From NCBI GenBank assembly GCA_026936335.1, contig JAPMXV010000052.1, positions 434,001-498,000 of the forward strand: a DNA stretch of 64,000 bases, given 5' to 3'. The position numbers were made by a program, and so were the translations under genes. The DNA comes from Mantamonas sphyraenae STR306. Its lineage: Eukaryota > Protista > CRuMs. Under the pieces are notes generated by a model, which was not told the origin of the DNA, did no database searches, and worked only from the letters and a program-made list of their open reading frames with translations. Of the stretch, positions 1 to 64,000 are shown piece by piece. Within the stretch, counting starts at the first letter, position 1, and each line of letters starts with the position of its first letter.

Positions 1-277
1 GTCGGCGTGCATCTCTTTCTTGCATCCTCTCCGATCGCTGCTCTTGCCGCCGAACACTCACCACCGTGGTGTTGTGGGGGTGACTGGACAGCGTGTTGGA
101 GATGTTCTTGAGCGGGACGCGAGGGGATGTTGCAGCGGATTCCTGATCACTCACCTCCGGGTTCTCGGACGCCACAGGCCGGCTCGTACGTGCAAATGCC
201 TCCTTCATCAACTGCAACCGTTTGCTGGGTGCACTGACATATTTGCGCGTGCGCTTCTTGCCAAACACGATGGACAT
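1..277 (-). CDS. 5' part of an unknown protein with a D-box-like motif (runs off window)
   Basis: ATG at 277 opens a stop-free frame to the window edge: MSIVFGKKRTRKY...PRVPLKNISN...; RxxLxxIxN matches an APC/C destruction box. Confidence 0.45.
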   Translation of the reverse strand, partial: MSIVFGKKRTRKYVSAPSKRLQLMKEAFARTSRPVASENPEVSDQESAATSPRVPLKNISNTLSSHPHNTTVVSVRRQEQRSERMQERDARR

Positions 278-401
278 GGGAGATCGATGTCTCGGGTGTT
301 TGTTTTGTCGCCGATGCGCTCCACATTGATGTCCAGTCCCCTTCCCAACGCAACACAACGCACTGCAGCACTGCAGCCTTTCCCAACATATTCCCACTCC
401 A

Positions 402-1696
402 TCAAAGCACTTGCTCGGGCGTCCAGTGCCTCTGCACGTGGTATCCGTTGGCAAACGTCTGAGCGTCGACCGCTTTTCGACCGGCCACTTGCAGCTTGCT
501 TACATGGAGCACCTGGTCGTCCGCACACTTGACCATGATGCCATTGCGTCCCTTCTCCAGCCAGAAACCTCCCGCCGGCACCTTGTCCATATCTTGATCC
601 AACCGCTCGCCGTCCAGCACGCCACGCATGTGGTGGAACAGGATGCGTTTGTCGTTCCACTCTGTGTACACCCCGACGTTCTCCGCCAACGCGCGGAAAC
701 GTCGAAGCAGATCAGCACCACCGCTGGCCGTAAAGTCCAGCTTGCCGTCGCTCTTCTTCACCTTGGGCGCATGGCATGCGTACTCCTCGTTCTGCTTAAA
801 CCGCTGCTCGTAGTAGACGTCAAACGTCTGCAGCGTCTTAATCAGTGCTTGTGCTCCCTGTTCAGCAAGAAGCTCCTCCAGGGATCTGTACATGATGCCC
901 TTTGGCACAGCCTGCTCGTGTCGTGCATCCTGTGTTAGCCTCACAGCATGGACAAGATGCATTCTTCGCTTTTGCTGTTGCTTACCCTTCTCTCTTGGTA
1001 CAGCACTTCGCCTGCATCGAAGCGTTCTGCGCGATGATGACACCGTGTGTCGTGTCAGCAAACAATCACGTGCACCTCCCACACAGTGCTTGAGGCGACC
1101 CAAACATGGCGCTTGTTGCACATGTTCAAGGCACGCGTCGCTGGTGTGGGCCTGCATACACACTTACGTGGGTCGAGGGTGATGATGGAGACCCCGGTCT
1201 CCTCGTCGCCGTTCAGCAGGGTGTGGTAGATGGGCGCTGGGCCGCGATAACGGGGCAGCAGGGACGGATGCATGTTGATGCCTTTCCAGGGGAGCTGGGC
1301 GAGCACAGCAGGCGGCACAAAATAGCCAAACGAGACGACGACGGCGAGGTCGAATCCCATGCTCCCTCCGCTGCCGCATACAAACGGGACATACCAGTCC
1401 TTAAATCCCTCCGAGGTCGCTGGCATGGAATGCACCGTCAATCCCATCGACAGGGCCTCCACTTTGAGATGGCCTACGCTCATGCGCATGCCTCTGCCCT
1501 TGGGTTTGTCCTGCGGGCAAACGACCTCCAAGCGCCCCACCACTCCCCTCGCTCGCTGCTGCTCCGCATGCAGTGCTCGAAGCGACGCCGCACTCACGTT
1601 GTCCGACCCAAAGAACAGGACGTTCCACTTGGACGGCGTGTGCTTGGCAAACGAGTCCAACTCCATGCGGCACGTCCGCGTGCCGCGTGCAAACAT
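402..1696 (-). CDS. MTFMT: Methionyl-tRNA formyltransferase, mitochondrial type (3 exons)
   Basis: Motifs VLFFGSD, DLAVVVSFG, INMHPSLLPRYRGPAPI, ETGVSII; spliced exon 1026-986 gives RFDAGEVLYQ; C-terminal HAPKVKKSDG and LQVAGRK. Start codon uncertain. Confidence 0.9.
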
Positions 1697-1829
1697 CCCT
1701 TGCCTCGAAAAAAAGCTTTTGTTTTTGTGATGCACACTGTATTTTGCAAATGAGTGCGCGCAAGCGCAGCGAGTACACACAGAGCTTGTAGTGTCAGTGA
1801 CTGCATGTGTGTGGGTTTGCGCACAGACT

Positions 1830-2151
1830 TGACTTACCATTATGCTTCGTCCCAATGGTGGACATGCGCGTGCGCCCGCGTGTTCGCGGGCGCACGCGCA
1901 TGTCCACCGCGTCTCCGCTTGGGACTCACGATTTCTTATCTTGCGCGGAATGAAGACCGCCCAGAAGTGGACCATGATGTTTCCATCACGGCCTGATGAT
2001 TTCCTCCGATGATGGCCAGGGTGCTTTGTCCCTCGACCCCATTTGTTCCCCCATTTTCGTCGATCGCCGTTCAGCTTTTTCCACCTGTGGGTCGCGCTCG
2101 CTGATGCGCGACAACTCGCATCGTTTCTCGCCATTCCTCAATGTCACCTCT
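1830..2151 (-). ncRNA. Candidate omegaRNA region of the Fanzor2 locus (boundaries unknown)
   Basis: Non-coding interval directly 3' of the Fanzor stop with several stems (24-bp hairpin; tgatg/catca 1975-1988; gtcgcgc/gcgcgac 2091-2112; gatgcg/cgcatc 2103-2122). Fanzor omegaRNAs lie 3' of the ORF. Inference. Confidence 0.4.
1857..1908. repeat. Perfect 24-bp inverted repeat with 4-nt loop
   Basis: ggtggacatgcgcgtgcgcccgcg (1857-1880), tgtt, cgcgggcgcacgcgcatgtccacc (1885-1908); outer gtcccaa (1849-1855) and ttgggac (1919-1925) can extend the stem. Confidence 0.97.
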
Positions 2152-4643
2152 TCACTCTGGCTCCTGCAGTTTGCTCCTGTTTGCCTGCAACACTCCAGCC
2201 GTAGCTTGAATGTCCCGCAGTCGCTTCCGTCCGCACTTGCCGCACTTGAATTCCTTCGCTGCTCCCACTGTGTTCACATACCCGCACGCACTGCATGTGC
2301 GTGTCGTCCACGCTTCATCGGCGATGACCATAAAACAGCCATGCTCTGCGGCCCTCTGCTTGACGATCTGCAGCAGCTGATAGTGTGCAGCATTCTCCAT
2401 CATGCGCACCGCGGGTTTGCGCAACGTACGCCGCTTGCCCTTGGAATTCACTTTGCGCACGAGCTTGGCCACACGCAGATGAGGATACAGCAGAGTGTTG
2501 GTGTTCTTGGTGAGCTCGTCAGCGATGTGGTAGTGAATTGCCTTGCGTTTGGCCTTCTTGCGCTTCTCCAGCTTGTGATACTTGCGGCGCAGCCTTGCGA
2601 GTGAAGGTGTTCCACCTCTGTTCTCGATGCGCTCGCGGATGGCCTCTTTGCGCTTCTTCTTGGTGAGGGCGCGTACTCGCTTGGTGCTCCTCTCTCCCTT
2701 TCTGTCTCGTTTCCATCCAGGATGTCTCTTGTCCATTGCACTCTGGATGGCGCTCATCGGCCGATCGAACCGTTGCATCAGCTTCTCGTGGTTGTGCCCG
2801 AGCAGCAACACCTCACCCGCCGTGCTCATGGCCGTGATGAGGGTCCTTCCTCCCGGATCTGCTGCCTTCACGTTGTGGACATCCAACTTCTTGATGGCTT
2901 TGACTTTGACCTCGTAGCACAGCTTCAGCTTGAACTCGTGCAAGTAGCGGTCGTACATGATCCTGACATCGTACCGGGGCTTCCACCTTGCTTTGCCAGA
3001 GTACTCAAACATGCTGGGGAACTTCAAGCCGCGTGCGTCGTGTGTTCCAAGTGGCATCACACTGGCGAAACCGGTCGTTGAGAAGACTGTGACGTGCGAG
3101 ATGCGTGTGAATCTCTGCTTTCCCTTCTTGCTCGCAAAGAACTGGAACAGGTGTGCCTGGAGCGACACACTCTGCTGCCGTTGGTTCCTATTGCGCGTTC
3201 GCAACTTGGGCCACCTGTTCGTCTTCTGGTAGGTATCCCATGCCCGTTTCACTGTCTGTCGAGCCTCTCGAACCCCGTTCCAGAATGGTGTTCTGGGGAA
3301 CTTCAGGTGGCGTGGCATCAACAGCTCGTCCAGTGTGGCCTTGCGCTCCCTCAACTTCAGCGCGTTGGCCGCAAGCTCATTCCCGTCGTTGCTCCACTTC
3401 TCAAGTCGTTCCGGTGAGTACGTGGCCATTATGACCAAGTTGTAACCGTAGCGAGCAGATTCGAACAGACTGTGTAGGAAGCGACGTTGGACTGGCCTCG
3501 GCCGAAAGTTCAACGTTCTGGAACGAAAACGCCTGTTGCTCATTAGATGTGTGTCTTTTGGCAGTTGTTCCAGGTGCTTGCGTTCCAGTCCATCGTCTTT
3601 GAGGTCGTCCGGAATGTCACTGAGCATGTGCTCACTCAGTGCTGCCTGATCGACCTTGAACGGGATGCGCATCGTCTCATCCGGGGGCAACGTGTCCACG
3701 TTCTTGGGCAGCGTAGTTGGTAGGCGCTGGTAGGCACTTGCGAGAGACTCAGTGAATAGCTTTCCAAGCTTGGAATGCTGCTGGCGTTGTTGGTCGTTGT
3801 GCCGCGCAAGCAATGCAGCAACGCCTTCGACCCCAGCCGAAAGCAGGGCCTCGGCAAGGGCGACGGCTTCCTCCACCTCTGTATCGGTCTTTGCGGAGGC
3901 GAGCAGTTTTTCGAGGTTGTCAATAGGGTCGGCAGCTCCGTCTAGGGCGTCTGCGGCAGAGGAGTTGGTGGGTGAGTGGGCGCTAGGGAAGATGCTAAAG
4001 ATGCTGACAGCCGCTGAAGCCCTCTGCAAAGCAGCCAACACATTTACAACACACACACACACACGTACCTTCGTCTTGGGCGTCCTTGTCTGCCTGCCTG
4101 CGCTTCGACTGCTTCGAATCTGTTTTTTTTGTTGTTTCGTTGCTGTGTTGGCTTCAGCTTGCACACATACGGACGCACAGAAAACACTTACCTTTGCCCT
4201 TGCCCTTGCCCTTGCCCTTGCCCTTGCCCTTGCCCTTGCCCTTGCCCTTCTTGAACTGAGCTGCGCGCTCCAGCTGTTTGTGGTTGCGCTTGCGTCGCCG
4301 TTTCCCCTCCCCTTGTGGACGTGTGCTTGGCCCTTTTTCCTTGCGATCCTTGTTGTACGACGCCGCTTTGGTGGCTGGTTTCTCCGTGAGCGTAGAGAGC
4401 AGCTCCCTTTCTTCCTCGTCCAGGAGTCTCGTCTTGTACTGGAGCCCCATGCGACGTGAGCCCGCGCGGGACTCGCTGGTAAGGTCCTCGAGGACGTCTT
4501 CTTCTGGGACGAACTCGTCGCCATCGTGGCTACCAGCGTCACTCGCCGAGTAGGGCGTCGAAGACGAGGTGTTCTCCATCTCCACGGACATGTTGATGTT
4601 TGACGAGGAGGATGCAGACAAGGAGGAGGAGGAGGAGGATGCA

Positions 4644-4686
<43 letters not shown>

Positions 4687-5116
4687 TCGTCGAGGTCTGC
4701 TCTATCTCCACGGACATGTTGCTGCTTGAGGTGGAGGATGCAGACGACGAGGAAGACGCACTCTGCGTCTCGAGTTGTATCTCGTCGCACGTGGGCGAAG
4801 AACGGGCGGAGGAGACGTTGAAGACCGTTTCGGATTCCGCCCGCGCACGCTTCGACGCGTCGTCGGCGCTTGCGCTGCTGCTACGGCGCCGTTTGGACTT
4901 CTCTTTCTTCACCTGCCTGGCATAGCGTGCTTCATCCCTTCGCTGGCGACGGTTGGACCGTACGCACCTTTGGGGCGCATGACCACTTTGAAACTGCGCA
5001 GGTGGCGATTCCGACTGCTCCCTGTTGCCTTCAGAGTTTAAGCGAGGGCGCAGGACAATGAGAAACCAGATCACAATGAGAATGATGTGGAAGTGGTTCT
5101 TCATGGGCACTTTCAT
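2152..5116 (-). CDS. Fanzor2-type (TnpB-like) RNA-guided nuclease, spliced; exons ~5116-4192, 4119-4069, 3950-2152 (~924 aa if ATG 5116)
   Basis: N-terminal core RSRTLNFRPRPVQRRFL...ARYGYN; RuvC-I AADPGGRT (D 2859-2857); LLYPHL; rearranged E in ADEAWTTRTC (2316-2314); Zn finger CSAC...CGKC; RuvC-III RLRDIQA (2214-2212). Introns gtaagt..cag (4191-4120) and gtacgt..cag (4068-3951) are both phase 1 and join ORF 4154..5341 in frame to ORF 2152..4542. Start uncertain. Confidence 0.88.
4194..4247. repeat. (TTGCCC)9 coding microsatellite, poly-KG in Fanzor2 exon 1
   Basis: Direct read of the sequence. Confidence 0.95.
4644..4685. repeat. (GAC)14 microsatellite, Ser/Thr run on the minus strand
   Basis: Direct read of the sequence. 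Confidence 0.95.
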
Positions 5117-5380
5117 TGGCTCTCGTGTCGCCTTGGAACAAGGTGATTGGTGCTCAAGCGTTGCATCAGTTTGCCATGAACCGAGAGGCAGGAAACACGA
5201 AGGATGCGTTGTATCAACGTCAAAGGATGTGTGACAAGAGATTATGGCAATGGCGCTTGCTTTCATGCTCCGAGTGAGGCGCCTAACTTCCGCACGCACC
5301 CAATTGAAAACCCCTGTACGTGTGCGCACGTCAACTGCCACCCCATCCTGGTCTCCATCCCGCTGCAGGTAGCCCTCCTT

Positions 5381-6385
5381 TCATTGTGACCCTTCCTTGG
5401 CCCCACCCACGTCACTGACGCGCCCGATGCTGCTCAAAATCTCCGCACTCCGTTTCACGTTCCCGGCCCCTTCCAGCAGTGTTTTGATGGCCGATGCTGC
5501 GTTCTCGCTTAGGCTCTGCATCATTTTCGACGCTTCTGCGGCCTGACCGCTCACCAGCTCAAACTGGCCCTTCCAGTAAGCTGCTGAGCGTTCGCTCGCC
5601 ACAAGCTGCGCCTGCTGCGTCTGCATCTTGCTCTCGATGGCATCTACCATCGCCATCATTTCCCGGGACTCTGCTTCCTCCTTTTCTTGCAGCTCTTTAA
5701 CCTCTGCCTCCAGTTTCAGGTTCTTTGCCTCGGCAGCGGCCAGCGCCTGCCTCGCTTGCACCAACTCCGCTTTCTGCTGCGTGATTTCGGCCTGCAACAC
5801 TGCCATTAGCCGCTCGTGCGCTGACTTTCGCATCGTTTCTGCCTTCCCCTCATCTGAAGAGCTCGAAAACGAGTCCGAGTCAAAACTGGGGCGTGTCGGT
5901 GCACGTTGACCTGCGGCTCCCGCTGTCCCGTCCTCCTCCTCTTCGTCCCACGACGATTCGGAATCCTCATCGTTGTCCTGGCCCACGGGATTATCTGCAG
6001 TGCTGCTGTGGAGAACCGCAGCCGTGTCCTCCTGTGGCCCACGTTGTACTTGCGTCGTCGTAGTCTGCTTGGCGAATCGCGAAAAGCTAAACTCGTTGCT
6101 GCCCTGGTCGTCGTCCCCTTTATCGACGTCGTGCCGGGTGCGAACCTCCTTACTGTGTCCCTTTCGACTCTGTTTGCTGCTCTTTTTGCTCCTTTTCTCT
6201 CCTTTCCTCTTGCTCGTGTCCTCTGCAAAGATGTCCGGCAGCTCCACCTTCCCCTGCCTTCCCTTGCTCTTGCTCGCCCCTGAGGTGGTGTTCCGCTGCC
6301 CCTTGCTCTTGCCCTTGTTCAGAGCCAATTTGATGGAAAACTCATTTTCGGAGTCGGCATCGTCACCGTCCCAGGAACTGCACAT
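5381..6385 (-). CDS. ENTR1/SDCCAG3-like endosomal coiled-coil protein
   Basis: NEFSFSRF motif, coiled coil, and C-terminal NAASAIKTLLEGAGNVKRSAEILSSIGRVSDV resembling the ENTR1 C-terminus. Confidence 0.6.
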   Translation of the reverse strand: MCSSWDGDDADSENEFSIKLALNKGKSKGQRNTTSGASKSKGRQGKVELPDIFAEDTSKRKGEKRSKKSSKQSRKGHSKEVRTRHDVDKGDDDQGSNEFSFSRFAKQTTTTQVQRGPQEDTAAVLHSSTADNPVGQDNDEDSESSWDEEEEDGTAGAAGQRAPTRPSFDSDSFSSSSDEGKAETMRKSAHERLMAVLQAEITQQKAELVQARQALAAAEAKNLKLEAEVKELQEKEEAESREMMAMVDAIESKMQTQQAQLVASERSAAYWKGQFELVSGQAAEASKMMQSLSENAASAIKTLLEGAGNVKRSAEILSSIGRVSDVGGAKEGSQ

Positions 6386-6452
6386 TCGTTTCCAGTGAGG
6401 TTGGCTCCGGGCTCGCACGCATGCCCACCTCAACACACGCCTTCCCTTTGCC

Positions 6453-9400
6453 CATGGACTCGGCTTCCGTTGTCGCTCTGTTTCCGCAAGATGCCATCGA
6501 GTCCCTGGTGAGCCGCACCGTGGACGAGCTGGAGACTGTGCAGCAGCTCAAGGTGCTTTTGCAGCTCCTGCCAGCTCTGAACGGCAGCCCAGACCCTTCG
6601 ATTGTCGACCAACTGCTCCTCAAGCTGCCCAAATTTCTGTGTGCCGACCCGCCCGTGGCCGAGGCGGTCGACTTGGCTGTACTGTTGCCCGTGGACGCGG
6701 TGACGAGCGTCGTGGAGCCTCTGCTTCCTGACCACCCGCTCCTCTTGCCTCTGGGCGTGGACCTGTCGCTCCACGACCGCGTCTTTGAGCTTGCGCTAGA
6801 CGTATTGTGTGACGACGACACCCCTGTGGCTGTACAAGCAGACGTGTTGGCGTGTGCTGTGCGGCGGATCTCGCCACTGCCACCGCAGCGTGTTGAACAG
6901 CTCTTTGCAGTGTGTCTGGAGCAGGAAAACCACATGATCCTGTGTCAATTTCTGGGCGAATTCAAAGCAACCATGGATCTGAACAGCAGCATCGAGCTGT
7001 GGGCCATGTTGTGGCGAGGCGCTGTGGCTCGTGATCGTTTGGTCCGCAAACGTGCCGTATATGCCATCCGCCACGTCGCAGGCGAACAAAACCGAACAGT
7101 GCAGGTGCTAACGACAATGCTGGAGACGCTGGACGAGCGCACGGTGCATCTTGTGCACGAGCTGTGGCCAACGGTCGAGGATCTCATTCTTTCGGGGGCC
7201 GTCAGTGTGCCCTGGCTTTCCGTGATTGTGCGAGCGTGTCTGCAGCTGGGTCCTCGCAGGAATCGTCGCTTCCTGGCCAGTCGTCTGTGGAGCATGTCCC
7301 TGCCCCAACTCGAGGAGCAGGTGTTTTTCGACGATTTGTGGCCCACGATGAGCGACGTGCACCAGCGCGATGTGAAGCAGTGTGGTCGCTTCGTGTTGGA
7401 GTATGCATTGGCACGCGATGACATTGGTGCGTTTGTGCGTGCCTACCTGCTCAAACTCAGTCGTGACCGAGGTCTCCGCTTTGAAGCGGCTGTGGTGCAC
7501 ATCACGGTGCTCCATCATCTCTGCTGGGACACAGACGTGTTTGCCAGCGAGGCACCTGTGCGTGCGTCCCACGTCGACGAGTTTCGCGCTCTGCTCACCT
7601 TTGCCCGCGACAAACTGCATTTCCAGGTCAGCGGCAGCACGCGGTACGGCGTCAGCGAACCCGCGCAATTGCAATTGCTTGCGTGCGTGCCACGGCTTGT
7701 CGATGTGCGCGACGTCGATGTGAACCGCGTCGCCTCTCTCTTGGCTGTGTTTCCGCGTGCCACAGAACCCACACTACATGACGACATGGCTCGCTTCCTC
7801 GACGAAGCATGTGTGTTTGACGCACAGCGACTGGCAGACGTGGAAAATCCCGAACATTTGCAGGTGTTGCTGCACTACGCCACCTCGGAGCAGGAAGAGC
7901 TGATCCAAGAGGTCCTGGATCCACATTGGCAGCGGCTGGACTCGACCACAGCTCTGCACACAATCACGTGCGTGCAGGCAGGCAGCCACTTTTCCGAACG
8001 GCTGCAAGCATGCGCAGAGGAGGTTGTGGGCCGTGCCAGCGAGCAGGGGGCTCGACTGGATATGGAACACGCCGCGTTTCTGGCCATGGCATTGTCGCAC
8101 GCTCCTGATCACTATCGTGAGCGCGTCGAAGAGCAGCTCGTCGCTCAATGGGTCCAAACCACCGATGGAGACATCCCGTCTGAAGCCATGCTGACAGTTG
8201 CGTGTGCTGTGGCTCCGATGAGCACGCAGCCAGACACGTTGCTGGAGTTTCTTCAGCGAGGCATCTCAGGGCGGCAGAGCAGCACCGCCGTGTCGCTGCG
8301 ATGGGAAGCGCTGGCCAGGCTTGAACCAGACGTGGAGCAGGTGTTGGATCACGCCATGGCTGCGCTGGAGGGTGCACAATGGCACTCCTTTGAAGCCGTG
8401 CTGCGATGCGTGCAATCGCTGTTGCCTCGTGCATCATCCGATCAGGCTGCGCTTGTCCTTCACCATGCGTGGCGCTGTGCCCTGAGCATGCAGTCCCACA
8501 GGCACGCCGTGCTGGCCTCTACCGTGGCCGTCCTCTTCACCGAATCCATTGCCCTCGCGCACCCGCAGCTGCTGTTTGAGCTCGCTGTCGAGGTCATCGC
8601 AGTCGCTGCCTCCATGTTGGGACTCATGAACTACTGGGTCGATGCCATGGTGCGCATCTGGAGGCAACACCCGGAGCTGATGGATGCCTACGCCGAGCAG
8701 CTGTATCAGGCGCTAGTGTGGGCCCCTGAGCGAGCGGCAGCCGAACAGCTCAAAGTCAGCGACGACGTCGAACGCGTGCTCTCGGAAGGCATGGGCCTGT
8801 CCGATCAAGACTATTTTGTGCGCGTGCAGGTGCTGGGTCTTGCTTACGACCAGGTGGGCTCTGACGACGTGTGGACACAGGTCGTCCTCCGATTGCTCAG
8901 CGTCCAGCAGGACCACGAGGATGCACGCGTGGCTCAGGATGGCCATGTGGAGTATCTTGTCAACTCTGCTGCACATCTCCAAAGAATACGTCATTGGATT
9001 GCCCTGAGCACGCTCAAGGGCCGAGTGCAGAACGAGGACGCTGCCACACAAGCCTTTGTCCTCCTGTGGCAGTGCATGGGTCATTTCAACCACGCCTCAG
9101 TGCGTATCTACCAGGAAGACGTGGCGTTGGCCCTTTTGGCACGTTTCCCACACTCCCTGATCCCAGAGTTTGCCACCCGTGTGCTTGCCGACGCCAGCGC
9201 CGACGACACCAGCGAGCAATCCTCAGGCACCGCCATGGCTGGGCTGGTCATTGCGGGAAATCTGATGCTCAGCGATGTGGAAGGTTCCCATCAGTTGCTG
9301 CCTCATGTCGTGGGTTTCATCACGAGCGACCATCGCACATTGCGTCCGTTGGCCCAGCGCGTTGTGCTTCACCTCGCCGATCGTGGCCTGCTGCAAGTTG

Positions 9401-10296
9401 ACAACGACGGTGCTATGGGGCATGTGCTGGCTCACATGCGCGCCACGGCTGCAGAGCTCCAAGGTCCAAGCCACGTCGACCACTTTGTCATGCACGTTGG
9501 CGACGACGTCGACTTTGTCGCCCTCATGGACCGTTGGTTGCGAGTGAACAACCCGAAGCCCAAGGAACACGTGCGTGCTGCCATCATGGAGTGTGTGTGC
9601 TCATGGAGGGCGCCTTCCGAGACGAAGGACACCTCTGCGTCAACACCGGCCGCCTCGTCATCCTCCTCGGGGGCCACCGCCCCACAGCCGGCTCTCAACT
9701 TTCAGACAAAGGTGCGCCCTCTTTTGGAGATGAGTCTGGAGGATGCCAGGTTCCACGAGGGAGCACAGCGGAACAGGGAAGCGCGCAACACCAGTGGGCT
9801 GATTGTGGTTGCCTCGTTGATCCAAAAGGTGCCCAATCTGGCTGGCATGACACGTACCAGCGAAATCCTCGGCGTTCGTGCTTTGGTGCTCCACGATCTG
9901 TCTGTGACGCGCAAGAAGGACTTTTCCATCATGAGTGTGACCTCGGAGCAGTGGGTGGACCTGTGGCAAGTTGCCGAGCAGGACCTGTGTGATTGGCTGC
10001 ACATGATGAAGCGCACGCAAGGGTACACCGTGTGTGCTGTCGAGCAAAGCATGGACAGTGTCATGCTTGGCAGCCCCGAGTGTCTGCTCGACGACAAGAC
10101 CATCCTCGTCATGGGCAAGGAAAAGGAGGGCGTCCCTGTGGACGTCCTTGCTGCCGTTGACGTCTGCATCGAAATCCCTCAATTTGGCGTCGTTCGAAGC
10201 CTCAACGTCCACGTGGCTGCCAGTGTGGTCATGTGGGAGTACACGCGCAGCCGCGTCGACTCTCTTCGTTCTTCAGCGGCCGATTCGCTCGCATGA
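6453..10296 (+). CDS. TARBP1: tRNA (guanosine-18 2'-O)-methyltransferase TARBP1/Trm3 (helical repeats + C-terminal SpoU domain)
   Basis: [53 protein letters not shown]; long helical N-terminus. Confidence 0.92.
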
Positions 10297-10481
10297 CCAT
10301 CACAAATTCCAAAAAAAGGTTGGCCCCATCACCTCCACACTGCTGTTCCCTTTTTCATCTTCCATCCTCCTGCACACACTCTCCCTCGCTGCCCATTCTG
10401 TTTGCCCCTGTGCCGGCTCCTGGAACGTTTCCGGAAAGTTGCAATCCGCTCACCCTTCCTCGCGCCCCCTTACGGCCACAG

Positions 10482-11072
10482 ATGTCCACTTCCGAGCGCT
10501 TCACCGTCTACTTTGACATCAGCATCAACAAGAAGCATGCTGGACGCATCGAGTTTGAGCTGTTCAACGACGTGACGCCCAAGACGGCCGAAAACTTCCG
10601 CGCCCTCTGCACGGGCGAGAAGGGCCGCGGCAATTCGGGCAAACCGCTGCACTACAAGGGCAGCATCTTCCACCGCGTCATTCCCAACTTTATGCTCCAG
10701 GGCGGTGACTTCACCAACTTCAATGGCACCGGCGGTGAGTCCATCTACGGCAACAAGTTTGAGGACGAAAACTTTGAGCTGCAGCACGACAAACCCTTCC
10801 TCTTGTCCATGGCCAACGCAGGTCCCAACACCAATGGCAGCCAGTTCTTCATCACCACCGTGAAAACCGGCTGGCTCGACGGCAAGCATGTTGTGTTTGG
10901 CCGTGTCACCGAGGGCACGGAGCTCGTCAAGACCATCGAGGGACTGGGTTCCCAGTCGGGCAGGACGTCTGCTACCATCACCATCACAGGCTGCGGCGAG
11001 CTCAAGGATGCCCCCAAGGAGCCTGAAGTCACCTACACGGGCCAGGACAGCGGGGGCTGCCTCATCCTTTGA
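10482..11072 (+). CDS. Cyclophilin-type peptidyl-prolyl isomerase with C-terminal CaaX
   Basis: [60 protein letters not shown]; ends GGCLIL. Confidence 0.97.
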
Positions 11073-11113
11073 TTGCAACGACATGAACCGTGCCATCCAT
11101 TCCACTTTCTCCT

Positions 11114-12901
11114 TCATCCCATGCGACTGCGCACCCACTCGGGCGTCTCCTGTTGTTGTTTGCCTCCTGCGTCACCCCGCCCATTGAGTGAAGCTCCCAT
11201 CTGCTCGGCTGCGCTTTTGCCTCGCCCGACGCTCAACTGCGACATACGCTTGCGATTGTCCATGCGTGCGCGCACAGCACTCTCCACAGAAGAGGCAGTC
11301 AGCGCTGCGTGGCTGCGTGGTCCGGACGTGGATGACTGCCGTGTGGATGTCGTGACCGCTGCCACCTCGTCGTCTTCCTCGCTTGGGTCATGGTCTCCCT
11401 CTTGTCCCACCGTCTCCCACTGGAACTCGCCCATCGACGCCACACCTCCCTTGTTGGATGTCTCATGTCCCTGGCCTGCCTCGATTGGCGATCCATGCAC
11501 CAGCTTGGCCTGCACCCACCCGTCGTCCTCCCCTCCTTCATCCGCCGCCTCGCCCCCATCCTTTGCCTCTGTCTGCCAGACCTGCTCTTCAGCCCCACGG
11601 GCCTCTGCCTCCTCTTCTTCTTCCTCCTCTGCTGCACTGTCTTCTCCTTCGCCTCCCAGCGAGTCCACCGTCACGTGTTGCTTCACCAACCCGTCCAGCT
11701 CCTCCTCCGTCATGACCTCACCCTCACCAGCCCTCTCTTCCCTCTCTTCTTTAGGCTCCTTTTCCATCATTTGGGCAATTTCATGCGACCCTCGTGCCAT
11801 CTGCTGCTTGAACGACTCGATCTGCCGCGTCACCTCCTTGTTCTGCGCCAGCACGTCTCCCAAGAACTCCCTGTCTCCGTACTGCTTCTCCTTGGAGACA
11901 TTCCACTGCTCGCGAAGTGTCCTGCTCCGTTCTGCACTCCGTTTCTGCAGCTCCGCCACCACAGGGTCCACCCGTCCGCCTCCGTTCCGCTCGCGCAGCC
12001 TTCGCTCGTCCATGGTCTCCTTGTGAGGCGTCCTGCTGGACACACCTGCGTCTGGTGTGCGTTCGCCCAGTTTCTTGTCGTCGTACTCTCTTGCAAGCTT
12101 GAGCGTGGCCACGATTTCGTGCAAGTCGCCCAATTCCCGCGTCACCGCAAGCAGCTGCTCCACCACCGCTTCCTTCTCGTCTTTCATCTTGCTCACAATC
12201 CCCTGCGCTATTTTGTACTGCTCTCTGTACTTCACTGCCCGTTTGTGTTTCTGCCGAGCCACCTTCTTCGCCTCTTCCAGCGCCGCCTCCAGCTTGCGTG
12301 TCCGTTGGCCCGCGTTCTCTTCCGCCTCCGTGTCCATCGCCTGCATTTGCGCACGCATTGCCTCCATGAAGCTGCGCTGCTCCGCACACTTTTCCTCCAA
12401 CCTCTCAATGTCTGCATCCTTCACACCCATCTGCCGCTCCGCATCGGCCAACGCCGCCTGCTGCCGCTGCACCAGCTCGTACAGCGACTCCCTCTCCCGC
12501 TCGCTGTCTTGGAGCTCCTGCGTGCACCCTTCAATCAGGTCCTGCTGTTCCGAAATCAGCTCTTGCATGTCCTCACGCTCCTGCTCCCATGCCTGCGCCT
12601 CCACAGCGTGCTCTTGTCGAAGCCGCTCCATCTGCTTCCGCGTCGCCTCCAGCGTGTTCACAACCTCCTTCTGAACATCCAACCGCATTTGGCTGGCATT
12701 CAACCGTTTTCGCATTCCATTGTCGTCCATTCCCCGTCCTGCAGACTCGATCGGGCGAAACTGCGGCATGTCAGCCGACGACGACATTGTCGACGACGTG
12801 CCCGCAAATCCGCCCTGCGGGCTGTGAGACGCTGCCCCAGCCATGCTGTTGTCATTCATGTTGCTTACATGAGGTGGCGCGCGAAAGTCGCGAAAGTCCA
12901 T
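11114..12901 (-). CDS. Hypothetical coiled-coil protein
   Basis: 595-aa ORF with long E/Q/R/K heptad-rich segment and acidic tail. Confidence 0.7.
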   Translation of the reverse strand: MDFRDFRAPPHVSNMNDNSMAGAASHSPQGGFAGTSSTMSSSADMPQFRPIESAGRGMDDNGMRKRLNASQMRLDVQKEVVNTLEATRKQMERLRQEHAVEAQAWEQEREDMQELISEQQDLIEGCTQELQDSERERESLYELVQRQQAALADAERQMGVKDADIERLEEKCAEQRSFMEAMRAQMQAMDTEAEENAGQRTRKLEAALEEAKKVARQKHKRAVKYREQYKIAQGIVSKMKDEKEAVVEQLLAVTRELGDLHEIVATLKLAREYDDKKLGERTPDAGVSSRTPHKETMDERRLRERNGGGRVDPVVAELQKRSAERSRTLREQWNVSKEKQYGDREFLGDVLAQNKEVTRQIESFKQQMARGSHEIAQMMEKEPKEEREERAGEGEVMTEEELDGLVKQHVTVDSLGGEGEDSAAEEEEEEEAEARGAEEQVWQTEAKDGGEAADEGGEDDGWVQAKLVHGSPIEAGQGHETSNKGGVASMGEFQWETVGQEGDHDPSEEDDEVAAVTTSTRQSSTSGPRSHAALTASSVESAVRARMDNRKRMSQLSVGRGKSAAEQMGASLNGRGDAGGKQQQETPEWVRSRMG

Positions 12902-12999
12902 TTGATTGGCACACCCCGTTGATTTGACTCGGCCCCCCGCTCTCGCCGCTCCTCAACCCTCCCCCCCCCTCCCCCAAACCTAACCTTCCGCTCTGTCCA

Positions 13000-14277
13000 T
13001 CACCTGCTCTCCTCCGCTTTGCCGGGAATGTGCACCTCTGCTGCGCTGAACGACTCGACGTGATCCGAGGCACCCTTGTTCCGCTCCCGGTAGCTGCTCG
13101 AACGCAGCCACAGGATCAGATTATACCTTTCGCCCTCTTCGATGCCCAGCGCACCGTGGCGGTGCTTGCCTCTGTGCATAAGGGCCTTGTAGCGCACGTG
13201 TTCCCAGTCCAGGTTGTACTTTTCGTCGTTGCCGTCGGCCAGACCCCGCACTCCACGAAAGTACAGATTGCCACCACGAAACTCCTTGCCCAGGCACACA
13301 TTGAACGTCACTTCTGCGTCATCCACATGAAAGTCCAAATCCTTGTCCTCCTCCAACTTGTACTGGACGGTGAAAACGTGATGGCTGTCCAGCTCCGCTC
13401 CGCCACAGTCCTCAAACGCCACCCCTGTCACCACGCCCAAGTAGTCCTCACGCAGCGTGGTGAAGAATGGCGTGAACCCAATCTCGTCCAGGATGCAACC
13501 GTAGTTGTTCATGGAGTTTGGTCGGTTGATGTGCAGGCCTGATGCCTGGAAGTGGTCCACCTCTTCAATCAGGCGTGTGCAAAAGTCCTCCGTAAACAGA
13601 GGCAATGTGTACACATCTGCACTCTCACTGGTCAGAAGCGACCACACAGCCTCGCTCCTGCCGTCCCGCACCGCTTCCAGGAATTCTGCGTCCAGGAACG
13701 ACTCGTCAAACACGTACAAATCCTCATGCAGACGCTTGTAATGCGCCTCCACATACGCAAGGTATTCCTCGCGCATCTGGGCGTCCAGGCGCAGTCGTTG
13801 TTTCTCCGTCATCCGCTCAGCCACCGCGTGTCGCTGGCCGTGGCTCAATAGCCTAAAATCCTCCAGGGTCAGCGAGTCCAAATCCAGCTCATCCAGCTCC
13901 TTTGCTTGCTGCTTCTCAATCTGTGCACGCAGCTCCTCATTCCGCTTTCGTGCAAACGCGTTGTCAATCAGCCGAAACTGCGAGTGTCCTGCCAGCAGTT
14001 GGCCATCCGCATGCCTCTGCACCGCGTGAACCCATACCCAGACCCACAAGTTGATTCGTGTGCACGTGTGCAAGTCGTCCCGAACCCCGTGTCAGCTTCT
14101 GCCTGCCTTCCGTCCAGCTCTGCCCAACCTGTTCTCGGAAAAACCGCCGATCTTCCACCCACGCACCATGTTGAAGCACTGTTCACACAAATCCATCTCG
14201 CATTCTGCACAGTGAACAAGCACAATGGCGTCGCCACACGCCAAGCACACCGAATCTGCAACTGCAGTCGATGACAT
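13000..14277 (-). CDS. OGFOD2: OGFOD2-like 2OG-Fe(II) dioxygenase with N-terminal B-box zinc finger (2 exons)
   Basis: NRPNSMNNYG, LDSHHVFTVQY, FHVDDAEVTFNVCLG, HRGKHRHGA, RYNLILW; exon 1 CLAC...CAECEMDLCEQC spliced in phase 0 (gtgcgt..cag) to RHADGQLLAGH. Confidence 0.8.
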
Positions 14278-14364
14278 TCGCCCCAAGTGATTTTGCTGGC
14301 GGCCACATCGCATCTCGCAAGCACAACCCTCCATTCCTGTTCCCCTCTTCGCATTCTACACCGC

Positions 14365-16290
14365 TCACAAGTCCTTCACACCCAGCCTGTCCAGCTGCCT
14401 GCTGGCATACTCAAACTCGGCCTGCAGCTCCTCCCACAGCGTTTCCATCAACTCCTTTTCCTGCTGCGTCTTCTTTGCAATCTCGTACTCTTCCAGGTTC
14501 TCCTTGCGCAACTTCTGCTTACATGCCAGCCTGAACGTCCTCTGCTCCTCCTCGTCGTTGCTCAGTGCACGGTAGCGAAGAAAGTCAAACACGCGCTCCA
14601 CCTGCTTCTTGCTGATGCGCAGCTGTTTGGCCATACTTGCGCACAGTTCCTTGCTCAAATCCCCCTCTTGCACATCTTTAGCGCTCAAGGCCCCGCTCTT
14701 GGCGCACAAGTGTGCGTCAAATCCCAAGCGCACACGACGCAACGCCGGCGACGGAGCCTCCACAACGAGCTCCACAGCCTTGTCCTCCGCCAGCATGTCT
14801 TCGTAAATGCTCTTCAACAGCTCATTGCCGTGTCCCTGCCTCTGGAAAGGCGGCAGTACAAGGATCTGGCTGAGTCGGTGGCGCTCGTTCTCCGGGTACA
14901 CCCAGAAGCGGTACACCGTCGCATATCCGACAAAACACAGCTCGCCGGCGGTAGTGCGACGGAAACTGAGCGTAGGGATCACGTATGCGAGAGACAGCGG
15001 GTCAATGGGTGTCAGCGGTGCAGTGTTCAACAACAAAAACGCTCTTCACGAGAGGCAAACTCACATCAAGTACAGCACCCAGCGCTCGTCTGCATCGTCG
15101 ATGTACGACGCCTCGTCCACGAAAAAGAGCAGGAAGAAGCGGGCACGATCGTGGTATGCTCGTGCGTCTTCGTTGTTGGCCAGATCACATCTGTAAAACT
15201 CAAACGTCCCGTCGTCGCGGGTGTACTCCTTGATCTTCTCGCCCATGTCTGATGGGTTGATGGTGTTCTTGTCGTCTTGCATTTTACCCAGCAGTGCTTC
15301 GGTGCTCTGCACGTGGTGAGGGAACGCTCCGCAGACGATTTCGTGTACGTCGTCGGGCGTTTGTTCCACGTCGTCTTCCTCTGTTCCCATGTCCATGCTC
15401 ATGTCCTGGTGTGCCAGGCGCGAGAAGGCTTGTGCTGCCTCGCTGCCTCCCTCCACCTTGTCTTCGTACGTAAACTCAAAGGAAAAGTCCAGCGTATCAC
15501 CCAGGATCCGCACTTTGATCTCGGGCTCAGAGTACCCGTATACGCGCTCTCTGTCTCCAAAGTGCTGGTGCGTAAACTCGGGATGGAACACAAATGGGTC
15601 TTGCGCCTCCTCAGACGTCTCGTCCTCCGCCTCCGCCGCCTCCTCGCCAAGTTGCTTCTTGAGATCGTCCTCGCTTGTCACTGGATCCACCAGTCCCCGG
15701 TAGCGACAGAAACCAGGCAGGTGTCAGCTTCATGTGCACAATCACTCCCAAACATCCTTTCCAACCGCCCGACGGCGCGCATGGGCAATTTGCGCGCGTT
15801 TTTCCCGCGCAAAACACAACACCACGCGCTCTGTCTTACCTAGCTGCATGACGATGCGGTCGTTGATGTAAACGTTGTACGGGTCGTCCTCCTCGCCGTC
15901 TTCACCCATCTCCTCCGCCTCCCACAGCTGTCGAGCCATGTAGCCGGCAGGATCTTGCTGCTGCTCGAGTGCATCTTGCAGCAACTGACCCATGCGGCTA
16001 TCCCCCAACCTTTCCTGCAACGCAGCCACAAGAGCCGCTTCGTTGTCGCCGCCCACTTCCGCAGACAATCCTGCAGACAGTGAATCCATGAGCGAGCTGC
16101 GCATCAGCGCAGCAGCGCTGCTTCCTGCGTCTTCCGCTGGCGGCAGTCGCTCCACGGTTTCCACTTTCACTTCCTCTGCGAATCGCACACCCCCTTTGGG
16201 GCGCTCTTGTCCCTGTGACTCTTCCTCGTCTCGGTCTGCCCGCATGCGCTCGGCATCTCGCTTCTTGGCTTTGGCCAGGGCTTTGTCCAT
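14365..16290 (-). CDS. HAT1: Histone acetyltransferase type B catalytic subunit (3 exons)
   Basis: FHPEFTHQHFGDRERVYGY, FFVDEASYID, RLSQILVLPPFQRQGHG, VEAPS; introns at ~15839 (gtaaga) and ~15065 (gtgagt). Confidence 0.92.
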
Positions 16291-16394
16291 CTTTGTGATG
16301 CCGTGCACGAGCTAGCGCAGCACAGATCACATGTGTACACCTGAAAGAGAATGTGCAGGGGTGCGCGAGTGTCTTCATTGCCAACTGTCGCTCA

Positions 16395-19300
16395 TCACCA
16401 CAGCCGCAGGCCCTTGAACGAGCTGAGCACATCAGACAGAAACTCGACCGTCGAGTTCTCGCCCGACTGGTTGCTGCCTTGCATGGGCGAGCGGAGCGAC
16501 GAATCTGCTGTCGCGTACGACTCGTCTTCGCCGTCCGAGTCTGCAGCTTCCATCAGCTCGCTGTCCGTGGTGTGGTCCAAGTATTCCTTCAGAGCACCCA
16601 CCTCTTCCGTGGGTGCAAGTTCAATCTTCAGCACGGGCTTCAGTTTGGTCTTGACAAAGCGTGTCCAGCGTCCACGCGTCGTCTCCCGCACAGTCTGCCC
16701 AATCAGCGGTTCCCGCCGGGAGCTCATCAGCACGCAGTTGCCCATACGCACCAGATGACCGTAGTAGCCTGCCATCTCCACTGTGCCCTTCTTCTTGCTG
16801 TTCTTCAGGTTATAAATGCCTTTCCATGGCCGGCTCGTCTCTTCAAAGTAGTATCGCGGCGATGCCATTTGGGCCGTCATCATCGACGACGTGTCACTTG
16901 CGCTGTCGTCCACGTCCCCATCGACGTCGTGGCCACTCATGTCAAAGTCGAGCACGGGCACATGCTCGGTCGTTGTTGACGGACCACTGCTCGTGCTGGT
17001 GGTTGTCGTCGTCGTCGTGGATGCCGGAGGATCCAACAGCGAACTATCGTCCAAACTCGCTGGACTGTCCAGCATGTCTTCTGTGCCCGCCGACGATGCC
17101 ACATGCTTCGCCGCAAACGGATGAGGAGTACGCGGATGCAGTGCATCCATGTCCTTGGGCTCTGAGCGAGCCACGGGCGAGTCAAACTCGCTGCCCTGCG
17201 ACGAGGCAGTGGCATTGGGAGAACTCGTCACTCGCTCCTGCGTTGCATTCTCAACCTGCGCCAGCACCTCGTCGCTGCCTGTGGGCGCCATGTGCCATTC
17301 CTCGTCGTCGTCACTGTCGCTTTCCTCGTGTGTGTGTTCGCGACGCAGTCGTACGCGTGCAGCCGCAGCCTGTTCTGCACTGATCACCTGGCCCTCGCCA
17401 ATTTCAAATGCATCCAGGATGCGTTGCACGAGGCCACTCTGTGTGACCAGATGCAGCTTCAGCGGCAAGCAACATCCGGCCAGGATCACCTCGACAAGGT
17501 GGAACACCTTGTCGTGCAGCACATTGTTCCACGGGTGCGCAAAGAACACTTCCACACACTCTTTCAGGATGTTGGAAGACACAATGGCCTCCTCGTACTC
17601 CCGGTACTCGGCCAGCACCATGTTTGTCAGCAGCTCGATCACCAACAGCCGCGATGACCCCAAGGTGGGTCCACGGCGCCCACGGCTCCCCTGTACACTC
17701 TTGCCCTTTGCAGGTTGCTGGCGCAACAGTTCCGCAAAGTCGTCCATGCGTCGAGCCAGGCAACGCACCACTCCGGGCACCCTGTTCTCTTCGTCGCCGC
17801 TTGCGCCATTGCCAGCACCGCCGCTTCCATAGCCTGTGCTAAACTCGTCATCTCCGCTACTGCCGTAATCTACAAGTTGGCGCGGCGCAGGGTTCTGTTC
17901 GTTGGCCACGATGCGAGAGAGGAGACGCAAGGCACTCTTGGTGGGCAGCATGCCAAAGTCGCCGCGCTCGATTTGAGCTTCCTCCTTCGCCGAGCGAAGC
18001 CGTTGCATGCTGGGGTTGAAGAAGCACACGTGGTCAATGAGCTGATCGATGGTAAACTCGTCCGACAACGAGGGCACCAGGGAGGACACCGTGCGCTGGC
18101 GGCCAGAGTTGGGTGCTTGCAGCTTCTTCAGAAAGTTTGGCTGATTGCCACGGTCCTCCGGGTCCAGTACATGGTTCAGCACCTGCATGAGGGATGCAAT
18201 GGCTGCCTCTTGTTGAGCCTGAGTCAGGAGCGGGTGCAGCTGGGACACGAGCAGAGGCAGCAGATTCACGCTACCAAACCACGCCGACAACTTGTCTGTG
18301 TTGAAGTGGCCCATCACTGCACGCAGGATCTCCCCAAAGATCTCGTTAAGTTCACCGTAGTTTCCCAGCAGCATCACCATCTGCGCCACGTTCTGGTTGT
18401 GCACGGCGAGGTAAGAGGCAATTGTGCTCACGGACGTGCGCCGCAGCAGGATGCGCATCACGTAACAAAAGTAGTGGCGCAGGGCATCGGCGTCGTATGC
18501 ATAGCCTTCGGGCAGAAACGGCAGCGAGGAATAGGACAGGCCCATGCTGTGCGGCTTCCTCTTGCGTTTCTTCTTCTTGTCGCTGCCCACAGTGGAGGAT
18601 GAGGAGGATGAGGAGGAGGAAGAAGAAGAGGAAGAGGAGGAAGAGGACGACGTATCGCCCTTGACCTTTGCCCCGTCTTCGTCCTGGCTGTCGTCGCCGT
18701 CGCGCAACTGCTGAACCTCTTCGATTGTCAACTGCGGTTCGAGCATGCCAAACAGTCGTTGCAACAGCCATGTGTTCTTTACAATCACCAGCGCCACCTT
18801 TGTGCCGATGCTGGCGTTGAACACTTCATATGCAAATCCGCAGTACTTCTCCTTGTCCGCTTCCAGAAACGAGCCAAGGAAGTGTTGGTACGTCCACTTG
18901 AGCTCTGCGTCGTCCTCTTCTCCGCCACTGCGTCCACTGTTCCCTCCACCAAGCAAAGCGTCTCGAGAATCGCTAAACGTCCGCTGGATTCCACTGAGCA
19001 GCTTTGCGCCTGGGCTATCCACGCGGTTCTTGCCGCTGCTCTCGACGCCGCCGCTGCTTGCCTTTGCCGGTGTGCCTGTGTTTACAGAGAGGGTGTATGG
19101 TGTGTGTGCGTGCGTATGCATGGGCGTCGTGTGCACATATGTGCGCCATGTTGCGGATTCGATGTCAACGTGGTTCGTTTTGGCGTCAGCGTTGTGTGAG
19201 TGTGCGAGTGGGAGAGGGCTGCCGCAAGGGCGCGCCATTGCAGCTCGTTGCACGTGCACCTGCGCCACACGCAGCTGTCTGTCGCCCATGCCGCGCATCT

Positions 19301-19855
19301 GCACAGCATGGTATGTACACGGCCGAGCAGCAAAGGCGCATGCTGGCACATGCACACCGCGATGTGGCCACGTGCCCGCCTCTTGCGCTTGCCGCCAGAA
19401 ATGGGGCGGTGGAACTTCGCCTCGAACCGGTTGGGAAAAAACTCACCGTGCGCCTCAGTCGTTGCTGCAGATCCGGGTCCCTCGGCGCTACCCTTGTCAC
19501 CATCGCCATTACTACTCGTGGCATCGTTGACGTCTCCCTGCTGATGGCCCGCTTCCTCGCGCTGGGGCTTTGGGCTCGCCGCCCGCGCAGGACCGGCTGT
19601 TGCGCCGGGCAGCTTGACCACGTTGCCAAGCAGCAGCAGCTCAAACAGCTCTGCAACAGTCTGTGGCTGCACCAGGAAGTTGACCAGTGCCTTTTGCTTG
19701 CCCTGGTCACACGTGATCAGCAGCTCCTGGTCCACGTCCCAGTCGATCAACGTTTTCAGCGTGGTCCGCTCCCGTCCGGCTTCCTCCGCCACACTCTGGT
19801 TTGTCAGTGCCAGGAGCTCCTCCAGCTCTACGATGCTGCCGCCCTGAGTTTGCAT
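16395..19855 (-). CDS. SIT4-associated / PP6 regulatory subunit (SAPS domain), spliced
   Basis: N-terminal TLKTLIDWD..QELL..KALVNFL; LGSSRLLVIELL, FFAHPWNNVLH, GYYGHLVRMGN motifs. Confidence 0.8.
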
Positions 19856-19925
19856 GTGTGGGCAACGTCCGGCTGCGAGCGAGGATTCCTTGGGGTGTGG
19901 GCGCGAGCGCCGGGGAAGCCACATA

Positions 19926-19947
19926 CAGACTGTTCGGTTCAAGTTGA
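19926..19947 (+). repeat. Left terminal inverted repeat
   Basis: cagactgttcggttcaagttga, preceded by CATA. Confidence 0.92.
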
Positions 19948-20119
19948 CCCTCGCGCCGCAAACCCAGTTGCCAATGCACTTCCCATTCTGAAGTTTGTTC
20001 ATCCACATTGGCACGGCTTGTGTCCCGAAGCTGTGCTCGTTTGGTACTTGGCCCGTCCCATAGCCTGTAGGTGGAGGATGGCCAAAAGCTGCGCCGCGCT
20101 GGGCAAGCAAACGCACAAA

Positions 20120-23100
20120 ATGAGCGAGCATACAAAGCAAACAAAGCAGAAAGGCCAAAGGAAACGTAGGCACAGCAACATCGTCGTTGACCACGACGAT
20201 GAGGACGGCCTTTCCGGTCACGAGAGGGGAGACCAGAAGCGGTCTCGCCACCACGTGTGCGCTTTCCCCCCATTGCGACAGTGTGCTGCAACTTCAAGAG
20301 AGATTCTGCAATGAGTGTGTTCTTTGTGGAAGCGGCCAGGGTTCGGGTTCTGTGGTGGACGGGTACACTGTGCAGCGCCGCAGCGCGCGGAACAGCAACA
20401 TCGGCAGCTCCGCCATGTTCCAGGGTGCAGCAGCGGCGCTTGCCGCATCTGATGATGTCATGGACACAGAATGGGAGTCTGGTGGGATTGAGGAGTACAG
20501 CGACGACGACTACGACGACGAGTACAGCGACGACGACGAGGACAGCGACTACGAGGAGTACCGGCCGGTCGTGACCCGGCCGCGGAAAATGCGCCAACCA
20601 GTTCTGTTGCCTGCAGCCGCCGAGGAGGTGGGTGGTGACTTCCAACTGGCACCTGGACGACGAGGAGGCAGTGGAAAGGCCAAACGGCAGAGGCAGATCT
20701 TGCAGGGCTTTGGCATCGAGTTCCAGCAGGGCTTGACTCAGCTGGAGGGTGACGTCGTGGTGTTGGTGGACGTCAGTTCAATCGTACACACGCGATTGGA
20801 GGCAGCCGCACGTGTTGCCGACGTACCCGAGGCCAAGGTGCGTGAGCTGGTGACGCAGTGTGTGGAGGCCGAAAAAGCGGCCACCGAGCTCCGCGTCGAC
20901 CTCACACTCGCGGACAGCGTCAAGTTTATCCTCATTTGTGATTTGAAACCTGAATTGATCAACGAGCAAGCCCACTCAGTGACCTTTGGCACGCACGTGA
21001 GGCGCATGGAGGGTACTCTGGCGCAGGTGAACACCATGTGCAAAGCTCTCCGCAAGGTGCCCAAGGACAAGGACGTCAGCCTCGACCGCTTGGCGCAGGG
21101 GCACCATCTTTGCTTGAGTGGCCAGGCGCAGGCAGCAGTGTATCATGCTGTGCAAGACCTCTGCTCGCGACACCAGATTTACGAGCTTGGAAATGAGATC
21201 GCCGATGAGACGCACCTGTGCTGTGCGGATGACGTGAAGAACAGGGTTGTGCAGTCGTATGACCAGCAGGAGAACGTCAGCTTCGTGGTGCCACTGTTCG
21301 ATACCGATTGGGGGTACAACATCACCAGGCACCCAGTGTTTTTGCTTCACCGCAAGCTTGGCTGGGCCACGGTTCTGCCGGAGGTGGGCAAACTGGTTTG
21401 CCTGGTTGCTGCGCTGCAGCTGTCCGGTGATATCGAGGCAACCGTCAGGGCACCGCGTCGTAGCATGCTTTCCTTGGAAGAAGAGAGCCTGCGCGAGCTC
21501 CTGGAAAGCGGGGAAAGTTTGCTGGGGTACATTTACGCCCCAATCCTGGACAACGACACATCCATTGCACATCTACTGCAAGGTGCATGTGGCACACAGC
21601 GCGCGTCAAATCACCGTCGCCTGGTGGAGCAACACGCACAAAAGTACCTGGCTAGTGTCAGGCTGTACCTGATTCAGTTTGGGTTTGACGATGCAACCAT
21701 CAAGACTCTGATGTGTTTGAATTCATGGCAGGATGTGTTTGGTACGGGTGGAATGTCCGCCCACCTGGACACAGAGGGATTGCCTGGGGCGCAAGTGCTG
21801 GGCGTTGCCGAGCTGGACGGCGGCGGCGGGCAAGTCGATGCCCTGTTTCAGAGATACGTCGCACAGTATGCCGTGGCTGAGCATGACACATTGCGTGAGG
21901 CACGTGTGTTGCCACCAGGAGACGTGGTTCAGCACGCACAGGCGCTGCGCGGTGCACAGACCCTCTCCACTGTGCTGCCTGACCTGAAGGCCAGTGTGGT
22001 TTCCCGTTGGGAAGCCAGGGAGCCACACAAAGCACTTGCTGTGCCATTGACGGACTTGCAATCCCGACATGCCTACCGTCTGACCGTTGACTCCACCGCT
22101 GTTGGAATGGAGGGCCTGGCGGCGGCTGCGGTGGGGGACGCAGACACCAGCTACACCAATCCAGCCAGCATGTACAACAACATGCTGTCAGTCCGGAAGT
22201 GGAAGAACCTGTGCCGCAAACACGTTCCAGGCAAGTTCCGCCGCCAGCAGCTGAGCCATTTGCACGGCGTGCTGGACACCGATACTTGCGAGCAGCTCAA
22301 GGACACGGATTTGGGAAACGCCATGATGAAGGAGGAGGTGGGTATCGATTTGTCCATGAGCGTGTTCATCGGCAGTACGCAGCAACTGGCCAGCTTGCTG
22401 GGAGGTGTGGCACCGAGCAACGAGGAGGCGGCGTTGTGGAACACAAGGGTCAGCGACGCCATCGACCACGTCTACGGATCGCCACAAGTCGATGGTGGTG
22501 CCCACGAGGGCTCACGGTTGGACTGTGTCATTGACACCATCTTGCCAGAGCCAGAAGAAGACGGCGACTGGGAGGTGTTTTTGGGGCTCACCACACCCAA
22601 GCTCGACTCAGACCAAACAGAGCGACTGGCATCGGGCTCATGTGTGGTGGAGCTTGGTACGCTTGCGGAGCTGCGCAACTCTGCATTGATCACTGAAGAT
22701 GCGGTGGACCAGCTGACGCTAATGGGGCAGGCCTTTGGCGTGATCGCTGCGGTGCAGAGTGATCTCCTCGAATGCTGTCGGCTCGAACCACACAAGGAGC
22801 TCGCGAATGTCCTGTCGGCCACGTGCCAGCTGAAGAAGGGTCATTTCTACTTGAAGGCACCCCCGGATGTGAACATCACAAGCGAGGCGGATTCCATGTT
22901 CCCCGGCTTCATTCCTGTGACGACAGACCTCGTGCTGAGCAGGACACACAACGGTGACATCGTGGCCGAGTACTTGGACGAGATGGGTAACGAGGCCGCG
23001 CGCGAAGGGATGGATGTCAGTGGACTGCCTTCCGGTACGTTTCAAACCCTGTGCGAGCGAGGTGCTGCACACTTGGTCGCCGGATGGCGGGTCATGCTGA

Positions 23101-25598
23101 TGGGCCAGGCCAGCGACAACATTGTGGACCTGGCAGTGGCATCCCACGACCTCGAGCGCCGCGATGTCCTGGATTTCGTCAAACGCATGCACAAGGACGA
23201 CGATGACGATGGGGACTCGTACACTCCAGACACACCCACAAGCACAGCATGCGAGCGTGCTGTCGTGGCCGTGCTGCGCTCAGTGGCGGGTGTTTCCTTG
23301 GAGAGGTACAAGACACTCATGGGCAAGAAAGACTCCAGCACAGCCTCCCATGCCTGCGCGTTCAAGCTTGCCAGTGCATGCAACTCCACACGGAAGCTGT
23401 ATGGGGACAAGCACTCCTTCAACCTGCAGCTTGCCGCTGAGCGAGAGAAGCTCTTTGGGCGATGGGCGTTGGGCGCGCTGGTGGACGGGTTGCTGGCGGC
23501 ATGCAGGGAGGAGGGGGTGGACAGTATGATGGCCTGGTCTGTTCTGCGTGGAGCCGTCTCCTCGACCCCGATTGCGTGCCCAGAAGGCGAGTACTTGCCG
23601 CCGCCGTGCGAGCAGTGCATTTCAGGCCGCACGGACTGTGAATGCGATGTCGGCAATTGGTTACACAACGCAAAGCTGAGTGACAATTCCCCGCAGGTTC
23701 ACGGCCTGCGATCGTCACTTGCCTGGCATATGATGATGATGGTCGAGGACGACGGCGAGAGCGGCTGCAGCAGCAGCCGCCTGTTCCCGCCAAACGCCAT
23801 CGAGGCGATGCACGTGTGTGCCTCAAGGTGCGCAACCGGCACTGCTCGCATTGTCACCTACAACGACGACATCATTCCCGCGGGAGAGATGGGATCGTAC
23901 ACCGACGCCTTGTTTCTCGCGGCCTTCGACATCTTTCGCGTGGTTGACCCATCGCACGCCCCCCGGATTGCGAAAACACCCTTCATCAACGGCGAGCACA
24001 TCTCGGTCCGGATGTTCTCCGCCGTCCATATGCTTCACGTGCGGCACTGGCAGGTGCCTGCCGGGACAGGGCAGCGCCGGCTGTACCATCTGGAGAATCT
24101 CATCCTCCCTCACGAACGCCTCTCCCTGTTCCCCACCCTACGCTCGAGCCTCCACCTTCTCCGGAACCCTGTTGCAACGGCGACACCACGTCCCACCGAC
24201 GATGCAGAACTGCTCCGGTTCTTGCAGGGAGACAAGCGGATCCTCGACGATACACCAGATGCTGTGCCTGCACAATCGTCACCGTTTGTGTCTCACAGCA
24301 ACCAGCGGTACACCTTTTCGAGAAACGGCAAGGGCGCCCTGGAAGGCACATCGAAACGGGGCCGCGACGGAGACGCACACACGGAGCAACAGCGCAGCCA
24401 ACGACGACTCATTGACCGTGTTGCGGGTGTGGTTGTCAGGCTGTGCCAGATTGGCATGTATGTCGCCTCCTACCAACACCAGGAGGGCCGGTTGGAGAAC
24501 GATCCCCAACACACGGCCCATGGTCACGGAGTGGCACGAACTCAGACTGCTGCAGTACACAACCTGCTCCGCAAGTGGCTCCCGCGTTCGGCCGAGAAGA
24601 TAATCCGTCTGGGGTTGTGCCCACAGTCACTGGAACACACGCGGCGTCCGCACGGCGTTGTCAGCTCGTTCACACGGCTCATTCCGCTGAGCACCGAGGC
24701 GAACAATCGATTGCAGCTTGTGGGCATGGACCCGGGGATCTCGAACGCGCCATCTGCTTTGTGCATCCCGAAGAAGAAGCCCGCCAAGGACGACGACAAC
24801 CCGGTCCACTTCGCAGATGCCTGGCGCTTCTCGCCACCCTCGCTAGGGGCCTTGGAACGAAAGACAGGACTCAAGCGCGACAATGCACAGCTCTCTGTGA
24901 CGGTGCATGAGAAGATGCAGGTCCTGCGCAGCAAACGTGCCAGGTTGTTTGCGGACGTGCACATTGCGGCCAGGACTGGACGGGTGCTGAGGAGCCAGTG
25001 CAGCGGCAAGAACCTGGCGTCGTCTGAACAATGTTCATCCGCTCATGTGCATGACGGATGCAACCAGAGTGGCCACAGTGAGACGCTTCATCGACGCGAC
25101 AAGAACGGCAAGGTGCGCAAACTCCGGGAACGCTGGCTGGCGCAGGTACGGGCGACCGAGAAGATGCAGTTGGAGAAGGGGCAACTGCGACGCATCACAC
25201 TGCTGTGTATCGGTGACGGATACAAGGGCGGCCGAGGGGGGGTGAAGAAGCTCGAAGCTCTGGCCGCGCACAACATGCTCGTTGTGCGTGTAAATGAGTG
25301 TAACACAACGCTGCGATGCCCCACATGTGGCAGTGTGCACGAGAGCAAGCACGGCAATGCCCGCACCGCGCGGGTCAAGTACTGTACGCGATGCAAAATG
25401 CACCGGAACCGGGACTTTGCCAGCGCACAAGCAATCGCGAACAAGGTGTACGCTGCGCTTCGCGGACACACCATATGGTGCATGACCAAGGTTTGGCAAC
25501 GGAGTCAGATCGGAAGGACGTTCCGAAGCAAGATTGGTCTGCCAGAGGACGTGGACGGCAAGGCAGAGACCCTGGAGGCGAATTCGAGTGCAGGCTGA
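20120..25598 (+). CDS. Giant Fanzor1-type RNA-guided nuclease (~1,790-1,800 aa)
   Basis: Uninterrupted ORF 20187-25598. RuvC-I LVGMDPGISN (D 24729), LLCIGDG, rearranged E in VRVNECNTTLRC (25296), Zn finger CPTC...CTRC, RuvC-III RNRDFASAQAI (D 25413). Probable exon 1 at 20120-20254 (MSEHTKQTKQKGQRKRRH..., NLS-like) joined by phase-0 intron gtgtgc..cag 20255-20375; alternative start ATG 20199. Confidence 0.88.
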
Positions 25599-25618
25599 GG
25601 ACGGGGCACCAGGACCGT

Positions 25619-25650
25619 CAACCAACCAACCAACCAACCAACCAACCAAC
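25619..25650. repeat. (CAAC)8 microsatellite
   Basis: Direct read; lies between the Fanzor stop and the right TIR. Confidence 0.95.
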
Positions 25651-25770
25651 ACTGGGTGTATTATGCCACCTGACACAGGACGTAGGTTTTGTTTTCCCGA
25701 GCCCAATCGCGTTGCGCCAGCTGACTCAATTTGAACCGAACAGCCTGTAAACGTTCCCATGACCTCGTAT
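25651..25770 (+). ncRNA. Candidate Fanzor1 omegaRNA (scaffold ending at right TIR/TA, guide from flanking host DNA)
   Basis: Positional inference: 149 nt separate the stop from the element end, and Fanzor1 omegaRNAs span the right end and read into the flank. Confidence 0.5.
25726..25747 (-). repeat. Right terminal inverted repeat
   Basis: Reverse complement caggctgttcggttcaaattga, followed by TA. Confidence 0.92.
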
Positions 25771-26178
25771 GTGTCACCGTCCCTGTCCCCTCACCTGTAT
25801 CTATCCTCTCTCCTGTACCCTTCCCCTGCTGCATCCTGCATGTGACTGCCACTGTGTTTTGCGCCGACTTGCGCTTGCACCGGCACTTGCAAAAGCGCGC
25901 GAAGTTCCCGCGTTTCCTCCCCTTCTTTCACCGCCTCCCACCGAGTGCCATGCCGTGCCATGCCCGCGCCTCTATGTCCACGGGCTTGTATCCCATGATG
26001 TGGCTTTGTTGCAGCATACGCCGTCTCTGCAAACCATCTTTGTGTTTCTTTTGCACGCTTTTCCATTGGCTGACGTTTTTTTTGAATTTGAAATTATCAC
26101 CCGTTTGTTTTTTGCCTCGGCGCCCCACACAGACGCAAGGGCTCCTTCTCGGTTTCCATCAGCTCCTCCATTGACCGA

Positions 26179-28217
26179 GTGGATTTTTCGCGCAACGTGC
26201 CTGGTGCGCTGCCTCGGCAGTCTCCCAGACAGAGTGGAGCCCCGCCCAAGGTGAGCCTGGGTCAAGACTCGCTGCCACCGCTTTATCGTTTCAACCCAGC
26301 TTCTGTACAAACCCCGCAGCACAGCGCTGCAAACACAACGTCAACACACGCGACAGCCAACAACCACTCCTTGGCACGCAAGCAGCTCATGCAGGCTGTG
26401 TTTGACTCACGCAAGCGTTCAAGAGCCGACGCAGAGCTTGACGACGGCCCAGGTGTCATGGTGCGCATGCCTGGCGCAGCTCAAGGGGCCATGCGTTCAG
26501 GCAGCCGCAACTCGCCCAGCCCCACCACCATGATTTCGGTGGGCACAAACTCGAAGCGTGTCCAGGTCATGCCCATGTGGCCTGATGGGACGTTCGCATC
26601 GGGCTCAGCCACCTTGAACCCGAAACACCCTTCCCCACCACCACCACCACTACAACCACCACCGCCGCAGCATCCGCCTCCTCATTCTCCAACGCAAACA
26701 CATCTGCAGCAGCCACAGCCGCCCTCATGACACGCTTGCTGCAGGGAAAGTCTCCTGCAGAACGAGCGGCTGCCCAGGACCAATCCATGCCCCTCAGTGC
26801 ACCGGCTGCCAGCCACACACCGAAAAAGGCACGCGTTGAACAAACTTCGTCTTCGGGCTGTCGCTGCAAGTATTCACGCTGTCTCAAATTCTACTGTGAA
26901 TGCTTCCGACAGGGCGGCATGTGCGGCGAGTCCTGCGAGTGCAAGAGTTGCCAGAACAACGAGGAACACGAAGCGGAGCGTCAGGAAGCCATCGAACAGA
27001 TCCTCAAGAAGGACAAAAATGCATTCAAGAACAGTCAGCAGGTGCGAGGGTGCAACTGCGTAAAGACGCAATGCCAGAAACGTTACTGCGACTGCTTCCA
27101 GAAGGGGCTGCCGTGTACAGACCGGTGCCGCTGCATCGATTGTCTCAATGGCAACCCAGACGCAGGCATGGCCAGCAGCCTGTCTCCCAGCAAACGCAAG
27201 CAAAAGCACTTTCACAAACACATGGGAAGCTCGCAGCAGCTGGGTACCTCGGCTGTGCTCGCTGCAACCGCGCCGTTCGGCCATACACATGCTCACCCTT
27301 CCACCATGATGGATGTGGAGGGCGTCGACGTGGACGGCAACATGGCAGCCGCCGTCGCACAAGATGCACGACTGCCGGCACACTTGCAGTCCGAGGCTGC
27401 GCAGACGCTGATTGCACAGCTGGAAGCCAAGCGAGAGACATGTTTCTGGAGCAGATGAATGGCAACATGGACGAACACGTGCGCGAGGTGTTTTGCCCAA
27501 CAGGTGCGCACCATCCAAAACCAGCTCACACAGCTCAAGGCGTCTCCCCTTCGAGGACTCGTCAGCAACAACGTCATCACATCGGCGTGCACCGTGCTCC
27601 TCCTGGCAGCACAAGAACAAGTGCAGAACCCATCCACGCTCGATGCGGACGAGCTGCTGCGCCAACGCCTTGAAGCCGGTAGCGCTGCAGCCGCAAACGA
27701 CGCTGCACACATCGAGAGCCTTCTGCGTTGCGACGACGAGCAGCTGGACGAACCGGCTGGCTCGGGTGAGGCCACCGTGCGCCAGACGTTTTCTCCCAAG
27801 CCACGCAAACCCACACACAGTCTGGCCGTGCGTCAGGAAAACGCAGTGCTTCGCTGCATGCTGCAGTCCCTGGAAAAGATTGTCGACACATTCGAGAGCG
27901 CTGTGGATAGGCACAACACTGCCGTCGAGGTGCTCAGCACGCAGATGGCCATGGCCAACAAGGCCAACGAACAGCAAGCACTGCAGATGCTCAGCTCCAG
28001 CGTGCGTCTCCACCAGGGCATGCATACTCCCATGGCACAGCCTTCTGCCTTGCGTGAACCCCCCGCCAAGCCTGCAAAGGCCAACGGTGGCATTCGCCCA
28101 CGCGCGCGTGGCCACAGCCCTCGCAGCGACCGACGCAAGCGATCTCTCGACTTTCGAAGCGAGCAAGACGATGAAATGGCTGCCGTGGCTGCCTTGAGCG
28201 CCTTGAGCAGCATGTGA
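26179..28217 (+). CDS. Tesmin/TSO1/LIN54-like CXC-domain protein (frame breaks near 26725 and 27430-27495; start uncertain)
   Basis: Two CXC domains GCRCKYSRCLKFYCECF..C..C.C..C.N and GCNCVKTQCQKRYCDCF..C..C.C..C.N with linker ERQEAIEQILKKDKNAF. Confidence 0.85.
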
Positions 28218-28240
28218 GACAGTCAATGAGTCAATTCATC

Positions 28241-31200
28241 TCAAATCAACGCGCCTTCCTCACGCAACTCCACGTCGCGCACAATCGTGAGGAACACCTC
28301 CTCCAGCGACGACTGTGACACTCCCCAATCCTTGATACCGTACACGTTCTTGTTTGTCTCCAGCTCTCGGAAGAGATCCGAGAGGCGCACACTCGTCTTG
28401 GGCACCTTGAACGTATGCGAGCCCGAGAAGCTAGTGATGAGATCCGAGTTGGGGCACAGCTGGCGAACGTACGCAATGGCTCGTTCGTTGTTGTCCACGT
28501 CAGACACAACCTCCAGCGTGTAGCCGCGTCCGTACTTGTTCTTGAGTTCCGACTGCGTACCGATTGATCGCAACACTCCCTTGGCCATGATACCGATGCG
28601 CGTGGACAACGCATCCGCCTCCTCCATGGAGTGGGTTGTCAGAATCACCGAACGGTGCTCCTGTGCTCGGCGAATGATCCGCCAAACGTCACGGCGCACC
28701 GATGGGTCCAGGCCCGTGGTCGGCTCGTCCAGAATCAGGAAGCGCGGGTCACCGCTGTATGCCGCAATGGCCAGACTCAGGCGACGCTGCATACCGCCGG
28801 ACAGATCCAGAGCAAACTTGCGTGCGCTTTCCGACAGACCAACCTGTGAGATGGCATACTTGGTCAATTCCTTCTCGTCGTCCGCGTGCACGCCCTTGAG
28901 GCGCGCAAACAGCAGTACGTGCTCCTCCACGGTCAAATCATCGAACAGTACGTCGTGCTGCGGGCAATAGCCCAAGATCTGGCGCACGTTGTCGATCTGC
29001 GAGTTGAGGTCGAAGCCGTCCACGATCGCAGTGCCCTCGGTGGGGCGGTACATCCCTGTGAGCAGCGAGCACAGCGTGGTCTTGCCTGCGCCGTTCGGGC
29101 CCAGCAATCCCAAACACTCGCCCTCGTTGAGGTTGAGGTACATGCTAGTCAGAGCACGCTTCGGCGGCGCACCGCCTGCGCTGGGATACACCTTTGACAG
29201 GCCTCGCATGCTCACCAGGCCTACTTCACCCTTGAGGACACGGTTGCGCTCATCGATCACAGCCTCGTCCATCTCATCCGTCACCAGGCCCGCTTGGTTG
29301 CCCAGCAACGACGCAGTGTCCGAGAATTTGTCTTGCACAGCGCCAGAACGGCCACCGCCGCACATCTGCCAAAGCGTCTGAAGGGGAAACGTCCACGGGC
29401 GGCGGTTGCCAAACTTTCGTGGCAGCACCTGTTCCAGATACACTGTCAGCAGGAAGTAGGCGATGGAGGTAAGGTAGAGATAGGTGATAGCACCTGGGAT
29501 CTCGCTGCCCGTGATGTTGGTCAGTGACGCCGGTGTCAGATTGTTCTGCACCAGCGTGTTTGTCAACAGGGTGATGATTCGCGAAAAGGCAAACGGGGGA
29601 ATGATCATGAACCAGAACGGAGCCTGTTCGGTGACATAAACCGTCTGGCTGAGCAGATTGCCGAGGACCACGCTCAGGACCACAAACAGATATGAGACGA
29701 TGGATGCAGAGCGAGGCGAATTGAACACCACCGATACAAAGAACGCAAACGAGACCATGGCGAAGCCCCAGCCAATCCAGGTGACGATGATGATCCCAGG
29801 GCTGAGGAGCATGAAAAAGGGAAGCTTGAAGAGGACGCCAATCAGGGTCATGAGGATCGCCACAAACAGGTACAGGAGAAAGTTGTACACCCAAGTGATG
29901 CTCCAGTAGGTGAGCATGTCCAGACCCACAAGCTTCATGTGCTCCACCAGCCGGTTCGACTTTTCCACAACCAGCTGGTTGACAATGACCGGAAACAGGA
30001 AGAAGAGGGCGAACGGGAGCATGAACGGGTAGAAATTAGCCAAAAGCACGTTGATAAAGTCCATCGGAACGTACGTCCGGAATTGAATTCGGACGTTGTT
30101 GATCAGGCTCTGTTCGCCGTACCCCTTTTCTTTGAGCACATACGAGTCTGCGGGTGGTGAAAGGAAGGGGAACGTCGCGTGGTGCGATACGTGTGAGTGA
30201 TGTGCTTCGTGTGGCGCGTTTGTGCGTGTGTGTGTGGGTGTGTTTGGGTGGTCGCGTACAGAAGGCAGAGAGCAATGTGCTGGCCCTGGTGGATCCTCCA
30301 CGGTACTGAAAGAAGGATGACCGGTCCACTTCCATGTAGGTGAGGTCAAGCTGGGCTGCGTTTGGGTCGAGCGTATCCACCTGCACCGCAGAAGAAGCGG
30401 TTTGGAGGTTCCTGGCGCGTGAGCAGGTGAACCAGTCGTTCGGATACTGCTGCATGCAGCGTTCCATAAAGTCGTCCTTGCTGGGCTTGTCGTACCGAGT
30501 GGCAGTCAACATTGCTTCAATGGCTTGGTACGCGGCGGTGAACGGGTTGTCTTTCAACTGCGTGCTGCCCATTAGGATGGGGGACAGCACCTTGTCGACG
30601 TAAGTGGAGCAGTTTGCCACGAGGTTCCTGTTCTTGCCGTACCCGTTCACCTTTTTGAGTGCCGGATCTTCCAGAGATTGCTCGTAGACTCGCTGTACGG
30701 CACCCAGGTAACCTGTTTTTGAGGTCGCTGAGTACTCGCCGAGCTGGCCTGTTTGAACCGAGGCGCCTTTGCCTACATAGACGTATGCACCGCCCTCATA
30801 CGAGCTGCTGTTGTCCGGTGCGATGTATGAGTAAGGAGAACAATCTCCCAAGGACCTCGAGGAGAACGTGCCCGACAAACTGAGCACCGGCTGGTTGTCT
30901 TGGGTGGGCGTCAACTGAGTGAAGATGGCTGCAATGATGCCCATGATACACATCACCATGGATGGGCAGCACAACTGGCAGCAGTTGGTCCATTTCTGGC
31001 GAAGTTGGAAGGAGACGCTCTTCTTGAAGAGGCCGCGGAACTGGTAGGCGTAGATGCGACCTGCTGTTGCTTCGTAGCGTCTCGGCACAAACCGCTCGTT
31101 GGGGCCAAGCACAAGCTCCTCTTCCACTGCGGGGTGTATGTGCATCACATAACGTGTGAGTATGGCCCACATATGGACGCTTGTGTGCACTGTGGCGCTC

Positions 31201-31453
31201 TACACATGGACGCAAAAGACGTGCGGCGACTCGTGTATTTTGTGCACGGCTGACACGAACCTTTCGGCAGCACGGTGACGCTCTGACAGACTGAACACGA
31301 GATGGCCGTTGCGCCCGGAGGCACTCCAAGCACCACACCACAGTTTGTGCACGGGTGAGTGCGCTGTGGCTGCTGTGGCTGCTGTGGCTGCTGTGGGGCG
31401 TCCAGCGGCGGCTGTCCCTGCGCCGGCGGCTGCTGCTGCTGGGGTGTGGACAT
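28241..31453 (-). CDS. ABCA-family half transporter with N-terminal LSD1-like zinc finger (spliced)
   Basis: GLLGPNGAGKTT, GYCPQHDVL, LSGGMQRRL, ILDEPTTGLDP, ILTTHSMEEADAL, SLEEVFL; six-TM block; QFRGLFKKSVSFQLR. Confidence 0.93.
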
Positions 31454-31492
31454 TTCCGGGGTTTTTTTGGGTGCATCGTCGCTCCCAAGAAT

Positions 31493-34400
31493 ATGGAAGA
31501 AGTGCACATGAGCACTTTATCCACAGGTATTGGTCAAGGAACAGCGACTGATCTGCGCTCATCCAGCGTACGTAACGGGGCCGTCGGAGTCTGGCTTTCG
31601 AAATTTTGCGTGATCACTGACACGAAAAAGCCTCCCCGCGACTTTCCCACCGCCCGTGTTGATCGTCTGGCATGCATACACACAGACGACGGCAGCGCGG
31701 GCCTCGCGCAATGTGCGCACCTTCCTCTACCAGAACTGGGTGATGAGCAAGAAGAGCATGAAGCTCCTGGTGAGTTCGCGTGCGGCGGGAGACGTCGCCA
31801 GCCCTCTTTTCGTGCGAATCATGTTGTATGTGTTCCCTGCGCCCAGCGTAGTGCTAACACGCACATGTACACACGCTCTACAGATCCGCAATTGGCCCAA
31901 CACCTTGCTGCGTATTATGGTACCCTCGTTGTTCCTCCTCTTCCTGATCTTTGTGCAGGAGGCCTCGGTGCTGGCCACCACGGAACGCTACGCTGCAAAT
32001 GGTGAGGAATCATGGTGAAAACACCGCTGCACTTGCTCCCAATCCTTCCCCATGGTGACTGACACATCCATTGACCACTACCTGCCGTGCCGTTCATGCG
32101 CCCATCAGCCGCCCTGGCGAAGGAAGACACTGTGGGCGGCATCCCGAAATGCAGGGGCCCGTCCAAGTGCATTACGCTGGCGTACACGCCAAACACGCCT
32201 GAGAACAACCGCATCATGCAGGAAATGGTGGCATTGCAGAAGAAGAACCGTGGCAACGAACTCACGCTGAGTACGGACTTTGGCAAAACTCCGGCTGATG
32301 TCACCGGCTTTGCAGACATCGACACGCTGATCAAGCACATCAAGGATGCTCCCAACGCAACTTATGCTGCCGTCTCATTTTATGACCCCGCCAATGTCAC
32401 GTATAGCATGAATCTGCTGAGGGAGTCTGTGCAGAAGGCGAGCAAGGACCACGACGACGTGCCAAAGTACGTCCAGGTGGCCCGCCGTCTGCTGGGCATG
32501 CCCACGCCCGAGGATGGTTATGGTAGAACGACAGCATCGCATGGACAAGCAGGGCACGTGACGGACAACATGCACCTGCGCTCCGGCTCTTTCGTCAACG
32601 GCGTAAACTACGTCGGCTACACCTTGTGGACCAACAGGACTCGGTACGACGACCGGGTCTCACAAGTGTCCTACTACTACATGGACCTGCAACAGCAGGT
32701 GGACCTGGCGATGACTGAGGCCATGGTAGCCAATGGCACGGGATTTTCGGTCCAGCCCAAGATCAACCTGAAACTCAGGACGGCGCCAGTCTCGGGAAGC
32801 ATCGAATCGGCCATCTCCGGGATCAAATCGGTGGTTTTCCAGTTTGGCGGCCTGTTTCTCAGCACAGGTATCCTGGTTTCCACGATGGGCGTCATGACGT
32901 TCATCATCCAGGAGCGCAACGCGAAGCTGCGCGAAGGCATGCTCATGATGGGACTGAACCCACTTGTGTACTGGACATCTATCATGTTGGACTATGCCGT
33001 GGTGGGTCTCCTTTCGTCTGCAGCAATGTGTGCTCTGGGTGCGGCCGTTGGCTTCGAGTGGTTTGCTCGTTCAAACTTCTTCGTGGGCCTCCTTCTGTTC
33101 TGGATCTTCAGCATGGCCTCTGCTGCATTCTGCATGATGATCACCACCATGGTCAAGACCACCAAGAGTGCGCAGATCATCTGGTTCATTAACCTCTTGG
33201 TGGCGGTGCTTATTCAGCTCCTTTTCGGCGTCGCCAACGTCACCAGTATGTACACCATGTATGACACCAACAGTGCGAGTCCTGTGTGGCACTCGCTGCT
33301 TTCTGCCCTGTTTCCATGGTGGAACTTTATCCGTGTGTACACAGATGTGCGCTTGCGCGCCGAGCGATCATTCTGGTCGCCCACAGACCTCGACAAGGGG
33401 TTCAACTACTTCGCGTTTGGAGATTTGGGCAAGCCCCCAATGGTCGAACACCTGGGCTATCCATTCAATGGGAAGTTTGACCTGAAAGCACATCCGACGT
33501 ACTCGGCCCTCGTGATTGACACCCCTCTGATGACGATGGGCTACTTGGTGTTCAACATCCTTACGTACATGTTCTTCACATGGTACCTGGACAACGTGCT
33601 GCCGGGCGAGTACGGCTCTCCTAAACCGTTGTACTTCTTCCTTCTGCCGTCGTTCTGGGGTTACGGCCACGCAAGCACGGCGGAGCACATCCAGGCGCGC
33701 ACGGGGGCCATGCACGAGATCCTGCCGGATATGGACCGTGACATCACACGCGAGTACGACGAGGTGACTTCGGACGTCGACCGCTGGGCTGTGCGCTGCT
33801 ACAAGCTGAGCAAAACGTACAAGAAGAGTGCGTTGAGCAAGTCGAAGCAGGACGTGCGTGCGTTGGACATGCTCACGTTTGGCGTGGAAAAAGGCACGGT
33901 TGTATCGCTCCTGGGCCACAACGGAGCTGGCAAAAGCACAGCCATCAGCATCTTGACCGGCTTGTACGAGTCGAGCTCAGGAGATGCCACGATCTACGGC
34001 TACTCTGTAAACGAGGACATCGACACGGTGCGACGCCTGACTGGAGTATGTCCTCAGCACGATGTGCTGTGGGACGACTTGACAGCAGGAGAGCACCTGG
34101 AACTGTTTGCACTGCTCAAGGGCCTGGACCCCGAGGTGATCCCCACGCGTGTGCAGGAAAAACTGAAGGAGGTGCGTCTGACGGCCAACAGGGACCAGCT
34201 GACCTACACTTTTAGCGGTGGCATGAAGCGCAGGCTGTCGCTCGCAATCAGTTCGATTGGCAACCCGCGCATCATCTTTATGGACGAGCCGACGTCTGGT
34301 ATGGACCCGCTGAACAAGCGTCATGTGTGGAACCTGATCCAAGAGATGAAGAAGGACCGTGCTGTGATCCTGACGACACACTCGATGGAAGAGGCAGATG

Positions 34401-35221
34401 TGCTTTCGGACAAGGTTGTCATCCTTGCGCTTGGCCGCATGCGTGCGGTGGGGACGAGTGCGCATCTGAAGAAACGATTTGGCGCGGGCTACACGCTGAC
34501 GTGTGTGACGGGACAGGAGCGTGTGCCCGAGGTGCGTGACTGGGTGGAGGGGCTGATCCCGAACGCTCGTTTTGACAGCGAGAACGCAGGCAACATCAAG
34601 TTTGGCATTCCGAGGCGCCAGGCAGCGGAAGTGGAGAAACTGTTGCACAAGATCGAAGAGATGAAGGCGGCGGGGGACAACATGATCCTTGACTGGGGTC
34701 TGGCGCGCACGACGCTGGAGGAGGTGTTCATCCGCGTCGTGCAAGGAGGCGACGGCTCGGTGATGGTTGGTGGGGACGATGAAGGTGGTTTGGTGGGCGT
34801 GCAGCAGATGAACGTGGCCATCGAAGGGCAGATGGATCCTGTGGGAGGCGTGGAAGTGGACGACTCGACGACGATGGCCCAGTTGCGCAAGATGATCAAG
34901 GAGCAGTTGGGGGAGGTGGTTCCGGACAACTTCCAGTTCCTGTCCAAGGGCGTGCCGCTGTTGGCTGGTCAGGAACCCGTGCGCAAATGCGTGACGTTCT
35001 TGCCCCTTGTGGTGCTGCGTGTTGCAGGTGGCGCCGGCAGCAGCAGCAGCAGCAGCCGCAGCAGCGCAGTTGGACGATCTAGCACGTCGGGCGAAGATCA
35101 AACCAAGATTCGCCAGCTGGAACAGCGAGTGATGTCATTGGAGTCGGAGCTGGAGCAACGTGCGCAGCGCATTGCCGAATTGGAGGCAATGCTGGCGGGC
35201 CAAGGTGTCGGGGAGAATTGA
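31493..35221 (+). CDS. ABCA-family half transporter with C-terminal ubiquitin-like segment and coiled coil (spliced)
   Basis: LLGHNGAGKST, GVCPQHDVLW, FSGGMKRRL, FMDEPTSGMDP, TTHSMEEAD, TTLEEVFI; exon 1 31493-31567 joins 31686 in phase 0. Confidence 0.93.
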
Positions 35222-35262
35222 GCAGGCAATTGAAGCGATTTTGCTTGTCATTTGCATTGTCC

Positions 35263-36370
35263 TCATGCAGCATCGGAAGAAGAGGATGAAGAGGAGGATG
35301 TGCTGGTCTCGTTGCCTGCCACACCGTCGTTGTTGTCGGCCCCGTCGCCTTCGGTGTGGAACTTCTCTTTGAGCTTCTTATCATTCTCTTTTTCAAACTC
35401 ACGCAGATCGTCCATGGACATGTCAATCCATTCGTCGGCCCAGGCAAACAGGTTGCGATGGGCGTCGAGAAAGACGTCACGGAGACCGGCCTTTTGCACA
35501 TACTTCTCCAGGGAGCCCTGCAGGCCCCAGATGCTGATGTCCAGAGACACGGTCTTGTAGCAGGTCATTACCGGGTCGGCTTTGGCCCTCCAGTCCTCGT
35601 CATTCATGTCGACGTCCACACATTTGGGCTGCTGGGCTTTTGGATCTTTGCCCTCGTCGTACTCGCCTGGAAACTCGTCGTGTGCGATGTCGATGATGTC
35701 CTTGGTCACTTTTTCCAGCTCCTTGTCCGACTTTCCAAGAGACTGTGAAGCAGGGGCGAGGGTTAGGGTGTCAGTCGGGTGTGGGCAATGACGGGCAGGT
35801 TGAAGTGCACGCACGTTTTCTGTGGCGCAATTGTCCGGCTTGTGCTCGCTCTCGACCGTCATGGAAAACTTGTCGCCCATGAAGGGCACACTATATGTGG
35901 TGAGACAGTATGGGTAGGCGTTCCAGGCCTTTTCGTGCACCTGCAGGGCGCTAGAGGGCAGGAGAGCAGCAATCCAGGAGGGCAGTTGGCTGTGACGGAG
36001 GTTGTGTGAGCGGTAGGCGCTGGGGATCAAAAAGGGATGGGGGATGAGACTCGGGTTCACACAGTAACACACCTTCCAATGTGCAGAATCTTGTACGTGT
36101 ACTGGCCTTTGCCTTTCTCGTCTTCGTAGGGCTCGTTGACGACCACCTCGACACCCTCCTGCTTGCCTTCGGCCATGTTCTTTTCTGTAGTCTCCGCAGC
36201 TGTTTTTTGCCACCATGTAGAGCTGTCCGACGCGGTATTGGTCGACGGTGAACGGGAGAGGGATTTGGCTGGGAAGATTCGAAGTACACAGCGCGAGTCA
36301 GTGAAGGACAGGGCGAAGTGGGACAATCAAGATCATGTGTTTGTGCGACTCACTATTCGATGACTAGCAT
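35263..36370 (-). CDS. Phosphatidylinositol transfer protein (PITP alpha/beta family), multi-exon
   Basis: MLVIEY start exon, EGVEVVVNEPYE..KGQYTYKILH, LPSWI, HEKAWNAYPY, MTCYK, HRNLFAWADEW. Confidence 0.93.
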
Positions 36371-36608
36371 CCTGGGGATGGGTTTTGAGGTGAGTGGGCT
36401 GGCGAGACGCTACGTGATTTTGTGGGGCGCTGAAGGATGACGTCAACAGCGTTGAGGATTGGTTTTCAACGAAGGAATTCGTGTTGCTCACATTTAGATA
36501 ATGAAGCAACACGGGACATGAAAACTGTTCGGGTCGGACGACATGGAAGATGCACATCATTGTGCCGCCGCGCAGGTGCGGCCATCGGTTCTTCTCCCCA
36601 TTCCCCTG

Positions 36609-39346
36609 ATGGACATCAACGAACAACAGCGTGCAGCGCAGCAACAGTATCAGTTTATGATGGCGCAGCAGCAGATGGCGCAGCAGCAGCAGCAGCAGGC
36701 TCAGCAGCAGCAGCAGGCTCAGCAGCAGTACCTGATGCGCAATGGAAACGGACAAGGCATGGGCCCGCAAGGACAGCAGACACAACTGGGCATGCAAGGA
36801 GGCATTGGCAACGGTGGACCCATGGTGCTGGGTGGTGGCTTTGTCCACTATCAGCCTCAGCACGGCTACGGAAACGGTGGAGGCGAGGAAAACGGCCAGG
36901 GAGGCAATGGAGGACGTGACGGACAGACGCCAGAGCGGTCGTCGGGATCGGAAAGCAATGGACAAGTGCAGGGAGGAAGCAACACAAAGCAATCTGGCGA
37001 GTACCAGCAGTTCCAGCTGGAAGAGTCGGAGGGAGAAGATGGGCAGGGCGGCGGAGGCATGCAGGGAGGCATGGTGAACAACGGAACATGGTACCCGGGC
37101 TCACCGGCGCAGGAGCAAGGTAGCCAAGGGTCGCAGGGCCCTGTGTACATCAGCAGCGACGGGTACAGGCCTCCGATGCAGGTGCAGTATGCATCCGATG
37201 GGTACGGACCCAACGGAGACACCATGGGCATGGGCACGCAGCTGATCAATAACCAGTCGAGCAACATGGTAGGTGGCAGGTGAGGCGAGGTGGCGTAGAG
37301 CTGGGTTAGGCGGCCGGGGACGGCGGGGGGTGTGCAAGGGGGGAAGTTGGCGCGTTTTTCTTGGAGAAGAAAATTGTGTCCGGAAAGCCTGCGAGCAATG
37401 GACGGGAAGGGAGAGGCCGAATGGGTAGGAGAGGGCGCTGACACGGATGGGATGGACGTGGATGTGGGATGACACATGGACACCTGCTCGCACGACAGAT
37501 GTACGCCAACAACCTGGAGAGCGTGTACCAGGAGCAGCAAAAGGCAGTGAATCTGGCGCAGGCAAACATGCAGCTGCGGTACCAGCTGGCGATGGAGACG
37601 CAGACGAGCATGGAGCTTCGCGAACAGGTGCAAGATCTGCTGCGTGATGTGCAGGATGCGCAGACAGAGGCGATGAACGCACACAAGGGTGAGGAGCTGT
37701 TGAAGGTGCGCATGGAGGCAACGTCGCAGACGCTGGCCGACCAGAAGGAGCAGCTGCGAGAGGCGCGGGAACAGGTGCGAGACCTGCAGAAAACGCTGGA
37801 GTCGGAGCGCAAGGAGAAGTGGGAAGGCATGCGTACGTTGATGCAGCAGGGCCTGAAGGGCGACGGCAGCAGCGGACAAGCAGCACAAGAGGAGGCAGCA
37901 CGTGTGATGTTGGAGCTGGCTCAGGTGCGCATCGAACTGTCCAATGCCAAGCAGGCATTGGACGATGAGCACGAGGCGGCAAACGGCGTGCGCCAGCGGC
38001 TGAACACGTTGGAGTACAAACTGAAGCAGGAGCAGGTGACAAACAACTCGCTGAACGAGTCGCTGAAGAAGGAGCGTGCACTCGTGTCGCAGCTGCGTGA
38101 CCAAGCCAAGGAGAGCAACAAAGACAAGGCGATGTGGTTGAAGAACTATGACCAGGCGGTGCGGTACATCTACCGCGTGCAAACGGCGCTGGGCAAGGAG
38201 ATTGAGAAGAACAGCGGCAAGATGAGCAAGCAAACCGAGTCATTGCTGGCACGTGAGTGGCAACTTAGCGCACAGGTGGGCAAGAAGCTGGAGCAGTCGG
38301 GCGAAACAGTCGCATCGCGCGCTTTGGCTGGGGCAAAGGCTGCAGCGCAGAAGACCAAGCCCAACGGCGGCGGCAGCAGCAGCAGCACAGGCGCAGGAGC
38401 ATCGTCGGCGTCGTCATCATCGACGACTTCAGTGGCTTCGGGATCTGGGTCGGGTGCAGCAAGCAGCACGGCCACAGGAGGGAGCTCGACCCCTGGCAAT
38501 GGCAATGGCAAGGGCGGGAAGCGAGGCAGCACTGCATCGGCGACGTCCACCAAGAGCCCCGCTGGTGGCAAAACAGCTGGCGCTGGTGGCAACAACAAAA
38601 GCAGCACCGGCGTGCAGGATGTGCGTCTGAAGAACGGCAATCGCCAGGGAGCCGGGAATCACTCGAAAGCAGGCAAGAGCGCCGGCGTGGCGGACAACAG
38701 CAACAGCAACAGCAACAGCAAGGGCAACAGCAGTGGTCTCAACGAAGGTGGAAGTGCTGGTAAGGGTGGAAAGAACTCGCACAACGCCATTCCGACAAAG
38801 CCGAAGAAGATGGCAGAGCGCGAAGCGGCGGCAGCAGCGGCTTCAGGGAAGCATGCGAGCACGAGCGACGTGAGACAGAAAGCACAAAAGACAAAGACGC
38901 CCAAGACGCCCGAGGTTGTGATGCCCCCCGCAAAGAACAAGTACGGGAAGCCGAGTACCGATGAACGGGCGGCAACGAGGAAGCAATCGACCGGCCGTGA
39001 GTACCGCACTGTGTATGGCGAGGCTGTGGCAGAGGCGGAGCGAGTGGCCAAAAAGGACAAGAAGGGAGAGGGCAATGGTAGCAGGAGGGGCAGCCAAAAC
39101 AGCAACAACAGCAAGGGAGCAGGAACGGCGTCACCGAGCAAGGCCCAAGGATCCCAGCGCACAAACACCAGCGGCAACAGCAACAGCAGCAGCAAGGTCA
39201 GCGGCAAAGGCAGCACGACTCCCAACAGCGGCGGAGGTAAGAAGGGAGGAGCAAGTGGCAAGAGCAGCAACAAACCGCAGCAACAGCAACAGCAGCCGCA
39301 GAACGCACAAAAAACGAGCAAGAGCAACAGCAAGAGCAACAGCAAT

Positions 39347-39382
<36 letters not shown>

Positions 39383-42300
39383 AGCGGCAACAGCAGCAAG
39401 TCCGCAGGATCCAAGACGGGAGTGGCACAGTGGGAGCAGCAGAAGCCGCGGGAGAACGTGCGCGCTCGGCGCCAACGCACAAGCAATGGGGCGGCGAAGG
39501 AAGAAGGGAAACGCCAAGGGTGAAAAGAAACCCAATGAACAGGAGAAAGGACAGCCGCAAGAAGCGATTGCGTCCCAATCAGGCATCCCTGTGGTGAGCA
39601 TTGGCGGCGTGGCCCGCAATCAGAATCGTGGCGGTGCAGGACGAGGTCTAGCCCGCAGCGGAAGCAGCCGCAGTAGCACAGGCGGTCTTGCAGCACAGTC
39701 CAATAGCAACAAGAGCAGATCATCTGCGTGGGGAAAGGCACCGAGCCCAGCAAAGGATTTGCAGGACGACTTTCCCGAACTTGGCGCGTCGAGTGCAAAC
39801 GGCCATTCGGCGTGGGACGAGGACAATGAGACAGAGACGAAAACGACCAGCAAGAGCGTGCAAGGCAAGCAAAGGGGCACGCAGAAGGCAAAGGACGTGG
39901 AGGAAGGTGACAACGGGAAAGCAGTGGAGTCGGAGGAGGACGAGCGGCTTGCGCAGTTTGCGCGGCTGATGGATGAAGCCGAGGCGAGCAGCGAAAGCGA
40001 AGCCGAGACGGGCCAGGAAGGGGAAGACGACGAAGATGACGGGTCCAAGGGAAAGAAGAAACGAAAGCGCAAGAGGAAGCGCAAGAAAAAGGGATCGAAC
40101 GTGAACAAGGAGGTGGAGGAAGCGAGTGACGAGCAGCTGACCCACAAGGCGTCCCTGGCAGCGCTGCACCCTTCCCCGGTGTCCACGGTAAGTGTGCGCA
40201 AGTCGCCACAGTCTACACTAGCGCAAGAGGAATCATGGAAACCTCAGAGTGAGGTACACTCGATTGGGAGTGCGGAAAAGGCGCTGACGGCTGCCAGGAA
40301 GTTCAAGGCAGCGCTGACCAGCGATGGAGATGATACATCGGGTGAAGATGACAATCAGGAGGTTGGAGTGGGCAGTGTGACCATGCGAGAGGCAGCACAA
40401 TCGCCACCTGTGCCTGGGCGCATGCCAGAGGAGCCGAAAGCTGCCACCAAAAAGAAGCCGCGGGCTGCGCTGATGGTGGAGAAGGAGTGGCAACCTGTTA
40501 GCAGCAAGCTGGCCAAAGCTAGTTTGGTGCTTAAAGCAGTCAGCATGTTTACGGATGGGCTTCACGACGCCGACGACAAACACAGCGCGGTGGCCAAGGC
40601 TGTGGATGTGGACGCGAGTGCGACAGTCATTCAGAAAGTGTATCGCAAGCGATTGCAGATTTGGAAGGAGCGAGAGGCCGAGGAGAAGGCGAGGAAGCAG
40701 AAGGAGGCTGAGGAGAAGGCGAGGAAGCAGAAGGAGGCTGAAGAGAAGGCGAGGAAGCAGAAGGAGGCTGAGGAGAAGGCGAGGAAGCAGAAGGAGGCTG
40801 AAGAGAAGGCAAAGAAGCAGAAGGAGGCCGAGGAGAAGGCGAGGAAGCAGAAGGAGGCTGAGGAGAAGGCGAGGAAGCAGAAAGAGGCCGAGGAGAAGGT
40901 GAAGAAGCAGAAGGAGGCTGAGGAGAAGGCGAGGAAGCAGAAGGAGGCTGAGCAGAAGGAGGCTGAGGAGAAGGCGAGGAAGCAGAAGGAGGCCGAGGAG
41001 AAGGCGAGGAAGCAGAAGGAGGCTGAGGAGAAGGCGAGGAAGCAGAAGGAGGCTGAAGAGAAGGCAAAGAAGCAGAAGGAGGCTGAGGAGAAGGCGAGGA
41101 AGCAGAAGGAGGCCGAGAGAAGAAGCAGAAGGAGGCGAGGAGAAGGCGAGGAAGCAGAAGAAGCCGAGAGCGAGGAAGCAGAAGGAGAAGGAGAAGCAAA
41201 GAAGCAGAAGGAGGCTGAAGAGAAGGCGAGGAAGCAGCAAAGAAGCAGAAAGAAGAGGCTGAAGAAAGGCGAGGAAGCTGTGGCAAGGGCGCGAGCCAAC
41301 GCAGCGAAGAAGCAGAAGGATGCTGTCGAAAGAGCCAAAGCGGCAGCTCAGAAAGCGAGAATGGAAGCTGAGGAAAGCGCAAAGAAGGCAGCCGCTAAAG
41401 CCAAACAGCAAAAAGAGGCCGAGGAAGCTGCCAGACAAGAATCTGCTGGTTCAGAAGCAGAAACAAAGACTGTCAGTGCGAAGAAGCAGCCGCGGCAGTT
41501 GCTGGCGATGGAGACCCCCTTTGTTGTGCCGTCCAAGCTCAAGACATCGCTTTCGGTGCTGCATGCCGCCAGTGCCTTTAAACACGGTCTCAGCCACCCC
41601 AAGCACATGCCTCAGCCTAAAGTGGTGGTGAAGGAGACGCCTGTGCGCCCCACTCCGTCCTTCAAGCCATCCGCGCAAGGTGTGATCGTGAAACGCAACT
41701 CACAAGCACCAACGTCGCCTGAGAACAGCAATGGCACGATTACGCCTGCTCAGACTCATGAAGAGTCACGCAAGCAGAAAAAGGCACGCAAGCGGTTGTC
41801 GCAAGAGGAGGAATGGCGGCCCGAATCCAAGAAACTGCACCGTGCCATGAACGTTGTGCGTGCCCTTGCATCCATGCGCCACGGCATGATCAACACCAAC
41901 ATGAATGCTTTGCCAAAGGGGGTTGAGTTGGACAGCCACGTGAAACCATGGTCGCCCAAAACGCAGAGCACGGTGCGCAACCCTATTCCGAAACCGTCCG
42001 CCGCCTCCGGGGATCCCCAAAGCCCGGTCGCAGTCACAACACTGCGCAGTGCGTCTGCCAATGATCACGAGCAACCCATTTCCCCGGCCACGCCGTCCCT
42101 GTTCATCAACCGTCGCCCTGGCAGTGCGGAAGGCTTTGCCAGCACGCCATCCTCACCAGCGGTGGATCAGATCTACCGTGAACTCCTGGATGCACAGAGG
42201 GCGAGTGGGGAAGAACGGACGGGTCGCATGTTGGCCGACCAGCGCGTGGAACAGTTGAGCAGCATGAACGCGGAGTTGCGAGCGGAGCTGAAACAGGTCC

Positions 42301-44111
42301 AGGCACAGGAGCGTGAAGCCAACCACAAGCTGCATGCCATGGAAAACCGTATGCAAGTGGAAGCGATGGAGCACCGCACATCCATGCAACATGCCAAGGA
42401 AGCTGTGCACGAAGCCAAAGAGGCGCAAAAGGAGTCGCAGCAGCGAGCCGACGCCTTGGCCGAGCAAGTCAAGCAACTGCAGGCTCAGATCGAAAGCACA
42501 AAGGCAAGCAAATCAGCTACGCCTTTGGAGGTGCTTCATCAGATGCAAGTCAAGGACGAGCGGTTGGCGAGGCTGGAAGCAAATGAGCAGACGCTTCGTT
42601 CCAAAGTCGACCAGCTGGACCAGGCATTGGAAAACAGCAAGCACGACGCAGCCATGCTTCGATCAGAGAACACACAGATGAAGAGCAGCCACGGAGCAAA
42701 GGTGGACTCGCTGCAGAGTGAGCTGGAGGCAAAGGCAAAGTCGCTGCAGGAAAGCCGCGTGGAGGTACAGTCATTGCAGCTGCAGGTGTCACAGTTGCGC
42801 AAGGAGATGGACGCACAAGTGAACTATCTCAAGGACGAGCTGGACACGGCGCGCGAAAAGCGAGCGGCTCTGAACGAAGAGTTGGCAGAGGCAAAGGTGC
42901 AGCTCAGTGACGCGCGTGGCCAGCTGCAACGCGAGGTGAACGAGCGAGTGGCCCAAGAACAGTTGAGCAACGAAAGGTACGCCGAGTTGACCCGGACACA
43001 GCGGGAACTGGCCGAGAGCCAGGAGCTGGTGCGTACACATGAGCGAAAGCAACTGGAGGCAGTACAGCAGGCGAGCAAACTGCAAGCCAACGTGGATGAC
43101 CGACAGCTGTGGCTGGATGAGGCACGCGATGCCAAAGTTCGTCTGGAAACAGAGGTGGCAGTGCTGAAAGAGCGGCTGCGGTTTGCAGAAACCCAGATGG
43201 AAAAGCTGCAGGAGGCACTTGCCAAGGAGGAGGCGCGCACGGAAGCAGCACGAGCAGAAAGCACAGAGAGGCATGCAGAACTGAACAAGCAGCACAACAT
43301 GGTGCAGTCATTGGCGTCGCAACTGAGCAGCGAGCGGCTGGAACATGATGCTGACCTGGAACGAATGGAAGCGATGCACGCTCAGCTTGTGGACATGCAG
43401 CAGCGCATGGAGGCGGCCGAAAGTGGCGAAAGGGCACAGATGCACAAACGCATGTCCTTGGAAGAGTCGTTGAGCATGCTGAACAAGGAGATGCAGGCGA
43501 TGGAACGCTCTCATCGGTCGGTGGAGGAAGAGCTCCGTCGCCTGAAACAGGAACACACGCGTGTGTGTGCCAGCTTCGAAGACACAGAAGTGAAGTTGGC
43601 CAGACGCATCGATGCAGAGGACAAAGAGCGCACAAAGGCCCGCGAACTGGCCGAGGAGAAGCAGATCCTGGAGCAGCAGATGCAGCAGCTGCAGGAAAGG
43701 TTCGACGGCAGCGAACGCACGCGGCACGAGGTCATTGAAAAGGCCAGTCGCTACGAGGCGGTGCGCAACGAATTGGAGCAACTCAAAGCAAGCAGCAGCA
43801 ACAAGATTCGTTTCCTCGAACAGCAATTTGACGATACTGTGCGGGAGCTGCTGGACCAGCGCAGCCAAAAGACGGCGTACCACGTACAAGTCGATGCGAT
43901 GGAGGTGCAACTAAGGGACATGGAGAGCAAGATGCACAACATGGAGCTGGGAGTGCGCGAGTTGCGGGATGCAAACGAAGAATTGCACACAGCCAACGTG
44001 TCGCTGACGCTGGCCGTGCAGCAATTGGAGATGCACAACCACAACCTGCAAGAGCAGATCCGACGCAAAGAGGAGCTTGAAACTCAGTTGTATTCGCTCT
44101 ACAGGCGTTGA
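36609..44111 (+). CDS. Very large low-complexity/coiled-coil protein (poly-Q, S/G/N/K-rich, KQKEAEEKAR repeats, IQ-like motif); intron ~37278-37498 and apparent frameshift ~39500
   Basis: ORFs 36543..37283, 37469..39523 and 38961..44111 tile with continuous composition; could be two genes. Confidence 0.65.
40674..41115 (+). repeat. Coding 30-bp tandem repeat (EAEEKARKQK), about 14 copies, degenerating to ~41270
   Basis: gaggcygaggagaaggcgaggaagcagaag units; charged single-alpha-helix-like. Confidence 0.95.
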
Positions 44112-47100
44112 CGCGTTTTTGTGTCAGCGTTCGCGGCAATGTCAAACACAGGTGCAGCCAGATCCATGACCACGGGAAAGTCGACAAAGGAGTAGCGGCC
44201 CCAATTCGGGTCGTTGGCCCAAGCAAACGGGGTGAAGCGAGGACTACGGATGCCATGAAAGATCTTGGCCACACTGCGTGGCGAGTCCAGCACGTCGATG
44301 TGTCGATGCACAAACACAGTCAGGTCCATCTTGAGTGCCTGCACTTCCTTGCTCTCCTTGGTGTACTTTGTGATCTGCTCGGGCACGGCCAGAGTGGCCT
44401 CTTCTGCGTCCAGACCGTCCTGTTCAAAGTACTCGTCGATGGCTGCGTGGATGGCCTCGCAGCGATTGTCCAGCGATTGTGGGTCGTCTCGCGTGTCCCT
44501 ATCGTCAAAGACACTGTACACCAGCTCGCTGCACTTGTCCATGGCGTTCTCGTGCAGGATGTTGTAGATTGCGTTGAGTTTGAGCAACTTGCACGTTTCC
44601 AGCACAGCCACCTTGGCATACAGGGTCTGCACCAGCTCGTCACGATCCTGCACCAACGAGTGGACATTGAGGACGTAGGAGCGATCGGACCACTCCAAAC
44701 TAAGTTCGCCGCCGGTCTTGAGACGCCAGAGAGCACTGCGGACAGCCTCAAAGGACCACTGCAGCTCCTGGGCCACGTCTACGACGGAGAAGCGATGGCA
44801 GCCCTGGGTAACGCGCGAGTGCTTGACAATGGCAGCAACGAGGTCGGAAGAGCGTGCCAGATCGACGGGCCGCTGTTTGTAGAAGCGAGCCACGCAAGTT
44901 GTGCACTGGATGGGCAGCAGTTGGATCAGCCCCATGGCTTCCATCATCACAAGCAGCGTGGCCACCACTTCTGCGCTGCAGTTGTGTTCAAACTCGGCCT
45001 CGGCAACAGAAATGTACATGCGGTGTGTTTGCACTGGGGCAGCGCTGTACTCCACCTGGCCAAACACCTGGTCGACGAGCGCCTGCACCACGTGCTCGTC
45101 CATGGATTCGGAGAAACTGAGGCTGCGGTGACGCAGGTACTCGTCAAAGTGGACAAAGGTGTGGCAAAAGGCAGGTTTGCCGTCGCGTCCAGCACGTCCA
45201 ATCTCCTGCATGTACGCCTCGGGGGATTTTGGCATGCTGAAATGGATGACTGCACGCACGTCCTGCTTGTCGATACCCATGCCAAAGGCAACGGTGGCAA
45301 CGACAATGCGCAGGCGGCCACGCATAAAGAGGTCTTGCACATGCCTCCGTTCCTCTGCCTTCTTGCCCGCATGGTAGCTCATGGCCTCCATCCCCTCAGT
45401 CTGCAGGCTGCTGGCCACAGAGTCTGCCTCTGCACGCCGGCCGCAGTACACAATGATGCTGTCCAGGTCCTTGTAGTGCGGGGTGGACAGGAGGAGGAGC
45501 AGCGCTCGGTAGCGGTCGTCGTCCAGGCTGACACTGATCTTGAGATTGCGCCTGGAACAGCCAATGCGCACGACCTGCTCGGCAGGAATGCCCAGGATGT
45601 CAATGATGGACGCCTGTGTTTCCAGGGTGGCAGTGGCAGTCAGAGCCAGGATGCATTGGATGCCCAAGTCGGTAAGGATGGCGTTCTTGAGGCGCAGGTA
45701 GGCAGTGCGAAAGTTGTGTGACCATTCGGTGACACAGTGGGCCTCGTCGACACAGGCGAGAAGGGGCTGTGGCAGCGAACGCACAAAGTGGATGAACCCC
45801 GGGGTAAACAAGCGCTCGGGCGACACAAACAGCACCTTGAGCTTGTTTGCACGGAGGTCACGATACACAGCTTTGCTGTCGTCGTCGCTCTGGCTGGAGT
45901 TGAGGATTGCGCCCGGGATGGCGGCTGGGAGCTGCTCCAACTGGTCCTGCATAAGGGAGATGAGCGGTGAGACCACCAGCGTGAGACCAGGCAGCATGTG
46001 AGCTGCCAATTGGTACACGAGGGACTTGCCACCGCCCGTAGGCAGCACAAGCAAGGTGGATTCGCCAGCAAGGACCTGACGCAGAGCCTTCTCCTGGCCT
46101 GGGCGAAACTCAGTGTGGCCAAACACGGCGTTGAGCTCACCATACAACTGCTTGGAGTCGACCAGGTCCGGTGAAGCGGCGTACGGGTTGGCTGAGGGTT
46201 GGAAAGCTGCGTTCTGGCTGAGCGCTGACTGTGAGCCGTCGGCGTCCACAGCCAAGAAGGAACGTCGCATTTGCATGTCCTGGACCCCGTTCGGGATGCA
46301 GGAGAGGCCCTTGGTGCCCATGTAAGCCCTGTTTTTGGCCAGATTCTTTGCTTCCATGCCGTTGCGATCCTTTTGGGTCAGTTTCCGGCGTGCCGCAGCC
46401 GATGACGAGGCACTTGGGTTGCTGCCCCAACCCCCGTAGTGGTACCCCTCGCTCTGTCGCCCTGCACTGGCGTAGCGCTTGCCACCACGTCCGTAACGGC
46501 CCTTGTACGCACCGCTGTTGCGTGCGCCTTTGAGCGCAAACTTGCGGTGGTTCTGGAAGGCCTTGTTGTACGATGATGTTGATGCCGATGATGAGGAAGA
46601 GGAGGAGGCCGAAGAAGATGCACGTGAGCGTTTGGAGGCACCTTGCGTGGCAGTGGAAGCGCGTGTCTTGCGCCGTTTGGTGCGCACGGCCTTGTCAGAA
46701 GGCGGCGAGGCGACGACATCCTCTTCGCCTTCGCTGTCGCTGCCGTCAAAGGCAAATGGATCATGCCCCTGCATCTTGACTGGGGACACGGTGAGGGCAG
46801 TGTGTTTGTGCGGGGAGGAAGATGAGGAGGAGGAGGAGGCAGCTGTGGTCACCTTGCTTCCAGCTGGACTGAGCATGCGTGCAGCACGCTTGTTCTTCAG
46901 TCTGGGAGAGCGACGTACATGCTTGGCCTTGAGGGGCGAGCTGATGGCGACATTGGCAGCCATAAGCGAGGACGACGTTGCGGTGGTGGAGCGTGCGGAA
47001 GGGGCGAGCGAGGAGGTATGATGATGAAAGGTGGATGGCAGAGGCACAGGCTGGTTGGCGTTGGCAGACTCCTCCATGGCCAACAGCGCCTGGATCTGTG

Positions 47101-48351
47101 CATCTTCCTTCTCTTCGTCCGTCTGTGCCCGTTGGACAGCCTCCATTGCCAGCTGCTGCTCCATGCGCAGGATTTCCTCGTCGTCGTCGATGTCTTCGAT
47201 CATGGAGGACATGAGGGAAGGTCGCCTGGCGTTGAACTGGCCTCGGCGGACATAGGGTGCGTCGGCGCTGTCTTCGGAGATGAGATCATCCCCAACCATG
47301 GACACGCTTGAGTCTGTGACAAGCAGAGCCGGGGTGGATGGGCGTGATGAGGTCGGGGAGGAGGAGGAGGAGGAGGAAGCGGAGGTTGCTCCGCCTGCTG
47401 TAGTTGTCGCCAGAGCGTGGAGGGCATGGCTGCTTGGGGCTCGATGCAACCCACTGGACATGAGCCCTGCGCCTTTGGTGACAATGATGCCTGAGGTGTC
47501 ATCGTCGTCATCGTCGTCGTCGCGCAGATCGGCCAAGAGACTGGCAATGGAGGCGACGCTTTGCGAGCGCTGCACTGCCAGAGCCTCTGCCTGCGCTTGT
47601 TCCTGTGCGCTTTTGCTTGATTTGTACATGTGTCCCGAGGCGTCGGGCAGGTGGATTTCCTTGTGGTGCGCCTCGCCGTGTTGTGGGAGGGCGTGGCTTA
47701 CGGTAAGGCGCTCGTCACCAAAGTGCTGGCTCAGCCACCGGTCCCTGGCCGTGTCTGCGTCTGTATGGCCATCCTCTTGTGTGCTCATTGCGTCCACATT
47801 GCCCTGCGTGAGGCTGCTGGTTAGCTTGGCAGGTCCCTCCACAGGTGTCTCTTGTTGTTCCTGCTGGCTGTTGAGCAGGGCAGACATGCTCATGACACGT
47901 GGTGCCTTGCGTGGGGCAGGTGGCTGTGCAATGCTTTCTCTTCCCGTGGTTGTTGTGCTTCTGCTGGTGCTGCGTCGCCTGCTGCTGGCGCTGGGCGCCG
48001 GCGCCTCGCTCTGCTTTCTCAGCCGCCGATACTGTTTGTACAATTCGGCTGCACGGGACGTGACGGCACACAAGGGGTCGCGTTGACGGACACAGTGTCA
48101 GATGGTTGGGTGTGCGGGTGCGGTGGATGTCTTCCTAGTTCCACGAGGCGACTGGACAGGAAGCGGATCAGGTTGCGCGCCCTGATCACACCACGACACG
48201 GACGGCCGGAAAAGTAAAACTCACTCAGTCCGGCTGCTGCGACGTCTTTTGGCGTGGCACGGCGTTCATGCTCCACTTCAAACTGCTTCTCCCATGTCTT
48301 GAGCCGCTTCTTGAGCTGCCTGCGTGCGGTCTCGCCGTCCTCGACGTCCAT
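44099..48351 (-). CDS. RECQL4: RecQ helicase RECQL4-like with N-terminal Sld2-like segment (2 exons)
   Basis: LKKRLKTWEKQFEVEHERRATPKDV; FRPGQE, LPTGGGKSLVYQL, CVDEAHCVTEWSHNFRTAY, QEIGRAGRDG, VAKIFHGIRSP. Confidence 0.93.
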
Positions 48352-48528
48352 GAGCTCGTTTGGCGCAACGTGCGCAGCGCAGGAGATCCCCGGGGATTGC
48401 GAGTGGCCATGTGGAGTTGAACATGCGTACAGCACAGAAAAGCAGCCAGTGGGGCACAAAGGATAGGGTTTGTGTGTTGATGCAAATCGTAGAACTGCAC
48501 GCGCATGCACAACCAAACGATTTCAGCG

Positions 48529-50293
<1,765 letters not shown>

Positions 50294-50308
50294 ATTCTCT
50301 GTGTGGTT

Positions 50309-50309
<1 letters not shown>

Positions 50310-50345
<36 letters not shown>
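50310..50345. repeat. (GT)18 microsatellite
   Basis: Direct read; lies between convergent genes. Confidence 0.95.
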
Positions 50346-50347
<2 letters not shown>

Positions 50348-50372
50348 CATTGATGCTCATGCGCTCATGCAC

Positions 50373-52631
50373 TCAGCTCCAGCTCACTTGTCTTCCGACT
50401 TGGAGACCAGCACGGCGTTGCACGTCGCGCAGGTCGCCCACACTCTGGTATGCACCCAGACCATCGCCAAACAGCTTGCTAAGGGTTGCCTTGTAAAACT
50501 GTTGGAAGGAGAGGATGTCGATGACGCCACGCTGAAACTCCACCATGCGCAGGCCGGTGCCCATGCGGAAGATTTGCACCTTGAAAGTTCCGCCCTGCTC
50601 GGGTAGAGTGCCATCCATGCCCCACTGCCCTGCGTTGACCTTGGTCTCGATGTCCATATCGGCAAACACCTCTTCCAGCTTGTCCAGGATGGTTGTCGCT
50701 GTGTAGCGCGAGGCAAAACGCGTGCGGCGCTTCATCTTGTCTTGAAACTCTGGCAGCGAGTCGTCTTCTGCATCTGTGTCCAGCGCACGGTCCAGCGCTG
50801 AGAGGTCCAACCCTCCACTGTGCACAGTGGACGACTTGCTCTTGCCTTTGTTCTTCAGCTTGCGGACCTTGGGCGACACCAGCACCTTGGTCAGCGGGCT
50901 GTCTTCGCTCTTGCTAGACCCCAGGCCGCTGCGTGTCACGGGCTCCTCGTCGCCAGCGTCAGAGGTGGCAAGGTCAAACACCACGGCTGTGTCCACCTCC
51001 ACCTCCTGCTCCTGCTCCTCTTCCTCCTCCTCTTCGGTGTCGTTGTCGTCGCCGTCGCCGCCGCCTGCGGCTTCGTTGTGCACCACCGTTGCTTGCGACA
51101 TCTGCGACATCTGCGAGGCTTGTGAGGCCGTGGATCCGTACTTGGCCAGCGCAGCCTCACGCACCTCGTCCAGATTGGCCACCTTCAGGTGCGAGGCGCC
51201 AAAGATGTCTTCTGACAGCTCTTCGTCGATTTCGTCGTTGATGTCGTCCTCGTCGTAGTAGTCATCGGTGTCATCGTCGTCCTCGTCATCGGTGTCGTCA
51301 AAATTGTTGTCCAGGTCGTCTGCAAAGTACTCGACCTGAAGTTGTGTGACGTCGATGTCCAGATCCTGCACGTGGTCGATGGCCATGTTGAACCACGGGT
51401 CCTTGCGAATCTCTGGGATCGTGATGCGTTCCTCTGTCGACGGTTCCATCATGCGTGAAATCAGCATCTGTGCATCTGCGCTCAGCCAGTCCGGGCAGGT
51501 AAAGTCTGCCTCTTTGATCTGCTTGATCTTCATCATGTGGCTCGCAGCGTTGAACGGGTACTCTGCATGCCAGTCAAGGGAGGGTGAGTGATTTGGCAGG
51601 TGGTCAACGGGTGTTAGTGCCACGTGCACACACGCCGTGCGTGCAGGAGAGACCATCCCAAGAAAGGGCAAACGTACGACCGCACAGCATCACGTAAAGA
51701 ATGACGCCCATGGACCAGATATCGGCCTTGCGCCCGTTGTATCCGTCTCCCATGAGCACCTGTGCAGAGAAAGGGGCAACAGTGTGAGTGACAAGCCCAA
51801 TGGCATACGCACAGAGGGGCAAAGGCCGAGGGGCGATTTGGGCGGGAGCTGCCGCGGCGTCGACGTCAAAGAACCCACCTCGGGAGCCAGGTAGCACAGG
51901 GTGCCCACCAACGAGTTGAGCATCTTGGACTTTTGCTTGTCGTTGGTGCCTTCCGACTGCGTAAAGTATGTGCTGAACCCGAAATCGGTAATCTTGAGCA
52001 CGCCGCGTGCGTCGAGGAGCAAATTCTCCAGCTTCAGATCGCGATGGGCGACCCCCTGCTTGTGACAGTACTCCACACCGTCCACCAGTTGGCGGAAGTA
52101 GAAGCGGGCTGTGTCTTCGTCAAAGGTGCCTGTCTCCGAGTTGACTGTGGTGGGCCAGTGGTGAACGAGCGGTGTGAGCGAACTGCGTTTTTCCGAGTGT
52201 ACAGGCGCAATTCCGCAGCTTGCAGAAAGCGGGACGCGGCAGCGCTGTGTGGGCCCGTCTCCTCACTTACCAATCTTGTCAAACAGCTCGCCGCCCTCGG
52301 CCAGCTCCAGCACCATGTACAGGTGCGTGTCCGACTCGGCCACGTCAAGCAGTTGCACAATGTTCTTCTGCTTCATGCCTTTCATCACTTCGATCTCCCG
52401 CTCCACCGCCACCGTCATGTTCTTGCGCTCGATCTTTGCCTTTTCAATTTCCTTGATGGCGTAGTTTTGTTCGTCGCCGTCCTTGTTGGCCAGGTACACC
52501 CTGTGCGTGCGTGTGTGAGCATGGTTTGTGTACAGCCGCCGGCCCTGTCCGGTCACCTACTTTCCGTATGCACCTTGGCCCAGAATGCCACCGAGGTGCC
52601 ATCCCGCAACTGTGATTCCTTCTGACGACAT
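50373..52631 (-). CDS. Ser/Thr protein kinase, CAMK group (AMPK/SNF1/CIPK-like) with KA1/NAF-like C-terminus (multi-exon)
   Basis: LGQGAYGK, YAIKEI, ELAEGGELFDKI, HRDLKLENLLL, ITDFG, GTLCYLAPE, ADIWSMGVILY; C-terminal RRTRFAS..VQIF..MVEFQR. Confidence 0.92.
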
Positions 52632-52778
52632 GTGTGTGTGTGTGTGTGGCTGTTTTGCTGGGAAACCTGGCGAGTCGGTTTGGAGCCACAGTTCCAGCCC
52701 AACAGTCGACCAGGGTTGCGACTTGCTCAAACGCATTCATTGTTGTGATTTCAACCGGCTGGCAACCCTTCACACACC

Positions 52779-54981
52779 TTATCCCTGGGGCTGGGCACCC
52801 ACACCACGGCCAGCACGCACCACCTCGTCCACGAGGAGAATCTGCGATGAGATGACCGAGGCCGAGTGCAGCAACTGGCGCTTGACGCGGTAGTTGTCCC
52901 AGATGCCGGCGTCGGCGGAGTCGACGGTCTTGCCCGTGTCGATGTCCAGACCGAGATGGGTGTTGCCCTTGAGCTGCTCCTCCTGCAGGGTGACCAACGA
53001 GTCGAGAGCGTCAAAGCCGCTGTTCTCGGCAAGGACCTTGGGCACGACGAGCAGAGCGTCGGCAAAGGCCTGCACACCCAGCTTTGCACGACCAGACACC
53101 TCATCGGTAAACTTGGTCAGCTCGCGGTGGGCAAACACCTCAAAGGCGCCTGCTCCCGGCACGAGCTTGTTGTCCTCGATGGCGTTCTTCACAGCGCGGA
53201 TACCATCGCGCAGGGCATCCTTGGTCTGGGCGATGCTGTGGGGCGTGGGGCCCTTGATGAGGATGGTGCACGAGAAAGGGTTCTCCACACCCTCCACGAA
53301 AGTGTACTTCTCCTCGCCCAGTGTGGTCTCCTTGACCGAGCCGGCAAAGCCCAGCTTGCTCTCGTCCAGATCTTCGAACGAGTTGACGGCCACACCGCCG
53401 CAGGCCAGCGTCAGGCGCTCCATGTTGCGGCGCTTTGCGCGGCGAATGCCCATGATGCCCTCCTTTGCCAGCATGTCCAGCGAAGGCGGGTCAATGCCCT
53501 TCTGGTTGATCACCACAAAGCCGTAGTTCTCCTTGTCGCCCGAGCACACCTGGCGCTTCAGCTCCAGGATCTGACGCACACGGTCGTCTGTAAACTCGCG
53601 CTCGGCGTCAACCAGTGCGTTGCGCTCCTCGGCCGATTTCCAGCGGAACTCCGAGTTGACCTCACTGTGTGGGGTGGACACACGCGGCACGGGAGTGGGC
53701 ACAGGTGGTGTGAGATGAGCGGGCAATGATGGGAGAGCAGGTGGGGCACGGGGCAATGCACGGGAGCGGGCGAAAGGCAGCGCGCCAAAACGCTCGTGGC
53801 CAAAGGGCGAAAAGCGTACCTCTTCTCGTACTCCAGGGAGACGTTGCATGTGAGGATGAAGCAGTTCTCGAGTTGCTTGGGCATGTCCGGGTGACGCACT
53901 CCGTGGTCAAGGACAAGACCCTTGATAAGGGAGGTGTCGAGCTGGTGGTCGTGCTGCATGTGCATGATCTCGATCATGAACAGGTCGATGGGACGATCGT
54001 CACGCTGGATGGTGGTGACGGCGTCGACCACGTACCCAGCAAGTGTCTCTGCAAGCTCGTCCTTGACCTGTGCGTGCAATGGGGAGGCAACCCGAGGCCA
54101 TGTGTGAGTCAGCGAGCTCGGGACATTCCGGCAAGGGGCAGGAGGGCGAGGCTGCTTGGCGGCAGCGAAACGGACCTTGGTGAGCAGGGAGGTACGAGCC
54201 ACATTGAGGAGCACCTCCTCATCCAGGTTCTCGGGCTCTACAGCATAGTCGTCGAGCAACTCGAGGCATTTGAGCTTGGCGACCTCGAAACCGTCGGAAA
54301 CAATGCGCGGGTGAAGACCCTCGTTGAGATGGCGGCTGGCCTGCTTGAGAAGCTCGGCAATCATGAGGACGCAGGTGGTAGTGCCGTCGCCCGTGATGTC
54401 GTCCTGGGCTGTGGCTGCACGAGCAATCATGCTGATGGTCGGGTGGTTGATTTGCTGTTTGGCAAGAACGCAAGAGAGAAGGGCGCGGAAGGGCGGGTGA
54501 GCGCAATTCAGGAAAAAAGCGCGCGAAAGCACTCTGCAAGGGGCCCTGACGCATGGGGATGCCCATCTGCACGACACTTACCATCTCGTGCAGCAGCACT
54601 GAGCCGTCCTTGGTCAGCTTGATGTCGCCAGCACCGCCCACAAGCATCTTGATGGTGCCCTTGGGTCCCAGGTTGCTCTTGACCACATCGAACAGCACGC
54701 GCGCAGCCTGTGTGTGTGTGTAGCCACGCGGTTGTGTCAGACAACGATGCACACACCGTCTCTCTGTGTCTGTTTGTCTTTTGTGCTATGGTTGGGTGTG
54801 TGCCGCCTTTGCCGGTTGGCAATTGGCGCTGGAACACGCAGAAAGCAACGGAACGAAACGCATCTTGCCCAAACAGCTCCTACAATCGCACACAACGTAC
54901 CGTGATGTTCATGGTGATGGCCTCGCCCTTGCGGACAACCTCGGCACCCGGTTTGACTTGACTAACAGCATGCGAACTCAT
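52779..54981 (-). CDS. CCT6: T-complex protein 1 subunit zeta (multi-exon)
   Basis: [64 protein letters not shown]. Confidence 0.97.
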
Positions 54982-55141
54982 CGTGAATGCTTTGGGCACA
55001 GAGTACGGGTCAGCACAGAGTGCATTGGATGTGATCAAACGGGCGTTCTTTGAAAATGGGATGGCAGCGCATGCACACACACACGACCACACACACACGT
55101 GGCACAAGCAATGCACACGGCGTCACCTACCTTTTGGTCGA

Positions 55142-56683
55142 ATGGAATTTGGATGGAGCGGCGTGCGCGCAAGGTGGCCCAACTCCGCTTCAGGCCAGAT
55201 GTCGCGTGCGATACGCTCGCTGGCGGACCTCGGCCAGGCGGACACAGTTCAGGAGGCGTGGGACATTTGTTTGGGCAAACAGACGACAGAACGCAAGAGC
55301 AATGCGGTTCTCTTCCGCACAAGAGGCGACAACACCGGTGCTCACGTCGGCTATCTCCACGTGCAGGTCAGCTTTGCGATCACTTGCGCATGATGTCATC
55401 TGTTGAACGTGCTTCCCACCAACACACACACACACACTCACTCACACACACACACACAATCATCCACAGGGCCAGCAGTTTGCTCTGGCTGTGCACAATG
55501 GAGACGACATCGCCAACGCCTACGTGTTGGGTGACGCTGACCTCGCAGATGCTCTACAGGAGTATGCTAGTGTATTGGAACAGGTTGGTTGTTTGTGTGT
55601 CTTCCCTGCCACTCCTCTGTTTTGAGAGTACGCCCACCCCGCAGTGTTCCCGAGAATCCTCACACGCCACGCAACAACACACAGCGTCGTAAACACTGCC
55701 ACACCCTCGACGACCTGCTGGTAGAGGTAGAGGACGTGCTGTTGCAGTCGCTGGCATCCTCCTCTTCCTCCACATCTCTTGTACATAATCACAAGGAGCT
55801 GCCCGACGAAAAGTTCTACAGCACCGTCCTGGCTGAGCTTGATCGCGTTGGTTTCCACAGGCTGCAGAACGCATCACAAGATTTGCGCTCTCTGGAACTC
55901 GTCTGCAAGGACAAGCGAGGACGCAGACACATCCTGTCTCTCTCCCTGCCCACAAATTATCCGCAGGCATTGCCTCTGTGCCGTGTGGTCGCTCCTGAAC
56001 AGTTCGTTCCTCGTAGCGACGACGCCATGGACGTCGACACCTCCTCCTCTTCCTCCTCCTCCTCCTCCTCTTCTACACACCCTCCTGTCTCTTTGAAACC
56101 AGAATCTGGGCTGGATGCACTTCTGAGGCAGTTTGCGACGTGGCTAGAGCGCTTCCAATCCCTGTGGGATGAATTGGACGATCTGGACACACACACGTGG
56201 GTTATCGAACCCGAGCGACCCACTCGCGACATGTGCTACCGCCGCATAGCCATGGGGGATCATTGCAGCGTCCATCTGCAGCTGGATGTGCAGGCGCCAC
56301 GAGCTATTCCCGAGTGCCAGTTCACAGGCCCAACTCAACTCGCCACCGCATATCGCCACTCCTTCACTGAAGGACTCTCTTCGTGGCAGCGCTCTCGTAG
56401 CGTGCGTGACAACCTGCAACGCATCCTAGACGTCCAGTTCCCAACACGTGAGGAGGCAGCCGAGATGGACCTGAACCTCGAGTGTGGCATCTGCTACGCC
56501 TACCGTCTCCACAACGACGCTGTGCCCGACCGCATCTGCGACAACACAAGCTGTGCACGGCCCTTCCATCACGCCTGCCTTTACGACTGGCTCCAATCGC
56601 TGCCAGACTCGCACCAGGCCTTCAACACTGTGTACGGCACCTGTCCCTACTGTAGCCAGGCCATCAGTGCCAAGCTGGCATGA
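55142..56683 (+). CDS. FANCL: E3 ubiquitin ligase FANCL (spliced; start uncertain)
   Basis: WDELDDLDTHTWVIEP, RRIAMG, C-terminal ECGICYAYRL..PDRICDN..C.RPFH..CLYDWL..GTCPYC. Confidence 0.93.
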
Positions 56684-56741
56684 CTCCCACATTTGTCCAC
56701 CCATGGTCTGTTTGCATTCGCATTTCCTCTTCTCCCATCAC

Positions 56742-57535
56742 TCACAGCAGCTGCTGCAGCGCTTGCACAATGTACGGGTAGCCCTCCTTGGACGATGGCG
56801 ACGGAATCACCTCCAGCACACCCTTCTCGCCGTAGTACTCCACCAGTGGCAGCGTTTGCTTCTTGTACTCCTCGATACGTCGTTGGATCACCTCAGGCGT
56901 GTCGTCGGGTCTCTGGATAAGGTCTTCACCGGTCTCGTCATCCTTGCCCTCCACCTGCGGCGGGTAGTACTGGATGTGGTATGTACGACCGCTGGCCGGG
57001 TGCACGCGACGGCCCGTCAGTCGCTCCATGATCACCTCTTCCGGCACGTCCAGCTGCAACACAACCTGGAACGGTTTGCCCATCCCGCTCAGAATCTCGT
57101 CCATGCCCTTTGCCTGTGGCACAGAGCGCGGCACTCCGTCGATCACAAAGCCTTTGCCTTTCTGCAGCGTCTTGTCCACGTGCGACGCCATGAACTTGAC
57201 CATCAAATCATCGCCCAGCAGCTCTGTGTCCCTACGTGTCAGCATGTTTTTGCCGTGACAAAACCCTGCCCTGCCCTCCCGACCTCCTTTCTGCTCTCTC
57301 CCCTGATTCATCCTGCTTCCGTACCTCCTCGCGACATGGCTTCCTTCACCGACTGGCCAAATTCGGTCCCCTCCTTGATCTCCTCGCGCAAAAGGTCTCC
57401 AGACGACAGATGCACCAGCCCAAAGTCCTTGATGATCTCTGTGCACTGTGTGCCCTTTCCCCCTCCCGGCGGGCCCAGAATGGCCACCCTCAGCGGTGCA
57501 TTTGCTGCCGCAGCAGTGCTCGTTCTACGAAACAT
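56742..57535 (-). CDS. Adenylate kinase, long/LID type (2 exons)
   Basis: ILGPPGGGKGTQ, HLSSGDLLR, DGVPRSVPQA, RRVHPASGRTYH, LIQRPDD. Confidence 0.95.
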
Positions 57536-57601
57536 GGCTATGCAAATGAAAGCGGATCGTTTGGCTCGGACAGAGCAAAAAATCGATGCATTGTTCGCTG
57601 T

Positions 57602-59126
57602 TCATCTCCGGCCCGGCTCAAACAGAGCCGACTCGGGTGGGGAGCGCGGCAAAGGCGGAGAGGCCACCGGGTTTGGGCTCAACACGCCCAGGTCGAGGCA
57701 TGGTTGTGCACCCTGTTCGGCAAACAGGGCGTCCTGTACAATGGGGTTGTGTGCACGATCCACAGACGCCTCCACAGCCATCTCCTGCGGCACCATGGCC
57801 ATATGCATCATCACAGACGCACGCCACTGCGACATCTGCTCCTCTGTCGGCGTGTTGGTCACGCTCTCTTCGCCTGCGCCATACCACAGCCACATCCCGT
57901 CCACCGTCCCGTCTCGTGTCCCAGGCCGCTCCATGCCGTCCTCGCGCCCATTGGCGTCCACGGCCCCAGTTCCGTTCCCGCCCGCGTCTCCACTTGCGCT
58001 TGTGGCCACAGCCACGCCGTTTGTATGTACACCTGTGCCCACATCTACGTGCGGCGACAGTAGCAAGCGCGACATCACGTCTCCTCCTCGTGCCACACGT
58101 CTCGTGCCACCCTCGCCATCTTCGTCGTCGCCTGGGGCCTCCTGTGTGTCAGAATGCCCGTTGGTCCTTGTGGCCTGGTCCAGGCCCTCCTCATCCTCCT
58201 CTTCCAACAGGGAAAACTCGCTGCCGTCCAGCTCGCGCAAACGCCGCAACGCCGCAGGGTGATATATGATGCTGCTGTTGTTGTTGCTGCCCGCGCCTCC
58301 CGTGTGTCCGACAGTGCCCACAGTGCTTGCTGTTGCCGCCGTGTCCATGCTCCAATTCGACAGCACGCTAAGCCGGTCGCTTTCGCTGTGTGCGCTGGGC
58401 GTTTCCGTGAGAAGGTCCATTCGCTCGTCGCCCGTGTCGTGTGACTCGGCAGGCGACAGCAACGACGACGCCCCCTTCCCTGCGTACGGAGTCCATGTCC
58501 ACTCGTTGCTAGTGCGCACACGGTACAGCTCGTCCACGCTGCTCGTGCTCTGCAGCGGAATGCCCACGCTTCCGCTCACCGCGCGCGAAACGCCCGTCGG
58601 CGTGCCCACTGTCGAGGTGGCCAGCGACCTGCTGCTATGCACACTTTGTACAAGGCCCATGGCTGTGTATGCATGCGCTGCAGCTCCCCCGTATCCGCCT
58701 CCTGTCGTGCTGTGCCGCCGACCTTGGTTCAGAATGCTGCTGATTTCTCGCGCCGCCAGCCGTCTGTGTTGCGAATCGCGTTGTCGCCGCCCCGAGCGTC
58801 CTCTGTTGTGTCAGCACATGCATGTGTCCCTCTTCCACCCACCCCGTCCCGTTTCCACACCGCCATGGCTCCTGTCTCGCAAAGGGCCGCAGGAAAGGGC
58901 CAAGAGAACGGAAGCACACGAAAAAACGTCTTTGGCAGCCCCACCACAGAAAAAGGTGTGGATCTGTGGATAAGACGCCTTCCCATGCCTCTCTCGGCCA
59001 TGCCACGCACCTGTGTTTCGACTGTCGCTCACTGCTGCCCCCCGCGTTGCTGCTGCTGCTCTCCTCTCTATCTTCCAGTGCATCCATCGACGATGCGGGA
59101 CGAAGCGGCTCGGGGGCGACCAGCAT
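57602..59126 (-). CDS. Hypothetical disordered protein (probably 2 exons)
   Basis: 352-aa ORF extends upstream in frame to ~58800; probable upstream exon ending at a gtgcgt donor ~59010. No motif recognised. Confidence 0.45.
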
Positions 59127-59213
59127 CGTTCGCGCTTTTGCTTTGGGGGTCTCTGCGCATTGCATTTTCGACTGAATTCTCCCACTGCTCACATCCCACA
59201 TCCCACACCACAA

Positions 59214-61950
59214 TCACTCTGTCTTTGGCTTGCGCCTGCGTCGATCGCTGCTGCTGCTGTTGCTGCTGCTGCCGCCGCCGCCACGAGTCTCCCGCTCGGC
59301 CTTTGTGAACACAGACTGCACAAACTCCGACAGGTACCCTTCCAGCACATCCAGCAGCATCTTGTCCATTCCCATGGAACGAAGCGTGAAAAACAACCCC
59401 ACACCGGCCATGGCCATCACCAGCAGCACCGGCGACGACAAGATGGCAACCAGCTCGTTCCAGCCAAGCACGAGCACAACCAGAAGCATCCACATCGGCA
59501 CCTCCTTACTAGCCACAGTTGAGTGCATCACACGCAGCTGCTCGGCGTACGCAGCGCCACTTTCGCTCATAAACCGCTCCATGATGCTGCGGCACCGTGT
59601 CTCGTCCAACACCACCAGCCGCTTGTCCACAGGACCCTGTCGCTTCACAAGGCGGATGGATGACGACGACGAAGACGACGAAGAAGAGCTGCCCTCTTCA
59701 TCCTCTTCACCGTGTGCCTCATTCAGCAGAGAGAGCATCGACACCGTGTCCGCCTCTGCATCCAGACGCACGTACGCGAGCGCCTCCAGCAGGTCCAGCG
59801 CTGCCTCTCGCCCACTCTCAAACACTTGCTTCATATCTTCTTCCTTGTTGTACACTCGCGGGATGCGCTTGTCGTCAAAGCGATACACGTCGTCAAACGC
59901 CTTCTTCAGCTTCAGCAGCACCTGTTCATCCGCCGTCTTTTCGCGCATCATCTTGCTCACCACCTCCACCGCCTTTTCCTCCACGCTTTCTGATGCACTG
60001 CCAGCGCCGCTCCATTCACGGAGAGGCCAGCCAGACGTGCATCCAGCGCCTCCACCGCTTCCGCGTTGCACGTGCCGACCGTCTTGCGCAACGAGCGCCA
60101 CATTTTGCTGCTGCCACCATCCACTGCGCGCACGACCTCGTCCATCACCTTGTGCTTGTGTTCCTTGTACACACTGGCCAGCACACGTTCAATCTGCTCC
60201 TCCCGTTTCTTGTCCACCTCACTCGCCAGACCGCTTGCCAACCGCTTTCGCTCTCCACTCGCAGACCACTTGCCCTGTGCCGCCTCCACTTCCTGCAGGC
60301 ACCCTTCCACCTGCGTATCAAACTGCTGCAGCACTCCGGCGCAGATTGCCTCGGTCACATCGCCAAAGTGAGGCACCATCCCACCCGAGCCGGCCTTGTG
60401 TTCTTCCACTTCGTACTGCTCTCGCCAGCTCGACACTGCCGCCCTGCTCCAACTGTGCACGTACTCCTGGAATACTCCCTCCAGGGCGGCCAGAAGGTGC
60501 TCCTTCAGCTTGATGCGTTTGTCCGTGTACACACGCTCGTGGTATCGCGAGGCCTGCTCGTCAAAGTCCCGCAGTCCTTGCTCCACGATCGTTTGCATCT
60601 GTTGACCCAGACCCGTCACGCCACCCTCTGTGTCCACAGCCAGCGCCAGTGTGTGAATGGTCTCTTGCAGGCTGTCCACTACCTGCTGCAGGATCTCGTC
60701 GCACCTGAACGTCGCCAACATTTCCCGCTGCGTCGGCAAATCCAGATCCTTGTTGGCTTTGATCTGATCCCAAATTCCCTGTGTGTATGCGCTGAATCCA
60801 TCTGCAGGCACACTCTTCTTGTACTTGTCCGCAAACACGTATCCGTCCGCCTGCGGATCCACAAACCGTGTGCGCAGTGCAGCAACCCCTTGCTCAAACT
60901 GCTCTGTCTGCAGCAGCTTGTGCGCCAATGACGCCCATTCAAAGTCAAAGAACTGGTCTGGCGTGGCGTCTTCCAGGCCTTCGGGCTTCTTGATCTCCGC
61001 CCAGATCTTGTTCAGATCGTCCTGCACCGTGCTTGTGTGCACGTCCAGCTCTGTGCCGTCGTCGTGGTCGCGAAACAGGAACAGCAGCAGGGTCTTGGGC
61101 GGCTTTTGGCCCTCTTCGTCCTCCAGTCGTGCAAACAGCTGCAGGTGGACATCAAAGACCGTTTTGAGCAGGCCGTAGTTGGCTCCCTCGAAACGCCCAA
61201 TGTCGCGATACCACATGTTGACAATGAGCACTTCGCTGAGAGCCAACGAGAACAAACTGATCTTGCGTTCAAACTGGCCATGGTCTTCGCCTCTGTCGCT
61301 GCTATCCGTGCCTTCCACATCAAACACAAGCACTTCCTTGTCCCCTGACTCGCCGTTGGCTTTGCTCGCTGTGCTCAGCCACACTCCCTTGGTTGTGCGC
61401 TGGCGTCCTCGTGCACCGTCCAGCACCGCAAACTTGGAACCAAACAGCATGTTGAGCAGTGTGCCTGTGACGTGGCAGTGCCACCCATGCGAGTGAACCC
61501 CGCCGTGTGCGTGTCCATTGCGTGTCAGTGATCCGTAACCGTTGTCACCACGCCCATGTGTCCTGAATACAGGCTCCTTGCTGTCGCATGTACCCCAATG
61601 GCAAAGCGATGGTGGCCGCACGAGCCGGTTGTGCGCCTTGCAAAATGGCGCCAGAACGGAAACGGGCGCGCCTCACACAACCTACTCTTGCCCGAAGATT
61701 GGCAGCCAAACACAGCCACGACGTTGTAGTCGAAGCCACGGTCCAGGACGTTCCACGCCTTCAGGTGCTCCTGCATCTCGTCGCTGCAGACGACGGCGGC
61801 CAGAATCGGTGGAAACGAAAAGTGGAGGCCGAGTCAGCTCGTTCACTCAGGGCAGGGAATGCATGCACACACACACACAGCTGCCACTCACGTAAATTCG
61901 GCATTCTCGTCAATGACCTGACACAGTGAGGTGTCTGAAGCACTTGTCAT
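59214..61950 (-). CDS. SEY1: SEY1/RHD3 ER-fusion GTPase (spliced; apparent frameshift near 60000)
   Basis: QVIDENAEF, YNVVAVFGCQSSGKS/TLLNMLFG, RQRTTKGVW, DVEGTD, ANYGLLKTVF, DLDLPTQREMLATFRCDEI, FDDVYRFDD, VPMWMLLVVLVLGWNE. Confidence 0.95.
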
Positions 61951-62018
61951 GCTTGTTTGTCGAGTTGCGAGACGCCGCGCATGCTCTGGCAAGCTGTTTG
62001 CCATGGGTATGTGTCCTC

Positions 62019-64000
62019 ATGTCCATCCCCAACATGCGTAGCCCCACACTGGTTCCCTTCTTTCCTGTTTCGATGACTGTTTTCCTGCGCCACGGTGCCT
62101 ACCTTCACTTGCTGACCCGGCGTCCGCTCCAGATTCACGGCTCGACTCGTTCTTTGCCGAGCCAGGCGAAGGGGACGGCTCGACGCTGCGCCTGCGGCTG
62201 AGCAGGTCCAGCTTGGAACGAGACTCCATGGCGTCGCAGTATGCATACCGACCAAACAGTAGCGGGGCAGCCGCACGGGTGTGGGAAAACAACGTGTCCG
62301 CGGGTGGCGGCGCCGCAGAAGACAACGGTCAAGTGGACGAGGCGGCAGAGGGGACAAGTGAGGACCGCAGCAACAAGCAGGTGGGCTCAGGACAGGCACT
62401 GGGCAGCAACCATGACGACCGGTACCAGAGCACATTGATTGGCAAGGCCAGTAAGCGTGAGAGCGCGTTGGGACGAGACGTGCGCTATTCCAGCCTGTAT
62501 GCAAACGAACAGGCGGATCCCCGAGGACGACAAAGCCCCAGGAGCAAAGGAGGCGCCGGCAAACGCAAAGGCAGTGCAGGCGCAGATGGAAGCAGTGGTG
62601 GAAAGCGACGGACGGGGGGAGGAGGTGGAACAAGCGCGAGCAAGCGACGAGGCAGCAAACCGCGCTCGCTTCTGGACGAGCTGTACGGATCGTATGGCCA
62701 CACAGGAGGACACAACGGAGACGGAGATGCTTTGGGACGCAGCAGAATGCAGGGGAAGCAGGAGCAGGACATGCTGTTTGATGCACCTGCGCTGCAGAGT
62801 GTACAAACGGCGTACGACACGCTGGGCAGCGTGAAAAACACACTGGTCACACAGCAGACACACGTGGGCAGAGTGCGCGACCAATCCAAAGACGCCCTGC
62901 ATCGCGTGCGCGACCTTCACACTGCCTTCCGCATGTGCAATCAAAAGCGGCTGCAGCTGAGAGAGGATGTCCAACATGTGGCGCTCTTCATTGCCCAGGA
63001 CGAGGCCCTGCTCGACCGCCTGGCCCAGCTCAGCCGGCCCGAGAGCACCCTCATGGACAACGTGGACTTTGCCGACCAGGAGTTGGCACGCGCTGTGATG
63101 CGCATTGTCAGCAGCGCCACCGCGCAAGACGACGTCGATGCCTTGCTCGACGAAACCGCAGCCAACCTGGACGGGTTTGCACCTGCCAACGCCCTCGACG
63201 ACCACCGATTGGCCTTCAAACTCATCGACTCGGCCGCCTCGCAGGTCGCCTCGCAAATCGAGGACCTGCTGCAGGAGCTGCCAGAGGCCCTGGACGAGCT
63301 GCAGCTCATTGTGGAGAAGGCCAAGGTGCGCAGTGGCAAGTTTAGCGACGGCGGAACTGGAGCATCGTCGTCGTCGTCATCCACCTCGTCGTCGTCGTCG
63401 TCCCGTAAGGGAGCACGCATTAAGCCACAGGACAAGCTGATGAGCATGGACGAGGCAATGTCGCTGGCCACCAAGGCCATGTTGCACAACAACCAGAGCA
63501 AGGTGGACATGAGCCAGGAGCAGATGCTGCTGGCTCACCAAAACAGGGTGCAGAAGGAGGTGATTGTGGCTTCCTTGAAGCGAATCCGCAGCGAGTACGT
63601 GGCCCAGTTTGGCGAGCCTGTGCAAGAGCGACCCCAGCAACAGCAGCAGCTCCATAGCGCACACACGCAGGGCGAATCGTCATTCGGCCTCGATGCAGAG
63701 GATGCACTGCCGTCGTCGAGCAGCATGGACAATCTGCAACAGGGCGGACGGGCAAAGACGGGCATGCGCGTGGACACGACGAGTGGGATGGGCACGACGA
63801 CCACCCCACGACTGCAGAAGCTGGAGTCAGCAGCATCGGGTCATTCGCCTGGTTCGGAGCCAACAACCATCGTGTATCACAGCGACAGCGAGCGAGGAGA
63901 AAGTCCAGGTGTCGGAGGAGAGTTTGGTCTCGGATACATGGAACAGGTGGCACAGGAACGACGAAACAACATGGACCGTGAGCTGGCGTGGACCACAGAG
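62019..64000 (+). CDS. Hypothetical helical/coiled-coil protein, 3' end beyond window (spliced; start uncertain)
   Basis: Apparently stop-free frame from ~62512 to the window edge (...FADQELARAVMRIVSS...QIEDLLQELPEALDELQLIVEK...) plus an upstream exon ~62133-62381. Confidence 0.55.

Follow-up and report, generated by a model that had tools for sequence, protein, structure and literature searches.

Fanzors are the counterparts of TnpB and Cas12 in eukaryotes, and the compact ones among them are sought as genome editors. To our knowledge, only a handful of Fanzor2s have been described that do not reside in IS607 elements, and the group designated Fanzor2* is a proposed intermediate on the way to Fanzor1. 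Fanzor2* has been described as a Fanzor2 captured by a eukaryotic transposon with terminal inverted repeats (TIRs); such elements have target-site duplications (TSDs) and degenerate TIRs, and a DPG motif plus an alternative Glu is a signature of the Fanzor lineage (Yoon et al. 2023, PMC10711439). The reRNA scaffolds of Fanzor2* elements take in the TIR and the TSD, and introns as well as N-terminal NLSs occur in Fanzors. The sequence analysed here is a stretch of 64,000 nucleotides from Mantamonas sphyraenae STR306 (contig JAPMXV010000052.1, positions 434,001 to 498,000), which we call the window. Its gene at 2152-5116 appears to encode a TnpB-like nuclease of the Fanzor2 type, whose RNA guidance and activity we infer from its family. 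It is the only gene carried by a 3.58-kb element (5316..1737, minus strand). By our estimate, there is a probability of about 75% that this element is a non-autonomous TA/TIR cut-and-paste transposon with Tc1/mariner-like termini whose sole gene is a Fanzor2-type nuclease, i.e. a Fanzor2*.

The element, a repeat that spans 5318..1736 in the window, is present in three copies (window, C58 and C44), which have sharp common ends and lie at unrelated loci with unrelated flanks. At the DNA level, C58 is 97% and C44 is 77% identical to the window copy. A more distant paralogous element with 27% protein identity was found on C6; a related paralog on C34 is broken. Across the four related elements (window, C58, C44, C6), TA is found at 7/8 ends, the exception being the right flank of the window copy, and these TA flanks are presumed to be the target-site duplication. 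The two ends of the window copy match at 17/25 fixed positions (68%, binomial P about 2e-5). The TIR is visible only as this fixed-position match and was not reported by a general repeat search, and within 8 kb of the left end, no element showed an inverted copy of it that was perfect or nearly so. C44 is out of register owing to a 1-nt deletion and matches ungapped at 6/25. When the left-end 20-mer was searched with up to 3 mismatches (<=3), 13 genome sites were found, versus 0 for the reversed control. These sites include the C6 paralog and elements with giant ORFs, both of which also have related right ends. The features of the element are listed in Table 1.

Table 1. Features of the nuclease element in the window, in the order of the minus strand. 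Residue numbers refer to the 924-aa model.
Feature	Position	Strand	Evidence and remarks
Left flanking TA, presumed target-site duplication	5317..5318	-	TA directly before CAGGGG in window, C58, C44 and C6
Left terminal inverted repeat, CAGGGGTTTTCAATTGGGTGCGTGC	5292..5316	-	17/25 fixed positions match reverse complement of right end
5' block of strong conservation, comprising left end, probable promoter/5'UTR and first ~30 codons	5020..5318	-	84-95% identical to C44
Exon 1	4192..5116	-	aa 1-308 plus 1 nt; K/R clusters, poly-Ser, acidic stretch, (KG)9
Predicted intron 1, GTAAGT...ACAG, phase 1	4120..4191	-	GTAAGT donor kept in C58 and C44
Exon 2, 51 nt, DSKQSKRRQADKDAQDE, NLS-like	4069..4119	-	C44 counterpart in same phase
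Predicted intron 2, GTACGT(GT)n...CCGCAG, phase 1	3951..4068	-	C44 acceptor cag^AG also phase 1
Exon 3	2152..3950	-	aa 326-924 plus stop; intact in 3/3 copies
Helical/linker region, low-complexity tail to core	3535..3948	-	aa ~327-464; dN/dS 0.19 versus C44
TnpB/Fanzor2-type core, WED-REC-RuvC-TNB	2155..3534	-	aa ~465-924; AF2, Foldseek, VIA-align
RuvC-I Asp D690 (AADPGG; DPG motif)	2857..2859	-	alignment column D281 invariant
Alternative RuvC-II Glu E871 (IADEAW)	2314..2316	-	invariant column E462
Zinc finger CSAC...CGKC (C878, C881, C895, C898)	2230..2295	-	invariant columns; Pfam TNB domain
RuvC-III Asp D905 (RLRDIQ)	2212..2214	-	column D496 nearly invariant
Conserved 3' non-coding region, candidate reRNA/omegaRNA scaffold into right end	1737..2151	-	82-93% identical to C44
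Perfect hairpin, 24-bp stem, 4-nt loop	1857..1908	.	loop inverted in C58
Right terminal inverted repeat, degenerate, ...GCGCGCACTCATTTGCAAAATACAG	1737..1761	-	homology of three copies ends here
Right flanking dinucleotide TG	1735..1736	-	TA in C58, C44 and C6

The gene is predicted to consist of three exons (5116..2152, minus strand), which join to 2775 nt encoding 924 aa with no internal stop. An earlier note, made from the letters alone, had proposed two phase-1 introns around a 51-nt exon and a protein of ~920 aa, and its junctions were found exactly as proposed (with ^ for the exon border: AAAG^GTAAGT at 4192/4191, acag^ATTC at 4120/4119, GAAG^GTACGT at 4069/4068 and ccgcag^ACGC at 3951/3950). 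An alternative acceptor at 4024/4023 was rejected, as it gives the wrong phase and an early stop. The same model yields intact ORFs in all copies, with 924 aa in the window and 912 and 960 aa in the other two, and splice donors, acceptors and phases are preserved in the copies at 97% and 77% DNA identity. Among the three copies compared, indels with a length that is not a multiple of 3 occur in the introns only. Intron 1 has a 1-nt indel between window and C58 and aligns poorly to C44, which is consistent with non-coding DNA, and intron 2 of C58 contains a 16-nt insertion, which would disrupt a long ORF if this region were coding. Exon 2 of C44 is 108 nt long and ends in ...RRSKRKKKDADAQGN; its phase and its donor G^GTA(C/T)GTGTG are identical to the window. 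A (TG)n intron, again of phase 1, interrupts even the C6 paralog (27% aa identity) at the homologous site. The two phase-1 introns of this Fanzor2-type gene are thus predicted from comparative evidence, i.e. from the paralogous copies.

The frame of exon 1 is open from one shared ATG in 3/3 copies despite indels. The start codon is placed provisionally at 5116. In the first 35 codons dS is 0.05 and dN/dS is above 1, so conservation acts here at the nucleotide level. The hydrophobic stretch encoded by the first ~30 codons would be unusual in a nuclear protein. Given this and the conservation of these codons as nucleotides rather than as protein, the coding sequence may in truth begin elsewhere. 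No conserved Met was found in exon 3 upstream of the core when window and C44 were compared, which argues that exon 3 is not a stand-alone ORF.

Protein searches and folding were carried out exon by exon, and exons were joined only for translation and for the calculation of dN/dS. The open frame 2152..4542 (-) matches the Pfam family PF07282 (Cas12f1-like TNB) above the cut-off with an E of 3e-12, and most of the nuclease core is covered by a sub-threshold match to NCBIfam guided_TnpB. With the 515-aa core as query, a word-based protein search gave zero matches at E <= 1e-3. Relatives were found by an exhaustive profile search, all of them remote (best library match E 2.8e-34, mostly in the RuvC half), and no close relative of the nuclease was among the ~15 billion proteins searched. 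The best library matches themselves have ApmFz2, the Fanzor2 of Acanthamoeba polyphaga mimivirus, as their top match, and their contigs resemble giant-virus DNA. The nuclease core and its best library hits were combined into a 75-sequence alignment. When the family profile was compared with the PDB, ApmFanzor2 was matched at 1.1e-22 and the next chain at 4e-8, with no Fanzor1 chain among the matches listed. An AF2 model of the core built from the 75-sequence alignment reached a pLDDT of 81 and a pTM of 0.79; an earlier model from a 5-sequence alignment (pLDDT 52) was set aside. With the core model, Foldseek returned ApmFanzor2 (9b0l) as top match (E 3e-18), and VIA-align returned ISDra2 TnpB with a Z of 21.6 and ApmFz2 with a Z of 20.3. 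The alignments to TnpB and ApmFz2 span ~320-380 residues at Z 20-22, the alignment of the model with TnpBs of 360-410 aa runs almost from end to end, and no Fanzor1 entry was found in the top 50 of either structural search.

The sequence motifs agree with this picture. The DPG motif (D690-P691-G692) falls on the invariant columns D281 and G283 and the nearly invariant column P282 of the 75-sequence alignment. E871 lies within IADEAWTT, which is aligned with NEYLTT of ApmFz2, and the canonical RuvC-II position reads LLYPHL, without a Glu. Beside the RuvC-III residue D905, R904 (column R495) is also invariant. The intact catalytic triad and zinc finger that the earlier note had recognised are therefore real features of the family alignment, with D690/E871/D905 and the four Cys on invariant or near-invariant columns, and all catalytic and zinc-finger residues are retained in 3/3 copies. 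Likewise, the segments LLYPHLRVAKLV and TLRKPAVRMM..AHYQL, which had been called Fanzor2-like, match the family consensus ILLPxF....M..K / TVRxML..SHYxFRQRL.

What is new about this nuclease is its N-terminal extension of ~460 aa, which is rich in clusters resembling NLSs and lies upstream of the TnpB-fold core. The low-complexity composition ascribed to it from the sequence (S-rich, acidic, K/R-rich and (KG)n) was confirmed: the N-terminal part contains 21% Ser, K/R clusters, an acidic stretch and (KG)9. Exon 1 has no family match in Pfam, and the N-terminal exon of C6 gave only a sub-threshold low-complexity match to SR-25 in that database. For the linker (aa ~327-464), AF2 predicts helices with low confidence, and a protein atlas search with the helical region before the core produced scores <=0.85 and no significant look-alike. 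The layout of the window gene recurs in the C6 paralog, with a K/R-polySer-acidic exon followed by a phase-1 intron and the nuclease. The description of the gene as a “eukaryotised” copy holds up in this comparison, as the two predicted introns and the long NLS-like extension are both conserved among the paralogs.

The nuclease core is under strong purifying selection, with a dN/dS of 0.12 against C44. Values are 0.19 in the linker and 0.21-0.57 in the extension, with dS at ~0.9-1.6; exon 1 has 0.39 overall and 0.21 for aa 201-308. In the young pair of copies (97% identical), dS is ~0.02-0.06 and dN/dS is 0.4-0.6, with few substitutions. Both ends of the element are conserved far above the synonymous level. 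The 5' block is 84-95% identical to C44, while coding synonymous sites differ at about 70%, and the 3' region is 82-93% identical, while synonymous sites differ at 0.6-0.75. The MFE z-scores of the 3' region in the three copies are -6.7, -5.6 and -2.3. The loop of the hairpin at 1857..1908 is inverted in C58, and C44 has a shorter, sequence-unrelated hairpin at the same site. RNAalifold found 1 compensatory pair in 122 in the 3' region, where three sequences, two of them near-identical, are too few for covariation. No Rfam family matched the 3' region; sub-threshold miRNA-like matches of Rfam on the hairpin and on the Ser-codon repeat were treated as chance.

As the earlier note had stated, no serine recombinase or transposase lies nearby: none was found in or beside the window copy. 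The resolvase family PF00239 has 0 matches in the whole genome (control genomes were positive in 12/14), and none of the DDE_3 matches listed lies on the contig of the window. At least 19 DDE_3 copies are present in the genome. One of the elements that carry such a gene, 7.9 kb long (C11/C57/C2), has the same left end together with a 388-aa DDE_3 transposase, whose ORF in C11/C57 matches PF13358 at 92.8 bits. The left ends of C11/C57 match the window left end at 18/22 positions. At the right ends, GCGCGC..TTTTGCAAA is shared with the transposase-bearing elements, whose outermost bases differ. The commonest Tc1-like family (six near-identical copies) was rejected as a partner because its ends, TGT(G/A)TTGTGGCGTTCAGCGCGC, differ. 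The 25-Mb genome also contains giant Fanzor-like ORFs of ~1,500-2,000 aa, some of which adjoin a DDE transposase; comparisons of these ORFs with the nuclease by phmmer, blastp and an HMM from the 75-sequence alignment gave no meaningful similarity. From end similarity only, we infer that the element may be mobilised in trans by Tc1-like transposases.

Three copies, sharp TA/TIR ends and termini common to Tc1-like elements thus point to a recently mobile non-autonomous transposon and not to a fixed host gene, and the strong purifying selection together with the conserved non-coding ends fits Fanzor2*. The earlier note had considered the gene as possibly domesticated. A single-locus host gene that is derived from a Fanzor2 and no longer resides in a mobile element would agree with the lack of a transposase or recombinase in the element and, among the DDE_3 matches listed, on its contig, with the purifying selection on the protein, and with the introns and the host-like low-complexity extension. 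However, the gene sits in a TA-flanked TIR repeat of which three intact copies with identical sharp ends occupy unrelated loci, two of these copies are 97% identical (dS ~0.02-0.06), and a paralogous element exists on C6. Moreover, the termini are common to transposase-bearing Tc1-like elements, and the non-coding ends are conserved like the cis-acting ends of a transposon. Copy number and ends thus make domestication very improbable. Low copy number (3), the degenerate TIR, the TG instead of TA in the right flank of the window copy and the broken paralog on C34 could also indicate an inactive relic which only looks intact and of which three copies were kept by chance; the dN/dS of 0.4-0.6 in the young pair, based on few substitutions, would fit relaxed constraint. 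We regard such a relic as unlikely, because catalytic and zinc-finger residues are intact in 3/3 copies, all three ORFs are intact despite frameshift-prone microsatellites with a long-term dN/dS of 0.12, and an identity of 97% between two copies implies that the element has moved recently.

Two further readings concern the gene itself. If the Ser-rich upstream ORF were a separate gene or non-coding, the Fanzor would start inside exon 3 and comprise ~500 aa. This is the typical size of a Fanzor2, and the extension is of low complexity, shows weaker constraint (dN/dS 0.4-0.6 in parts) and has no Pfam domain. But exon 3 has no conserved Met upstream of the core (M419 of the window is Val in C44), and GT..AG and phase 1 are kept in both introns of a copy at dS above 1. 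The three joined ORFs are also intact despite many indels, the region before the core and aa 201-308 have a dN/dS of ~0.2, and the C6 paralog has the same layout, so that a separate ORF seems quite improbable. As to the class of the nuclease, it might be an early-branching or unaffiliated (Fanzor1-like) Fanzor. A TA/TIR element is the classical Fanzor1 context, unaffiliated Fanzors were reported by Jiang et al., and the protein is highly divergent, with a best library match of 2.8e-34, mostly in the RuvC half, and an empty word-based search. On the other hand, ApmFanzor2 leads the PDB matches by 14 orders of magnitude with no Fanzor1 among the matches listed, and ApmFz2 is at the top in Foldseek with no Fanzor1 in the top 50 of the structural searches. 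The near end-to-end fit to TnpBs of 360-410 aa argues against large insertions of the Fanzor1 type, and the best library matches, on giant-virus-like contigs, are themselves closest to ApmFz2. We thus rate a position outside Fanzor2 as a minority possibility. The assignment to Fanzor2, made by best-match logic in sequence and fold searches, is tentative; the call in the earlier note of a Fanzor2-type and not a Fanzor1-type nuclease agrees with the mimivirus Fanzor2 as best match (sequence, Foldseek), the compact TnpB fold and the DPG plus alternative-Glu arrangement.

If the element is a Fanzor2*, the conserved 416-nt 3' region together with the right TIR and the TA would be transcribed as a guide-RNA scaffold, the 3' end of which would read into the flanking DNA, and this DNA would serve as the guide. 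The N-terminal extension would carry the nuclease to the nucleus. The nuclease would cut guide-matching sites next to a TA, for instance the donor site left empty by excision, and with the sister copy as repair template the element would be preserved or spread. Tc1-like DDE transposases of elements sharing the CAGG(G/C)GTTTTCAATTGAG end would provide transposition in trans. More tentatively, the occurrence of two unrelated lineages of RNA-guided nucleases, one compact and Fanzor2-type and one giant and Fanzor-like, on the same Tc1-like termini might represent the route from Fanzor2 via Fanzor2* to Fanzor1. This is conceivable rather than likely; if true, members of one transposon family would have exchanged their nuclease cargo or taken it up independently.

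To the Fanzor2*-like cases, this locus adds a multi-copy one that is intact and highly divergent. It may offer a natural system for the capture and exchange of RNA-guided nucleases by eukaryotic transposons and for their co-function with a DDE transposase. With three copies, a 3' region and defined flanks, it suggests specific candidates for both the guide RNA and a TA-containing target-adjacent motif. In length the extension greatly exceeds the short NLS tails so far described, and its layout is shared by paralogs down to 27% identity; under the more tentative reading of two lineages on the same termini, it would be a functional module (nuclear/chromatin targeting, regulation) and not junk.

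In comparison with known systems, the core shares the WED-REC-RuvC-TNB fold of TnpB (ISDra2, PDB 8exa/8h1j; Z 21-22 over 324-349 residues), and a guide RNA from the 3' end of the element is presumed by analogy with IS200/IS605 and IS607 TnpB. Unlike the element in the window with its TA flanks and TIRs, TnpBs are prokaryotic, associated with a Y1 or serine transposase and without introns or an NLS extension, and they mostly have the canonical RuvC-II Glu. With Fanzor1 (Bao & Jurka 2013, PMC3627910) the element has in common a nuclease cargo in a TA-flanked TIR transposon, an N-terminal extension and introns, but its fold is compact and TnpB-like, and the core is without detectable similarity to the giant Fanzor-like ORFs of the genome. 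Hallmarks of Fanzor1 are kinked REC2 helices, a WED insertion that bears a TDG motif, and a larger and more divergent core. Fanzor2s in the sense of Bao & Jurka 2013 are compact (~400-600 aa), as compared to a core of ~460 aa and a full predicted protein of 924 aa in the window, and the element differs from them in having no IS607-type serine-recombinase TnpA. ApmFz2 (L79, PDB 9b0l) is the best match, aligning over 379 residues at Z 20.3, and has a similarly rearranged RuvC site, a zinc finger and a disordered, NLS-bearing N-terminus. However, it has 520 aa with a disordered N-terminal region of 64 aa, is ~18-19% identical to the window protein, and is encoded without introns in a viral genome by an IS607-type element with a serine recombinase.

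The element resembles the described Fanzor2* (PMC10711439) in the DPG motif plus alternative Glu, in its multi-copy, non-IS607 nature with a presumed TSD and degenerate TIRs, and in a conserved 3' non-coding region that abuts the right TIR and presumed TSD. In contrast to Fanzor2*, its protein is about twice as long owing to the ~460-aa N-terminal extension, its sequence is very divergent, and its ends are common to Tc1-like transposase and giant-ORF elements; moreover, the characterised mollusc Fanzor2s are without introns, whereas the window gene has two predicted ones.

Reading the sequence on the minus strand, we found the features that an earlier note had listed for 2152..5116. The open frame 2152..4542 (-) matches the Pfam Cas12f1-like TNB domain PF07282 above the curated cut-off (E 3e-12), and a sub-threshold match to the NCBIfam model guided_TnpB covers most of the core. 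At the two proposed junctions (4192/4119 and 4069/3950) splice donors and acceptors are present. Both introns are phase 1 and enclose an exon of 51 nt, as the note had described, and the three joined exons amount to 2775 nt, which upon local translation give 924 aa with zero internal stops.

Splice sites, substitution rates and repeats of the 3' block (rates are for the window copy against the copy on contig C44)
Feature	Location	Strand	Sequence or value	Basis
Intron 1 donor	after 4192	-	GTAAGT	sequence read
Intron 1 acceptor	before 4119	-	acag	sequence read
Intron 2 donor	after 4069	-	GTACGT(GT)n	sequence read
Intron 2 acceptor	before 3950	-	ccgcag	sequence read
Core	aa 411-924		dN/dS 0.12; dS 1.29	Nei-Gojobori
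Pre-core part of exon 3			dN/dS 0.19	Nei-Gojobori
Part of extension	aa 201-308		dN/dS 0.21	Nei-Gojobori
Ser-rich and K/R-rich parts of extension			dN/dS 0.45-0.57	Nei-Gojobori
3'-block repeat	C42:393622-393758
3'-block repeat	C41:14364-14426
3'-block repeat	C41:15571-15633

The eukaryotic assembly (25 Mb, 78 contigs, ~58% GC) was subjected to a six-frame search, which identified two further full-length copies, on contigs C58 (99% amino acid identity over the core) and C44 (79%), as well as more distant paralogs on C6 and C34. Comparison among the copies supports the three-exon model at the level of sequence. When applied to the C58 and C44 copies, the same model yields uninterrupted ORFs (912 and 960 aa, respectively). 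In the C44 copy synonymous sites are near saturation, yet |GTAAGT, in phase 1, is retained as the first donor. Its middle exon measures 108 nt as opposed to 51 in the window, but keeps the K/R-rich end motif (RRSKRKKKDADAQGN vs SKRRQADKDAQDE), which is followed by the donor G|GTATGTGTG; the second acceptor, cag|AG, is again in phase 1. Only the introns contain indels whose length is not divisible by three (a 1-nt A-run difference between copies in intron 1, a 16-nt insertion in C58 in intron 2). Upstream of the core, no methionine of exon 3 is conserved between copies, M419 of the window being Val in C44, and exon 3 thus does not stand alone as an ORF. The first in-frame ATG lies at 5116, and all three copies keep the frame in spite of indels totalling 18 nt. 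Its designation as the start is provisional, because the first 35 codons are under nucleotide-level constraint. A poly-Ser (TCG)n tract at window 4590-4760 (-) and a (GGCAAG)n (KG) tract at 4193-4250 (-) vary in length among the three copies and account for most of the differences between 924, 912 and 960 aa; the (KG)n tract of C44 has roughly double the length, with GT interspersed.

The substitution rates argue for an N-terminal extension that encodes protein and is under constraint, albeit weaker than that on the nuclease. In the first 35 codons the comparison of window and C44 gave a dS of 0.05 and a dN/dS >1, and identity over the unit's first ~300 nt is 84-95% for copies that differ at ~70% of synonymous sites. 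This pattern points to constraint on the nucleotide sequence of the 5' block, such as that of a transposon end, a promoter or a 5'UTR.

The C6 paralog has only 27% identity in the core and the same layout as the window gene: a K/R-rich, poly-Ser and acidic upstream exon is joined by a phase-1, (TG)n-containing intron (TTAG|GTGGGT...CGCAG|AC) to the pre-core helical region. In this lineage the extension is thus old, as is at least one intron. The paralogous element at C6 ~54240-58235 (~4.0 kb, with ends of the type seen in the window element, TA|CAGGGGTTTTCATTTGAG ... TTTTGCAAACGACAG|TA) contains, besides this exon, a 765-aa Fanzor2-type ORF whose acidic C-terminal tail has SESEEEGSMD repeats and whose RuvC-I motif is DLG, not DPG. 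At C34:226545-228075, a further paralog from this lineage consists of two open frames, of 359 aa and 145 aa, with the break just before the zinc finger; the split is due to a frameshift or an unrecognised intron, and the copy is probably a pseudogene.

To place the nuclease, a family profile was run against the PDB sequences. The best hit was mimivirus L79 (ApmFanzor2, here ApmFz2; 9b0l; E 1.1e-22), followed by a second chain at 4e-8 and by ISDra2 TnpB at 2.7e-4; no Fanzor1 chains were listed in this search. While a word-based protein search gave zero matches, an exhaustive search with HMMER through 1.84 billion representatives returned 8,599 relatives, the best of them reaching only E 2.8e-34 and aligning mainly over the RuvC half. 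The best of these are unnamed metagenomic proteins, whose own best match is ApmFz2. The two of these proteins that come from long contigs carry HTH_OrfB_IS605 and TNB domains and are surrounded by small ORFan genes, an arrangement that resembles giant-virus DNA. A 75-sequence alignment of the core with its best library relatives has as (near-)invariant columns the RuvC-I motif D-P-G, a Glu immediately preceding the zinc finger, four Cys and, in RuvC-III, R-D. Every one of these residues is present in the window protein (D690, P691, G692, E871, C878, C881, C895, C898, R904, D905), whose canonical RuvC-II position reads LLYPHL. According to Yoon et al. 2023 (PMC10711439), DPG together with an alternative Glu marks the Fanzor/pro-Fanzor lineage, and the window protein carries exactly this pair. 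An AlphaFold model built on the alignment was confident (pLDDT 81, pTM 0.79). Foldseek ranked ApmFz2 first for this model (E 3e-18); VIA-align gave Z 21.6 and 20.9 for ISDra2 TnpB and 20.3 for ApmFz2, which had the longest alignment (379 residues), with no Fanzor1 entries among its top 50. The TnpB fold begins at about residue 465 of 924, and everything before it is extension. With ApmFz2 on top in both the PDB profile and the Foldseek search and the DPG/alternative Glu pair present, we conclude, as the note had proposed, that the core is probably Fanzor2-type, an assignment by best match. The protein presumably has nuclease activity and a TAM.

The suggestion that the gene is possibly domesticated did not stand, since it rides in a three-copy transposon with common sharp ends and unrelated flanks. 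In BLAST comparisons among the three copies, homology begins and ends at the same bases (window 5318 and 1736). The repeat unit measures 3,583 bp, identity being 97% with the C58 copy and ~77% with the C44 copy, and its ends are TA|CAGGGGTTTTCAATTGGGTGCGTGC ... GCGCGCACTCATTTGCAAAATACAG|TA; the right flank in the window is TG. TA adjoins 7 of 8 ends when the C6 paralog is counted with the three copies. At fixed terminal positions, 17 of 25 bases match as an inverted repeat (P about 2e-5), the left end at 5299-5318 having a degenerate mate at 1737-1761; in the C44 copy a 1-nt deletion puts the terminal inverted repeat (TIR) out of register. These ends resemble what has been reported for the Fanzor2-encoding elements of Chloropicon and molluscs, “clear TSDs and (degenerate) TIRs” (TSD, target-site duplication).

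That no serine recombinase or transposase lies nearby was borne out: the element is single-gene, without a transposase, and serine recombinase PF00239 had 0 matches genome-wide (controls were positive in 12/14). Tc1-like DDE_3 transposases are present in at least 19 copies in the genome. The left-end 20-mer was found with up to 3 mismatches at 13 places, compared with 0 for the reversed control. Beyond the three copies these places include the C6 paralog, several giant-ORF elements and a 7.9-kb element at C11:271138-279007, which also occurs on C57 and C2 (95-98% identity among copies). The latter starts with CAGGCGTTTTCAATTGAGCGAC, matching the window element at 18/22 positions, encodes a 388-aa DDE_3 transposase and then a giant ORF of 1,638 aa that matches TNB weakly, and ends ...GCGCGCTGTTTTGCAAACAGGAAT. 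A Tc1-like transposase of this type is the obvious candidate for moving the window element in trans, judging from the shared termini. On both sides of the C11 copy lies the 8-bp direct repeat AAAAATCC, not the kind of duplication expected from a TA-duplicating Tc1 element. Another Tc1-like DDE_3 gene (95.3 bits; C44:~207100-208560), which has a degenerate TIR-like end, is located ~400 bp past the right end of the C44 Fanzor2-type element, outside the shared repeat unit. The closest left-TIR match outside the three copies (C30:14031-14050, 1 mismatch) is followed by neither a Fanzor-like nor a transposase ORF; neighbouring ORFs are on the opposite strand, one with weak AAA-ATPase matches, and the match may be a solo end or carry different cargo.

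Genome-wide there are at least 32 TNB-domain matches, mostly weak and in giant open frames of ~1,500-2,000 aa; at least 25 such frames (about 1,480-1,977 aa) have a weak C-terminal Cas12f1-like TNB match of 28-36 bits. The giant ORFs had zero meaningful similarity to the window protein, even with a profile from the 75-sequence alignment, and related transposon ends thus hold two very different nuclease cargos. One giant ORF, at 20187-25598 (+) of the window, has its own, more symmetric TIR, TACAG(A/G)CTGTTCGGTTCAA(G/A)TTGA.

In TnpB, Fanzor1 and Fanzor2* (the term of Yoon et al. 2023 for a Fanzor2 captured by a eukaryotic TIR transposon), the guide RNA scaffold is at the 3' region, including TIR and TSD, and the guide comes from the flank. 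Because these scaffolds occupy the same place, the 416 nt from the stop codon to the right end are a candidate reRNA, from which a guide RNA might derive. Identity here is 82-93% between window and C44, far over the synonymous level, and in the three copies the region is more stable than shuffled sequence (z-scores -6.7, -5.6 and -2.3). It contains a perfect 24-bp hairpin (1857-1908), where C44 has a shorter hairpin of different sequence; Rfam had no match for the region. The 4-nt hairpin loop at window 1881-1884 is AACA, and in C58 it is the reverse complement TGTT, in copies otherwise 97% identical. A 65-130-nt block of the region (window 1940-2075 (-), ...GGAAATCATCAGGCNGTGATGGAAACATCATGG...TCTGGGCGGTCTTCATTCCGCGCAAG) is repeated with 76-85% identity at three places on contigs C42 and C41 without Fanzor-like coding sequence or TIR, two of them 1.2 kb apart in an apparent tandem gene pair; the block may act as a small RNA or a 3'-end signal, or may be a captured fragment. 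Downstream, a methionyl-tRNA formyltransferase-like gene (window 405-1666 (-)) has Formyl_trans_N and Formyl_trans_C in two open frames and thus at least one intron. As its start codon is ~70 bp past the right end, the putative guide of the window copy would read into the 5' region of this gene.

The window gene is presumably expressed and spliced. Introns and disordered, NLS-bearing N-terminal regions are established features of Fanzors, and Fanzor2 in non-IS607 cut-and-paste transposons is likewise established, as Fanzor2* (Yoon et al. 2023, PMC10711439). What is new is a very divergent Fanzor2-type lineage without a close relative in public protein collections, and a TA/TIR element that shares its ends with elements bearing Tc1-like transposases and giant Fanzor-like ORFs. 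Also new is the N-terminal extension, which doubles the protein and whose layout is conserved in paralogs down to 27% identity: it comprises ~460 aa, whereas the disordered NLS-bearing N-terminus of ApmFz2 has 64 aa.
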